From positions 310,001-374,000 of the forward strand of contig MU005964.1 in assembly GCA_010093745.1 (NCBI GenBank): 64,000 nt of DNA. The letters are read 5' to 3'. The translations under genes were made by a program, and so were the position numbers. Position 1 is the stretch's first letter. Every line of letters begins with the position of its first letter. This document shows positions 1-64,000 of this stretch, piece after piece. Source of the DNA: Piedraia hortae CBS 480.64 (taxonomy: Eukaryota). The notes under the pieces were generated by a model. It had not been told where the DNA came from, did no database searches, and was given only the letters and a program-made list of their open reading frames with translations.

Positions 1-336
1 CTCGGACCTCGGCGGCTACCAACCCTCATTGCGCTAATGCAGGCGGCGAGCAGCGCCAAGGACCGTGCATCGCACAGTCTTCGGAAGGGAATGTGGCCGT
101 TCTGTGTAGTTTGGTCAGCCACGGATTGCTGGGTTTCCATTCTACCGAGCTGCAGGCACCTGCTCGAGTTATTTGTATCTGTGCTAATCATAGATTGCGA
201 TTCGATGTTGCGGCCGTAGGACAGCTTTTAGCATAAGCTACATATGCCTAGTACACAGGCTGGCTACACCTACATAGTTGAGACTGGTCACATCTAGTAC
301 AAGTAGCCATGCCTATGATAGTACTGACTGGCTAGT

Positions 337-1043
337 CTAGTACAGACGCTTGGGCGGGCTCATGGTGGCCTTGATGGTAAGGCTGCCCACGTTCTGCCAG
401 CCCTTTTTCAGCAACGACACGAGGTAGTTGATGGCCAACATGACGTTGCCGACCAGCTCGTCCTCAGTCATGTCGACGTTGCCGACCGCGACACCCATGC
501 AGAGCACCTTCTTCAGCTGGAACTTGATCGTAGACTTGACTTCGGTGATCTTGTTGGAGAGGTCCTCCGAGTGGGATACAGGCGTAGGGAACTTGCCAGC
601 TGTGGTAACCGTCAGTATCGAAAGTAAATCTGTAGTCTGTATTATCACTTACCCTTGGACAAACCGGGACCCAAGAGACGAGGAATCTGCTTGATCAAGC
701 TGTCGCTGGCAATGAAAGCATCATACTTCCTGGCAAGCTTCTTGATGAGCTTCTTGTTCTTGTTCAACTTCTTCAAGTCCTCGGCGCTCATGGCGTCCAC
801 GCCTCCATGCTTGGCGCGGTCAATGTCGTGCTGATCACCCAGAATGCACACGCTCATATTGGGACGCGGCACACGGGGCAGTCTGACGGTGCCGGAGAAA
901 CGCTTGTCACGCTGGGGATCATAGTTCTTGAGGCCAATCTGCAGCTCGACCGTCTCGAGGAAGTTGCGCTTCTTCTCCTCGTTGGAGTACTGCAGGAGTT
1001 GCTGTACGTTCTGACGCACGCCAGCGACCGTGATTTTCGACAT
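337..1043 (-). CDS. RPL1: 60S ribosomal protein uL1 (L1/L10a); 2 exons (1043-653, 599-337)
   Basis: [10 protein letters not shown]...[22 protein letters not shown]...[22 protein letters not shown]. Intron 652-600 (GTAAGT...CTGAC...CAG, 53 nt); spliced product is 217 aa, the typical uL1 length. Confidence 0.97.
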
Positions 1044-1711
1044 TGCGGCGGTCTTCCAATATTTCTACAAGAGACAGTATTGGTACGGCTTTGGCGTTGT
1101 GGTGAGCGTTTGTGACGTGGCGGATTGGAAAAAAGGGCTGTGTGCCAAGGGTGGGGTGTGCCTCTTGGACGCTAACCCAAGAAGAGTTTAGCCAACCTCA
1201 ACGTCGTCCGTGTGACTCCATCACAACTCACTTCTGTGATGGATGTTCGCCATCACGATTTGCCTGACTTGTTCCAGCTCGGTTTCGTCACCTTGACATT
1301 ATGGGTGGCGGCTCATTCATGGTGTCTTACAGACACTCTACAAAATTTGCCAAACCTCGGGAACGGATGTCTTCAAATAGACTTGCAATTCAATGTTGCC
1401 ACCGTTAGCGAGTGCCTGTGTGATTGATTTTGCCATGTGGAGCTGACCACAGTCAGCTGGCTATGATATAGAAACCGTTGAAAGACTGCATCGGATGGCT
1501 GGCGATGCCGTTCACAAACAGGCCACTTTTGCCCCATTCTATGGCAATTCCTATCTTAGCCATGTGACCCTACCGTTTAGTTGTACCCGATGATCAGCTT
1601 TTTTTGATACTCTGACTCACACTTTCGCTTGCTGTCTCTATTGAGTCACACGGTAGGTCCTTTTGTATAAGAACATGCCATCTTCTCTTTCCAGTATTTA
1701 CTTTTAGCATC

Positions 1712-3376
1712 ATGGACAGCCCCCACCCAAAGATTGCGAAGATTCCCTCACAAATGGACGATTCCTTCCGCTTCAGGGATATGGATAACCTACCCAAGTT
1801 TGGAGAGATATTGCAAAACGTTCAGAGCCACGCAACGAGGCACTTCATTGTTGACTTTAACGCCGGAAAGGCTCGTGTTGCTTTTGACCTACCGGAGGAT
1901 GCATTCACCAGCATCTTCAAGGCCGGAGCTCCGTCAAATATGGCGCGGTGGATCAATATTTGGCATCCCTATCGTCAAAGACCGCTACTCAACTTGATAT
2001 CCCAACGCTATGGTTTCTCGCCTCGCCTGTCAGCCCTGATGTCCTCGGACCCTAGGATATCACGGAAGCGCAGCAAAATGATGCGGCAACCACCACAAGA
2101 CTACTTTGCCAAGCAACAGCGAGAGACGGTAAACGCCAGAGATCTCGAAAAGGGCGATGCATTGTCCGAACTATCGGCTACACCTGACCAAACGCCTTCT
2201 CCTGGCCTTAGCAATGCCAACCTCAAGAACATCTACAGCCTCGTTGAGGACATTTGGCACTACACTTCTGTCGACATGGGCAAGGGCTACACATGTATTG
2301 GCTACAACACTTTGTACGGAACAAAACATCCGGAGCAAGTGTGCACCGACGGACCTCTGCCGCACTGCACTCGGATCTGGACATGGCTGATCCTCTGTGA
2401 TGATGGAAGCGTCATTTCAGTCAGTGAAGACCCTTTTCCATTGGTAGATGGCCAGTTTACGCCGTTCCAAAAGCGTGTTATCGAGGATGTACGTCGCAAT
2501 GTCTTCAACATCTTCTGTTCCCTATCAAAGGCAAAAGAAGCGTCAATGCTGGTCAACAAACCAATGGCTCTTCTACCACTACGAATCCCACCGAGTAACG
2601 GTGCAGAACCTGCAAATCCAGTACATTTGGCAGGGTTGCTATTCTACTATCTCTTCGAAAGTTGGCAGAACGGCTACAACATAGTCACTCGCCGAGAGAA
2701 TGGCTACCGCGACGAAATCGCACTCATTCGACAACAAATGTTCGAGAAGCCTACACTTGCACATATTGACCGGTTGGACACTATTGGCAACGAACTCAAG
2801 GTCCTGAAAAGACACTACACTGGCTACAAACGCATCATCGAGCGCCTCGTTGAGATGCAAGATGACACTCAGCGCATCCATAATCTTCCACGGTCCGAAA
2901 GTCACGACTCAGTCAACACCATCCGGCCTCAACCCGTGCAGCCTCAGACTCCCGGTGTTGCCTTGGGTTCAGCTGCCAAGATTCGCTTCCGACGTCTACA
3001 GGACTTGATTGACCTGTACGCCCTCGACGAACTGGAAGAATATATCCAGCAAAAGGAATCGTTGGTAGGCATGAGCTTCAACCTCATCGCACTGAGCGAA
3101 AACCTCTGCATGGAACGTCTGACTCGTGTGGGCTTGCTGATTACCAAGGTTACCATACTCTTCATGCCTGTCAGCTTCATGACGAGTTACTTTGGTCTTC
3201 AGCTCAAGGGGACGGAATACAGTGTTGGGGAATATTGGATAGCATTTGCTGTTATCCTGGTGTGCAGTTGGCTTGTTCTGTTGCTTTTTGGGGTGCTCAG
3301 TGGAAGTATGGAGACGTTTGGGTATGTGAAGAGGAAATTTGCTGGGAGGGGGAAGAAGGAGGTGGATATGGTGTAA
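1712..3376 (+). CDS. CorA-like Mg2+ transporter domain protein (fungal family)
   Basis: 554-aa ORF with long helical region then two C-terminal TM segments; LITKVTILFMPVSFMTSYFGLQ resembles the CorA TM1/GMN region but is degenerate (GLQ). Confidence 0.7.
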   Translation: MDSPHPKIAKIPSQMDDSFRFRDMDNLPKFGEILQNVQSHATRHFIVDFNAGKARVAFDLPEDAFTSIFKAGAPSNMARWINIWHPYRQRPLLNLISQRYGFSPRLSALMSSDPRISRKRSKMMRQPPQDYFAKQQRETVNARDLEKGDALSELSATPDQTPSPGLSNANLKNIYSLVEDIWHYTSVDMGKGYTCIGYNTLYGTKHPEQVCTDGPLPHCTRIWTWLILCDDGSVISVSEDPFPLVDGQFTPFQKRVIEDVRRNVFNIFCSLSKAKEASMLVNKPMALLPLRIPPSNGAEPANPVHLAGLLFYYLFESWQNGYNIVTRRENGYRDEIALIRQQMFEKPTLAHIDRLDTIGNELKVLKRHYTGYKRIIERLVEMQDDTQRIHNLPRSESHDSVNTIRPQPVQPQTPGVALGSAAKIRFRRLQDLIDLYALDELEEYIQQKESLVGMSFNLIALSENLCMERLTRVGLLITKVTILFMPVSFMTSYFGLQLKGTEYSVGEYWIAFAVILVCSWLVLLLFGVLSGSMETFGYVKRKFAGRGKKEVDMV

Positions 3377-3722
3377 TTTGTTCGCAACAGAAACATAAGA
3401 TAGATAGACGGGGATGATAGTACGGCCATTTTGATGATACTGCTATTCACTGGGATAGACTACTCTACTCATGGTATTATCTGGATAGACTGCTCTACAT
3501 TACATCAATGCAGTTCCGTTGGGCAAGCTTCATGGCTGCACAACGTCGATTTCAACCATCCTGCCAGCGTTCACGCTTATCAGATCGTCCAGGGGACCCC
3601 TTGGCGCTAGGCCGCATTTGGTAAGCCAGACCACACCCCCAACGGTGCCTTGTAACAGGCGATTGGCCCCGTAGAAGACTTGCAACAGACGATTGGTCCC
3701 GCAAAAGTCTCTACTGCCCGCA

Positions 3723-5209
3723 ATGTCTCTCGAACCTCCGGCATACATCTTGTCCCTTCAAAACAACATCCGAGCGAGGCCGATAAGTTGGGAGGGCGCC
3801 GTACGTGCAAAGACGATCACGGAGGCAGATCTAAAGAAGATCAAAGCTGTAGATAAAGTACGAAAGGAACAGCGGAAACAAGCCATTGCGGGAAACGTGC
3901 AGACATATGTCACTCTTCTACTTGGGGACGGCGAGGCCAAAGGCATATTTGAGAGTGCAGCCAGACGTACAGATATCTTGCAGTATATGCTTGTTTTGAC
4001 GGGAGATTTGATCGAAGGTTGGGGTGTCCTTGGTTGGTGGATAAGTAGCGGCTAACTTGACTCCCAGATTCGCCGCAACTTGCAAAGGTTATGGTTCAGC
4101 ATCCTCATCCATATAAACCTCTTCTCCCGCTTCTGAAGCAGTCTAACAATGCAGAAGACCCAATACCCATGCTCACATCAACCGTGCTGTCTTCTTTGCT
4201 GAGCCAGGGCCTAATTGCGCAGCCAAAGTCTACAGAAGACATTAATGAAGCCCTGCCGCAACTATACTCGTATCTCGCGACGCTTTCCAACACATCAGAC
4301 TCGAACTTGCGGGATATCGCTGTACAAGAGTATAGCACAGTGCTTCAGACGTCCAAGTCCAGACAGCAGTTTTGGAAGCAAAAAAAGGAAACCCTCGATC
4401 CGCTGTTTGCCGAGTTGCGAAGTGCAGTGGGAAACAAGGACGTCGATATTCTGACAGCTAACGGGGGCAATCTGCGCGGTGTGGCTGAAGGCTCGAGGCT
4501 TGGGGGTGGTGTAAGCCTCCAGCTATTTTACCATATCTTGTTGGTCATCTGGCAGCTATCGTTTGAAGCTCAGCTGGTTGGTTCTGGTCTCGATGATGAT
4601 TACAACATCGTCGCTCTTTACACCAGGCTTCTTTCGATCTCACCAAAGGAAAAGACCACGCGTCTCCTCCTTGCTACCCTGCACAATCTACTTTCGGCTA
4701 ACAAAGGCGCTCTGATGCCTGCAACACTGCCAGCTAAACTGCCTTCTACCTTGTCTCATCTTAAGACGAGGAACTTTACCGATGAAGATCTTCTTGACGA
4801 TCTGAAAAAGCTGGTGCAGATGACAGACGAGTATGCGTCTTCACAGACTACGCTAGAAGAGTATGCTGCTGAAGTCCACTCTGGACATCTTCGCTGGTCA
4901 CCACCGCACAGGAACGCCGACTTTTGGCGAGACAATGCACGCGAGATCATCGAGACCGAAAATGGTAAATTGTGCAAGGAGCTGGTGGCCATTATGGACA
5001 AAGACTGGGCGAGTGACAAGCAAGTGTTGGCGATTGCGTGCAACGACTTGGCATATCTCGTCAAGGAATGTCCAGAAAAACGCCGTGTGTTGGAGAAATT
5101 TGGACTAAAGGCCAAGGTGATGAGTTTGATGCAGGATGAGAACGAGACGGTGAGGTGGGAGAGTTTGAGGGCGGTTGGTGAGTGGCTAAGGTACAGTTTC
5201 GATGGGTAA
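3723..5209 (+). CDS. VMA13: V-type ATPase V1 subunit H; 2 exons
   Basis: SLQNNIRARPISWEGAVRA, EYAAEVHSGHLRWSPPH, LAIACNDL, VRWESLRAV. Intron 4018-4067 (GTTGGG...GCTAAC...CAG). Confidence 0.95.
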
Positions 5210-5415
5210 CTTGATCATACCTTCTACAAGCTTGATACATACAATAAGGATTAGTGTTTCCCCGTGACTCGGCTAATGCCGTCCGTAGCCGGGCGGGGTT
5301 GGAACCCCTCACCAGGACGTTCGAGACGCGTTCGGGTCGTTCACCGGATGTGACTGCGTATATAGTATAACGGCATGGTAGCTCCTCTTGTTGACGTGGG
5401 TACATTTTATTCACA

Positions 5416-7080
5416 ATGACTTCGCAGGTTTCAACCAAGAACTTACAGGGTATTCTCACATCAAATTCCGTCTTGCCTTTCATTATAATTGCTGTGGCCT
5501 ATTTGATCTATCAAGTCCTTGAACATACTGATGTACCAAAGATTAAGAATCTTCCTTCGATCCCTGGCGAACCGATATTCGGTAATCTTCGACAGCTAGG
5601 AGACAACCATGCCAAAGTAGCCCTAGAATGGTCCAAAAAATATGGCCCAGTGTTCCAGGTGCGGATGGGCAACCGTCGTATTATATTCGCCAATACTTTT
5701 GATAGCGTCAAGAACCTTTGGATTACCAACCAGAGTGCTCTAATTAGTCGGCCGAAGCTTCACACTTTTCATACCGTAGTCAGCTCGAGCGAGGGTTATA
5801 CCATTGGAACTAGCCCATGGGATGAAAGCTGCAAGGCCAGACGCAAGGCTGCAGCCACTGCTCTGAACAGACCAGCGGTTCAGAGCTACATGCCAATCAT
5901 TGACTATGAGTCAACTAAGAGCATCAAGGAAATGATACTCGACAGCAATTATGGCGAGATTGATTTGGATCCCAATGCCTACTTTACTCGCTACGCACTT
6001 AGCACTTCACTCACGCTAAACTATGGGATCAAGATTGAAGGCAACGTGGAAGATGAGATGCTCAAGGAGATTACCCATGTTGAACGTATCGTCTCCAATT
6101 TCCGCTCGACGAGCAACAACTGGGCTGACTATATTCCCATCTTGCGTTTGCTACCGGGAGGGAACACAAAGGCACTTGAATACAAGAGGCGGAGAGCCGA
6201 CTACATGTACAAGCTGCTGAATATGCTCAAGAAGCGGATTGCAGAGGGCACTGATACGCCTTGCATCACGGGCAACGTACTCAAGGATCCTGATGCCAAG
6301 CTCAATGATGGTCAGTTCCTTTCCATCCGTTTGGTTTAAGTTAGAGCTGACAGACATATCAAAGCCGAGGTGATGTCGATATGCCTGACTATGGTCTCAG
6401 CTGGGCTGGACACCGTTCCAGGCAATTTGATCATGTGCATTGCATATCTTTCCACCGAAGAAGGCCAAGATACGCAGGCTCGTGCTCTTAACGAGATCAA
6501 CAAAGTATATCCCAATAACGACTCCTGGGAGCGGTGTCTGCATGAAGAAAAGGTTCCTTACATCACAGCTCTCGTCAAGGAAACTCTGCGGTTCTGGTCC
6601 GTCATCCCTATCTGCCTCCCGCGAACCAGCACAAGGGACATCAAATGGGGCGATGCTGTGATCCCGGCCGGTACGAGCTTCTACATGAACGCATACGGTG
6701 CTCACTACGATGACACCCATTTCAAGTCTCCGTACCAGTTCAACCCAGACCGCTATATCCAGGACAAGAGCATCGACGATGCATCTGCATCCCGGGGCAC
6801 GCCTCATTACGGCTACGGCGCTGGCAGCCGCATGTGCATAGGCTCCCATCTTGCAAACAGAGAACTCTACACCGCATTCTTACGCTTAATCACTGCCTTT
6901 GAGATCTTGCCACCCAAAGATCCAAAAGACAAGCCCATCATGGATGCACTAGAATGCAACCTCTATCCCACCAGCCTGACTCTGGACCCGAAACCATTTA
7001 AAGTCGGACTAAAACTCCGAGACCGAGCCACGGTAGAGAAATGGATTTCTGAAAGCGAGCAACGAACCAGACATCTCTAG
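5416..7080 (+). CDS. phacA: Cytochrome P450 CYP504A-type, phenylacetate 2-hydroxylase; 2 exons
   Basis: TIGTSPWDESCK..RKAAATALNRPAVQSY, MVSAGLDTVP (I-helix), ETLR (ExxR), YGAGSRMCIG heme motif. Intron 6311-6364 (GTCAGT...GCTGAC...AAG). Confidence 0.92.
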
Positions 7081-8351
7081 CTAATATCATCCGCCTTTAC
7101 AATCGTTCCCTTACACTCCCCAAACCCAACCAACCCTCCCCGTTCCCCACAAACCCCCGTCAACGTAACCGTATCCCCATCCTCCAAGAACAGCCTCCTC
7201 TCACCATTCCCCAACTCAACCTCCACCTTCCCATTCTCCGTCCTTTCAAGCAAACACCCCTTCTCCCCAACCCCAACGCCACTAATCGTCCCCGATCCAA
7301 TCAAATCCCCCGCACTAACTGGACACCCCCCCACCGTATGATGCGCAATCATCTGCCCAAACGAAAAGATTAATTCCCTCGCAGATGTGACACAAACCTC
7401 CGTCTCCCCGATCCTCACCCCCAACCTAACATCATAAAACCCCTCCTCCCCCTCCTCATCAAGATACGACAGTACGCCCACATCATTCGCAATCCCTTTC
7501 GTCCGGAACGGCTCTAACGCATCCAGCAGTACAACCCACGGCGAAATCGTAGTCGCAAAATTCTTCCCGTTAAAGGGACCAAGGGGGATGTACTCCCACG
7601 CCTGGATATCGCGAGCGGACCAGTCGTTTAGGAGGACGAAGCCGAAGATGTGGTTTTCCGTCGAGGGGAGGGGGATGCGCTCGCCTAGACGCGTTGTGTG
7701 AGCGAGGAAACAGCCGATTTCGAGCTCGAGGTCGAGTTTTTTGCTTGGGGAGAGGATCGGGTGGGTTGCTCTCTGCGGGAGGATTTGGCCGATTGGGCGC
7801 TTGATGGGTGTGCCGGATACGACGATGCTGGAGGCGCGGCCGTGGTAGGCGACGGGGAGGTGTTTGTAGTTGGGTTGCAAGGCGTTTTGGGGGCCGCGGA
7901 ATAAGGTCCCGACGGTTTGGGCGTGGTGGAGACCCGCGTAGAAGTCGGTGTAGTCTTTTATGGACATGGGGAGGTGGGTTGTGCAGTTTTGTAAAGGGAT
8001 GAGGAGGGTTGGGTGGAGGGTTGGGTTTTGCTCGAGGATCTCAGGATAGGGTCCGTTGGAGAGGAGGATGTTTCGGAGGTAGTTCCTTACGGATTTGTGG
8101 GTTGGTCTACCTAGGGAGGCGAAGGCGTTGAGGGTTGGGGTGGAGAAGACTTTGTCTAGATCTTTGATGTCTGGGAGTTTGGAGAATCCATTGTGTTGGG
8201 TGAATGCTTGGAGGTCGAGTGCATAATTGCCTATGGCTATTGCTGGTCGGGGGGTTGGTGAGTCTGGAGTGGAGATTATGCCAAAGGGGATGTTGTTGAT
8301 TGAAAATGGACTATCTGGATCAATGTCTAGCCAGCTTTTTGGCTGTGTCAT
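7077..8351 (-). CDS. fahA: Fumarylacetoacetase
   Basis: SPFSINNIPFGI, DYTDFYAGLHHA, HLPVAYHGRASS, LDLELE, LLNDWSARDIQAWEYIPLGPF, GDLIGSGTISG. Confidence 0.95.
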   Translation of the reverse strand: MTQPKSWLDIDPDSPFSINNIPFGIISTPDSPTPRPAIAIGNYALDLQAFTQHNGFSKLPDIKDLDKVFSTPTLNAFASLGRPTHKSVRNYLRNILLSNGPYPEILEQNPTLHPTLLIPLQNCTTHLPMSIKDYTDFYAGLHHAQTVGTLFRGPQNALQPNYKHLPVAYHGRASSIVVSGTPIKRPIGQILPQRATHPILSPSKKLDLELEIGCFLAHTTRLGERIPLPSTENHIFGFVLLNDWSARDIQAWEYIPLGPFNGKNFATTISPWVVLLDALEPFRTKGIANDVGVLSYLDEEGEEGFYDVRLGVRIGETEVCVTSARELIFSFGQMIAHHTVGGCPVSAGDLIGSGTISGVGVGEKGCLLERTENGKVEVELGNGERRLFLEDGDTVTLTGVCGERGGLVGFGECKGTIVKADDIS

Positions 8352-8565
8352 GGTTGTTTCACTTAGGCATGCTTCTTTCTACCCCAAAGTATCTTCCGGG
8401 CTTCGCATAGCAACGGAATAGGAGGGCAGGGCGGGGCAGGCGGGGTAGTGCGGGGGTGTCGAGGGGTCAAGCGGTTGGACACGGCAATGAACGGCGGGAA
8501 AGGGAACGGTATGGCCGTTGTGTATAGCTATAGGTCAAATGCAATGACTCTACCTTGCTCTCAAA
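8352..8565. promoter_or_regulatory. Divergent fahA/hmgA promoter with three tandem CreA/Mig1-type SYGGRG sites
   Basis: 214-bp gap between divergent ATGs; GCGGGG at 8431, 8440 and 8450; several CGG/CCG triplets. Confidence 0.5.
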
Positions 8566-9918
8566 ATGCCAGTCACGAATTTCAAATTCCAGGAAAAGTA
8601 CAAATACCTGAACGGATTCAACTGTTACCATGAATCCGAAGCTGTAGAGGGTGCACTTCCAATCGGTTCGAACAACCCTCAAAAGCCGCCGTTGGGACTG
8701 TACTGTGAGAAACTCTCCGGTACAGCTTTCACAGCTCCACGGTGTGAGAATCAGCAAACATGGTTGTACCGTATCCTTCCCGCAGCTGCGCATGGCAACT
8801 TCGAACCATGCAAAGAGGGAGTGTTTGGAGTGTTTGGCCAAAAGGAAAAATGGCATCATATTCCCAACCAGCTAAGGTGGGATCCGTTCGAGATTGATGA
8901 AACTGTCGACTGGGTGCATAGTCTGCGGTTAGTTGCTGGCGCTGGGGATCCAACCATGAAGAACGGTCTTGGTATTTTCATCTTCACTGCAGCCAAGGAC
9001 ATGGATCGCCACGAAGCGTTCTACTCGGCTGATGGCGACCTGCTCATCGTCCCACAGCACGGTGCTCTGGATGTTCAGACTGAGCTTGGAAATCTGCTGC
9101 TCAGACCCAATGAGATTGGTGTCATACCTCGCGGCATCAGACACAGAGTGACTCTCCCAGACGGCCCCGTTCGAGGCTATATCCTTGAACTATATCAAAG
9201 TCATTTCCAGCTGCCCGAACTTGGCCCAATTGGTTCCCATTGTTTGGCAAATACAAGAGATTTCCAAGCACCCGTCGCCGCATTTGACGAGGATCATGAC
9301 GGTACCAACGCCTACACGGTATATGGAAAGTTTGCCGGTAGGCTCTTCGCAGCGGTGCAGAAGCATACCCCGTTCGATGTCGTGGCCTGGCACGGAAACT
9401 ACTACCCTTACAAGTACGACCTCGCGCGGTTTGCCACTATTGGTAGCATCTCCTTCGATCATCCAGACCCGAGCATATTCACAGTCTTGACAGCCCAATC
9501 TGATCATCCAGGTACGGCAATTGCAGACTTTGTCATCTTCCCACCGCGCTGGCTCGTGCAGGAAGACACATTTCGCCCTCCGTGGTATCATCGCAACACA
9601 ATGTCAGAGTTTATGGGTTTGATTCAAGGAGAGTATGACGCCAAGACTGGAGGTGGTTTCCAACCAGCCGGAGCCAGCCTGCACAACACAATGAGCTCAC
9701 ACGGGCCAGATGCGTCATCTCATGAGAAGGCTACAAATGCAGAGCTTAAACCCCACAAAGTGGGAGAGGGTAGCTTGGCATTCATGTTTGAGAGCTCCCT
9801 CATGGTGGGGGTTACAGACTGGGCCTTGGAAAGGTGCAAAAAGGTGCAGCAAGGTTACAATGCCGAGAGCTGGGTGCCGCTGGAGCCGCATTTCAAGCGG
9901 CCCAGCAAGAGTCAGTAG
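8566..9918 (+). CDS. hmgA: Homogentisate 1,2-dioxygenase
   Basis: [51 protein letters not shown] (iron-ligand motifs present). Confidence 0.97.
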
Positions 9919-10156
9919 GATAAGAATAATCCAGTGAAAGAATGTTTGATAGAAGCTGAGTAAATCGTGAAAGCTAACTTGGTGTGCCAAGGCTGTCCAG
10001 TCCAAGAGAGAAGGTGGAGCGAGCTTTGGCAGCCCCACCATCGCGCGCGTCGCGAAGCGCGTCGTGACATGTCACAACGGCCATAATTTCCCTGGCCAAT
10101 TGCCAGTCCTCAGCATGATCTAACGACTGCGAGCATTCATGAATCTTACGCGGAGC

Positions 10157-12477
10157 ATGTCATTTACGCATTCTAACGACGTATCGATACGACCGGGGGA
10201 CACGACGGGGAAGCGCAAGACGCAGGAAAGCGGCAGCGGAGAGACGCAGCTGGACCAGCGACCATTCACTGTTCTGGTAAGTGTGCAGAGCGACACAGAA
10301 ACTGGCTGACATCGTCCTAGCCAGATCCGGACGATCCCTTTGCGCCGCCGCGCACTTTCAGGCCGATCCGGCTGCTCCCGAGGGAGCGTTTGTCGCTGGC
10401 CTACCTGGACACGGCCTCTCCCGGTAGCAGACTGTTCAAGGCGTGTGTTGGGGTGCTTGAAAAGTGCCATGAGTGGAACAGCGGGCCTCATGTGCTCATC
10501 GCCGAGGAGACTAGGGAAGACAGGGTCTATGCCATTGAGCGCGTGCAGAAGAACCTTTACGCCCTGTGCAGGCTTGTCGAATGGGTGAAGCGACTGCCAC
10601 TCGATAATGAAGAGTCTGTTGAAGAATTCTTGCCCGTGAAGCGGCAGAAATGCCAGCTGATAGATAAGGTGCAGCCAAGGAGGAAGAACGTGGGCGCAAC
10701 GACCAACACTCGGCCGTCAAGTGCTTCTGCGATGCTCGGACTACCGAAGCTCTCTGCGGAGATAATTGCCGAAGAGAAACCGGCGCCAGTTACGGCTCCA
10801 CCCACGGAACTGCCCACGGAACCTCTTGTTGCAGAAGTCCGGCCTCCAGAAAAGCCGCACAGCGCCCAAGAAGTCCTGGAGGAATTTTCTAAGCAATATC
10901 TTGAAGCCCTTTACATATCCCGCACCTCGCTGGCTTACTTTGCCAAGGGCCCCCTTTCCCGAACGAGAATGGCCTTTAGCGGACGGGAAGATGGATCTCT
11001 CCAGCCCAGCAAGCTAATTGGTTTCCTCCGTGACACTATCCTGACTTCCAGCGTCATGGATAAGAAGTTCCGGGAACACGTTCCCACTCTCATCAAGGAG
11101 CTGCTACTTCAAGAGGGTGCAAAGCCCAAGAGGAAATCCAAGTGGAAGGCCAAGCGTAACAAGGCAGGTTTCCTCACCGACGAAAAGGATTACATTGCTA
11201 GGTGGTGGCATGGCTGGGAAGACCATGAAATCTCCAGTTCAGCTGAAACGGTCGATGTGAGACTGGGGAGGCGTGTCCCAAAGATTCGAGGACGTGAGAC
11301 GTTTCTTCAATTAATATTGACTCTGGAGGTTTTGGCCTTGGAATCTCCGCCAGCAGCTCATCATAATCCGTCAGTGACTCCAGTCAAGGTGACGGAGGAA
11401 GTTGGTCCAGAGGCTCAGCCAGACTCGGCCAAGAAGAGCAAGGCCGGCAAACCTGTCGATCTCGTTGCATTGCTTGAAGTATTGGTTGATCGATTATGCA
11501 TATGGCATTCATTAGAGGTGCAGTCGCCGCAGAAAAAGACGGCCAACAACGAGGAAGGCGGCGACGATGAGCTGAAGAAGTTTTGCACCGAAATCATCAT
11601 TCCATTTTACATATCCCGAGTACCCAAACACGCCATCCACGTCAACAACAAACTCGGCGGGCCCAACGTGCTTTCACCAGCCAAGCATTGCCTAAACTCT
11701 GCGAGGAAACCGGGAGCACCAGCAGCGAGACCAGTTCCCGCTAAAGTGCTAAAAAAGCCTAGGCCCATGTCTCTTCACAGTAGCAAGAAGAGTCAGAAAT
11801 CGCTTGAAGTATGCATCAAACGCGAACGCAGCCAGACACCAGCCATGGACAGTTTTCCCCTGGTATCGATTCAGGGACGGAAGCGCACAAATGTTTTGCA
11901 GTCATTGACCTGTAGCCGACGCGAGGTTGATTTCTCCGCTGCATCGCGCGCCACAGCAGACAAAGCGAAGCAGAAAGCCCGTGTAGAAAACAAGCTAAAA
12001 GAGGCAATCTCTGCCATGAAGAAGCCAAACCGGGCGGTTGCAGTGAAAGAAGTAGCAGAAAGCACAGATGCATCGTTTGCCAGAGCTACTGCCAAGAAGA
12101 CGACACAAAAAGCGTCTCAAAAGAGCAATGTTCTCGTCTCTGCCACGCCGCGCGCGAATAAAACGTTCATGGCAACGCCACCAAAAGCTGCTCCCAGCAG
12201 CGGGTTTGTCAACGAAACGCCGCCTCGCAAACCGACGTTTCCAGCTGCGGGGGTGGAAGAGACTCCCCTCGGGAACTCAGCATCAAGACGCTGGCCACGG
12301 ACCAGTGCTGTGCAGCAAACACCGCTTTTCCACATCCCAGAGTCTTCGCCACTAGCCGAACCAAGACATACATTTATGATGACCGAAAAGCCGGCTATGC
12401 CTATGTTTAAACCAATTCAGGTAGCACCCTCACCGCCCACCTCGCCTCCCTTAGCGCGGGGCACATTAGGCGATTGA
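10157..12477 (+). CDS. SLD3: DNA replication regulator Sld3-domain protein; 2 exons (alternative in-frame ATG at 10139)
   Basis: YLEALYISRTSLAYFAKGPLSR, RETFLQLILTLE, LVDRLCIWH, FCTEIIIPFY and many C-terminal S/T-P sites. Intron 10277-10320 (GTAAGT...GCTGAC...TAG) joins the upstream ATG to the 10390 frame. Confidence 0.8.
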
Positions 12478-12607
12478 TATATACTAGGTATATAGTCACG
12501 AAGTTATACGTAAACTTTATATCGTGCGTAACGTCATGACATTCCTACGTACAAATCCCGTTCATATTATGAACCTAGAGTCTTCAAACTACATGCACAA
12601 GAATATA

Positions 12608-14278
12608 ATGTCCCCCTACCACCCCAACCAACGCCTCTCCCTCAAACACGACCTCTGCACCGTCCGCTTTATCGGCCTAATCAACGAAACCCCATGCCTC
12701 GGCGTCGAATGGGACAATCCCCTCCGCGGAAAACACTCTGGCACCCACAACGGAATCAAATACTTTACCTGTAAGACACTCCCAACATCCCTCATTAACC
12801 ATTGATAACCAAAAGGCCTCTCCCCCTCACCCACCTGCGCTAGCTTCATACCCCTTACCAAACCCTTGCGCTGGGATGAAGGCCAATCCTTCCTCTCCGC
12901 CCTCCGCGCAAAATACGAAGGGGAAGGCCACTTCGCGCCCGTGCGGATTTCGAGGTCGAAGGTCGTTGAGGAGGTTGGGGTTGAGGAGTTTGCGAAGCTG
13001 GAGGGACGGTTAGCGGGTTCGAGGGATTTGGTTCTTGATGGGATGGGGATTTCCCATGCATTCTCGGGGGAAAGGGAGAAGGGAGAGGTAGGGATGCTTT
13101 GCGCTCGGGTGGAGCACCTTGATTTGAGTGGGAATCTGATTGAGGGTTTGGGGGAGGTTGTTAAGTTGGTGGACGCTCTGCCGAAGTTGAGGAGTTTGGT
13201 CCTCGCGAGGAATAGGTTTGATGTTTCGCTTGGGTGGGAAGGGGGGATGTGTCCCCAGGTGAGGGAGTTGGAGCTCAGGGAGACGTTCTTTCCGGTGGAG
13301 AGGGTGTGGGATTTTGTGGGGGAGGTTTTTCCTAATGTGAGAGTTCTGGGGCTGGGGGATAATGGATTTGTGAATATCAAGGGGAATGGGAATACGCAGG
13401 TTCAGACGGTGGACTTCTCGGGGAATGGGTTTAGGAGTGTGTCTGATGCGATCGAGGGAGTCATGGATCCGATACAGGTGGTGAGGTTGCAGAGGAATTG
13501 TATTGCTGAGGTCAGAGAGATGACGCCAAGACCGCTGGTCACGGAGCTGGATCTGCGGTATAATGATATCTCGGACTGGGAGTTCTTCAATGATATTGCA
13601 AAGGTCTTCCCGAATTTGAAGCATCTACGTACGGCTGGAAACCCGCTCTATAATAGCCTCTTCTCGGCTGAGGGTGCTCCTCTGGCGCCGGAGGATGGGT
13701 ATATGCTTACCATTTCCCGGTTTCCAAACCTCGAGACGTTGAATTACAGCAAGGTCACACCCAAGGATGTGCTCAACGCTGAGGTGTACTATCTCAATCA
13801 GATTGCAAAGGAAATCGCGCTTGTTCCTCCTGCAGACGTTGGGCGAGTGAAGGAGAGACATCCCAGATACAGTGCTCTGTGTGCAGAGTATGGAGAGCCT
13901 GTTCTAACACTGCAAAAGCCTGAGCCGACGGGGGCTGCTGCGAGGTTGATTGTGATTACATTCACTTTGGGGAAGAAAGTGTGGGAGGAGGCCTTGCCAC
14001 GGAGCTTTGACATGTACGAAGTATATGGCATTGTGGGCAAGAGGCTGAAGATATCCCCGTTGAAACTAAAGTTGGTCTGGCACATGAGTGAAAAAGACCC
14101 GATAGGACGGGACGAGGTGCACACTGGCCCCGAGTGGTGGGATAGCAGTGATGAAGAGGGAGACAGCGAAAAAGCATGGGTAAGACGAGAGGTGGAGCTC
14201 ATGCCAAGTACGAGGCCGCTCGGGACCTGTATCGATGCTCGGGAGGCCAGTGTCAGTGTTGAATTGAGAACACGCTAA
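12608..14278 (+). CDS. PAC2: Tubulin-specific chaperone E (CAP-Gly + LRR + Ubl); 2 exons
   Basis: CAP-Gly LGVEWDNPLRGKHSGTHNGIKYFTC followed by LRRs (LDLSGNLI, LDLRYNDI). Intron 12771-12815 (GTAAGA...AAG). Confidence 0.9.
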
Positions 14279-14293
14279 AAATCAAATATACAA

Positions 14294-15703
14294 TCACCGC
14301 CACCCGATACCTCGTTGTCGAAGCAGAATGCGGCTGTTCATGGTAATTATACACTTGGCCAGGTCCCAGTCCCCATTCTTCCCTATCCAATCAGTAACCA
14401 CAATTCCGGCAGAACCGTCACCGGGCATGGGCTTTCCCGGTGCATTGAGCGCATCATCGCCTAGAGCATGCTTCTGGCACAGGAAAGCAACGACGGCAGG
14501 GTTCAGCTTTTCCGCAATCTTCTCCGGCCAACAGCCGACTTTCCAAAAGTTGCTGGCGGACAAAAAGTTCAAGTAGAACTTGTTTGGGTTGTCGGGAGAT
14601 CCCACAGGGGCGGTGCAAAAGCAGGCGCCAGACCTTTCCAGCTGCTCACAACAGAATTGTATCTTCTTATCGATATTCTCCGTCTCCAGCACCTCGCAAA
14701 AGTCTTGCACACAGACATCGTCACAGACGCAGTTGGGCGTGTTGTATGCCCAATTGATGGCCTTTAGCCCCCATCCCTGACCGTCCCATTCGTGCTTGAG
14801 GGGTTCTGCTACGACGAAACGACGAAGCAAGATGATCTTGCCTCGTGCTTCGCCGAGAGTCGGCATGCGTGGCTGCGTCCACCACTCGGGCGTGTTTGCA
14901 TAGTGTTCTTTTAGAATGGCCGAGAGTTGTTCGTCGGTGGCGTCGCCGGTGCCTTCTCGTTTGAGAGACATTATCAAAGTCTCTGATGGATTGGCTCGAA
15001 GGAATTCGAGAATGTCATTCACCAGAGCACGAAACTTCTTTGGACCCGTCAACGAAATGGGAAACACGCCGTGGACGAGGAGGAGGTCATGATTACTGGG
15101 ATCCTGCGGCTTGTCCGGCTGAACTCGGATATCGAAGAACCTCACGCCATTATCCAGCTGTGCCCTGGGCGACACGGCTTGGCATCTCACGGACGGCAAC
15201 GCCTTGAAACAGGTTGGTGAGTTGTGGGTTCCGGGAATACTCAAGGTGGAGACCAAGGTATCATCCCTAAACTCCTTCATCCAGCACCGGAGGTTCATGT
15301 TTTCAAATAAGAATACAAATGCCAATGAGGGGAAGTATATGGCAGAGTAAGAATGCTTTGGGTCTGGTGTAAGTGGCTCCAATGGATGGGATGCCGCAGA
15401 GGGTGTTGGAGTCTCTAGCCTCCACTGGCCTCCTCCCTCGCCTTGCAGCATCAGACGAAGTATACTGTTGGCGGTGGTTTGAATGGGCGTCACGTTTGTT
15501 GTAAACGGTTCCATACGCACGTCGACATTTTGGGTCGCAAAGGTCTGTTCTGGACTGGGAGATTTGTTGAACAACGAGGTCACGTTGGACCCGAACCTGG
15601 AGAGACTGCCATTGGGAGTAGTGACTGGCTTGTCATGCCGTTCTACGACTTTGATAGTAAGTGGCTGTGCCGTCAAGTTGCGAATGACAAGTGCCGAGGC
15701 CAT
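14294..15703 (-). CDS. Phosphatidylinositol-specific phospholipase C (bacterial-type X domain)
   Basis: LSIPGTHNS, QLDNGVRFFDIR, LVHG, PSETLIMSLKRE, PTLGEARGKIILLRRF, GIVVTDW. Confidence 0.9.
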   Translation of the reverse strand: MASALVIRNLTAQPLTIKVVERHDKPVTTPNGSLSRFGSNVTSLFNKSPSPEQTFATQNVDVRMEPFTTNVTPIQTTANSILRLMLQGEGGGQWRLETPTPSAASHPLEPLTPDPKHSYSAIYFPSLAFVFLFENMNLRCWMKEFRDDTLVSTLSIPGTHNSPTCFKALPSVRCQAVSPRAQLDNGVRFFDIRVQPDKPQDPSNHDLLLVHGVFPISLTGPKKFRALVNDILEFLRANPSETLIMSLKREGTGDATDEQLSAILKEHYANTPEWWTQPRMPTLGEARGKIILLRRFVVAEPLKHEWDGQGWGLKAINWAYNTPNCVCDDVCVQDFCEVLETENIDKKIQFCCEQLERSGACFCTAPVGSPDNPNKFYLNFLSASNFWKVGCWPEKIAEKLNPAVVAFLCQKHALGDDALNAPGKPMPGDGSAGIVVTDWIGKNGDWDLAKCIITMNSRILLRQRGIGWR

Positions 15704-16014
15704 GTCTGGTCATACGGAAGACACGATGGCCATTTATCGACAAAACAAGAACGAGGCGGGGGCGTCATCATGGCTACAGCAATGAGGCGCTTATAGCGTT
15801 GTGGCGTTGTTGTGCTCCAAACTCTGTTGGCACCGAGTTTCTTCTATTTGTGAATTGACAGCGGCTGGAGAGTTTATTTTCCAGGTTGTTTCTCGCAATC
15901 TTGCCGTCCTGCCCGTCTTCCAGACTTGTCAAGATGCTACCACGATGCTGCCACCGTTATGCTGTATGCGGCCAAAATTACGAGAGACAACTCCCAAACG
16001 CCCCAGCCACTAAT

Positions 16015-16733
16015 TCACCATAACCAGATGAATACCAACAAACACAGCGCGATAAAACTACCCAGAATCACACCATCTCTCCTCTTCTTGTTCCCAATCT
16101 TCTGCATCAGCCCGTTGATTCCAGGAATCTGCGCTGCCGCGCCGACTATGCGCCGCTGAATGCCCACCAGGCTCTCCCGTTGCAGCGCAAACGACTCATT
16201 CGTCGCATAAGCCTGCGATAGCACCGAGTCCATAACGTGGTGCGACCGGTCCAGTCTGTCGCGTTCCCTCAACATGTACTCTGCTTCCGCCGCGCCAGGG
16301 TTCTCGCGCGCCCTGTAGGCATCAATGTCTGCCCGCACATTGCTCATCAGTTTTGCCCGGTCGCGCTTCTCCTTGATCTGGCCTTTAAGCCGCGACAACT
16401 CTGTCCGATGCTGCTGCAAAATCTCCCGGTGTCGGGCGAGGTTGGTGGACTTTAGTGCTGACGGCGTCGGCTCCGAGTCCAGCAGCCGGCTGAGTTGCTG
16501 GAGCTGGGCCGAGCGTTTTTCCAGGCTCTCATTAATGCTCTCCACTGTCCGCAATTCATCTTCTGTGGGGTTGGGCGGTAGGTCTGCGGCGGCGGCGAAG
16601 CGGGAGTAGGTGTGGAAGAGGGACTCTGTCTGTATCAGATTAGCGGATTTCTCGGTCTGTAAATTGAACTTGCCTGGGTCTCTTGCGCTCTAACCTGCTG
16701 GCGCACCTGTGCCCATCCGCTTGGCGCTGCCAT
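16015..16733 (-). CDS. GOS1: Golgi SNARE Gos1; 2 exons with GC-AG intron
   Basis: MAAPSGWAQVRQQVRAQETQ|TESLFHTYS..., LARHREILQ, IPGINGLMQKI..KKRRD plus C-terminal TM. Intron 16673-16630 (GCAAGT...GCTAAT...CAG). Confidence 0.93.
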
Positions 16734-16915
16734 TTTCACGTCTGCGACAATTGACACCGACTTTGGCGTGAGCTGGACGTGTCCGGCCTGAGGCATCCAC
16801 GCTAGCGGCTACTGCCGCCGCCATCTAGCGCAAAGTCTTGGCAAGGTGCACCCCACCGCCTGAATTTGTCTCCACCGACCAACCGCACCTTTCGCGTCAC
16901 GTCAAGCAGTACAAA

Positions 16916-17413
16916 ATGGTACGATCAAACTACGGAACATGTGATTGGGGATGGCGAGGCTAACTGCGGTTCCCGGAAACAGTCAACCAGCAAGGTCAAG
17001 GCCGCCCAGCTCTGGGGCAAAAACAAGGAGGAACTCGGCAAGCAGCTTGAGGAGCTGAAGAAGGACTTGGTGCAGCTGCGTACGCAGAAGATTGCCGGCG
17101 GTGCGCAGAGCAAATTGAACAGAATGTGAGGATGACCGAATCTAGAAGTGGCCGACTCTGTACTGACAATACCCTCAGCCACGACGTGCGCAAGTCAATC
17201 GCCCGCGTGCTGACCGTCATCAACGCCAATCAGCGCCACCAACTGCGCATTTTCTACCAGAAGAAGAAACACCTCCCGCTCGACCTTCGTCCCAAGCAGA
17301 CGCGTGCTCAGCGTCGCGCGCTCACCAAGGAGGAGTCTCGCCGTGTCACGGCCAAGGAACGGAAGCGTAAGCAGCATTTCCCGCAGCGTCTCTACGCCGT
17401 CAAGGCGGAGTAG
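16916..17413 (+). CDS. RPL35: 60S ribosomal protein uL29 (L35); 3 exons
   Basis: ATG | intron 16919-16982 | STSKVKAAQLWGKNKEEL... | intron 17126-17178 | HDVRKSIARVLTVIN...PLDLRPKQTRAQRR...YAVKAE. Confidence 0.96.
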
Positions 17414-17559
17414 GTGTCGAGTAGCTGGAATCACGTTACAAAAGCCTGCGGTTCAACTGCGATCAAGTGACTATTGTGCTGACAACTATGAATTGTCGTC
17501 TACGGAAGAGTAGAGTGCTGTATGCGTCTATGGAAAGGTATGGTGCTGATGGGGGTTCT

Positions 17560-18591
17560 CTATGGTACAAGCACGGCTTCGTCCGCCTCCGCTTCCGCTG
17601 CTGCTCGTCGTCGTTCTCTGGGCGACATCCGCGCCTCGCTGATCAGTCGCTTCAAGCCCTTGACCATGGACTCCTTCTCCTGGTTCTGGGCATTGGCGCT
17701 GCCAGCCCAACGTATCTTACACTCACCGTCTACCAGGTAAACGTAGCCGCCCTTTTCGTTCAGAAAGCCGATAGCCTCCTTCGTTGTCCCGGACAGACCA
17801 CGTCTGACGAGGAAGTATCGTTGCTGTTCCTCAGCCGACCTCTCTGCACGTAACCGACGAAAGCCAAAGAGACGCAGAACCCACCACTTGAGCCAATTCG
17901 GCTCATAGGCAATCTCAACCCTCTGCACCACGTCCTTGGCTTCACGCAGCAACTGATTAAGTTCTGGGTTCTCCTTCTCAGAGCAAAACGTATCGACTTG
18001 TGCCTGAGCCCAATCGTTGCTCACCAGACTGACCACCGAGACCTTGCCATTCATCGTCTCACAAGTGTTCCTGCCCAGTCCACCGTACCCATCACTTGTA
18101 ACCCTCTTGACCGCCTTGGTATCTAACGTCCTCCCAAAGAAATTAGGAAAGAAGAGCGCATGCTCAGCCTTGAACAACCTCTCATTCGCAACAAAGACCT
18201 TGCCCTTATGAAACTTCATATTAGACCAATCCCGAAAATACGGCTTTGACATCTGCTTCATCATTTCCGCCCGCCGTTGAACATGCTTCTCGTAGTTATG
18301 GAAATCGTCCCGTCGCTGTCTCCAACTCCTCGCCTCGAGGCCCATGTTCTCCCCCGGCGATGGCGAATTTGGCATCCCAATCGGTCGCGGCAGTGGATAT
18401 GGCGTAAAGTCTTCGTCATCTTCCCGTCGTTTGCGTAGACCGGTGCCTGAAGGTTGGGGTCGGAAGGTAGGCCTGGACGAGTGTGGCAGTACCGGCGGCG
18501 GAGCGGATTTCGTTGATGTGGAATAGCAGCATCGTATCCTTGACGATTGATAACTCAGTCTGCGCAGCACTACCACGCCGCGCGACTCCAT
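17560..18591 (-). CDS. ATP10: Mitochondrial ATP synthase assembly factor Atp10
   Basis: PYFRDWSNMKFHKGK, ALFFPNFFGRTL, GYVYLVDGECKIRWAGSA; Arg/Ser-rich presequence from ATG 18591. Confidence 0.92.
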   Translation of the reverse strand: MESRGVVVLRRLSYQSSRIRCCYSTSTKSAPPPVLPHSSRPTFRPQPSGTGLRKRREDDEDFTPYPLPRPIGMPNSPSPGENMGLEARSWRQRRDDFHNYEKHVQRRAEMMKQMSKPYFRDWSNMKFHKGKVFVANERLFKAEHALFFPNFFGRTLDTKAVKRVTSDGYGGLGRNTCETMNGKVSVVSLVSNDWAQAQVDTFCSEKENPELNQLLREAKDVVQRVEIAYEPNWLKWWVLRLFGFRRLRAERSAEEQQRYFLVRRGLSGTTKEAIGFLNEKGGYVYLVDGECKIRWAGSANAQNQEKESMVKGLKRLISEARMSPRERRRAAAEAEADEAVLVP

Positions 18592-18727
18592 GGTCCGACG
18601 CCCGTTGGTTGCGCCAACGGTCGCTGTCGCATTTTCCCTGATTGGGTTTAGCGCGCCATCCACATCGAGTTTAGCGTGTGGGTAGTTTTGAACTCGTCGT
18701 TTTTTTTTTCGCGACTCGGTCGTCGCA

Positions 18728-19921
18728 ATGGCGAAGATCAAACCATCAAAGCAAGAGCGCGAGGCAAAGAAGAGTTTTGAAAAGAACAAGAATGCGACCA
18801 AAAGTTTGGAAACAGAATCCCCAGAACAGCTCTATGCAGAGACCATTGACCTCGTCCAGTCCCAACCTGGAAAGGCGTTGGAAAAGGCGCAAATGCTGTG
18901 GAATCAGGTACAAAACGGTTCTACATTGGAGAAACTCCCCGCACTTGGGCTTCTAGGCGAGATTAGTGAGACTCTTGGAGAGATTGATAATGCTAGGGCT
19001 TACTTTGAGAAGGCTGTTGAGCTGGATCCAGAGGGTAAAGAGTCAAATTTAATGGAGGGAGGTGCGGAAAAGTTCCTCTGGCTGGCGCAGCTTTGTGAGC
19101 AAGGGGGCAAGGCAAGTATAGGCTGGTTCGAGAGGGGAGTTAGGGTCCTTGAGCGTGAGATCGCAGCCCTTGGAGATGGCGCAACTACGGGCCTCGATCG
19201 GGAGAGTCTCTTGGTGCTCAGGGTGGATAAGCAGAAAAAACTGGCCGATGCGTTGTGTGGCATGGTTGAGGTTTATATGACTGATTTGTCCTGGGAAGAG
19301 GACGCAGAGAGTCGCTGTGAGAACCTCATAACTAAGGCCATCGCTGTTGAGGACGAGCCCAGCCCCGGCGTTCTTCAGACTCTGGCCTCTGTGCGTCTCT
19401 CACAGCAGCGTGAGGACGACGCTCGCTCTGCCCTCATCCGCTCCATCCAGTCGTGGAAACATTTGGATCCCGAGGATCCCGGCGTTCCTGATTTTGCTAC
19501 AAGAATCTCCCTCTGCAGGCTTCTTATGGAAGCCGAAATGGAGAGGGATGCAATGCACGTCATTACCAGACTGGTGGATGAGGACGACGAAAGCGTTGAA
19601 GCATGGTACCTGGGAGGATGGTGTCAGTATCTCATTGCCGAGAAGTTGCAATCCAATGGCAAAACTGAAGAACAGAGCCGTCGACAGGCTGCTCTCAAGG
19701 GAAGCCGTCACTTTCTTAAAAAATCCCTCAAACTGTACAGTCAACTCAGTTACGAGGATGAACAATTATTTGCTCATGCCAAGGAATTGGTCAGCAAGCT
19801 GGATGAAATCCTGGGCCCGGAAGCGGAGCACACAGATGGTAGTGCAGAAGATGAGGAGTGGGAAAACTGGGACGGCTTCAGTTCTTCTGACGACGAAGAT
19901 GAAGAAATGGTGGACGGTTGA
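18728..19921 (+). CDS. ACL4: TPR protein, Rpl4 assembly chaperone Acl4-like
   Basis: TPR helices, GGAEKFLWLAQL, EVYMTDLSWEEDAESRCE, LQTLASVRLSQQR, VEAWYLGGW, acidic tail. Confidence 0.85.
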   Translation: MAKIKPSKQEREAKKSFEKNKNATKSLETESPEQLYAETIDLVQSQPGKALEKAQMLWNQVQNGSTLEKLPALGLLGEISETLGEIDNARAYFEKAVELDPEGKESNLMEGGAEKFLWLAQLCEQGGKASIGWFERGVRVLEREIAALGDGATTGLDRESLLVLRVDKQKKLADALCGMVEVYMTDLSWEEDAESRCENLITKAIAVEDEPSPGVLQTLASVRLSQQREDDARSALIRSIQSWKHLDPEDPGVPDFATRISLCRLLMEAEMERDAMHVITRLVDEDDESVEAWYLGGWCQYLIAEKLQSNGKTEEQSRRQAALKGSRHFLKKSLKLYSQLSYEDEQLFAHAKELVSKLDEILGPEAEHTDGSAEDEEWENWDGFSSSDDEDEEMVDG

Positions 19922-21113
19922 AGTTTGTTAGTCTCGTCTATCAAAATTCAAATTTCACAAGCCGTCAAAGATTTTCACATCATCGGAGGCAGCTACTACT
20001 CGGGGAATTGTCATCTATCGGGAAGAATGCATTCATCATAGACAGAGGAGCCTTGTACATGACTGCGAACGATAGCCGATGGTCGCGGGTGCGTTCGAAA
20101 CGTCTGTGCTGAAACTCTCTGCGCTGTAGACTCCTGATTGGTGGAAAATCCTTGCTCGATACAGCTTCACACGTACATGGGCCACCCCGTTCCTGCCCAA
20201 TTCGACGTTAACCAGTGTCAGCCACGCGAAATTCATTGCTGTCTTACCAGACATCCGGCAGCACGGCACTGACACCGTTGTCGGTGAACCGGGCGTCCGT
20301 GGTCGGTCATCTGGAAGGCTACGCAAGCCTTCAAACCCAGACTGTGAGAGTGTTCGTGTAAGGTCTGCAAGCCACATGTAACATTGACCTTGCCCGTAGC
20401 CATCTCCCTGTGTTGTCCTGGCAGGCTCTCTAGTTTAGATTGGGCCCAACGAGCACACCACGCAAGCGTTAAACTCGTCTCTGTGTGGAGAAGAACTCTG
20501 CAAAGCCTTGGCACTCAGTCTACATCACTGTACTAAAGTACAGAGGTTCGCATGGAGTGCAAGGGCTCTCTAATCTCTCGGGATCTCCCCTTCCTGGGTC
20601 ATCACAAGCCGTGTCCGAGACAGTAGCGCTCGTGACACAAACATGCTCGACATTGCATGAGGATTAGCGTGCATTCCGCCGCTTCGATGGCCGGTTGCAA
20701 CCATGGCTCAAACTAGCTCCTACTCCGCACTGGGAAATGGCCCGTGTGATCGCGTCTCTCGTGCTCGAGCACGCGGGGCTAGAACTCGAATGCAGCCTTG
20801 TGCAGACCCTGTAGCTCGCAGAATCTAAAGCCGGCTCAAGCCTGGTCACCCCCACGCAGGTCATCGGTCACACCAAAAGCGCTTAATGCGACGCCGCTGC
20901 AAGATGACTGGCCGCCCAACGGTTCACTATCAAGCACGTCACATTCACCGCTCTAAGCTCATCACGCCTCAACCCCTAAAATACTGCGTGCAGGCTCCAA
21001 GACGTATAGCTGACGGACAACTTTGTTAGACACCACAATCTAATTGCCAAATAGGGAATTTGCTCGCAAACGCCTCTCCCCACACCCCAAACTTCTTGTG
21101 TAATCAGTTTTTT

Positions 21114-21152
21114 GGTGGGGGGAGGGAGGGGGGGAAGGGGGGGAAGGGGAGG
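21114..21152 (+). repeat. G-tract cluster (G-quadruplex-competent) upstream of the HMG-box gene
   Basis: GGGGGG-A-GGG-A-GGGGGGG-AA-GGGGGGG-AA-GGGG: five G-runs with 1-2 nt loops. Confidence 0.6.
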
Positions 21153-22637
21153 CTAAGCTGCGCCTCTTGTGTGAACGGAGGTTGCTCGAGCGGATGCAGC
21201 TTCCCGTCGGGTATGCGCACATTTCCTACCTTAATCTCAGGAACCTTGCGTTGTGGTGGAAAAATGTACCTGATCTGCGGTCTTGACACTCAGGTACCGC
21301 ACCGTAGGGGTGGTTGTCGGGCATTCTACGGGCCCTGGACTTCGGCGCAAGACATGCGGGCAAAGGACGCAGCGTGGCGGCCCTGACGTGTAACAACAAC
21401 AAGAGGGATGAACCGAGCTTTTGCAGGCTCAGGGAAAACGGTTTGCATAAGCGCCGAATTATTTTTCTGGGCTGCTACACCGCTCCCTTTTCCCACCCCC
21501 TCCAAAACCGACAGGTGACTCTGCTGCACGTCACTCGGCCCCAAAATCCCGGTCGCGAGGGTGGGCAGGCTGGTCTCGGACTGAACTAGGCCCGTCCCAT
21601 GCGACCTCCTGCAAGACACTCGGCCAGAGAATCCATTTGAGGCTCATCTAAGTTTAGTGGACCCCTCAAGGCGGAAGAGAATGTGGTGTGCATCACAATC
21701 GTGCATTGCCATGGGCCCGCAGTGCTGGATATGCGTCTAGAGAACATCAAGAATTAAACGGTTGGAATAGGCCAGTGCCGTCCCCGTGCCCTTTCCCTTC
21801 CCCCACCCAAGATTACGTGGGGTGTGTGTGAAAATTCCCCGTCGGGCTTAAGTAAAAATTGGCCGGAATGGGATTCTTGTTATCAGCCATGGCCCCTCTC
21901 AAAAACTAGTGCCGGCCGTTGAGGGAGGGAGATGGTTGTGCGCGTGGCGCAAGTTTCCGAAAACGGATAACTTTTAAAGACCTATTACCATCCAACCAGA
22001 CCCAGACTCAAAAACAGTGCGTACGAATGCGGTGAAATTTGTCTCGCTCCGTCTTCAGCAACCCATTCGTCGATTGCGGGAGTTGCATTCCAGTCGTCAA
22101 ATTCTGTGCTAGTTGATTGCTACAAGTACTGGATCGGCTTCTCGCACAAAGCATTCCTGCAGGTCCTCTTCTTTTTGGCCTCCCTGGCTTCCCATGCAAT
22201 TCTTGTCTTGTGCGTTCCTTTGGTCAAAACACTAAACTGAGACAAAGGCATCGTCTTCCAGACAAACCAAAGAGCATTGCGTTCTTCGCAGCAGAGAAGG
22301 GGGGAAAATATTCTCAAAGGACGATAGTCAAACGACAAGCACGCAACCTGCAAAAAAAAGTTGCCCATACAGGGTCTTACCCAAAGGTGTGAAAGCGGGT
22401 AGTTGCATCAGGTAAGAGCAAGACGTTATTCCCACGCCTGCATTGCATGGCCTTTTTCGCCCATGCACACATATGTGGCCAGACAAACTGCCTGAGCCCA
22501 CAATCCATGTTGTCGGTTCCCATGCTTACAAGACATGCAGTTCGTCTTTCGGAAAGGAAATTTCCGATAGCCCATTGGCTTTTTGACGGGCCCAGAATCT
22601 GTTCATCGGGAACGGGTGTGGTCTCGGGACGGTTCCA

Positions 22638-24239
22638 ATGCCGATGATGACTTCTTCGGTCGCCGTCCATCCAGGTTTATCGCCAGAGGAAGACTATGGC
22701 CTTGATCCCGTGGCACAGTTCAATATTGCCGTCACCTCTACCGAGCACTATCCTGGCTTTGCAGAAGACACAAAGGGCCTGGGCATATATGTAAGCACGA
22801 TTCCGATGGCAACGGCATGAAATAGATGATACTGACAGTTACAGGGCTCTCACACACATTACCTAGAAGACCACAAGTACACCCATCAGCCTCCCACGCC
22901 GCGATCAAACACGGCAGATGATGGTGTGCGCACACGGTCAGGCCGCTCCACTCGTGGCGGTCGACTAAACTCGCCCTTGAGCTCTCTCTCCAAATCCCCA
23001 GCTCCCCCAAAGTCCCGCAAGGAAAAGAAGTCTGTCAAATCCAATGCGCCCAAGATTGACCAGCCCCTGTCTGTCCTCACCAAGGGCATGTCAGTACCCC
23101 TGAAGGACATGGACGCTTGGGTGAACCGTCCGGTGGAAACCCGACGACAAGAGGTCGAGAAGCGTAATGGATACGTTGCGCGACCAATGAACAGCTTCAT
23201 GCTCTACCGATCCGCCTATGCAGAGCGTACCAAGGCATGGTGCACTCAGAACAATCACCAGATTGTCAGCCGAGTGGCGGGAGAGTCGTGGCCCATGGAG
23301 CCGCAGGAGGTGCGAGATCAGTTCAGCGAGTGGGCGCGCATCGAGCGTGCGAATCACGCAGCTGCACATCCAGAGTACAAGTTTTCACCCTCCAAGCCGG
23401 CCAACAAGAAGCGAAAAAGCGACTTTTTCGAGGACGAGGAAGCGCTCAGCGACCTTGACGGTGACCCAGACAACGAGTGGAGAGGCGGACGCAGTGTCAG
23501 ACAACGACGAAGTGCGCCAAGGCAACAGGAGACTGTTTCCATTAACCAGACGTTTGGCTTCGACTCCAACCCCTACTACACTCGCCAATCTCCCATGTAC
23601 GATCAGAGCCTCTACAACTACGCCAACGCCTCGATGCAATCAACCATTGCCTTCGACGCTCACGGCATGCCCTACAACCCCCACACGGGCGCATATTATC
23701 GGCAGACTCACTTCCAGCAGGCGCAGTACACGCAGGGTTTGCGGGTACCCACGCCCGCCAGCGTCGTCAACGGCTGCATCTCTCAAAAAGAGCCATCCAT
23801 TGGCGGCTACGGCCTACCAGGTCAACAGCCACAGATCAGCGCAGACCAAGTATTTTCCCTATCACGCACCACGTCACCACAACAGCAATACGGCCACTAC
23901 GACCATTCCCTCTCACAACCCCAACCAAGCTACCCGCGCAGCATTCCCTACCAACACCTTTCCCTCCCCACCACGGAAGCCTACACCGAGCACCAAGCCT
24001 ACCTCCAAGCCGCCTCACAGCCGCGCACAGAAATCGACCCCAGCCTCGAAGCAGAGCTCGCCCCAAACGTACACGCTGGCGAAGCCGGCACGTCCAACAA
24101 CTTCTTCAACGGCTCTGTGCTAGGGGATCTGCACAACAACAACGATAACCAAGACCACGACGATGGCGCTTTGGAATTTCTTCAAGATCCCTCTGATGGT
24201 GCGCTGTTGCCTCCTTGGGCTACCAATGAGGTTGTCTGA
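22638..24239 (+). CDS. Sequence-specific HMG-box transcription factor (SOX/MATA_HMG type); 2 exons
   Basis: RPMNSFMLYRSAYAE...NNHQIVSRVAGESW...HPEYKFSP followed by a basic NLS. Intron 22791-22844 (GTAAGC...ACTGAC...CAG) joins ATG 22638 in frame. Confidence 0.88.
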
Positions 24240-24443
24240 TAAACAGTATGTTATGTTGAAAAAGGACGTGAGAAGTTAAAATACAGTGTCTTGTTTCCGT
24301 TGGCTGTTTGAAAGGTTTTTACAACCTGGTAATCTTAGAGTTGGTTAGAGGATATGGATATGCCTTTGACCTAGTCTGTATTTCACTCTGTAGTCCACAC
24401 AATGCATGTACAGTTTTACTTCGTTTTTGTATCTTTCCTGACC

Positions 24444-24444
<1 letters not shown>

Positions 24445-24474
<30 letters not shown>
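24445..24474 (+). repeat. Poly(C)30 homopolymer downstream of the HMG-box gene
   Basis: 30 consecutive C. Confidence 0.9.
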
Positions 24475-24477
<3 letters not shown>

Positions 24478-25029
24478 TCCTGTCAGGTTGTGGATGTAAT
24501 GGCTATTCTCCTCGACCACCTATCCTGTGATGTCATCATGTAATAGCTTTCTTCCACCTTTGTATCTCCCACACTGGTTTCATACAGCGCAAGTACGCCT
24601 TGCCTTCTCATATCTCTCAAACGTAACGGTTAGTTCTGCACATTTCGCTTTAAGGTTTGTACTTTGCACTCTAAATCCCCACGTTACAAGGATGGCTTGT
24701 TTTTAACCTAGTTATGACATGATCAGGCTATTGTGTGTACTTCAAGGCTGATTTGCCCTGTTGATTCGATGCTGGTGGAGATATATTCGTTCGAACTCCA
24801 TGTGTTAAGCCTTGGTTGAGATCGATTGCATCAAGATGTAAGTGGCTGGAGCGCCAAGCCTACGGAATTATTCCGTCGAAGAAAGTTTTCTAATTTCGCA
24901 AAGTTCATTACTTGGCACATTCTGGGATGATCAAGTCCTTTTCAAGTTTGGAGTGTCCATTTACGCAAATCACTAATGAGGCCAATTGACAGCTGCGAAT
25001 ACATAAAAACATCACATCATCTCATCTAA

Positions 25030-25983
25030 TTACAACATTCCCACAATGCTGCACAACACACAACTTCCTCCATTTCTCATTGCTCCCGCAGTAGACGTGG
25101 GCAGGTAGCTCAGCAGCTGGCTCGAATCGCTGCCCAAAACACCCGAACTGGCACTAGTCAATCTACTCGTGGCACTTTCAATTGCACTGCTAATCACACT
25201 GCTTGCCGACGCACCTCCCGTGCCAATGACGCCCTGATCCGTTGGGTTTTTGCCGGTCGTATTGTTTTCTGAACTCTCGGTCTTGGTAGCCGATTTAGAA
25301 GAGCTGCCCGTTCCATTAGAGAGTCCAGATACTCCGACCGCAACTGCAGTAGTCGTCATGGTCGTAGGCAAGCTCCCAGTACTGGCCAATGTAGTTGTGA
25401 GTAGAGGTTCCGATGTTGGTTGCGTCAAACTGCCGCCGACAACAAGCACAGCACTCGTCGAAGTTGATGTGCGTACACTGCTGATCATAGAAGTCGTCTT
25501 CGAAGCATCTGTGGGGAATGTTGCAGTACCAACAACGAGTGCCGTGCTCATGGAAGTCACCGGCGCGAACCCAGTGCTGATTGCCGTCAAGGTCTGAGAA
25601 GGAAGAGGCGAAACAGTCGATACAACAGTATTGGTTGTTCCTGGCGAGGCCGTAACCGTAGTTGTTGCGGGCAGAGGAGGCACACTCGGTGCCACAACAA
25701 TCGTATTAGATGGTGCAGTGACTGTCTGCACAGCTGTGTCACCTTTTGAGGGCTCTGGAACCACAAATGTCGCCGACGAAGAGGTAGGGACCGAAACAGT
25801 TGTTGTGAGGCCCGAAGACGAGCCGGGTACACCGCCAGTAATTGTCTCTGCGGAGCTTGCAGGTATTGTCGTGGTCGAAGTGGGTACCTGGCCCGAGAGG
25901 GTGGCCACAGGTGGCTGTGATCTCTGCCCATGGGCAAACTCTGCGAGGACACCGAAGATTACGAGGACATCGTGGCTACGCAT
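25030..25983 (-). CDS. Secreted Ser/Thr-rich cell-surface protein, possibly GPI-anchored
   Basis: Signal-peptide-like MRSHDVLVIFGVLAEFAHG, S/T/V/P-rich body, hydrophobic C-terminus (TSTAGAM...VLCSIVGML). Confidence 0.7.
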   Translation of the reverse strand: MRSHDVLVIFGVLAEFAHGQRSQPPVATLSGQVPTSTTTIPASSAETITGGVPGSSSGLTTTVSVPTSSSATFVVPEPSKGDTAVQTVTAPSNTIVVAPSVPPLPATTTVTASPGTTNTVVSTVSPLPSQTLTAISTGFAPVTSMSTALVVGTATFPTDASKTTSMISSVRTSTSTSAVLVVGGSLTQPTSEPLLTTTLASTGSLPTTMTTTAVAVGVSGLSNGTGSSSKSATKTESSENNTTGKNPTDQGVIGTGGASASSVISSAIESATSRLTSASSGVLGSDSSQLLSYLPTSTAGAMRNGGSCVLCSIVGML

Positions 25984-26465
25984 CTTGACAGGAATGCTTG
26001 ATGATGTTGTAAAGAAGATTGATAGGTATAGGGTGTAGCCAAGGATTGAAGATGAGAGTCGGTAGGAGAGGTTGGTGATGATGAGAAGAGAAGAAGAGTA
26101 CAAGGAAGCTGAATATAAGGTGAGATTGCGGTCAGCTTGGTCCACGGAACACTAAGTGCCATTGGAGGCAGGCACGACCCGGGAGTTGTCATGAACCTGA
26201 AACTCTGAAGTGTGTGTGATACTGCAAGTCCTGGGTCATTTTTGATCTGTCTGAAGAGTCAGCCTTCCAACGTTTGAAAAGGAACACAAATAATTACATA
26301 TCAAGCAAAAAGGGCAGAGATATAGATGCCTTTATGTGCATAAAATCATCTGGTGGGGTAAAAGGTAATACCATCGCATGGCTGTATGATACAACGCACA
26401 CGTCATTCAACGTAACCGTCACCGCAGGCGGTCCTCAAATGCTGGGACCTGTGATGATTAACCAG

Positions 26466-27179
26466 CTACTCTTCTACCTTCAAATCCTTCAACGACTCCA
26501 TGACATCCACGCCATCAGCATACTCATCGGCACCCTTCCCGGCCAAGCCCTGCAACCAAAGCTGCTTGCCCGTTAGCCTTTTCTCTTCAGCTTTCCCGCC
26601 CCGCCTCTTCTTCTCCTCAGCCTCCAACTCCGCATGCTTTCGCTCCGCCTCTTCTCGCATCTCTTTTTGAAACCTCTCTCTCCAGGCCATAAAGGACTCC
26701 TTCGTGACCTTTTCGCCTTCAAACTTTCTGTTTTCTTCTTCCTCGGCCTTTTGTAGCTCAAGGTCTTTTTGTGCTTGTAGCGCCGCTATTCGATCAGCAA
26801 CAAGCTGTTCAGCAGCCTCTTTGAGCGATGTTATCAAAGCATACACCATTGCCATGCTCATGTTCTCGTCAATAGTGGGCTGCAGTGACTCGAGCAGCTG
26901 AGCTTTGTCTTGGCGCACATCTAAATGTATATGCTTGGAGGCATTCGGCGGCTGGAACAGGTCGAGAATTGGAGGTTCATCGGGATATGCTTCTGGGTAG
27001 CGAACATGAAGGATAATGGCCGGATCGGCAGGAGTTTCTTCATCATCTTGTGCTGATGCTTCCTTTTCCAGCTCAAGGTTGACAGTTACACGGTATTCGC
27101 TCGGGGAAATGTCTTGAATCTCATCGGGAAATATGGCATCGATTACCTCGCGCTCTTCCTTTTGTTCTTGTGCGCCCAT
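26466..27179 (-). CDS. GIR2: RWD-domain protein Gir2/RWDD1 (DRG GTPase partner)
   Basis: EQKEEREVIDAIFPDEI, YPEAYPDEPP (RWD YPxxxP), GEKVTKESFMAW, RLTGKQLW. Confidence 0.9.
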   Translation of the reverse strand: MGAQEQKEEREVIDAIFPDEIQDISPSEYRVTVNLELEKEASAQDDEETPADPAIILHVRYPEAYPDEPPILDLFQPPNASKHIHLDVRQDKAQLLESLQPTIDENMSMAMVYALITSLKEAAEQLVADRIAALQAQKDLELQKAEEEENRKFEGEKVTKESFMAWRERFQKEMREEAERKHAELEAEEKKRRGGKAEEKRLTGKQLWLQGLAGKGADEYADGVDVMESLKDLKVEE

Positions 27180-27714
27180 CAATGGTTTATTCGCCTTGTT
27201 CAGAGTGACGTCGTTGCCTTTGCTGGTCAACGGCTGCGGAACGGCCCGATCAAGGCCACCAATCTGACTCAAGCACGACATGAAAGCCCAGTGCTGATAT
27301 CTCCAAAAACGTCCACCTTGCAGCAGCCCGCGATCTGTGTGCTACGCGGGATGAACGCTCAGCTCCATAGGAACTGCACCGTAGCGTGAATTCGCTTTTC
27401 CTGTCGTAGCTCAGATGCCCATTCCAGACTTCCCCCCACAAGAGAAACCAGAAGAATCCCTTCATTGTTCAACAATGCAGTTGTACACGTTTCTTTTTTG
27501 AAACTGCCTCACAGCTACAGCAGAGCGGTAACAGGTAGCAATACATGTCCCCCCCAGTACAGCATATGCAGGAATAAATTGATCGGCATCCAACCATGCA
27601 GGGATCTACCGCTATCCTTTTTTATTTTTCTTAACGCCATAGTGTGATGCATAGCCGCGAGCGTACTTCCCTCAGTCCCAAACCCGCACCACAAGTATAC
27701 CTATTCCAGTAGAG

Positions 27715-28668
27715 ATGGCGCTGACGGCGAGCGACCAAAGGGTGTTGATGCAGCTGGCGCATCTGCACAGCGGTAGCAACGCGCTGTTGACCTCTCATCT
27801 GTACCAGATACTGGGCATCTCGATAATGCTTTTACCCAAAATTTACAAGGCATCGGCTGTGCGCAAGTTGGATCCCACGCGGGAGACAAAGTCGCTGTTG
27901 CTGTATCATCATATCCGCTTCCTGGCGCGCGAAGGCTTGGCCATCTTAGAGGTCTACGTCTTGCCCTTTTTCCGCGCAGAGCAAAGTAACCAGCAGGGAA
28001 ACGCGCTCGGAGAGAAGCTCCGCGGTGCGTTCTGGCGTATACTGGCCCTGTATGGCAAGGGTGGGAACAGAGATTCTCCGCGTTCAGCCATGGATCAGGC
28101 AAAGTCGGCCTACGCAACGGCTTACAAGTTCGCAGAGAAGATGCCCCCAACAGATGCGTTGAGGCTGTCTACGACGTTGGAATACGCTTCCATCTTGTTG
28201 CTGGGAAACAATCACGGGGCGTCTGGAGAGACTGATCGGTCAACCGCCAAGAGGATAGCAAAGAGGGCTATAAGGGAAGTTTACGATTCAAAACAAGGAT
28301 TAACCGATGAAGAGTTTGCAGAGGCAAGCGCGTTGGTCAAAAGTTTGGCTCAAGTTGCGACCAATGCTGCCGGTGAGACTCTGGTCCAAAAGGACAGCGG
28401 CATATGGCAGAGCGAGGGCCAAGAACAAACTTCTCAGGCAGGAAAGGACCAAAGTGACAGCACCAGAAGGAGGAGTTCTATCTTGAAAACCCCCGACCTG
28501 TTCCCAGCAGCAGCAAGAGAAAAGCAGCTCAAAGACAAGGAAGCAAAACGCAGGGCATGCGAAAGAGCAGAAGAGATTCTTCGGACGAGTGCCAGCAAAT
28601 CACTGCACCAGGTGCAAACGCCATTGTCAAGCCATTCATTAGGAAATCATAGAGAAGCAACCTCATAG
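27715..28668 (+). CDS. Divergent 14-3-3-like protein
   Basis: KLRGAFWRILA, AKSAYATAYKFAEKMPPTDALRLSTTLEY and IAKRAIREV align with 14-3-3 helices 5-8. Confidence 0.65.
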   Translation: MALTASDQRVLMQLAHLHSGSNALLTSHLYQILGISIMLLPKIYKASAVRKLDPTRETKSLLLYHHIRFLAREGLAILEVYVLPFFRAEQSNQQGNALGEKLRGAFWRILALYGKGGNRDSPRSAMDQAKSAYATAYKFAEKMPPTDALRLSTTLEYASILLLGNNHGASGETDRSTAKRIAKRAIREVYDSKQGLTDEEFAEASALVKSLAQVATNAAGETLVQKDSGIWQSEGQEQTSQAGKDQSDSTRRRSSILKTPDLFPAAAREKQLKDKEAKRRACERAEEILRTSASKSLHQVQTPLSSHSLGNHREATS

Positions 28669-28696
28669 CTACTGGCATCCCTCACACGCTGCTAAA

Positions 28697-30011
28697 CTAC
28701 AACTCGGCCTTGGCCTCGGCAGAAGCCTTGCGCGCCGCAGACGATGCCGCAGCAGCAGCATTCTCACCCTTCTTGCTTGCGCTCTTGCTCGCGCTCGATG
28801 CCGCCTTGGAAGCCAGCGAAGAGATCGACGACGAAGACGAGGCCGCACGAACAGATGCAGAGCTGAGGCTGGACTTAGCCTCGGCAGATGCCAGACCAAG
28901 GTTGTTCATAATCTGATCATAGAAGTTCTGGAACGATCCGTAGAGGCCTGCCGTGGCCTGGGCATACATGTTGCCAGCAGAAGTAGTAGCTGCACCATAA
29001 GCCTTCGAGGCCGATGAAGCCGCATTATTACCGCTGAGAGCAGCCGCATGCTTGCGCGCCAAAGCGATCAATTCGTTACGCTTGCTGCCCTGAGGGACCT
29101 TAATTCCATTGCGATCGCACCACTCCTTGATTTGGCTGTCGCTCCAGCTCTCCAACAAGGCATCGCTGAGGGTGTGCTGGGCAGCCTCAGCAGACTTGGA
29201 CAGAGAAGAGTACTGAGCCTGGGCACGGTCCGCAGCCAACTTGGAGTTGCGACGAATCTGGGCAATCATCTTGTCACGGCTGCCGGGCTGGGGAACGGGC
29301 ACGCCGCGCTCGTCCAACCATTCCTTCAGTTCCGAATCGGACCAAGCCTTGTAGAGCCAGTTGCCGGGATAAGCCGACGTCTCACCAGCCTTCTTGGCAG
29401 CTTCGTGATAGTTTGCACGCGCCGTGTGCAAGAGGGAGTCACGCGTGCGCGGCGACGGATTGGGGATGCTGTGGTTATCCAGGAAAGCCTTGAGCTGCGA
29501 CTCCGTCCAGCTAGTCCACTTGTTAGCATAATTCCTAAACTAGTTTCATGATGATCATAGCTCACCTGTCAAAGATCCAAGTCTGGACCTGCGAGTATGC
29601 GTCATTAACGTTATTCGCAGTGTCCTTCCAAGCAGCCTGGACTTGCTTCAGCAAGCTATCCTTGTTGTTCTCAGTGCCCTTCTTGATCTCATAGCCTTGC
29701 GACTGGAGATAGTGGGACAACTGGCGCGCATCCCATTTGTTGTAGGGCTTCACGACATTGTCTTCCCAGTTGGCCTGCACCTTGTCCAGCAATTCCTTAC
29801 GGTCCGCAGGGGTCGGGAACGACACATCATGATCCGAGAGCCAGCGCTCCAGCTCAGTCTCGTGCCACTTGTTGTAAGCATGGCGGGCTAGAGAGTCAGT
29901 AATGTCATCAACAAGGTTACCACGCTTACAAGTGTCGGTGCCCAAGATGTTGCCGACAACGCACTGGGACGCCAAAGCGACAACGGTGATGGTAGAAAAG
30001 CCAAACTTCAT
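28697..30011 (-). CDS. ish1: Ish1/Msc1-family stress-responsive nuclear envelope protein; 3 exons
   Basis: Signal peptide then repeated W(S/T)xS(E/Q)LKxWLDxxG(I/V)xxP motifs. Introns 29929-29888 (42 nt) and 29565-29511 (55 nt). Confidence 0.88.
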
Positions 30012-31109
30012 GACGGCGGTTGTAGAACGAGGCAAAGGTGGTGTGGGCGTAGGGTAGCAAGAACGAGAAAGGGGAATTTGTTCAAGTGGCGGAGCTACCC
30101 TTTTTACGTCATACGGCCCAAGCTCTTGCTGGATCTCACATGTGTTACGTCACTCACCTCTCACCGCACCTGCCTTGACACGCTGCGTCATTGCCTCTGG
30201 TGGGGAAAAGGTTTGCCGTACTCCGCGAAGGTTAAGCCCCATGTAGAAGAATCTTGGTGAAGCACTCTCTAGCCAGTGCATCGTATGCTACACAGAAGCC
30301 ACGGCCGTCGACTAGACCCATCTCGGTCTCAGGGTGTCACCATGCGCTAGTACTCTTTTGTTGTAGCGCAACGGTAAAGGGTAGGCCGCAATCAACGGTC
30401 GCCTGATCTTTCACATGGGGCGCACGTTGGCAATCAAGACGCCTCGTTAGAATCCCCGTGCTACTTATCCTCTTGCGTCGTGATCATCAGTCTTCCCGTC
30501 TGAATTTATAGGTCCCAATGGGCCAAGAAGTGACGGGCCAAGCCACACAACTTGGCATGCCCCACAATCAAAGTAAAATTTGCATTTGATGTCTTGAGGG
30601 AAACACCAGAAAGTTGGTCGCCCCCCCCCCAATTATGAACTGATTTGTCCTCTCTTCTTCGTGGGAATAAGCGAACCGGAGCATTCCAGAGCATACGCTC
30701 TGTAACGAGTCAACGGGAGCGATTGGATAGCATGTAGGTAAATTCCCATACTTGTGGTAGCCTAATCCTCGCCTCACAATGAGGAAAGGGTGTGCCGGTG
30801 CGGTGTATATACCTTGACAAAAGATATCTGTGACTCGAAAGCTTTGCTACTTCTCATGACTCATGCCTTTCCACCAAGCGTCAACCTCGACTTTCCCCTG
30901 GAGGGCGCATTAAAGGTCGAAAGACACCTTTTGGTTTTCACACCAGTCGATGAAGGCATTCGGTTACACTAGCCGAAGGAATTTCACTGAGGGAAGCATT
31001 CCCGCATTACTGCAATTGCGATGGTGTGCGTTCATGGTTCTTCGGGGCGGCCGCCTGTCCGAGGCAGCCCCGCAGTACGAACACTTCCCTCGTTGTCGCA
31101 ACCAAGAAA

Positions 31110-32683
31110 ATGGAGAAACGAGGTCGCGAGCCTTCGACAGAGAGACTGTCTAGCCATAAACGTCAAAAGGTGTCCAACGGGCTTCCTGAACTCTGTGACG
31201 AACTCATTTTACACATCTTCTCCTACTTGACTGCATCACAGCTGGCGGCCTGCCAAAGGTAAGCCATTGATTAGATTCCTGCAAACGAGGAACTTGCTGC
31301 TCACGGCAAAGGCTCTCACGCAAATTCCAATTGTTGGCCGAGGATGGGCAATTGTGGAAGGCCCTCTACTACAATCGCTTTGCAAAGCCAAGATTGAATC
31401 TAATACCCAAAGAGATCGAAACACCGCGCAAATGGCTCGACGAGGACCAACCAATGGAGTCAAGCAAACCTAGAAACTGGATGAAGCAGTACAAACTTGA
31501 GCTCAATTGGGTAAGAGGCATCTGCGCTGTGCGGGAGATTGAGGTCGCAAGCCAAGCAACCGTACCGCCAACTTTGATCAAACTGAGTGATGGCAAAATA
31601 TACATGGCTGATCACAATGATGGCTTGAGTGCATGGCAAATTAAGGGCGAACGCCGTGAGCTGGCGCAGACGCCGTTAGTTTCCCCCTCCAAGAGCCCAC
31701 CTCAAACGCCCACAGCATTGGCTGTCGACTCGGAGGAAGCGACATGCAAGATTCTGGTGGCATTTGAAGACGGTAGTTTCCAGATCTACTTGTTGGACCA
31801 GACTTCCTCCAGCATCAAACATGGCTACAGTCACCCGCCTTCCTCAGATGGACCTCTTGTTGATGTGGCTCTAGCATGGCCGTATGCTGTTACCTTGTCC
31901 GAGTCCCAGACTCTTTCGCTCTATCAATTCCACGACCACCCCTCATGTGGGCAAACATCCAGTCTGGAAGCTCCTCGACTACTGCACTCATTAAAGGGTC
32001 GCTCAGTACAGCCTCCATGTTCAATATCGATCAGACTGATTGAATCCAGAATCATCATCTCAATCATAGATTCGGTCGCCACTCTTTTCACTGGCTGGAC
32101 AGTCGCAATTCAAGAGATACGTGTCTCTCCAGACGGTGACCTCTGCGAGTCCAACATAGCATCGGCAATCGGCAAATATGGTCGTCCGCCAGCTCCATCG
32201 CTTCTCCCATTCATTAGCACTCGACGGAGTTTGGCGAAACCCATCACAGTATCCTACACCCATCCATACCTACTGGTTTCTCGCCCAAACAACACACTAA
32301 GCTTGTATGTGGTGGAGTCTACAGGTGCCAGTCTCTCGATCGGCACAGAAACCTGCCTCTGGGGACATACTTCTGCAGTCTTGGGGGCACAGGTCAGTGG
32401 CAATGGCAAGGCGGTGTCGGTTAGCCAACTCGGTGAAGAATTAAGAGTTTGGGAGCTACACGGTGGCGACACAAAATCATCAGCATGCGAGCTTAGTGTA
32501 AAGCTCAAACCAGATGTGCGCAGCCAAAACTCTGTGGCTCCCAGTCGAGAATCTGATGCGCCCAGCCGAGAACCTAAGACGGCCCCAAATCGCGGCTGGA
32601 TAGATTTTGATGACGAGAATGTCATGCTTCTGAAAGAACAAACGCACGGTGGACAGGCGTTGGTTGTCTATGACTTTACCTGA
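31110..32683 (+). CDS. F-box protein with WD40-like C-terminus; 2 exons
   Basis: LPELCDELILHIFSYL...ACQR|LSRKFQLLAEDGQLWK. Intron 31259-31311 (GTAAGC...AAG). LWGHTSAV...ELRVWEL. Confidence 0.85.
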
Positions 32684-32957
32684 AGCTGGATTTTGTGGAC
32701 GGCAAGTACTCAAATCGAGGTAGCTCTGGTAATGAGGCAGTTTATGATTATGCACGATCGTACACCCAAAGCTTGAGCGGTGACCACGCACTCCGAGGCC
32801 TCGCAGCCACGTTTCCTAGTATATGAGGCCTTCATAGCACTTCCTAGCCCAATTGTAGTTCGGTATGAGCGAGATTTACATGTGCCTTCTTGAGTACGTA
32901 ACCCTTTTTTTTTTTTTTTTTGGGTTGCGCTACGGCTCGACCCAACGTCTCTCATCA

Positions 32958-34214
32958 ATGCGCATACCTCATAGGTGCTTGCGGAAGAATCCGTGTCCCA
33001 GCCTGCACCTCTCATGGTCACAAATCACACGGAGATCATTACATATCACATCGCCTCGTCCTTCCTGTATGACTGCACTTGTCGCTGCTGTAGCCACACC
33101 AGCCACAGCAACTGCTCGGCCGTCAGATGTGGAGGATAAAGCGCACCACAGCAAGAACAGCAAGGGGTTCATAAATCCATGGCCTTCATATCAAGAATTT
33201 AGTGTGTTGCAGATGATCGGAAAAGTGGCCTGGCAGCGTTTGACGGGACAGTGGAAAACTCCAGACACTACACCACCTACAGTTACGGTGCGGAAACCAG
33301 AGTTTCTCCCAACTAGACAGACAGAAAGACTCCGAGCAACATGGTTGGGTCATGCTTGCTACTACATAGAGTTCCCAGGCGGTCTGCGCGTACTGTTTGA
33401 TCCAGTCTTTACAGACCGATGCAGTCCGTTCAGCTTTCTTGGACCAAAGAGATACACTGAAATGCCCTGTCAGATTAGCCACCTACCATTCATCGATGCA
33501 GTTATTATTTCGCACAGTCACTACGACCACATGTCTCATCCTACACTCAAGGCCATTGCAGAGCAACATCCACATGCACAATTCTTTGTAGGCCTTGGGA
33601 ACAAGGCGTGGTTTGCAAAGGCGGGACTATCAGACAGGAACGTGGCCGAACTGGACTGGTGGGAAGAGCGTACTCTCACTCTATCTGGCGATGATGGAGT
33701 TGGACATGTGGAAGCTACAATTGGCTGCCTGCCCAGTCAACACACATCTGCTCGCACACCGTTTGATAAAGGTCGCACACTCTGGGCCTCGTGGTTTGTT
33801 TCATCTGGCAATAGAAAGATCTGGTTTGCAGGAGATACGGGCTATCGACGGGTGCCACATCTTCCTCCAGGTGAGTTTGACTACTCGGAGAAGTACAACC
33901 ATCTCCCGCATTGCCCTGCATTCAAGCAAATTGGTCAGCTGCGAGGGCCATTTGATCTCGGGCTTATTCCCATCGGGGCATACGACCCTAGATGGATCAT
34001 GAGTCCCATGCATGCCAACCCGTACGACAGTGTCAACATTTTCGAGGATTCCCAATGTCAAAGAGCACTGGGGATGCACTGGGGTACATGGGTTCTGACG
34101 ACAGAAGACGTGCTTGAGCCACCTCGCCTGCTCAAACAAGCCCTCGCATGGAAAGGCTTGCCGGAACAGGGCGTATTCGATACCTGTGACATTGGCGAGA
34201 GCAAGGAATACTGA
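32958..34214 (+). CDS. NAPE-hydrolysing phospholipase D family metallo-beta-lactamase (Fmp30-like)
   Basis: WLGHA, FDPVF, ISHSHYDH, FAGDTGY, PIGAYDPRW, GMHWGTW. Start uncertain (32958 gives a presequence-like N-terminus; 33069 is an alternative). Confidence 0.9.
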   Translation: MRIPHRCLRKNPCPSLHLSWSQITRRSLHITSPRPSCMTALVAAVATPATATARPSDVEDKAHHSKNSKGFINPWPSYQEFSVLQMIGKVAWQRLTGQWKTPDTTPPTVTVRKPEFLPTRQTERLRATWLGHACYYIEFPGGLRVLFDPVFTDRCSPFSFLGPKRYTEMPCQISHLPFIDAVIISHSHYDHMSHPTLKAIAEQHPHAQFFVGLGNKAWFAKAGLSDRNVAELDWWEERTLTLSGDDGVGHVEATIGCLPSQHTSARTPFDKGRTLWASWFVSSGNRKIWFAGDTGYRRVPHLPPGEFDYSEKYNHLPHCPAFKQIGQLRGPFDLGLIPIGAYDPRWIMSPMHANPYDSVNIFEDSQCQRALGMHWGTWVLTTEDVLEPPRLLKQALAWKGLPEQGVFDTCDIGESKEY

Positions 34215-34951
34215 GGATTTGCAATGAACGTTAGCCTTCAACTGACACGCTGTCTCTTGCCACATGGCTATTGTATATGTGGTTATTAAACAAGGTCCTT
34301 TTCCCCAATCATTTACCTCTCCAAATGCCGTAGTCCAGGCAATAAAGGCGTCATATACGTAAGCCCTTGCACAGCCATCTTGTCCCAGATGGTTCGGTCA
34401 CGGCCGAGGCCGGGGGCGGTGGAGTAATGGGTGGCGGGAGACTACTACCATAGTGAAGCTTTGCTGGACCGTTTATAAGTATGTGAGGCAGACATCCTAG
34501 TCATGTGGTTGGCGTCTAAGCCTCCGCGTGGAATGGTTCCGCACACTCAACAGCGTGGCAGTGCAGATATACTCCGCTCTCTCCGGCTATCGCATTCTCG
34601 CCGTTACGGCGGAGAGCAAAGGAAAGAGAGAGCACAACGACGCCTATTGCCAGCACCAATCGGAGTTTTTTTTTTTTTTTTCCCACCTTTACAATTAAAC
34701 GCGGTTAAATGAACAACCGCGTCCAAGGGGCCCGATTGGGTAATCAAACAACGACTGTAGGCGTCTGAATCGTTAACAACGCTCGGGTGTCGTAGCGGTG
34801 GCGGAGCGGAATCAAACTACGCGTTGCCGTTGCCACTTTCACTGCCGCCAACAATCCCTTATCGCTTCAACCTAGCACTCGTCCAGTTGTTCGCACTCAG
34901 CCACACCACCCAGGCAGAAGAACGTGTTCGAAGGCTGAGCTGGACTATATC

Positions 34952-37900
34952 ATGGCGGAACAACAGCCTTACGCTCCTGCAGGGCAAAGCGTTACACAGT
35001 CTTCAGTTCCCGCGCGAAGACCGCGAGCCCCTACTATCACAATAGACACTTCGGCCATGGGCAGAACCTCGGAGGATGCGCTGAATGCAAGCGAAGGCCG
35101 GACTCGACTATCAAACGACGACACAGGCCAGCAGCACCTCTTGTCTCCAAACTCGCTATCAACACCCACCGACCATCGGCCAGGCCCCGGTTCCAGGCCG
35201 ACGAGCCCGCATAACGTGTCTTCTCCCAGCCAATGGAATAACCCCAATAACCTGCTCTCCGTTCCCCTCTTGGATCGACGTTCCAGCGGTGCTACCGGTG
35301 CCAGCGGTGCCAGTGGTGACAGTGCTGGCTCGGTTGATACGACATCTGACTTGACCTATGTTAATTCTAATACACCCTCTTCGGAGCAGCGACCGGCATC
35401 ACAGGGCAGTTCCGCAGCGCAAGGAGCAGGAGGTCAGCCGATTCTCTCTGATACCGATGCCCTCAGGCCCGATCCTGGCACAGAGAGCGAGTTCAGAAAC
35501 AACGGACCCTTTGCCTTTGCTACGGGCCACCTCTCCAAACTGCTGAATCCCAAAAGTTTGGGCGCTTTTCACGCCATGGGCGGCTTGGCAGGAATCGAAA
35601 AGGGTTTGAGGACAGATCGAAACACTGGGTTGAGGGTAGACGAGGGGCGATTGGAGGGCAGAGTCACATTGGAGGAGGCAAAAGCTGCGAGTTCTGCAGC
35701 TCGTCCAACGGCAGTAGAGCCTCCGGAAGCCACCACGTTACCCACAGCCGCCACGGGCTCATTTGAGGACCGTAAGCAGGTGTTTGGGAACAACGTAATG
35801 CCGCAAAAGAAGCAAAAGGGCATCCTGAAGCTCATGTGGTTAGCGTACAACGACAAGGTGCTCATCATCCTGACCATTGCGGCCGCCATTGCGCTCGGCC
35901 TGGGTCTTTACCAACGCTTTGAGACCGAGGAGAAGACAGCGTGGATCGAGGGGGTGGCCATCATTGTAGCTATTGTCGTCGTTGTTATGGTTGGGGCCAT
36001 CAATGATTGGCAAAAGGAGCGGCAGTTTGCGGCGCTGAACCAGAAGAAAGAGGACCGCAACGTCAAGGTGGTGCGGTCAGGCACCACGCAGGAGATCAGC
36101 ATCCATGACATTCTAGTCGGCGACGTGCTAATGGTCGAGCCTGGCGATATTCTGCCCGTAGACGGCATCTACATTGTGGGTCACGGCGTCATGTGTGACG
36201 AATCGTCCGCCACGGGCGAGTCTGATGTGGTGAAGAAGACGGGCGGAGACGAGGTTTTCAACGCCATGGAGAACCACGAGCCGCTGAAGAAGCTGGACCC
36301 GTTTATGATCTCGGGCGGAAAGGTCACCGAGGGCTTTGGACGCATGCTAGTGACGGCAACGGGCGTCAACTCCAGCATGGGCAAGACGATGATGTCGTTA
36401 CAGGACGGGGACGAGGCAACGCCGCTGCAAGTGAAGCTCAACGGACTGGCCGAGTCGATTGCCAAGATTGGCAGTGCTGCTGCCCTCCTTCTGTTCTGTG
36501 TCTTGCTGATCAAGTTCCTGGCGACGCTGAAGCACAACCACAAATCACCGCAGGGCAAGGCGCAGGAATTTATGAAGATTCTCATCACGGCCATCACCAT
36601 TATTGTCGTTGCCGTGCCCGAGGGCTTACCGCTGGCTGTGACGCTGTCTCTGGCCTATGCCACCAAGCGAATGCTCAAGGACAACAACTTGGTGCGAGTT
36701 CTCCGTTCGTGCGAGACCATGGGCAACGCCACCTCGGTCTGCTCTGACAAGACGGGAACCCTCACGCAGAACGTCATGACGCTGGTGGCCGGCTGCGTAG
36801 GCATCGGCGGTCGTTTTTCCGTCCACGAACAGCACGGCTCCGGCAGCGTCCCGGTTGACGCATTCATGGGCAACATCCACCCTGACGTCAAGGCTCTGTG
36901 GGAGGAAAGCATCGCCCTCAATTCGACGGCATTCCAGGAGGAAGACGGGGGCAAGGTGAAATTTGTTGGCTCCAAGACAGAGACGGCGCTGCTCGACTTT
37001 GCCCGCGGCCATCTGGGTCTGCAGAACGTGGCCGAAGAGCGCAAAGCAGCGCAGATTGTGCAACTCATTCCGTTTGACTCTCGGCGCAAGTGCATGGGGG
37101 TGGTGGTCAAGCACAAGGACGGCAACAGCTATCGTCTCTTGGTCAAGGGCGCGAGCGAGATGATGCTCAGCCACTGCACCATGATTGTCCGAGACGGGTC
37201 GCAGGAGCTCAATCCGTCACAAATGACAGGAGACGATCGGAAGTCGCTCCAGGTTTTGATTAACAACTACGCAGACGAGAGCCTCCGCACTATTGGCTGC
37301 ATCTACCGCGATTTCGAGTCGTGGCCGCCGCGTGGTGCCCGCCCGCTTGAGGATGACAAGACGCAGGCCATGTTCGAGGACGTGTGCAAGAACATGACGT
37401 TCCTGTGCATCGCTGCCATCCAGGATCCGCTCCGTCCCGGCGTCCCCGAGGCAGTTCGGGACTGCATAACCGCCGGCGTCACGGTGCGCATGGTGACGGG
37501 AGACAACATCCACACAGCCAAGGCCATTGCCGGCAACTGCGGCATCTACACCGAGGGCGGCATGGTCATGGAAGGTGTCGAGTTCCGCCAGCTCAGTCAC
37601 GCCAAGCAGCGCGAAGTCATCCCCAATCTGCAGGTCTTGGCCCGTTCCTCGCCCGACGACAAGCGGGTGCTGGTAAAGCGGCTCAAGGAGATGGGCGAGA
37701 CGGTGGCAGCGACAGGAGATGGCACAAATGATGCGCCCGCCCTGAAGGCCGCCGACGTTGGCTTCGCCATGAACATTGCCGGCACCGAGGTGGCCAAGGA
37801 GGCGTCGGACATTATCCTCATGGACGACAATTTTGCCTCCATCGTTAACGCCCTGATGTGGGGACGCGCCGTCAACGACTCGGTCAAGAAGTTCCTGCAG

Positions 37901-39046
37901 TTTCAGATCACCGTCAACATCACCGCTGTTCTGCTGGCCTTCATCTCCGCAGTCTCAAACTCGGAGCAGGAGTCGGTGCTGACGGCGGTGCAGCTGCTGT
38001 GGGTGAACTTGATCATGGACACCATGGCTGCCCTTGCCCTGGCCACTGACCCCCCAACCCGCACAGTGCTCCAGCGGAAGCCCGAGGGCAAGTCGGCACC
38101 TCTCATCACGAGGACAATGTGGAAAATGATTATCGGACAAGCCATCTACCAGCTCATCATCACCCTCGTCCTCTACTTTGCTGGCTTCAAGATTTTTGGT
38201 TACCATGGCGAAAAAGGCCATCGCCATCTGCAGACAATGGTCTTCAACACGTTTGTCTGGATGCAAATCTTCAATGCGCTCAACAACCGTCGGCTTGACA
38301 ACCACTTCAACGTGTTTGAAGGCGTCTTCAAGAATTGGCTCTTCGTCATCATCATGTGCGTCATGATTGGCGGGCAATTGCTCATCATGTTTGTCGGAGG
38401 CTGGGCCGTGTTCCAGGCCGAGACGCAGACCGGGTGGGAGTGGGCTGTTGCCATTGTCCTGGGCTTCCTAACCCTGCCGATTGGCGTCCTCATACGCTTG
38501 ATTCCCGATGCGTTTTGTGCGGCTTTGGTTCCTCAGTATATCAAAGACTACACCAAACGCAGACGTGACAAGAGGATCAAAGTCGAGGACGTGGAGACGG
38601 GCCACGAGTTCAACCAGGCTCTTTATGACATCCAGAACGAACTGGCATTCATCAAAAAGTACAGAGGTGGACGGCTCAACGCACTCAAATTCGCAGTCTC
38701 TCATCCAAGGGAGGTGCTGAAGGCCAGCCACAGCCGTTCCAGTTTCAGCCCACCTAGGACGCCGCGCAATGGCGGAAGCGAGGCTGGTGATGATCATTCC
38801 ATCGGTCCGCCGACGCCCGAATCTCGCCGCCGGAGTACGAGGCCCCGTTCAAACTCTGCCCTCGCTGGGGCAGCTATGGCCGGCATAATTGCTGGTTCCA
38901 TCGCCGGTGGATGGTCTCCCGTGGAGCCCCGTGAAGGGGAAACGCTTCGAGCACGATCGTCTTCAAGGAGTCGATCGAGAAGCGATGTGTCGAGAGAAAT
39001 GCAGACACTCAATAAGGAAGGCGAAGCGACAAAGACGAGCAGTTGA
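34952..39046 (+). CDS. PMC1: P-type IIB Ca2+-ATPase (vacuolar PMCA-type)
   Basis: DESSATGES, VAVPEGLPLAV, CSDKTGTLT, MVTGDN, GDGTNDAPAL, QLLWVNLIMDT; intronless 1364 aa. Confidence 0.96.
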   Translation: MAEQQPYAPAGQSVTQSSVPARRPRAPTITIDTSAMGRTSEDALNASEGRTRLSNDDTGQQHLLSPNSLSTPTDHRPGPGSRPTSPHNVSSPSQWNNPNNLLSVPLLDRRSSGATGASGASGDSAGSVDTTSDLTYVNSNTPSSEQRPASQGSSAAQGAGGQPILSDTDALRPDPGTESEFRNNGPFAFATGHLSKLLNPKSLGAFHAMGGLAGIEKGLRTDRNTGLRVDEGRLEGRVTLEEAKAASSAARPTAVEPPEATTLPTAATGSFEDRKQVFGNNVMPQKKQKGILKLMWLAYNDKVLIILTIAAAIALGLGLYQRFETEEKTAWIEGVAIIVAIVVVVMVGAINDWQKERQFAALNQKKEDRNVKVVRSGTTQEISIHDILVGDVLMVEPGDILPVDGIYIVGHGVMCDESSATGESDVVKKTGGDEVFNAMENHEPLKKLDPFMISGGKVTEGFGRMLVTATGVNSSMGKTMMSLQDGDEATPLQVKLNGLAESIAKIGSAAALLLFCVLLIKFLATLKHNHKSPQGKAQEFMKILITAITIIVVAVPEGLPLAVTLSLAYATKRMLKDNNLVRVLRSCETMGNATSVCSDKTGTLTQNVMTLVAGCVGIGGRFSVHEQHGSGSVPVDAFMGNIHPDVKALWEESIALNSTAFQEEDGGKVKFVGSKTETALLDFARGHLGLQNVAEERKAAQIVQLIPFDSRRKCMGVVVKHKDGNSYRLLVKGASEMMLSHCTMIVRDGSQELNPSQMTGDDRKSLQVLINNYADESLRTIGCIYRDFESWPPRGARPLEDDKTQAMFEDVCKNMTFLCIAAIQDPLRPGVPEAVRDCITAGVTVRMVTGDNIHTAKAIAGNCGIYTEGGMVMEGVEFRQLSHAKQREVIPNLQVLARSSPDDKRVLVKRLKEMGETVAATGDGTNDAPALKAADVGFAMNIAGTEVAKEASDIILMDDNFASIVNALMWGRAVNDSVKKFLQFQITVNITAVLLAFISAVSNSEQESVLTAVQLLWVNLIMDTMAALALATDPPTRTVLQRKPEGKSAPLITRTMWKMIIGQAIYQLIITLVLYFAGFKIFGYHGEKGHRHLQTMVFNTFVWMQIFNALNNRRLDNHFNVFEGVFKNWLFVIIMCVMIGGQLLIMFVGGWAVFQAETQTGWEWAVAIVLGFLTLPIGVLIRLIPDAFCAALVPQYIKDYTKRRRDKRIKVEDVETGHEFNQALYDIQNELAFIKKYRGGRLNALKFAVSHPREVLKASHSRSSFSPPRTPRNGGSEAGDDHSIGPPTPESRRRSTRPRSNSALAGAAMAGIIAGSIAGGWSPVEPREGETLRARSSSRSRSRSDVSREMQTLNKEGEATKTSS

Positions 39047-39535
39047 AAATCATTCACGTGATTCTTCAGCCTGTAACGAGCATAGATGATTGATTTCCGG
39101 GAGTAATACGGAATCGGCATTGGGAAGCATCTGGCGTTGCGAGGCATACAATCGGGTGAGACGTATATATCTGTACAATATACATAAAAGGCATGGATTG
39201 GGTTTGGGCTTTGGGTCTATTGATCAGCGAGCACTTTTGTTTTCGCAAAAGTTGATGAATGTGAGATATATCTTGTCTGCCACGGTGGAGAGTAATACCT
39301 GGCGTGTATGCTGCTATTGCTCTCGCTTCACGCAAATCATACCATACTACTTTTTGACTTCTCATCCATGCAGTGTTCTCCAATGCGATTGGCCTGCTGC
39401 GCCCAGTGTGGCAGGAGGGTAACCGTTGGACCCTGTGCCTGGCAGCCGGCCAATTATCGGTATGACGATGATCTGCGTACAAAAATCCAGGTTGGGACAG
39501 ACCCAACTCTGTCTCCTACAATTCACCTAGCCAGC

Positions 39536-40391
39536 ATGTTGACGACAAATCTGCTCGTACTTGCCCTGTCTGCCTTGGGCTCCTCGTCTGCCATTAAACG
39601 GCAAAGTGACGGCCGGAAAGGTATTCTCAACTTCCTCTGCGAGGGAGACGAAAAGGGCAACATGCAGGATGTCTGCTCCAACATGTGCTATGGTGTGTAC
39701 TGCCAAGGCTTCTCTTCCACAATGTATTATGATCGGCCAGATGGCGCTACCAAGAAGGAGCGTGTGAAGAAGGCCGGTTGTGAAAACCCCAATCGCTGTG
39801 ACAAGGCACCTTATACCGCCGATCAGGAATGCGATACGTTCCCATTCGTCTCGACCGATATGAAGGACGTTGACAAGCCTGTCAATCGTTGTGTAAGGAA
39901 GGAGCAGAATAAGGGTATGCCACCTTGTCATTTTGCCGTAAATCTACTGACCCTGCACACAGCTCAGCACCGGGTTCTTGATGAGTTTTACAACTCCAAG
40001 GAAATCTACTCGGGCACCGGACTTGGTAGCAAACCAAACTCGTTCCGATTGGCCTTTGCAAACTACGGATTGACAAAGTACTGCACCTTTGGTGGTAATT
40101 GCACGAACGGTAAGTTTGCGTGTTAACGTCTGCGGCACTGACTGACAAGCCAACGCAGACGGTAACGAGTACACGCGCGACGGGTTGGCTGAGCTTCCGA
40201 AGAAGCGTGACTTGCACGACAACCGCGTCAATGTCCATCAATACTATGTCACCGACAGCGGCATGCAACTGCTGGTTCCTGACGGTGCCGAAGTTGGAGA
40301 CGTGGTTTTCACTCCCAAGATTGACCACGGAAAGAGCAAGGTCAAGTTTGAAGTTGACCATATCAAGGCGCCCAGCAAAGGCCCTCGGTAA
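39536..40391 (+). CDS. Secreted Cys-rich NucA/NucB-like nuclease-family protein with degenerate motif and post-KR C-terminal domain; 3 exons
   Basis: Signal peptide MLTTNLLVLALSALG, CSNMCYG, ECDTFPFVST, NRCVRKEQN. Introns 39915-39962 and 40110-40158. KKR site before the last ~60 aa. Confidence 0.75.
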
Positions 40392-40474
40392 CTGCAATCT
40401 AGCTGGGGATACATGTACGGGAAACGCTGTTTGCATTGCACATTTTCAAGCAGCTAGCCACACTTCTGATGAAA

Positions 40475-41014
40475 TCAAATGCCATCATCATCCTTGCAAT
40501 TCTCAAACGAATCATCCAGCGAAGCGACCGTGGTGAGTACAAAACCCAACCTATCCACCATGAATTTCGCCGAATCAAGCTTCACCTCATCCTCCCCCTC
40601 CCTCTCCTCATCATGATCGCAGTGGGCAACCTGAACTCCATCCCGTTCCCAATGCTCATCTTTGAGAAATATCAACCCAAAGGGAAAAATTCTCGTGTCG
40701 TTCCACAAATTAGAATCATCCCCACTCTCATCAATTAATTTTTGCACCAACTTGAAATGCTTGTCCAGCGCGTCTTGGAGACCAGTGGCGCGCTCATCGG
40801 CAGGTTTGAGGAACCCCTGCGCCTCCCACTCAGATTCAGGCTCATTGAGGTACTCGTCGGTGTACGCCTTCATAGCCGCGTAGCAGAACTTGTTGATCTG
40901 GTCGTCGGATAGAGTCGGAGCGGCGTACACGAGCCATTTGCCTAGGTCGATGTTGTAGTCTGAGCATTTCTTCATCAGCGCGCGGCCGTTTTCGGGAAAG
41001 GTTAGTTGGGACAT
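40475..41014 (-). CDS. Acidic hypothetical protein (179 aa)
   Basis: ATG in AAACAATG context, uninterrupted ORF, D/E-rich, no signal peptide; family not recognised. Confidence 0.65.
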   Translation of the reverse strand: MSQLTFPENGRALMKKCSDYNIDLGKWLVYAAPTLSDDQINKFCYAAMKAYTDEYLNEPESEWEAQGFLKPADERATGLQDALDKHFKLVQKLIDESGDDSNLWNDTRIFPFGLIFLKDEHWERDGVQVAHCDHDEEREGEDEVKLDSAKFMVDRLGFVLTTVASLDDSFENCKDDDGI

Positions 41015-41167
41015 TGTTTGGTTTTGGGGGTGGGTAGTTGTGTGCGATATTTGTCGCGTTGGTGCCCCACGTGGCTTAGGCCTTGTTGGTCTTTCTGTAT
41101 CAGGCTGAAAGGTAAACTGTAAGAAGGCTACTGATCCTACGTGTCAAAACTGTTTGGTGTTTCGGGT

Positions 41168-42136
41168 TCATTCAGAGGAGTCATCCGACTCAGCCTCGCT
41201 CACGGTCTCCGGTTCAAGAGACATGTCGCTTGTCATGCGATGCATGGCGCGCATCTTGGCATCCCGCTCTGCATCTTGTGCTTCGCGCTGGACCTCCCGA
41301 GCATGTTCGCGACGCTTTTCGATTTCTGGCTTGTAATCCCGTTCGAATTCTTCGCGCTTTTCCTGCACGGCTTGGAAGAATTCTTCCACCCCTTCGCCCG
41401 TCAAGGCGCTTACACCTACCACTGATAGGGAATTGTAGAATTCCTCCAGCACCAAACTCATGCTGCCGAGAAGACTGTTCATGTAGTTGCTCCCGTCCGA
41501 TTCGCTGTCTTCACGCTGCAGCGCGGCTTGGAAGGCTTGGAAGTCACGCATCCATTCGATAGCTTCGTCCGGGCGCTTGACGTCTGCTTTGTTAAAGACG
41601 AGGATCATGGGCAACTTGGTCTTGTACATGATACTGATTGCGTAGAGCATGTTTGACATGAACGTGGCTGTGTTCTCGGTGGTTCGGGGTGTGTCAATAA
41701 CGTATGCAAGCACCGTGGGGAAGCTGGAAGCGAGCGAAGAGAGAAGAATGCTTCCCGACGCCGACCAGACAAATACCTCAATCTGGCCCGGAGTATCAAT
41801 TAGAATGTGTGCTGGGGTCGATTCGGTCTGCTCCGTCTGCGGCAGACACCGCTTCTCCAAAAGCTTCATCACCTGGTCTATCTTCGTGCTGAATAAGTTC
41901 AGACTTGTGAGGATGGCGCCATTGGGGCCGAGATTATATTGTTTCATGACCTCGGCGTAGTTTACGCTATCTCGAATGTCTATGTTTGAGTCGAAGGGGA
42001 CGCTGTGCACGGCGGGATCCAGGTTGACTACGTATGGGGCTTTTCTCTCACCGTGCAGGTAGGCATTGATGCGCTGCATAAACGTCGTCTTGCCTGAGCC
42101 GGCCATGCCGACGCAGACTATAGCCGTCGCCGCCAT
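41168..42136 (-). CDS. NPA3: GPN-loop GTPase 1 (RNA polymerase II assembly)
   Basis: [49 protein letters not shown]. Confidence 0.96.
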
Positions 42137-42267
42137 TGTGTTTTGGAAGGGTTCGACGTAACGTCGGACTTTCACGTGGTGAAGACGTTATGCAGCGGGC
42201 CGTCTTTGCAGCGGGCCGACCCTAATTTGACAGGGTCCAACGTCCATCGTCACCCCATCGATCAATC

Positions 42268-44172
42268 ATGGGTTTGGAAGACTTTGAACGGGACCTTGCA
42301 GCTAGGAAAGCGAGGAAAGAGGAACGCAGGAGCCGCCGCAAGGAGGAATCAAGCCGTCGACATCGACATCACGAGGACGCTGACCGATCTAGTCGCAAAC
42401 GAGGGCGCGATCGAGCAGACGAGGATGGCAGAAAGAGGCGGAAACGCTCTCGCAGCAAATCCCCGGCGAATGAAGGTAAAGATGGCGACGAACAGGTAGA
42501 GAAAAGTTCGGTCGCGCGACCACAGCGGGATTCGTGGATGCATGAGCCTTCGGCCTTGGACGTTGAGCATGTTGCATCACGTAGGCCCCAAGAGCCATCT
42601 GGTCCCTTTGTCTCCGCTAAACATGCTCACGAACTTGCTGTGCCCGCCGAACCGCAGCCTGAACCTCCCAAACCCAAGGTCGAGGTTGATTACGAATTTG
42701 GCGATGCGGGAAGCTCATGGCGCATGACCAAGCTCAAGGCTGTGTATCGAACAGCTGAAGAGGCGGGCCAGAGCGTCGATGAGGTGGCCCTGCAGCGGTA
42801 TGGCGACTTGCAGCACTTTGATGCTGCTCGAGAAGAGGAACGCGAGTTGGAGAGGCGGCGAAGGTATGGCAAGGGTTATACCGGGGCAACTAAGCCTACA
42901 GGATATTTGTTTCGGGAGAGGAGTGTGTCAACAGACATGAATCCAGCTTCTCCTGTCCAGGATCGTGCGGAGATGGCTGCTCCTCCCGCCGCGTCCAGCA
43001 TGCCCCAAGACATAAACGCACTAAACAAGCTCAAAGCTCAGCTGATGAAGGCGAGACTCAGAAAAGACCCAGACTTGGCTCGTCTGGAAGAAGAATACAA
43101 ACGCGCTACGCAGTCAATACAGCCAGAGGTGGTGCTGGGCGTAATGGACAGTTGCCGCATGAACCGCGCTGGCGAAGTAATTGCTGTATCAGGCAAGCGA
43201 GGGCGTGAGCGCGGATTGGTAGTAGAGAACGAAGACATGTCGGTCGAGGATATGCTCCGGCAAGAGAAGCGCACAAAGGGACTCGACGGAGAAGACAAGA
43301 ATTTTGCTCGACGCATTGCCAAGGATGGTAAATTCGAAAACAATCTGGATTACATGGACGAGAATGCCGAAGCGTTGAGCAAGCGAGTCTTGCCATCCAA
43401 TGTCAATCTCCGCAACACCACCGTGGCTGAATATCAAAAGGCACAGCGGATAATCGACTCTTGTCCCCTTTGCCATCACGAAGACCGTGAGCCAGCCAGT
43501 GCTCGGCTCCCAGCAGCTACAGTTGTGAGTCTCGCAACACGCTCCTACCTTACGTTGCCGCCGGAGCCAGAGGTTTCTCGGGGCGGTGCAGCCATTGTGC
43601 CCATCGAGCACCGAAGCAGTCTCTTGGACTGCGACGATGACGAATGGGAGGAGATGCGCAACTTTATGAAGTCGCTCACAAGACACTACGAGGCACAAGA
43701 CATGTCGGTGATATTCTATGAAAACGCGGCACAGGTGCGCAGAGGACATCACGCGGTGCTCATGGCTGTCCCGCTACCGCATCACATTGCCGACAGCGCA
43801 CCTGCCTATTTCCGTGAAGCCGTTGTATCAGCAGTAGACGAGTTCAGCGCACAGCACAAGTCGTTCATCGACACTCTGGCGCTTTCCGCTCGCCCCGGCT
43901 ACGGACGCATGGCCTTTCGCAAGACCATGGTCAGCTCCATGCCTTACTTTCACGTCTGGTTCACTATAGACGGGGGATTGGGACACGTTATTGATGAAGA
44001 CGGACGGCCCTGGCCAAGGGGAGATCTCTTTGCAAGAGAGGTCATTGGCGGTGTACTGGGGAAAGAAACAGATGTCATCCGCAAACAGGGACGATGGGGC
44101 GGTGTATCACATTCACGCATCGAAGAATTCAGACGGCGGTGGAAGCGGTGGGACTGGACGGAACTGTCCTAA
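42268..44172 (+). CDS. cwf19: CWF19-like 2 / Cwf19 spliceosome-associated protein (CwfJ domains)
   Basis: FGDAGSSWRMTKLK, DMSVEDML, CPLC, EWEEMRNFMKSL, MPYFHVWF, GGLGHVI. Confidence 0.9.
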   Translation: MGLEDFERDLAARKARKEERRSRRKEESSRRHRHHEDADRSSRKRGRDRADEDGRKRRKRSRSKSPANEGKDGDEQVEKSSVARPQRDSWMHEPSALDVEHVASRRPQEPSGPFVSAKHAHELAVPAEPQPEPPKPKVEVDYEFGDAGSSWRMTKLKAVYRTAEEAGQSVDEVALQRYGDLQHFDAAREEERELERRRRYGKGYTGATKPTGYLFRERSVSTDMNPASPVQDRAEMAAPPAASSMPQDINALNKLKAQLMKARLRKDPDLARLEEEYKRATQSIQPEVVLGVMDSCRMNRAGEVIAVSGKRGRERGLVVENEDMSVEDMLRQEKRTKGLDGEDKNFARRIAKDGKFENNLDYMDENAEALSKRVLPSNVNLRNTTVAEYQKAQRIIDSCPLCHHEDREPASARLPAATVVSLATRSYLTLPPEPEVSRGGAAIVPIEHRSSLLDCDDDEWEEMRNFMKSLTRHYEAQDMSVIFYENAAQVRRGHHAVLMAVPLPHHIADSAPAYFREAVVSAVDEFSAQHKSFIDTLALSARPGYGRMAFRKTMVSSMPYFHVWFTIDGGLGHVIDEDGRPWPRGDLFAREVIGGVLGKETDVIRKQGRWGGVSHSRIEEFRRRWKRWDWTELS

Positions 44173-44228
44173 CCCTAGCCTCATCTACTTCCAGCTTCCG
44201 AGGCTCCATCCAAGGCTCCAGTTCGGAC

Positions 44229-45437
44229 ATGTCGTTCGAAGTACGCTCTCATACGATCCCGGCAACGCATATCAGAGAGTACGCTGCTGCAACAGCCGCC
44301 GAGGATGACATTCTTTATCTTGCAGTGAAGCAATATGTACCAAGAGATGCGTGTCCCCGGGGTCATCTTCCCATTACTATAATAGGTGCACATGCAAATG
44401 CCTTTCCTAAAGAATTGTACGAGCCTTTATGGGAAGATCTTTCCAATGAGCTCCTCGTACGGGGAATCTGGATATCAACCATCTTTATCGCAGATGCCGC
44501 TCACCAAGGGGAATCTGGAGTCCTCAACGATGGCAAACTAGGTAATGATCCGTCATGGATGGACAATCCGCGGGATCTCTTTCTCATGGTAAACCATTTC
44601 CGAACTGAAATGGTTCGACCTATCATAGGCATCGGTCACAGCATGGGCGGGAACAACCTCGTTAACCTTTCCCTCATGCACCCTCGACTCTTTGCAGGCT
44701 TGATCCTCATCGATCCTGTAATACAACGCTGGCCAAACGCAGGGAACTTTGCACCCGCACAGCTATCCATCCGGAGGAGGGACAGATGGCCGAGTCGAAA
44801 AGCCGCCGAAACAGCGTTCAGGAAGAGTCCCTTTTACCAAGCCTGGGATCCGCGAGTGTTTGACCGCTGGGTGAAATACGGCCTTCGAGAACTCCCTACA
44901 GCACTGTACCCTGTTCCAGCAACCGAAGGGGAAGTAACGCTAACAACGACCAAACACCAAGAAGTCCTAACCTTTCTACGCCTACGGCAAGACAGGAACG
45001 AAGCAGAAATAGACGAAGCGACCCCAACAAACTCGGCACCATTTTACCGACCAGAATCAGTCAACACTTTCCTCAACCTCCCCCATCTCCGACCAAACGC
45101 ATTCTACATCTACGGCGGAGAATCCGCACTCTCAACCCCAGCTTCACAATCCAACCAACTCTCAGCCACCGGCACCGGCATCGGCGGGTCAGGCGGAGTA
45201 GCCCGCGGCCGCGTCAAGCACGTAACGTTCTCCGACCTGGGGCACATGATCCCCATGGAAGCCGTGGACCGCACAGCCAAAGCGTGTGCGGACTGGCTCG
45301 GTCTAGAGCTCAAATGGTGGCATGCCGAGAAGAAAATCCAAGATGAAAGGCGGGCAAGCAATCAAAACAAAAGCACCGCGAGCGAGGAATACGTCAGGTT
45401 ATTAAATTCAGATTGGCAGGGTAAAACCAAGCTGTGA
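44229..45437 (+). CDS. Alpha/beta hydrolase (Lpx1-like), possibly peroxisomal
   Basis: HANAFPKELYEPLW, GIGHSMGG nucleophile elbow, GHMIPME; C-terminal -TKL resembles PTS1. Confidence 0.85.
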   Translation: MSFEVRSHTIPATHIREYAAATAAEDDILYLAVKQYVPRDACPRGHLPITIIGAHANAFPKELYEPLWEDLSNELLVRGIWISTIFIADAAHQGESGVLNDGKLGNDPSWMDNPRDLFLMVNHFRTEMVRPIIGIGHSMGGNNLVNLSLMHPRLFAGLILIDPVIQRWPNAGNFAPAQLSIRRRDRWPSRKAAETAFRKSPFYQAWDPRVFDRWVKYGLRELPTALYPVPATEGEVTLTTTKHQEVLTFLRLRQDRNEAEIDEATPTNSAPFYRPESVNTFLNLPHLRPNAFYIYGGESALSTPASQSNQLSATGTGIGGSGGVARGRVKHVTFSDLGHMIPMEAVDRTAKACADWLGLELKWWHAEKKIQDERRASNQNKSTASEEYVRLLNSDWQGKTKL

Positions 45438-45453
45438 TTGTCTTTGGACAGAT

Positions 45454-45834
45454 CTAATAGCAACATGTAACCGTTGTCGTAGTCACCGGTTCTTCGACCC
45501 ATTCGCCGCATTGGACGGCCTTTTTGACAAGTGTTAGTTGATTGTGTTTTGAGCGAGGGTGAGCACTTACAGGTCCATGACCAAAGAAAATTGGAACCGT
45601 CTCGGTACATTGTGCAACTTGGGTCACCGTGGCGAAGGAGGCGTATTCGGTGCATGTTGCGCTAGAAAGAGCTCCGAATGTTGGGGCAACAAATCGCGTG
45701 TTGCACACTGATGTTGGGGGCGGAGCCGCGGATCTTGTTAACGTGGTTAGTGTTTATCGTTTTGTGGTGGGTGGTGATGATGCTTACGCGGTAAGTGCCC
45801 AGAGGGAGGTTACGAGGAGGGTGATATAATTCAT
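45454..45834 (-). CDS. Small secreted Cys-rich protein A (91 aa, 6 Cys); 3 exons
   Basis: Exons 45834-45788, 45733-45571, 45519-45454 give MNYITLLVTSLWALTASAAPPPTSVCNTRFVAPTFGALSSATCTEYASFATVTQVAQCTETVPIFFGHGPAVQCGEWVEEPVTTTTVTCCY. Both introns GTAAG...CTAAC...AAG. Confidence 0.85.
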
Positions 45835-46288
45835 CTTTGTTGGATTCAAACGTTCAGAAGTGTTTGCTGTGTTTGGTGTGACGATGGAAGATTCAGTGGT
45901 GGTTTTATATTTCAGTGACAGGAAGCCAAGACCTTGGGCTGTCAGCCTATGTGTCATAGAGATTCGGGAGAGTGATAAGAGGTTCAGACGTCAGATGACA
46001 TCCCCCATCTTGGCAAAAGCAGTAGGAAACGTATAGGATCATCTCGACACGATAACTTGAACCGGAATAAAGAAGAGAAGGTGCATGCCGGGAACGAGAA
46101 CAGGTTGGACACAGTCTACGCAGTTGGATACGCAAGGCAACTACATGAACAGACCAACTTCGAGTCCTTGTCGTTTGTTTGGTCAGGTGTGTGGATTGTT
46201 CGGTGTTCAGCGTCGGATTTAGCTGTGCAACAGGGATGTGGCCAATAGCGTCGGGACTTTATTCTAACCCTGGTCGAATCTGATGACT

Positions 46289-46682
46289 CTATTGGCAGCA
46301 TGTCAACGTCGTTGTAGTGGCTGCGCACGTCCTCTTTCGCGTTCCGCACTGCACGACCTTTTTGTTGTTTTAGCCATGGCAAGCACAAGGGGGAGAAAGG
46401 AACTTACGGGTCCGTGGCCGAGGGGCACCGGAGTGATCTCTGGACAGGTCGTCGACGTAGTCACCGTAACCGTCTTCTTGTAGTCTATGCAGGTCGCGCT
46501 TGAAAGAGGCCCAAAGATTTGTGGCTCAATTTTCGGCGTACAGGGCTGGGCAGATCCGGTTACTGGTATGTAAACTGCCCCGGCCGGCCCCAAGGCTCCG
46601 CTGTCTGTGTCAGAGTTGCGTCACGCGGGGGTTTTGGGATGGGAGCTAACGCCATCAGTACGCATGCGATGACTGTACGCAT
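46289..46682 (-). CDS. Small secreted Cys-rich protein B (97 aa), paralogue of A; 3 exons
   Basis: Exons 46682-46651, 46600-46408, 46357-46289 give MRTVIACVLMAGALGPAGAVYIPVTGSAQPCTPKIEPQIFGPLSSATCIDYKKTVTVTTSTTCPEITPVPLGHGPVVQCGTRKRTCAATTTTLTCCQ. Intron phases match A. Confidence 0.82.
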
Positions 46683-46986
46683 GTTGGAAGCAGGAAGTGG
46701 TCTTGGATGGATTTGCTGAAGAAAGGAGAATCGCATTCAGATGCCAAGTTCAGAAAACCAACCCGAGTAATGGCTCGGCTTCACTTCGCTCCTTGGTCAT
46801 CATCGGGAATGCAACATATCATACTACGAACTTCTCGTTATCCTCATACAATACCCTGCCAAAGAATATGCGGAAAGCCATGGTTCGTGATGCCTTGACC
46901 GGGTATGTGATAACAATGGCAAGGCTGTTGATCCCGTATTTGGCAGCCGGGCTATGAGACGCAGTTACCATGCAGACTTCCCGAGG

Positions 46987-48189
46987 CTACAGCTCATCTC
47001 GTATTTCATCACCAGCCAAGCCTCTCTTGACCATGCTCGTCAAGATCTCGTACGCAACCTGTGCCGCTGCCAGCGCAGTTGCTTCCCCGGTGCCGTCGTA
47101 GCTAGGTGATACCTCGACGACATCTGCTCCAACAACGTTAAGGTCCTCGATGCCGCGCAACACGCGGATGAGTTCCCGCGTCGTCCACCCGCCAGGCTCC
47201 GGGGTTCCAGTTCCCGGGGCAAGGCCGGGATCGATCACGTCAATATCGACGGAAAGGTACACGGGCGTCTCACGCCCCACATGGCTGACGATACGCTGTG
47301 CGATGGTCGCCGGTCCTAGTTCGTCCACTTCATCGCTCGCGATCCGCATCCAGCCTTGAGCATCGTCCTCTTCGTTGTCCCCCTGCCCCAGCAGCCGCGT
47401 GCGGAGACCTGCATGCACAGACTTGTTGGGTAGCAGCAGAGACTCATTGTAGGCTAGCCAGAACATGGTGCCATGGGTAAAGTACGACTGCTCATACTCT
47501 TCTGTGTTCACCCAAACACTCGGGTACTTGGTTGGGTGCCATGTGTCTAGGTGAGCGTCAAAGTGCACAACCGCCACTTGCCCATATACGCGGTTCAGAG
47601 CCCTCAGCGTTGGCAGTGCAATGGAATGATCTCCACCCAGAGTAAAAAGCTTGGACTTTTGTCGGTATTTTGCGTGAGAGCGGGCACTTTTTCCTGGCGC
47701 CGCCCGATGAGATAGTTCCGTAAAAGCTTCTGTCATCTGACGCAGTGCCAGCTCGTTGTCAAAGGGAGTGACAGGCACATCGCCACAGTCGACCATCTTG
47801 GCCCACTCCCTGTACGGATTCAGCCCTGCACGGGGGTTATAGGCGCGGGAAGGCGTCTGCCGCGCCGATGCTGCCCTTATTGCTCTGGGCCCAAAGCGTG
47901 CGCCTGGACGGTAAGACACAGCGGTGTCAAAAGGTACACCTAGAATAGCAATGTCATACTCCACCTCTGGCATCTGCAAGCAGCGCATGTGCGGCAGATG
48001 GGCAAAAGTCGAGATGCCCGAGAAAGCCCACTGTTGCCGTCGTCATCATGAGATGAGGTTGGGGACATTGGAAAGTCTTACGTCTGTTCCCCATTTCCCA
48101 TCTAAATCCTTGTCTGGTTTGTGACTGGTGCCCTTGTCTTGCTCGTTCGCCACGGCAAGGCTCGCAATAAAGGCAGTCCACCACTTCAT
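46987..48189 (-). CDS. Ureohydrolase (agmatinase/guanidinobutyrase-like) with signal peptide and RDEL; 2 exons
   Basis: GVPFD..SYRPGARFGP, GGDHS, HFDAHLD, SVDIDVIDP, PGTGTPEPGG. Exon 1 is MKWWTAFIASLAVA...KWGTD; intron 48081-48031. Confidence 0.92.
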
Positions 48190-48244
48190 CTTGTTTGTCC
48201 TTTGACGTTGAGTTGTGGGGAAGCTGCAGCAAGGACTGAACGAT

Positions 48245-49306
48245 ATGCCCGAGATCGGCGAGATTGCTCGGCTTGTCCATTTCATCCGGAAGCATCTTGT
48301 TGGACGCACGATTGCAAAATGTCGTGCTTACCCTGATGACATTGTCTATGGCAAGGTCGGCTGCAGCGCCGATGCGTTCGAACGCGCCGTGACTGGACGA
48401 CGTGTCATCGGCGCAGACCAGCAGGGAAAGTACTTTTACATGCTGTTCGATCGCCCTCCGCATGCAGTCATGCACTGTGGCATGACGGGATGGCTCAAGG
48501 TTGATGTGGAAGATACGACTTACTATCCAAACGCCAAGGAGAAGAAGGCGGACCAGGGCTGGCCTCCGAAATATGTCAAGTTTCTCTTATCCTGCGCACC
48601 AGAAACTGTCAACGGTGTCGAAAGGGGAGCTGTTGAGGCGGCGTTTGTGGACCCGCGACGACTGGCCAGGATCCGATTGGTGCATTGCGAGGCTGACAGG
48701 ATACGACAGGAGACGCCGTTGAAGGAAAACGGGCCTGATCCTGTTCGCGATCGGCATCTTGTAACTGTGGAATGGCTGGAAAAGCTCCTGGGACGAAAGC
48801 ATGTTCCCGTCAAGGCGTTGCTTCTTGACCAAGCCAACCTCTCAGGCGTCGGTAACTGGGTGGCCGATGAGGTGCTCTATCAAGCACGGATACACCCGGA
48901 ACAGTATACAGACACGATGTTCACCTCGCAGATCCAGCAGCTCCACGATTCTCTGATCAATGTCTGCACCACTGCCGTTGATACCCTTGCAGACTCGACC
49001 AAGTTTCCTGAGAATTGGATTATGAAATACCGGTGGGACAAGGGGAAGAAGGACGCCAACGTGCTTCCTAATGGAGAGAAGATTGTGCACATCAAAGTAG
49101 GAGGCAGGACGAGTGCGATAGTACCTACGGTTCAACGGAAAGGAGAGGGAAAGGAGAGAGGAACCAAGAGGAAGGCTGAAAGCGAGGAGGGGAAGGAAGA
49201 AGGAGGAGGGGAATCGGATGGGGCGAAGAAAGAGGATGAGGAAGAGGCCAAGCCCAACGTGGCATCTGATGCCAAGCGAGCGCGAAGGTCTACGCGGAAG
49301 ATGTAG
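48245..49306 (+). CDS. fpg: Formamidopyrimidine-DNA glycosylase (Fpg/MutM, zincless-finger type)
   Basis: N-terminal MPE catalytic motif, GKYF, HCGMTG, DPRRLARI, H2TH LLLDQANLSGVGNWVADEVLY, VGGRTSA. Confidence 0.95.
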   Translation: MPEIGEIARLVHFIRKHLVGRTIAKCRAYPDDIVYGKVGCSADAFERAVTGRRVIGADQQGKYFYMLFDRPPHAVMHCGMTGWLKVDVEDTTYYPNAKEKKADQGWPPKYVKFLLSCAPETVNGVERGAVEAAFVDPRRLARIRLVHCEADRIRQETPLKENGPDPVRDRHLVTVEWLEKLLGRKHVPVKALLLDQANLSGVGNWVADEVLYQARIHPEQYTDTMFTSQIQQLHDSLINVCTTAVDTLADSTKFPENWIMKYRWDKGKKDANVLPNGEKIVHIKVGGRTSAIVPTVQRKGEGKERGTKRKAESEEGKEEGGGESDGAKKEDEEEAKPNVASDAKRARRSTRKM

Positions 49307-49401
49307 TACTCGAAAGTAGACTTGATGTATGATAGGAGAATAGGTGTAATGTATATCAGCGAAAGATGGGTTGAGGTGGGGTTCAGAAGGGAATATTGAA
49401 G

Positions 49402-49458
49402 CGTGTGTGGTCAAATTCGACGTGTGTGGTCAAATTCGAAGTGTGCGGTGAAATTTCA
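49402..49458 (+). repeat. 19-bp tandem repeat (2 exact + 1 degenerate copy) upstream of NAT1
   Basis: CGTGTGTGGTCAAATTCGA x2 (49402-49439), then AGTGTGCGGTGAAATTTCA. Confidence 0.85.
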
Positions 49459-49545
49459 AGTGTGGGTGGAAGTGCGTGCAGCTAGCTCTGCGCGCCCGCG
49501 TTCACACCGGTGACGCCGGGAAATATTGGAACATCGGCAACGAAC

Positions 49546-51970
49546 ATGGCGCAAAACAGCAAAGTGCTTCCGCCAAAAGAGCAGTCGCTGTTCCGGCATC
49601 TGGTCCAGAATTACGAGTCCAAGCAATACAAAAAAGGGCTCAAGGCGGCGGATCAGATCCTGCGAAAGCACCCGGATCATGGCGACACGCAGGCCATGAA
49701 AGCCCTCATCCTGATGAACCAGGGCTTTACCACCGAGGCTTTTGATCTCTGTAAGCTTGCGCTCAAGAACTCGATGAAGAGTCACGTGTGCTGGCACGTC
49801 TACGGCCTGCTCTACCGCCAGCAGAAGAACTACGATGAAGCCATCAAGGCCTACCGTTTCGCCCTGAAGCTGGACCCGGACTCGGCGCAGATCCTGCGCG
49901 ATCTGGCACTTATGCAGATTCAGACGCGTGACTACAAGGGCTACGTGACCAGCCGTAGGACCATGTTGCAGGCTCGGCCCCAGTTGCGCCTAAACTGGAC
50001 AGCTCTGGCTGTGGGGCTGCACTTGGACGGCGATCTCAAGGCTGCCGAAGACGTACTCACGCGGTACGAGGAAAGCTCCAAGATTGCCCCCAGTCGCGGA
50101 GATGTAGAGCACCATGAGGCTGTGCTGTACAAAAACATCATCATTGCTGAGCAAGGCGATCTGGAGCGGGCTCTGCAGCATTTGGAGTCGGTGTACAAGA
50201 CCGTCCTGGACCGCACAGCGGTAATGGAGATGAAAGCCGACTATCTCCTCCGCCTCGGGCGCCTTGAAGCCGCCGAGAAGGCGTATAATGACCTTCTGGC
50301 CCGGAATCCGGAGCGCAGAGCTTATTATAGCGGTCTGGAAAGGGCCAAAGGTCTCGACCGAAGCCGCAAAGAGGACCGCGAAAAGCTGCTTGATATGTAC
50401 AGCGAGTGGGAACGCCGGAATGAGCGTATCGACGCGGCAAGACGCATCCCACTGGACTTTACCGAGGGCACAGCGTTTCGCGAGAGGGCTGATGCCTATC
50501 TGAAGCGAATGTTCCGCAAGGGCGTGCCCAGCACGTTTGCGAATCTCAAAGAGCTTTATGCTGACTCTGCCAAGATGCACACGGTCCAGGACCTTGTTGA
50601 AGGTTACGCAAGTGCCAACGATGCAGGGGTAGACGGAGACGAAGCGAACAAGAATTGGCAGCTCGGCATCAACTTCTTCCTAGCTCAGCACTACAATCAC
50701 CCGCTATCGCGAGATTCGGCAAAGGCGCAGCAGTACATTGACCGTGCCATTCAGCTCAATTCATCTTCAACCGACTACACTTACCACATGACCCGTGCGA
50801 GGATCTTGAAGAATCTCGGGGCCGTTGATCAGGCAGCAGTAGTCATGAACGAGGCACGAGAGATGGACCTTAAAGACCGCTATATCAATACAAAGTGTGC
50901 CAAGTATCAGCTTCGAAACGAACAGAACCAGGATGCCATTGACACCATGGGACTCTTTACCCGCAAAGAAGCTGTCGGTGGACCACTAGGCGACTTGCTT
51001 GACATGCAATGCGTGTGGTTCCTGGTCGAGGACGGTGAATCGTATCTTCGTCAGGGTCGTTTGGCATTGGCATTGAAGCGCTTCCAGTCCATCTATACCA
51101 TCTTTGAGACGTGGTACGACGATCAGATCGACTTCCACACCTTCAGCCTGCGTCGTGGCATGGTGCGTGCCTATGTGGATATGATGCGGTGGGAAGATCG
51201 GCTGCGAGACCATCCCTACTATACTCGTGCCGCCCTTTCAGCTATACGCCTGTGTCTAACGGTGCATGACCGGCCTGAAGCAAAAGCCAACGGGGAAGTC
51301 AAGGGGAAGAAGGCCAAACCGGCCAAAAAGACCGAAGTCCCGTCCAACGACAAGGATCTGCAGGGCCTAGAAGCATTTGAAGCGATGCAAAAGCAACCGC
51401 TCGACGAGGCCATGAAGTTCCTCAACCCACTGCTAGAACTGAGTAGACAAAAAATTGACGGGCAGCTGGCGGGCTTTGAAATTTACATTCGAAGAAGTAA
51501 GTTGGGCTCTCTGTTGGACTAGTCCCTTGCTAATCGGCGTAGAAAAATATCTACCGGCACTCAAGTGCTTGCTGGCTGCACAGAAGCTCGACCCTGCGCA
51601 CCCCAGGTGCTACGAACAGAGCGTACGCTTCCAGCACGCACTCAAAGCAGTGGAACTGCCCGATGCGGTGAAGAACGTCATCGACGAGACGTTCAAACCA
51701 GCACCGGAGCTCGATTCGTTCTTGCAACAACACAACGATTCAGCAGCGCACTTGCAAAGTGCTGTGCGAGTGCGTGGGCTCCTCGGCCTAGACGCCGACG
51801 AATCCGGGAAAAAGGAAAGTCTAGATATGCTTTGCAAGTCGCTGACTCGTCCCGGAGCGAGCATCAAGCTGGCTCAAGATGGAGTAGAGATTGCAGATGC
51901 TCTTGGCGGAGGTGAAACCTACCGCAAGGCTGCCAGCCAACGATGGCCGGAAGCCAAAGCATTTCGCTAG
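49546..51970 (+). CDS. NAT1: N-terminal acetyltransferase A auxiliary subunit (Naa15); 2 exons
   Basis: YESKQYKKGLK, HGDTQAMK, SHVCWHVYG, DRYINTKCAKY, DQIDFHTFSLR. Intron 51497-51542. Confidence 0.96.
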
Positions 51971-52066
51971 ACAATCGGCTGGAAAATGCATTGCAGTGTA
52001 GTCAGTACAGCAGTAGAAAAACGAGGCATAATCACCATTGATCACCATACAGGTCTATAGGCATCA

Positions 52067-52909
52067 CTACCATAACCCTTCTAGCCGGAAAGGTTCCTTG
52101 AGTTCTGAAACAACCTTGACCTCTCCTTTGCCTGTCTTGCTCTCCGTTCGCGGTAACACTAGCCGTCCTTCGTGGATGTCGCTCAGCACCGCCAGCGCAG
52201 CGGAATGTAGGTTCGGCACGCCGCCTTTACCCAATCGTCCGCACTTCCGCGCCACCTCGACGAGAAATCTTGTCTCAAGATCGCTGCCAGCCGTGACCAG
52301 AGGCGGGATCTTGTAGTGACTAAGCACGGCTTGGATGCCTTCCTCCGGCAATGACTTGATCGTCTTCTGCACGACTCCAAAGGGATCGGCTATGGCCTCC
52401 TTCGGAAGTACTGTCTTTTCGTTGATCTCGGGCTCTGGGGAAGAAGAGAAGCCGTCCCATTCGTCTTCTTCTTCCACACCAACCATTGGTTGAGGCTGCT
52501 GCTTTGCTCGCACTCGAGCCGACTCTAAGAGTGCGGCCATGGGATCCGCTTTGTCGTCTACTTCCATGTCCTCTTCCACTTGCACGTCCTGCTCTACTTC
52601 TTCCTCACCGTCACCTACAGCAGTGGCAGGCTGTACATCCTCTTTCCTCTTCTGCCTATTCATCTCCCTCTTTCTCATCCGCTCTTCTTCTTTGATCCGC
52701 TTCTTCTCTTCCACCTCGGCCAAAAGCTGCTCTTTGAATGGGAAGCTGTTTGGAATCCCGGGATCCTTTTTTACGCGCGACTTCCATTGTGGGTTTGGGT
52801 TCTTGCGGGCATTGCGGCGCTCCTTCCGCTGCTTCGCTGCCGATGCCTTTTCGATCTTGTGTCTCAGGCGCACCGGAACGCGTTTGGACGTTGGTTTTCG
52901 GACTTTCAT
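52067..52909 (-). CDS. NUG1: Nug1/GNL3 (nucleostemin) homologue lacking the central GTPase domain
   Basis: N-terminal SKRVPVRLRHKIEK...KKDPGIPNSFPFKE and C-terminal FLVEVARKCGRLGKGGVPNL...SDIHEGR; no NKxD, GxxxxGKS or DxPG motif in the 280-aa continuous ORF. Confidence 0.88.
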   Translation of the reverse strand: MKVRKPTSKRVPVRLRHKIEKASAAKQRKERRNARKNPNPQWKSRVKKDPGIPNSFPFKEQLLAEVEEKKRIKEEERMRKREMNRQKRKEDVQPATAVGDGEEEVEQDVQVEEDMEVDDKADPMAALLESARVRAKQQPQPMVGVEEEDEWDGFSSSPEPEINEKTVLPKEAIADPFGVVQKTIKSLPEEGIQAVLSHYKIPPLVTAGSDLETRFLVEVARKCGRLGKGGVPNLHSAALAVLSDIHEGRLVLPRTESKTGKGEVKVVSELKEPFRLEGLW

Positions 52910-53420
52910 TGTGAGCTGCTATTTGAGGATTGTGGTTGTGGAAAAATTGCGACTTGGCTTATGTCACCCTCGGGACGTTCCGTGCGCCAAGAAGTGTTCA
53001 AAACGAACTGGACGGATATTTCTTGGCGCACGGCCGCCAGTTTATCATATGATTGTGGCCGAGCACATCTACATGGCTCTATCCTGAAAGTACTTATTGA
53101 TATATAGCAAAACGATCACACACTGCCTTCCGCTTATTGCCTCAATTCTGCAACTTCCTCGACATTGTGACTGCATCCTGCTTAGCAATGGTTGAACATA
53201 CTGTGTCACAATGGCCTTTCCAAAAGTATTTGTAGGACTCCGCAATCTGTTACCAAGATAACCCCCGTCCAACTGGTGTGGAGCGCAATTCATTTGTGGC
53301 GTGTCTCCCCACAACGCGCGCCGCGTCTTTAACCTCTCGACATTTCTTGACACCCTTCAAACTCAACTATACTCCTCTTGTTCTCTAACTCTCCCTCGTT
53401 CTTCCAAAGCGCATGCAGCC

Positions 53421-54214
53421 ATGTCCTCGAATAACCCCACAGCCAACACAAGCGGCAACAGTCGTCGCAAAAGCGCACACAGCAGCATAGATGAGCTGAT
53501 GCTCCCAAAGTCTCTCGTCTCACGCCTGTCCAAGGGCGCTCTACCACCGAACACGCAAATCCACAAAGACGCGCTCTTAGCCCTACACAAGAGCGCAACA
53601 GTCTTTGTCAACTACATTGCATCTGCGTAAGAACATTTCTATTTTGTTTGAAATATTGGAAGCTGACGGCGAGGAAACAGATCAAGTGAAAATGCACTGG
53701 CTGGAGGAAAGAAAACCCTCATGCCGGCCGATGTCATGGCCGCGCTCAAGGACGCCGAGCTGGAGCAATTCATCCCCCGCTTGCAAGAGGAGTTGAAGAG
53801 TGAGTTTCGCATTCTCTTCAAAGGATGCGAATGCTGACGGAGGTAGAGTACAACGAAGTCCAATGCGACAAGAGAAATGCCTACAGAAGGAAGGTAAAGG
53901 AAGATAAGAAAGCGGCGACCGCGTCCGCCATAGAAGATGATGGCCGGCCAAAGAAGAAGCTGCGCTTTTCAGAGGGTGTCGAAGTTGCTTCAGCCAACAC
54001 CGCGAATGAGAGCCCTAGCCAACTAGAAGAGGACGAGGAAAACGAAGGCGATAATGATGAGGATGGCGATGCAGTTGCTGATGAGGAAGTTGTGGAAGAA
54101 GTTGATGAGGAGGAAGTGGATGAAGAAGAGGCCGGTGACGAGCCCCAAGAGGATAGACTGGAGGAGCCTGATGGCGGCGGCGACTCTGATTCCGAGGACG
54201 ATGATGACGATTGA
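53421..54214 (+). CDS. DPB4: Histone-fold protein, DNA polymerase epsilon/CHRAC subunit Dpb4; 3 exons
   Basis: IDELMLPKSLVSRLSKG..IHKDALLALHKSATVFVNY, KKTLMPADVMAAL, acidic tail. Introns 53627-53680 and 53800-53846. Confidence 0.9.
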
Positions 54215-54560
54215 TTGAGATGTTCATGTTCTGGGTTTTATGTTGAAAGCGAGCATGTTTCATTGACTGACCGACTGAACCGAGTCCATGTTTTGCCGTA
54301 ATCCATCGGCTTGCATTGTTCCAACATGGTCATCTGATTGGGAAGCTTGTTTTCCTTACTAATAACAGCAAACCAATCTAGTGGTTGATGTTGGCGATTA
54401 AAGTAGGTCATACACAGCAATGTTACCACCATATCGGGTCCCGTTCAAGGCAAAACCAGACTTCCGGCAAATGTTCGGGCAGATTGAGTATGTATAGATA
54501 CGACTTATTCCACTGGTACATTGTGTCCTGCTGGCGCAATGGTAGCGCGCCAGACTTCTA

Positions 54561-54603
54561 ATCAGTGTGGGGATCGAAAGGTCTCCATTTCGCGCTGCTT
54601 GAA
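54561..54603 (+). other. Canonical tRNA (splicing-endonuclease type) intron at position 37/38, 43 nt
   Basis: Starts one base after the anticodon; antepenultimate G54601 can pair with C32 (anticodon-intron pair); internal GAAA-capped hairpin. Confidence 0.88.
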
Positions 54604-54617
54604 ATCTGGAGGTTGTG

Positions 54618-54671
54618 GTATGCATGTCTCAATATCTATCTATCGGGAACAAAGAACTAACGAAACTACAG
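54618..54671 (+). other. Spliceosomal-type intron (54 nt) in the T-stem of tRNA-Arg
   Basis: 5' GTATGC, branch site ACTAAC at 54656-54661, 3' CAG; exact excision gives GTG|GG that pairs with CCCAC. Confidence 0.85.
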
Positions 54672-54694
54672 GGTTCGAGTCCCACGTAGGATGC

Positions 54695-54703
54695 TTTTTT
54701 TTT
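54695..54703 (+). terminator. RNA polymerase III oligo(T) terminator of the tRNA gene
   Basis: T9 run starting two bases after the discriminator G54693. Confidence 0.85.
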
Positions 54704-54987
54704 CCTTTTGTCCGTTTCCTTTAGGCCTTAACGGGTGGACGTTAGCGACGCAAGGATTCGTAGATGGCTGTTGGTCACAGGTTGCACAACATCAACGCCG
54801 CGAGAATTGGCTGAAGTCGCCGTGGGTGGGCACGGGGTGACCAGGGCCCGAGTATCTCCTGCCCATGACATCTACATCGACCGACATCGTCTTGCACCTT
54901 GCAGCCACCTGAGACGCGGCGCTGCGTCGGTTGTGCTACTCGATCGACCACGGGGCCCTGGTAGGTCGGTAGGGGGGTTGTGTAGGG

Positions 54988-56928
54988 ATGCCTTGGTCCC
55001 CAGGCCCTCCTTCGCCCACCACGACCATCACCACCATTAGCAGTAGCCTAACAACTCCAATCAATAACACGTCAAACACCGTGGACCCCACCGTCTTGAG
55101 CCCTACCACCCTCATCCACTCCACCCTCAACCCTACCACCACTGTCAGGACCCCCACCACCCCGACCTCTAACCTCACCTTCAACCCCGCCTCCAACCCT
55201 GACACCACCATCACCACCACCACCACCACCACCACCACCACAACCACCACCACCATCGCGTCCGCCTTGTCCACCCCCATGGACCACGCGTCCACGGTCG
55301 ATCCCGCTGCCCTCGACACCCGCTCTCCGCCGCTGCAACCGCTGCAACCGCCGCCGCCACTCCTCATCGAATCGCGCGGCGTGAAGCGCAGCCGCTCGCC
55401 CGACGTTTTGCCGCGCGCATCGTCCAAGCCGGCCGACGACGTGCAGGCCGCGAAGCGCAGTCGCCCAGATGTCAAACCTAGCCTCCAGGCGCCCGCGAGC
55501 CAGACTCCAAAGCCGTCCTCGTCGTCACCGTCGCGCTCGCCACCACTGTCCGCGGGCGCCAAGTCGACCCTCAAGGCGCTGCCAACAGTGCGCGACCACA
55601 CTACCAGCCAGTTGGGTCCAGAAGGCGACGAATACCTACCGCGCGAGATTGATGCAGATGGGGAAGCCAAGGTGACGGCCTTAGGCGAGCTCTGCGATGG
55701 CCGCCAGTACTGCTGCCGCACCTTCCGGCTGCCGGAGCGCGGCGACAAGCTATTCATGCTCGCCACAGAGTGCGCACGCGTCCTGGGCTACCGCGACTCG
55801 TACCTGCTCTTCAACAAGAACCGCTCGCTCTACAAGATCATCGCCAATCAGGCTGAAAAGGATAGTCTCATTCAGCAGGAGAAGTTGCCTTACTCTTACC
55901 GCTCGCGCCAGATCGCCATCGTTACCGCACGATCCATGTTTCGGCAGTTCGGCTCGCGCATGATCGAAGGCGGCCGGCGTGTGCGCGACGACTACTGGGA
56001 GGCCAAGGCACGCAAGCAGGGATTCACCGACGAGGATCTAGCGGGCGAGAAGCGGCCCGGGGCGGGCAAGGCCAGGCAGGCGGCGGCGGAAGCGGCAGCG
56101 GCAGCAGCAGCAGCTGAGCTCCACCGTCCACCGCCGCAGGCCATGCCAAAGGGTGAGATTGTCTACTGCCACGATCCCGACGCGCGACCACCAGATGCGT
56201 CGTCGTTGCCACTGGCGCCGATGCCCATGATGCACCTGTCCGGCGACGATCTGCGCGCAGGCGGCCTCAGCGGTGCGGTGCGGCCGCGCCAGGAGGCTAC
56301 GGGTCCGCCATGTCACGATGTCGCGCAGTCGACGCCACCGCACGAGCTGCTGCACCAGGCCGCCTCGGCAGCAGAGCATCAGAAACAGCTCAGCCAAATG
56401 CGCGTACACCGCTCCAACTATCTGGACAGCTACTGGCGACGCCCACAAGAACAGCCGGCAGCCCCGCCGTCAGCTCCCGAGCGGCAGATCGATATGCAAC
56501 CGATGGCTTCACCTCGTGCCGCCGCTCCCATGCGCTTGCCTCCCGATCCCATGGCGCATCCCAATGCGCAGATGATGTCGGCCGTGTACGCCGCGTATCC
56601 GTCCCAGTCCCCCGGTTTGGCGCATCACAGCATGCCGACCGGCCCTGTCCAGGCCGTACCGTCCGCGCAGCCGGTAGCGTCATATGGCTACGCGTCCGGG
56701 GCAGGTCCCATGTGGCCGCCAGCTCAGCCCCAGCCCTCGCAACTCTCACAGTCGATGCATTACGCAGCGCCGCAGCACTCTCAAATGGGTCCCCCTCAAT
56801 CGCAGCCGGCTATGGCCTACCAGATGAATGCACTAAACAATCCGGCTTACGCCAGCCGAATGTATCAGTCCGGCGTTCCTTATGGCATGCCACCAACCAT
56901 GCCACAGGACTGGCGAAGATACCAGTAG
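54988..56928 (+). CDS. NPL6: RSC/SWI-SNF subunit Rsc7/Npl6/Swp82 family
   Basis: GEAKVTALGEL..GRQY..RTF, LFMLATECARVLGYRDSYLLFNKNRSL, VTARSMFRQFG, VRDDYWE. Start uncertain (54988 or 55279). Confidence 0.88.
   Translation: MPWSPGPPSPTTTITTISSSLTTPINNTSNTVDPTVLSPTTLIHSTLNPTTTVRTPTTPTSNLTFNPASNPDTTITTTTTTTTTTTTTTIASALSTPMDHASTVDPAALDTRSPPLQPLQPPPPLLIESRGVKRSRSPDVLPRASSKPADDVQAAKRSRPDVKPSLQAPASQTPKPSSSSPSRSPPLSAGAKSTLKALPTVRDHTTSQLGPEGDEYLPREIDADGEAKVTALGELCDGRQYCCRTFRLPERGDKLFMLATECARVLGYRDSYLLFNKNRSLYKIIANQAEKDSLIQQEKLPYSYRSRQIAIVTARSMFRQFGSRMIEGGRRVRDDYWEAKARKQGFTDEDLAGEKRPGAGKARQAAAEAAAAAAAAELHRPPPQAMPKGEIVYCHDPDARPPDASSLPLAPMPMMHLSGDDLRAGGLSGAVRPRQEATGPPCHDVAQSTPPHELLHQAASAAEHQKQLSQMRVHRSNYLDSYWRRPQEQPAAPPSAPERQIDMQPMASPRAAAPMRLPPDPMAHPNAQMMSAVYAAYPSQSPGLAHHSMPTGPVQAVPSAQPVASYGYASGAGPMWPPAQPQPSQLSQSMHYAAPQHSQMGPPQSQPAMAYQMNALNNPAYASRMYQSGVPYGMPPTMPQDWRRYQ
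55204..55254 (+). repeat. (ACC)n microsatellite encoding poly-Thr
   Basis: Perfect (ACC)9 at 55213-55239 within an imperfect run that encodes 14 consecutive Thr. Confidence 0.85.
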
Positions 56929-57540
56929 CATATTGTACTATAAATTGTAAGATGAGTGTACGATATTGTATAGATGGAGCTGTAAAGCCTCAATTGGCTC
57001 ATACTTGTATGTCTAGGAAGAACTCCTGGCACTCGATCTATCGAGTTGGGTACTGTAATAATTATGTCTTTCACCTTTCTCTCCAGCTGCGTCATGAGCT
57101 ACTTGCTATCGGTGTTCTTTGTAAGGTATCTAATCTCATACATGCCAGTGGACTGCTCGTAACCACTCCACTTTAGGGAGAAAATGGATATGAGGCTCAG
57201 TTATCATTACCTTTTGCGGTGTTCAGCACCTATTATCTGGTCGATCCTGACGGACTCGTCCGTGTGATAACCGTTCTTCTATGTGAAATTCTGGTCGATA
57301 TATTCATAGGGCAGGACTAACCCCTATTTGAAAGTGCCTGCCTAGTTCAGTTAGAACTAGTGTCTTGGCCCATGCACTCAAAGATCGATTCATTCCGCGC
57401 TCAAAGCCGATTGAACAATCTCATTTACGATGAAAACAACGCCCACATCCAGATCCATACTCCTCCCTTATCATCCCAAACAAATCGGCCTGCCCATCCA
57501 CGCAAATTCAAGATATCTACGCTCTTTCAAGCATATTCAA

Positions 57541-58450
57541 CTACTCGAAGGTCGTCTCGTTGCTGCGAGCCTTGATGTAGTCGATATGGATGTCAATGCC
57601 ATCACCGTCCTCATGGGCCTTTGGTGTGTAGACAACATCCCCAATTTCTGCACCATCGGAAACCCACACTTTCATGCCACTCTCCGCGATATAGTGCTGA
57701 TGCGCATCATCACGCTTGATCACGGCTTGGTGTCTTGTCGAAACCGTAGCTTTGACTTTGTTGGTGAAGTATTCGTTGTCGTCCGATGAATGTTAGGCGA
57801 ATTCTCAGCCGGAGAAGGGAATTAAAGTGGGACGGACCATCCTTGCAGTCGGTATGGGCAGAGCATTACCTGACGCCGCTGGCATGCATGAAGGAATGTC
57901 GGAAGTGACTTTTCTTCCCGTGAAGACCTTCATCATAGAACATGCCAATGTAGTTGTAAAATTGATCGATCAAGGTACCTTGGTCTTTGATCATATCGGA
58001 GATGAGCTAGATCATGACTTGAATTCACTCACTGCTGTTCTGCCTTTTTGGAACACATCGATCGATGGGACTCGCGATATGGCTGGTATCCGTTGAGGCC
58101 CACGGAAACTCGTCACGCTGGTAATCCGCAAATGGGTAGCCACTGCGCCTGCTGCATCGGTTAAGGGAGTTTAGGCACCCGGCCTTCCTCCTCCTCTCGT
58201 TCGAGGTATTGTAAGACGGCATATCTCGATGCATTGTTGCCGGGAATTTCTGGCAGTTGATGCCATAACACATGTTGGTACAAATCTCTCGCATGTCATC
58301 CAACACACTTCCCTGGCAGGGGTTGCAGAGTATGACCATTGGATGGCGGACAGGGACTGCGGCTTTGGAGCTCTCGTCATGTCCTTCAAGGGCTGTGGCA
58401 AAGTCGAGTAGAGGCAGAACGAGCACGAAAATTGTCAACTTGGTCATCAT
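57541..58450 (-). pseudogene. Secreted NucA/NucB-like nuclease paralogue of 39536-40391, probably pseudogenised
   Basis: Signal peptide, CTNMCYG, RDEFPWAST, RCVPKRQNSNQG; same two intron positions (58032-57985, 57837-57783). In-frame TAA at 57868-57866 where the paralogue has Tyr; intron 2 ends CGG instead of CAG. Confidence 0.8.
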
Positions 58451-59050
58451 TTTAACAAGTGACTGAGAGGGTAAGTTACTGGGCTGTTTCTACTGCTCTA
58501 TATACTGAATGGGTGTACTATGGAAGCACTCAGAAAAAGACTTACTCTACGAAGCTGGATCTAGGATGAATGCCAATAGCCTAGAGCCTTCTGCGACAGT
58601 GGAGGCATTTAGCAACATCACAGTGGCATTTACGTACTTCGATAGTGTTGACAGCTCTCAAGAACAGAGCAACTCGACAGATGAATCCTGGAGTTGCACC
58701 ACGGCAGTGCTCAGGAACAGAGCGACTCGGCAATGTTGGCTCCCTGAAAGCCCTAAGGGCCCAGTGTATGCCGCCGCAGCGGAGGATGTCCAACAACTCT
58801 CTAACCTCGATATTGACTAGGTATTGCCCTTCTGAGCTCTCCGTGATAAAAGAAGTGCCCACGACAGAGGAGTGGCCTCTGCGCCGGACATTGAATCCAA
58901 ACTTGGAAAACAGCTGCTTACCTGCGGCATGGCCGGGGGCTTCAGTAGCCATCACTCACGTGGAAAGACGACTTGCTATTGATAACTACTCTTCAAAAAA
59001 AAAAAAAAAAGTGGGTGCAGGGTGAAGGCTGAACTTAAAAATTTCCGGTG

Positions 59051-59835
59051 GCACAAAGACGGCGGCACAGCAAGATTCAGCCTTGTTGATGTGTACAACC
59101 AGCCTTGTGATATGCAGTGCTGAAGATAGAAAGCTGGTGCGGCAGTGATGCTTTTACGAACGAAGCTGAGGCTTGTTGATGAGGCCCCACTCTGGGATGG
59201 CCACTTTCTAGTGCAATCTCTCACAGGTAGAAGATATTTTGAGATATCGAATTCCGGACACATCATACCATTCTCCTTACTAGCCAGGGAATGTATCCCA
59301 TGCTAATACCTGACTTTTCCACTATAAGCTTCGCTATAACGACGATGCTGACGCACACGTAGTTGTCTGATTGAGTCCATGTGGCTGCTCCTCCCAGATC
59401 GACAGTCTATGGATTATAACATCAGAGAATCGGGCATCTCTTAATTGTTACGTTGATCTATACCCGTAATGCATACAATCAGGTCCATAACAGCGACCCC
59501 GGTGATGCATCCGTCTAGTCGTGCATGATGCATAGCGTGAGTTAAACTTTGAGCGAAGTTCCTGCCTAATTCAGCTAGTAAGATGGCCAATACGTTCATA
59601 AAGTCATCATGCGGAGAGAAGATGGCGCAAATAGTCAAGCACATACATCTCCTTTAGTTATCCGTGCTTCTTGAGATGGCCGATATGGAAACCAATGTTA
59701 TCGCTCCGCAGGCCTGTGAGGGAAGATGATACACAATCGCCTACTTCTTTGTTTCAGAAGAAAAGGCGTGTGCATGAGTACGGTTGAATGTGATTCTTCT
59801 TGTTGCACAAAGAAGGTGGCACAGCAAAATTCAGC
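59051..59835 (+). repeat. Degenerate direct repeat pair (31-bp core, 28/31 identical) at 59051-59081 and 59805-59835
   Basis: GCACAAAGACGGCGGCACAGCAAGATTCAGC vs GCACAAAGAAGGTGGCACAGCAAAATTCAGC; weaker similarity extends upstream to A-rich tracts. Confidence 0.7.
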
Positions 59836-60453
59836 AGCCCTCCTGGTCTATATATACACAGCCGTTGGCCTGTCCGACCAGCCTTCCACCTAAGTGAACC
59901 TAGATAGCTGAGAGGAACACTGAGGTAGTTTGAAACAGTATCGTGAAGCCACCGGGGGTATCTAAACATTGTGAAGGTCGACAAACTAGCGACCGTAAAG
60001 ACCGAAAGTGGCCGTGCGCGGCCTTATGCGCATAGTTCACACAAGAACCTTAGAGCCAACCACACTAGTGTGTTCCAAGAACGACCCAAATGTGCATCAA
60101 CTCTACTTCTCTCCAGACATCACATTGTTCAAAAGTAAAGTAACTTCACCCACTCTGGCTTTCGCACAAACAGAAAGATTGAGCAATTTTTACCCACTTC
60201 CCTCCAACTGCCATCAGAATTTTCAATAAGCTATGCCGGTAAACAAAATTCACCACGGTCTGAGTAAACCATCCATCGCGATGGGCGAAGCGAGAAAACT
60301 ACACGCCGACTTGACCTCATGCTCGAAGTTCTCACAAGCACTCAAGAATGAAGTAACCCAGTAAAGTAGCCCATAGGTCAAGTATCTATACTCTTTTTTT
60401 TGTGCCGACCGAGACCTGCTTCTTCTACCAACATTCGTTCACTCTCATTCAAT

Positions 60454-61397
60454 ATGAATCCATATCCTTCCAACACCATGAATGCTAATATGGAATACCA
60501 CCGCGTTGTCCAGTCCGGTCAGCACCCGTATGCCCAGTGTACCACCATAAACATTCATAGGCAATACTACTGCGTCCCTCAGCCGGGTCAGCATCCGAAT
60601 ACTCATCCCACCACGATGTACACTCACCCGCAGTACCCCTATGCCATTCAGCCGGGTCAGCAGCCATTTGCCCATCCCCCTTCAAATGCCCAACCGCAGT
60701 ACCACCACACCGTCCAACCGGCCCAGGACCCGTATGCTCATACCAGCACTCGCATTCAATACCGCCCCAACACCCACCCGTCACAGGACCTGTATACCCA
60801 TCAAACCACCATCAGCACCCACCCGCAGCACCACCACGTCACCCATCCCGACCAGAACCCACCCACCAACAACCAAACCTACATCCTCCAAGACGCCCTG
60901 GACGCAGCATATTTCCACTCAACAACCCGCGTCAAGGCCCTAGGCGAGCAAGAAGTCCACAACACAACCCGCATCTCGATGCTGACGCAGCTGATCGAAG
61001 AAGTAAAGCGGAACATGCCTCCCCCTACCATCGACGGACAGATTGCAGATCTCGAAGAGGAGATTGCCATTAATGATGCTAAGATGGAGTTGGTGAATGA
61101 TGAGGCGGGGATTGTGAATGGGAGGGTTGCTTCGCTTAGAGAGAAGTTGGGGGATTTAGATATGGAGATGAGGGTCTTGGATGAGCTATTGGGGGTGCAG
61201 GCTCATGAGATCGCCATGCAGGAGAGGGAGCTTGAGGGGTTGGATGTGGAGGTTACGTCGCTGAAGGAGACTGCGGGGGAGAGGGGGAGGTGGATGTAAG
61301 TTATTCTTTGATTTTTTCTGTTCGAAGTGATTGAATGGGTGGGGGGAGGCTAATGTTGGGGTTTAGGGAGGAGGCGTTTGCCCGTGCACAGATGTAA
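60454..61397 (+). CDS. Orphan protein: about six Q/H/P/Y-rich 20-23 aa repeats plus coiled coil; probably 2 exons
   Basis: Repeats of the form YxxxxQPGQxPyxH, heptad-like acidic C-terminal half; intron 61296-61366 (GTAAGT...GCTAAT...TAG) overlaps the apparent stop at 61299. Confidence 0.65.
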
Positions 61398-61702
61398 GGC
61401 ACTTTGTATCCGCAGTGTCGCGCGTGGGACGATATGATGGAGATCTCTCGGGAAAGGAACGTAGGGAAGGAGGAATGCGAGAATAGTGGGGAGGGGGAGG
61501 ACGAAGATTCCAATGGTGAGGACAGCGAGGATGACGAGGAGTATACCGACAATTGAGTCTACTAGCGGGGCCTACAAACTCAATTTACAAGTACGCCAGT
61601 GGACACTGCGACGGAAAGCACCGGTTAGATGCAAAGGCATGTACCTTCCACAGGTGCTCTATAATGAGTGATTCAAAGTGTCATCATTAAAGTGCTCATG
61701 CA

Positions 61703-64000
61703 TCAGCACAACTTTAACCTAATCCGCCTCTTCCCACCGACCATTTCATCCCCAATCTTGACTTTTACTGGATCAAACAAGCCCACCGTCTTACCATCAA
61801 ATGTGACGGTATGCGCTTCCTCATCATAATCGCCGTCGATCCTGATAAGTCCCTCGATGCCGAATCGAGGAACAAAGGCAATGAGGCCGTTGGAAAACAG
61901 CCGCATGACATATGCCTTTTCCTCGAGTTCTCTGCCCTTCAACGTCTGACCAACAAAATATTCGACGGATGCACGACCAGCCATTTGTGCGTTGCGATGG
62001 CGTACATTAATATTGGCACAAATTGCCTCGAGCTGTGCGCGGCTCTGTAGGCTCGGATCTATCTGCTCGTAGCCAATGGCTGCAGCTAATTGCCTGTGTG
62101 CTTCAATATCAGCGTAGCGTCTAATGGGAGACGTGAAGTGGGTGTAAATTGGTGTTGCTAGACCGTAGTGTTGGAATTCTCCCTCGGTTCGTGTTCCCGC
62201 GCAGAAGTACTCTGCGCTCATCATGCATCGTGTTGCCAGCATGCGGACAAGGGTGTTGAAGTAATCGTCTTTGGGGTCTATGCATTTGTCCAGGCTATCT
62301 GCCAGCGCCTTCGACGACTCTGTTCGTAATTCGAGCCCTTTGCGCACGCTCAGCTGTTGCTTCAAGTCCTCGAAATTGGCTTGAGGCGGTGCAGCATGTC
62401 GTCGTAATACTGCAGTCTGTGGAAACGTCTCTTGATTCTTTGCCGCGACGCTAATGTTTGCTAGCAACATGAACTCCTCCACCAAAGAGTTGGTTTCTAG
62501 CAGGGCTTTGGTCTGGACATCTACTGGTTCCGAGGTTTCGCTCTCCATTTGTACACGGACCTCTGGACTTGCCAGATTCAAGGCCCCGGCTGCCATACGC
62601 CTTGCACGCAGTTTCTTGGATAGCATCAGTAAGTTCCGCATGCCACCTGTCAACTCGTCCTTCTGTGACTTGTCATCGATTCGCAACTGAGCGGCTTCGT
62701 AAGAAAATGCCTCGCGGCTACGTATCACGCTCTTGTGGAACTTTGTCTTGATAACCTCACCATCTGGATTCAGTTCCCAGATAACGCTAAACGCATACCG
62801 TTCCACTTGCGGCTTCAGCGAACAAAGATCTGTTCCCAGCAACATGGGCAGCATGTCGATCCGCTTGTCAACTAGGTAGACGGTCGTTCCACGTAGCGCA
62901 GCCTCACGGTCCATTGCAGTGTTTGGCTTCACAAAGTGCGACACATCCGCAATGTGGACGCCTACTTCCAGGTTGCCGTTATCTAAGTGTCTAGCATGTA
63001 GTGCGTCGTCGATGTCCACGCAGCCCGGTGGATCAATGGAACACACTGGAAGATGCCGCAGGTCTTCCCGGCCTTGCCATGCGGGATCGTCTTTCGGTGG
63101 CACGATCCAAGAATGACCTTCTTTTGGCAGACAGCTCAGCACTGTCATCGGGAATGGACGATATTGCACATCCCATTCCAGCAGCAACGCCTCTGTCTCG
63201 GCGCCTTTGGATTCCAGTTCGCCCAAGCTACGAACAAAGTGACCAATGGGATGTCGTGAGGTACGATCCCAGTCATCTATGGTTACCAGCACTCGCTTTC
63301 CCAGCAGTTCGCCGGCTTGCCGAGTTCGCACGCGCACTTTGGGTATCCGCTTGTCCATGGGCAGGAAGAATACCGTCTGCTGTGCTCTCGAGTCTGGCGA
63401 ACGCACGGAGTCCCGTTCAATATGGCCAACATATTGACGCCAGTTGCGTTTAATGATGCCAACTACCTTTGCCGTCGGCTTTACTTCCCCCTCAGCTCCG
63501 CGTCTGTGAGTTTTCTTGACCTCTTCTTGCAACGCTCGCCTTTCTTCTTCCGTAACGATCGTCTCCGCCTCATCTTCGTCTGCATTTTCATTCCGACCTA
63601 CGTCTTCTTCTGTAACGACCTTGCTAGATGGGGCCTTCCATTGGCTCTTTGGAAGAACCTCGATGATAACCACATCGCCTGAGATTGCTCGGTTGCCGTT
63701 CTCCCTTCCTTGGACTATAAGCGGCCGCTCAAAGGTCGGTACGCTGACACTACCCTCAAGGTAGTTGTAGGGGGACACAGAGAATGTGCCCTGATGCAAT
63801 GTTCCATTACGTACTCCCGTCAGCAGGGCCGACATGTGCAGATGATCGGGATACAGCATCGCGGCTTTTTTATCCTGTACGTCCCGCCCTACAATCATGT
63901 CCAGCAGACGATCGGCGTTCGGTAGCTTTGAGACATAGTCTCGTATAGCCACAGCAGGAATTTGCTCTGCCTGAGCCTTGCGGAGATTATCCCGATCGTC
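61703..64000 (-). CDS. DIS3: Exosome catalytic subunit Dis3/Rrp44 (5' end outside the window)
   Basis: CSIDPPGCVDIDDALH (RNB catalytic motif), VHIADVSHFV, LVEEFMLLAN, HYGLATPIYTHFTSPIRRYAD. Confidence 0.97.
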   Translation of the reverse strand, partial: DDRDNLRKAQAEQIPAVAIRDYVSKLPNADRLLDMIVGRDVQDKKAAMLYPDHLHMSALLTGVRNGTLHQGTFSVSPYNYLEGSVSVPTFERPLIVQGRENGNRAISGDVVIIEVLPKSQWKAPSSKVVTEEDVGRNENADEDEAETIVTEEERRALQEEVKKTHRRGAEGEVKPTAKVVGIIKRNWRQYVGHIERDSVRSPDSRAQQTVFFLPMDKRIPKVRVRTRQAGELLGKRVLVTIDDWDRTSRHPIGHFVRSLGELESKGAETEALLLEWDVQYRPFPMTVLSCLPKEGHSWIVPPKDDPAWQGREDLRHLPVCSIDPPGCVDIDDALHARHLDNGNLEVGVHIADVSHFVKPNTAMDREAALRGTTVYLVDKRIDMLPMLLGTDLCSLKPQVERYAFSVIWELNPDGEVIKTKFHKSVIRSREAFSYEAAQLRIDDKSQKDELTGGMRNLLMLSKKLRARRMAAGALNLASPEVRVQMESETSEPVDVQTKALLETNSLVEEFMLLANISVAAKNQETFPQTAVLRRHAAPPQANFEDLKQQLSVRKGLELRTESSKALADSLDKCIDPKDDYFNTLVRMLATRCMMSAEYFCAGTRTEGEFQHYGLATPIYTHFTSPIRRYADIEAHRQLAAAIGYEQIDPSLQSRAQLEAICANINVRHRNAQMAGRASVEYFVGQTLKGRELEEKAYVMRLFSNGLIAFVPRFGIEGLIRIDGDYDEEAHTVTFDGKTVGLFDPVKVKIGDEMVGGKRRIRLKLC

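Follow-up and report, generated by a model that had tools for sequence, protein, structure and literature searches.

A tRNA-Arg(UCU) gene of Piedraia hortae with a candidate spliceosomal intron in its T stem, and comparable inserts in related fungi

In the window, the 64,000-nucleotide stretch of DNA that was analysed as a whole, positions 54525-54693 yield a clean 72-nt tRNA-Arg(UCU) once two inserts (54561-54603 and 54618-54671) are cut out, the second of which interrupts the T stem and is built like a spliceosomal intron. Under the favoured reading, held with moderate confidence, a functional nuclear tRNA-Arg(UCU) gene at this locus has acquired a spliceosomal intron within its T stem. In related fungi this tRNA is interrupted by comparable inserts at six further sites, which suggests a part for the spliceosome in the production of some tRNAs. 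The extension of spliceosomal introns to tRNA genes is probably real and undescribed, and it is held with higher confidence than the reading of the window gene alone. The literature searched gave no spliceosomal introns in nuclear tRNA genes, in line with an earlier note on this DNA, which had known of no described case in a tRNA.

Anatomy of the window gene and signals of its second insert

The elements of the locus are as follows.

54493..54500, + strand: TATA-like element, about 30 nt 5' of the tRNA start
54525..54560, + strand: exon 1, positions 1-37 (5' acceptor strand, D arm, 5' anticodon stem, anticodon)
54532..54542, + strand: A box, uninterrupted
54561..54603, + strand: insert 1, a 43-nt ordinary tRNA intron at position 37/38, given by ARAGORN as i(37,43) with insert 2 removed
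54604..54617, + strand: exon 2, positions 38-51
54618..54671, + strand: insert 2, a 54-nt spliceosome-type insert at T-stem positions 51/52
54618..54623, + strand: donor GTATGC of insert 2
54655..54661, + strand: branch-site motif AACTAAC of insert 2, branch A 11 nt before the insert's last base
54669..54671, + strand: acceptor CAG of insert 2
54672..54693, + strand: exon 3, positions 52-73 (remaining T arm, 3' acceptor strand, discriminator G)
54672..54682, + strand: B box, intact, beginning at the first base past insert 2
54695..54703, + strand: T9 run, Pol III-type terminator

Removal of both inserts gives a cloverleaf in which the four stems are all present and the anticodon loop has 7 nt, and ARAGORN calls this product tRNA-Arg(tct). 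The earlier claim that all stems remain paired was upheld, as each of the 21 stem pairs of the in-silico spliced product is Watson-Crick or G-U, and excision of insert 2 at GT...AG restores the 5-bp T stem; the mature 3' end, previously placed at 54697, has been corrected to 54693. The TATA-like element is a candidate upstream Pol III element, a role that is presumably comparable to the one such elements have in fission-yeast Pol III genes. Insert 1 was previously taken for an ordinary 37/38 tRNA intron, and rightly so: GT-AG is found in none of its five equivalent registers (-1 to +3), RNAfold extends the anticodon stem into it, and it occupies position 37/38, the canonical site of nuclear tRNA introns, whereas insert 2 lies at 51/52.

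The description of insert 2 as a spliceosomal intron in build also stands, since it runs from GTATGC through AACTAAC to CAG over 54 nt. Its boundaries are fixed by the exons to three equivalent registers (-1, 0 and +1), one of which gives GT...AG, and the combination of GTnnG, CTRAY near the end and a terminal YAG arises at 3e-5 per register among 2,000,000 random 54-mers of the window's composition. The donor conforms to the U2 type (a 5' GT in a GTRNGY-like setting). Two sequencing runs were compared, X1 being DNA-like and possibly the window's source and X2 being RNA by guess. Three GT...AG joints in RNA-like contigs of X2 skip 46, 54 and 47 nt, and by these three joints the 54 nt of insert 2 are a typical length for a host intron; CTAAT or CTGAC stands 9-14 nt before the end in these same three RNA-supported introns. 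A loose intron motif was not enriched in the window (68 occurrences, compared with 72.55 on average over 20 shuffles), and it is therefore unfit for listing the window's introns. The motif alone proves little, and its weight lies only in the coincidence with boundaries that are defined by the exons.

It had been predicted that standard finders would miss the gene, and so they do: ARAGORN at default settings reports no tRNA gene in the whole window, and Rfam gives no match in it at the gathering score, the tRNA model reaching 18.2 bits against a cut-off of 29. Without its intron option, ARAGORN returns nothing when one insert is cut and tRNA-Arg(tct) when both are; with the option, it reports tRNA-Arg(tct) with a 43-nt intron at 37 once insert 2 alone is cut, and a spurious 95-nt 'tRNA-Pyl(cta)' on the native sequence. 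When every GT...AG stretch in the window was cut by brute force, seven cuts were accepted by ARAGORN, six of which left unusual loops or boundaries, so that an ARAGORN call by itself carries little weight; of the seven, only the 54-nt removal gave the standard T stem. According to PMC8450103, tRNAscan-SE seeks non-canonical introns in archaeal mode only. Given this restriction and the sub-threshold Rfam score, genes like that of the window are probably absent from fungal tRNA sets.

Inserts in related tRNA-Arg(UCU) genes

A metagenome scan with a single 29-nt exon 1 query, to which inserts in positions 9-37 are invisible, provided a comparative set of metagenome contigs for this one tRNA species. 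The scan gave 12 loci, which represent 10 distinct tRNA-Arg(UCU) genes (L007 equals L012, and L009 lies inside L006), and the in-silico products of all 12 were called tRNA-Arg(tct). Inserts were present in four of the ten genes (L002, L003, L004 and L006), six of them complete and one cut by a contig end, at positions 3/4, 7/8, 8/9, 49/50, 59/60 and 69/70, the last being used in two genes. With the window's own insert, seven complete inserts are available, and every one of them starts with GT, measures 50-72 nt, ends in YAG (CAG or TAG) and contains CTAAC or CTAAT with its A 11-13 nt from the end.

These shared signals bear on whether the inserts might instead be non-canonical tRNA introns, whose removal would depend on an RNA structure recognised by the splicing endonuclease or some other nuclease, with GT-AG being incidental. 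Introns in T arms and acceptor stems, several per gene, occur in Archaea, Cyanidioschyzon and nucleomorphs, as reported in PMC3978253 and PMC4033280, and insert 2 of the window allows a weak helix of 4 bp to be drawn. Nevertheless, a bulge-helix-bulge with supporting helices was found in none of the inserts, a 4-bp central helix being present in three of seven, which is about the chance level, with flanking helices of 0-3 pairs; moreover, the branch motif carried by all seven has no role in that pathway, and this explanation is considered very improbable. The candidate bulge-helix-bulge tried at the window insert was rejected, as it consists only of a TTGT:ACAG helix with two outer pairs, one inner pair and asymmetric cuts.

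The loci L003, L004 and L006 belong to Knufia-like fungi and represent one orthologous locus, and the same neighbour gene accompanies these three and L007. The pairwise comparisons, in which flank rates are BLAST identities because global flank alignments were too gappy, give identical exons between diverged flanks: 68/68 exon positions with 74% flank identity for L003-L006, 68/68 with 69% for L003-L004, and 72/72 with 78% for L004-L006. The L006-L007 pair shares 70/72 exon positions with 84% flank identity, both differences falling in one compensatory pair (5-68). L003 and L006 have position 69/70 and the donor GTAAGC in common, with different 5' inserts. Exons kept identical between flanks of 69-78% identity argue for L003, L004 and L006 being working genes, from which the inserts would have to be removed precisely. 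L002 stands apart as a further case from an unplaced fungus, its neighbour protein having at most 45% identity to any named protein.

Sequencing runs, paralogue and orthologues of the window gene

Insert 2 is present both in a DNA contig of X1 and in an RNA-like contig of X2. That the insert might be an assembly artefact or chimera is hardly credible: the agreement with X1 is not independent if that run is the window's source, but the X2 contig, which comes from another sample and study, matches 54606-55195 with zero differences, and analogous inserts occur in five loci (L002, L003, L004, L006 and L009) from four metagenome data sets.

The X2 contig, 636 nt long at a depth of 101, is unspliced over the 3' boundary of insert 2, continues into the Rsc7 gene and reaches just 12 letters upstream of the donor. 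A joint across 54618-54671 was found in neither X1 nor X2, in contigs that drop rare forms and miss small RNAs; run X2 shows the spliced form for three neighbouring introns, unlike insert 2. The X2 contigs are blank over 54178-54605, and the blank says nothing about expression. The contig end at 54606 falls 2-3 nt away from where insert 1 would be cut on its 3' side, which may be chance, an assembly-graph break or an RNA end.

The unbroken junction of the tRNA gene's 3' part with Rsc7 in this contig might be taken to favour a Pol II route, in which a Pol II transcript, such as an Rsc7 transcript extended upstream, would be spliced co-transcriptionally and the tRNA cut from it and trimmed by RNase P and RNase Z. 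Such a route would accord with the normal coupling of splicing to Pol II, as described in PMC8527467, and with the splitting of the A box by one insert of L003 and of the B box by one insert of L002, the latter also containing TTTT. On the other side, the contig over tRNA and Rsc7 is unspliced, and a contig spanning two genes is not proof of a single transcript; the window's A and B boxes are intact; and a run of 4-9 T lies within about 40 nt downstream in all complete genes, the Knufia-like orthologues having the terminator TTTTTGCC in common. The Pol II route is thus regarded as improbable.

The earlier note had asked whether this might be the organism's only tRNA-Arg(UCU) gene, and it is not, for an intron-less paralogue was found in DNA run X1 on a contig with a depth of 229.7 against about 13 for single copy; its D arm is the same as that of the window gene, as is its anticodon loop by reading of the match. 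Nucleotides private to the window gene are T2-A71, U47 and the CCAGA/TCTGG anticodon stem, the last of which distinguishes it from the paralogue. The existence of this paralogue means that a dead allele at the window locus could be tolerated: a spliceosomal-type intron might have been copied into a redundant tRNA gene, whose Pol III transcripts stay unspliced while paralogues supply tRNA-Arg(UCU). Besides the high depth of the paralogue, such an allele is favoured by the retention of insert 2 in the only RNA-like contig and by the gene's own orthologues. These two loci, L008 and L010, are syntenic with the window (Rsc7 76% identical, the upstream gene about 80%) and have no intron at all, and with both inserts missing from them the window's may be recent. 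Between L008 and L010 the exons agree at 72/72 positions with 84% identity over about 4.2 kb of the loci, which marks a constrained gene in these relatives. Nine of the 72 positions in the window gene depart from these orthologues, and six of the nine make up the three compensatory pairs 2-71, 50-64 and 51-63, changes that may predate or postdate the insertion; those in the T stem probably arose in the L008/L010 lineage.

Against the dead allele stand the zero stem-breaking changes in 72 nt, the change of pair 2-71 on both sides in the window's own lineage, and the Knufia-like genes, whose one or two inserts between identical exons and flanks diverged by 22-31% are hard to reconcile with an insertion that kills. 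No pseudogene signs, whether stem-breaking substitutions or lost boxes or terminator, were found in the window tRNA gene, although it may be an inactive copy that has not decayed. On balance, the dead allele is considered unlikely, and a working gene with a gained spliceosomal intron is preferred.

Proposed maturation, origin and significance

For such a working gene, a maturation pathway can be proposed. Pol III would transcribe the whole 169-nt body, as the A box, B box and T9 run are intact and no run of four or more T lies in either insert or elsewhere in the gene (the longest in insert 2 being a single T). The spliceosome, guided by GUAUGC, the ACUAAC branch and, 11 nt on, the CAG acceptor, would excise the 54-nt insert, a step that would have to precede formation of the T arm and folding of the tRNA body. 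Next, the 43-nt intron at 37/38 would be taken out by the tRNA splicing endonuclease and ligase, and RNase P, RNase Z and CCA addition would complete the tRNA.

As to origin, an excised intron may have been reverse-spliced into the tRNA transcript, with subsequent reverse transcription and recombination, and this reverse-splicing origin of insert 2 is the most likely one on present inference. An introner-like insertion, which had also been suggested, fared poorly: no similar copy exists in the 64-kb window and none among the seven complete inserts, which show no similarity to one another in 21 pairs (highest z 3.0), and no target-site duplication was detected, direct repeats at the boundaries being 0-2 nt. 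The introner-like elements of Dothideomycetes, reportedly described by van der Burgt et al. in 2012 and Collemare et al. in 2013, resemble the present case as recent spliceosomal intron gain in the class indicated by the window's proteins; however, they form multi-copy families in protein-coding genes, whereas the fungal tRNA inserts lack mutual similarity and the window's is single copy in 64 kb.

Taken across the loci, there is a somewhat better than even chance that at least two classes of filamentous ascomycetes, represented by the Dothideomycete of the window and the Knufia-like Chaetothyriales (L003, L004 and L006), use the spliceosome for tRNA maturation. According to this broader reading, a Pol III pre-tRNA-Arg(UCU) would have its acceptor stem or T arm interrupted by one or two spliceosomal introns, in addition to an endonuclease-type intron, such spliceosomal introns would have been gained repeatedly by reverse splicing and kept in working genes, and they would be invisible to annotation.

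The closest known parallels are other non-coding RNAs. mRNA-type introns are known from U6 genes of fission yeast and other fungi as well as from U1, U2 and U5 (Tani and Ohshima 1989, 1991; Takahashi 1993, 1996; in PMC5855946), and spliceosomal introns also occur in rRNA genes; the list of non-coding RNAs with such introns in PMC5855946 comprises snRNAs and rRNA, not tRNA. Like the present inserts, the snRNA introns are short GT-AG introns with a branch site inside a small structured non-coding RNA, that of U6 being Pol III-made, and they are lineage-specific gains at varied sites for which reverse splicing is the proposed origin. They differ in that the position of U6, U2 and U5 at or close to the spliceosome's catalytic centre accounts for their being hit, a position that tRNA does not share, and in that the window tRNA gene also carries an endonuclease-type intron. 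Nuclear rDNA of lichen-forming and other ascomycetes likewise contains spliceosomal introns (Bhattacharya et al. 2000, in PMC5855946, PMC8527467), and a lichen intron of this kind is spliced out of Pol I transcripts in yeast (PMC8527467). These too are ectopic spliceosomal introns of Pezizomycotina in an abundant structured RNA made outside Pol II, whose removal is needed for function, but the rDNA transcript is Pol I-made and far longer, and the tRNA exons here are down to 3-14 nt.

The tRNA introns of Archaea, Cyanidioschyzon and nucleomorphs are similar in their location in acceptor stems and T arms, in numbers of up to three per gene, and in the need for one intron to leave before the next is recognised, as reported in PMC3978253, PMC4033280 and PMC8450103; they possess bulge-helix-bulge motifs and are cut by the splicing endonuclease, whereas the fungal inserts show no such motif and carry spliceosomal signals.

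Current accounts (PMC12530127, PMC10275265) keep spliceosomal introns and tRNA introns apart as unrelated classes, which differ in the RNAs that carry them and in the enzymes that act on them. If the present reading is true, a spliceosome-dependent tRNA would cross that line between intron classes and make the supply of tRNA depend on splicing capacity; it would join U6 as a second natural spliceosome substrate made by Pol III, and the textbook division of introns according to RNA class and polymerase would fail for tRNA. The loci also offer a system for intron gain, in which orthologous genes with and without each insert are in hand and insertion sites are defined to the base, since the tRNA exons are nearly invariant.

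The interrupted gene and the signals of its two inserts

Re-reading of the sequence agrees with the description of 54525-54703 in the earlier note, which recognized a tRNA-Arg(UCU) gene interrupted by an ordinary tRNA intron (insert 1) and by an intron-like stretch within the T-stem (insert 2). The components of the gene are arranged as follows.

Features of the tRNA-Arg(UCU) gene (window coordinates)
54525-54560, exon 1
54532-54542, A box, intact
54561-54603, insert 1, 43 nt, tRNA positions 37/38
54604-54617, exon 2
54618-54671, insert 2, 54 nt, tRNA positions 51/52
54672-54693, exon 3, ending at the mature tRNA 3' end (54693)
54672-54682, B box, intact
54695-54703, T9 run, intact

No run of four or more T occurs within the gene. 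As had been predicted for standard finders, the gene was missed: ARAGORN at default settings called no tRNA gene in the whole 64 kb, and Rfam returned no match in the window at the gathering score, while a permissive Rfam scan gave the tRNA model 18.2 bits against a cut-off of 29, with the 3' half misplaced. The inserts were then excised in silico by coordinates with a script and ARAGORN was rerun, which yielded tRNA-Arg(tct) when both 54561-54603 and 54618-54671 were removed, and no call when a single insert was excised without the intron option. With the intron option, excision of only the second insert gave tRNA-Arg(tct) carrying an intron of 43 nt at position 37, and the native sequence gave a spurious 95-nt 'tRNA-Pyl(cta)'. 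The in-silico product is the normal 72-nt tRNA-Arg that had been proposed, all of its stem pairs (21/21) being Watson-Crick or G-U.

The assignment of insert 1 as an ordinary 37/38 tRNA intron was upheld by the ARAGORN call at position 37, by the lack of GT-AG in each of its five possible registers, and by RNAfold, in which the anticodon stem extends into the insert as in ordinary pre-tRNAs. For insert 2, the exons allow three equivalent registers, one of which is GT...AG, and this register starts with GTATGC, contains AACTAAC with the branch A 11 nt before the last base, and ends with CAG. The combination of GTnnG, CTRAY near the end and YAG was found in random 54-mers of window composition at 3e-5 per register (2,000,000 trials). 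The bare intron motif is no evidence elsewhere in the window, because its 68 matches compare with a mean of 72.55 in 20 shuffles; the weight of the signals is their exact coincidence with the boundaries set by the tRNA. In every sequence respect, insert 2 is a spliceosomal-type intron.

Comparable inserts in other tRNA-Arg(UCU) genes

Metagenome contigs were scanned once with the unchanged 29-nt piece of exon 1 (tRNA positions 9-38), which sampled one tRNA species only and left inserts within positions 9-38 undetectable, since the 29-mer spans that stretch. The scan gave 12 loci (L001-L012) representing 10 distinct genes, L007 being the same as L012 and L009 lying within L006. Six of these genes are ordinary, with an 11-nt intron at 37/38 (L001, L005, L007) or no intron (L008, L010, L011). 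The search for tRNA halves split by intron-like inserts, as suggested in the earlier note, was positive for the other four.

Inserts of the window's kind in metagenome genes (locus, tRNA positions, length)
L002, 7/8, 56 nt
L002, 59/60, 72 nt, L002 2551-2622, in the T loop, splits the B box, contains TTTT
L003, 8/9, 52 nt, splits the A box
L003, 69/70, cut after GTAAGC by the contig end
L004, 49/50, 50 nt
L006, 3/4, 52 nt
L006, 69/70, 52 nt

Together with the window, seven complete inserts and one partial insert were thus found at seven positions. Each complete insert opens with GT and closes with CAG or TAG, and the branch motif is CTAAC in six and CTAAT in one, with its A 11-13 nt from the end. 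After excision, 12 of 12 sequences were called tRNA-Arg(tct) without the intron option, and the complete interrupted genes hold 21/21 stem pairs. Uninterrupted genes scored 60.4-70.6 bits in Rfam and interrupted ones 32.9-51.3 bits with wrong ends. In a MAFFT alignment the exons line up as unvarying blocks, and each insert opens a gap of its own. The T run is kept downstream of the interrupted genes, that of L004 and L006 (TTTTTGCC) being the same as in the uninterrupted L007. The internal Pol III promoter is not obviously intact in L002 and L003, as inserts split the B box and the A box, respectively, so that with the TTTT inside the L002 insert a Pol II route is conceivable for these two genes.

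A common TGCGTCAT motif, followed by AAAATT and GCACACACGCA, lies 20-100 nt upstream of the tRNA in the Knufia-like loci L003, L004, L005 and L006, whether or not the gene carries a GT-AG insert; it could act as an upstream promoter element or simply reflect orthology. The TGCGTCAT/AAAATT/GCACACACGCA motif is absent upstream of the window's tRNA gene, and L002 has ATGCGTCA close to its tRNA gene. The P450 neighbour in L006 shares 91% identity with a protein named Knufia fluminis, followed by other Trichomeriaceae, which places the Knufia-like insert-bearing fungi (L003, L004, L006) in a different class from the window's. For L002, the protein of the neighbouring gene gave no such placement, as its identity to named proteins did not exceed 45%.

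Other classes of insert were rejected. A bulge-helix-bulge test with the correct geometry and 16 offsets revealed any 4-bp central helix in three of the seven complete inserts, which is about chance, and flanking helices of 0-3 pairs. Direct repeats at the insert boundaries measure only 0-2 nt, unlike a transposon-type insertion, and self-splicing would be precluded by lengths of 50-72 nt. No other copy of insert 2 occurs within the 64-kb window, and the 21 pairs among the seven complete inserts reach z of at most 3.0 versus shuffles, which leaves no visible repeat family and thereby disfavours the introner-like insertion that had been entertained.

The same upstream neighbour gene is common to L003, L004, L006 and L007, and L006 and L007 are collinear across the whole 5 kb.

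Identity between loci (flanks, exons)
L006-L007, 84%, 70/72
L004-L006, 78%, 72/72
L003-L006, 74%, 68/68
L003-L004, 69%, 68/68

These relationships therefore indicate one orthologous tRNA locus in a group of related fungi, with different inserts per species. The exons of L006 and L007 differ only at pair 5-68, on both of its sides, and among the interrupted genes no difference is seen, where an unconstrained stretch of 68-72 nt that diverged like the mostly coding flanks should show 16-21. L003 and L006 have position 69/70 and the donor GTAAGC in common and carry different 5' inserts, which would fit a shared 69/70 insert followed by further gains without any exon change. Gene conversion from intact copies could likewise homogenize the exons, though the inserts would tend to be lost in the process; purifying selection on working genes is the simplest reading of the exon conservation, and under it the inserts must be removed precisely.

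Neighbourhood, orthologues and sequencing runs

The neighbours in the window encode a NatA auxiliary subunit, a Grn1-like GTPase and an Rsc7/Swp82 subunit. The NatA fragment matches a protein named Piedraia hortae CBS 480.64 at 100%, the next matches, at no more than 67%, being Capnodiales-type Dothideomycetes. A plus-strand gene (53408-54177) separates the Grn1-like gene from the tRNA. L008 and L010 are orthologous loci, in both of which the product of this upstream gene is conserved at about 80% identity, and in L010 the Rsc7 gene follows downstream, its product sharing 76% amino-acid identity with that of the window. Their tRNA-Arg(UCU) genes (L008 1596-1667, L010 2466-2537 (minus strand); 61.2 bits in Rfam) are intron-less, and therefore both window inserts are lineage-specific or were lost in the relatives; each gene has a T52-C62 mismatch in the T-stem and discriminator A73. 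The two loci share 84% identity across about 4.2 kb and 72/72 tRNA exon positions, which indicates a constrained gene in these relatives. Of the 72 positions in the window's tRNA, 9 differ from theirs. Three compensatory pairs (2-71, 50-64, 51-63) account for six of these, a seventh re-establishes the 52-62 pairing that is disrupted in L008 and L010, and the last two are at unpaired positions. Judged against the remaining loci, pair 2-71 seems to have changed on the window's branch and the T-stem on that of L008 and L010.

Two sequencing runs of one organism were compared, with 55196-55267 and 56053-56120 left out as repeats; these low-complexity stretches lie within the Rsc7/Swp82 gene and include a run of about 14 threonine codons. 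X1, a DNA-like run, covers 51227-55195 without difference and is possibly the window's own source, hence not independent support. X2 stems from a different study and a different sample; its contigs jump over three GT...AG stretches in nearby genes, and in this it behaves as RNA.

RNA-supported introns (skipped in X2)
51497-51542, 46 nt
53627-53680, 54 nt, in gene 53408-54177
53800-53846, 47 nt, in gene 53408-54177

Their donors are GTAAGT, GTAAGA or GTGAGT, with CTAAT or CTGAC 9-14 nt before the end, and insert 2 accordingly matches host introns in length and layout; with its donor, branch motif and acceptor, the resemblance to mRNA introns that had been claimed is borne out. A 636-nt contig of X2, with a mean depth of 101, matches 54606-55195 letter for letter and runs on towards the Rsc7 gene. 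The earlier note had allowed that reads might not support the insertion; this contig holds its sequence and confirms that insert 2 exists outside the assembly. It is unspliced across the 3' boundary and does not bridge the 5' boundary, having only 12 letters upstream of the donor. The contigs of X1 and X2 contain no spliced tRNA form, and this retention in one X2 contig is the sole RNA evidence. Both points count against a spliceosomal reading, and the retention is not decisive, since rare forms vanish from assembled contigs and tRNAs escape ordinary libraries. The contig stops at 54606, within 2-3 nt of where the 37/38 intron is predicted to be cut at its 3' side. Its unbroken extension into the Rsc7 gene (first ATG at 54988) implies overlapping transcripts or else a leader that begins inside the tRNA gene and measures at least about 380 nt.

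In X1, a 1635-nt contig (depth 229.7, where single-copy depth is about 13) aligns to 54530-54564 with three substituted letters and then passes directly, with no intron, into a 3' anticodon strand, T arm and acceptor strand unlike those of the window gene. Exactly these three letters are required for pairing with the new strand, on which basis the contig appears to hold an intron-less tRNA-Arg(UCU) paralogue, which is probably multi-copy or part of a repeat. The window gene would then not be the only tRNA-Arg(UCU) gene, a point that the earlier note had raised. Such a paralogue could make the window copy dispensable, as a tolerated dead allele, which we regard as rather improbable; the exon conservation of the insert-bearing genes argues for function.

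Proposed maturation and relation to known introns

The fission-yeast U6 gene illustrates that a Pol III transcript can be spliced (PMC5855946), and the available part of the same review names U1, U2, U5, U6 and rRNA, and no tRNA, among the non-coding RNAs with spliceosomal introns. A lichen spliceosomal intron was removed from Pol I transcripts by yeast (PMC8527467), and reverse splicing has been discussed as a route of intron transposition (PMC11146597). In 2025, the three nuclear intron types were described as apparently unrelated, the spliceosomal ones being placed in Pol II transcripts (PMC12530127), while a 2023 tRNA review, in the part covered, names the spliceosome once, as a contrast (PMC10275265). 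According to the part available, tRNAscan-SE 2.0 seeks non-canonical introns in archaeal mode with bulge-helix-bulge models (PMC8450103). In keeping with the earlier note, full-text searches of a literature set with few subscription journals turned up no account of nuclear tRNA genes with spliceosomal introns, the sole phrase match being 'non-spliceosomal tRNA introns'; an older report elsewhere is possible. Spliceosomal introns in non-coding RNA genes are thus known, and their presence in tRNA genes is apparently new.

In the maturation proposed here, Pol III would transcribe the window gene through both inserts, and the spliceosome would then remove the T-stem insert, allowing the folded tRNA body to form; the 37/38 intron would be removed next, and the ends would then be processed. 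This order is expected because the eukaryotic splicing endonuclease places its cuts by the folded tRNA body. We consider it somewhat probable that the window gene is a working gene spliced by the spliceosome, with other routes less likely than the dead allele; its T-stem insert belongs to a recurrent phenomenon in ascomycete tRNA-Arg(UCU) genes that has apparently escaped description.
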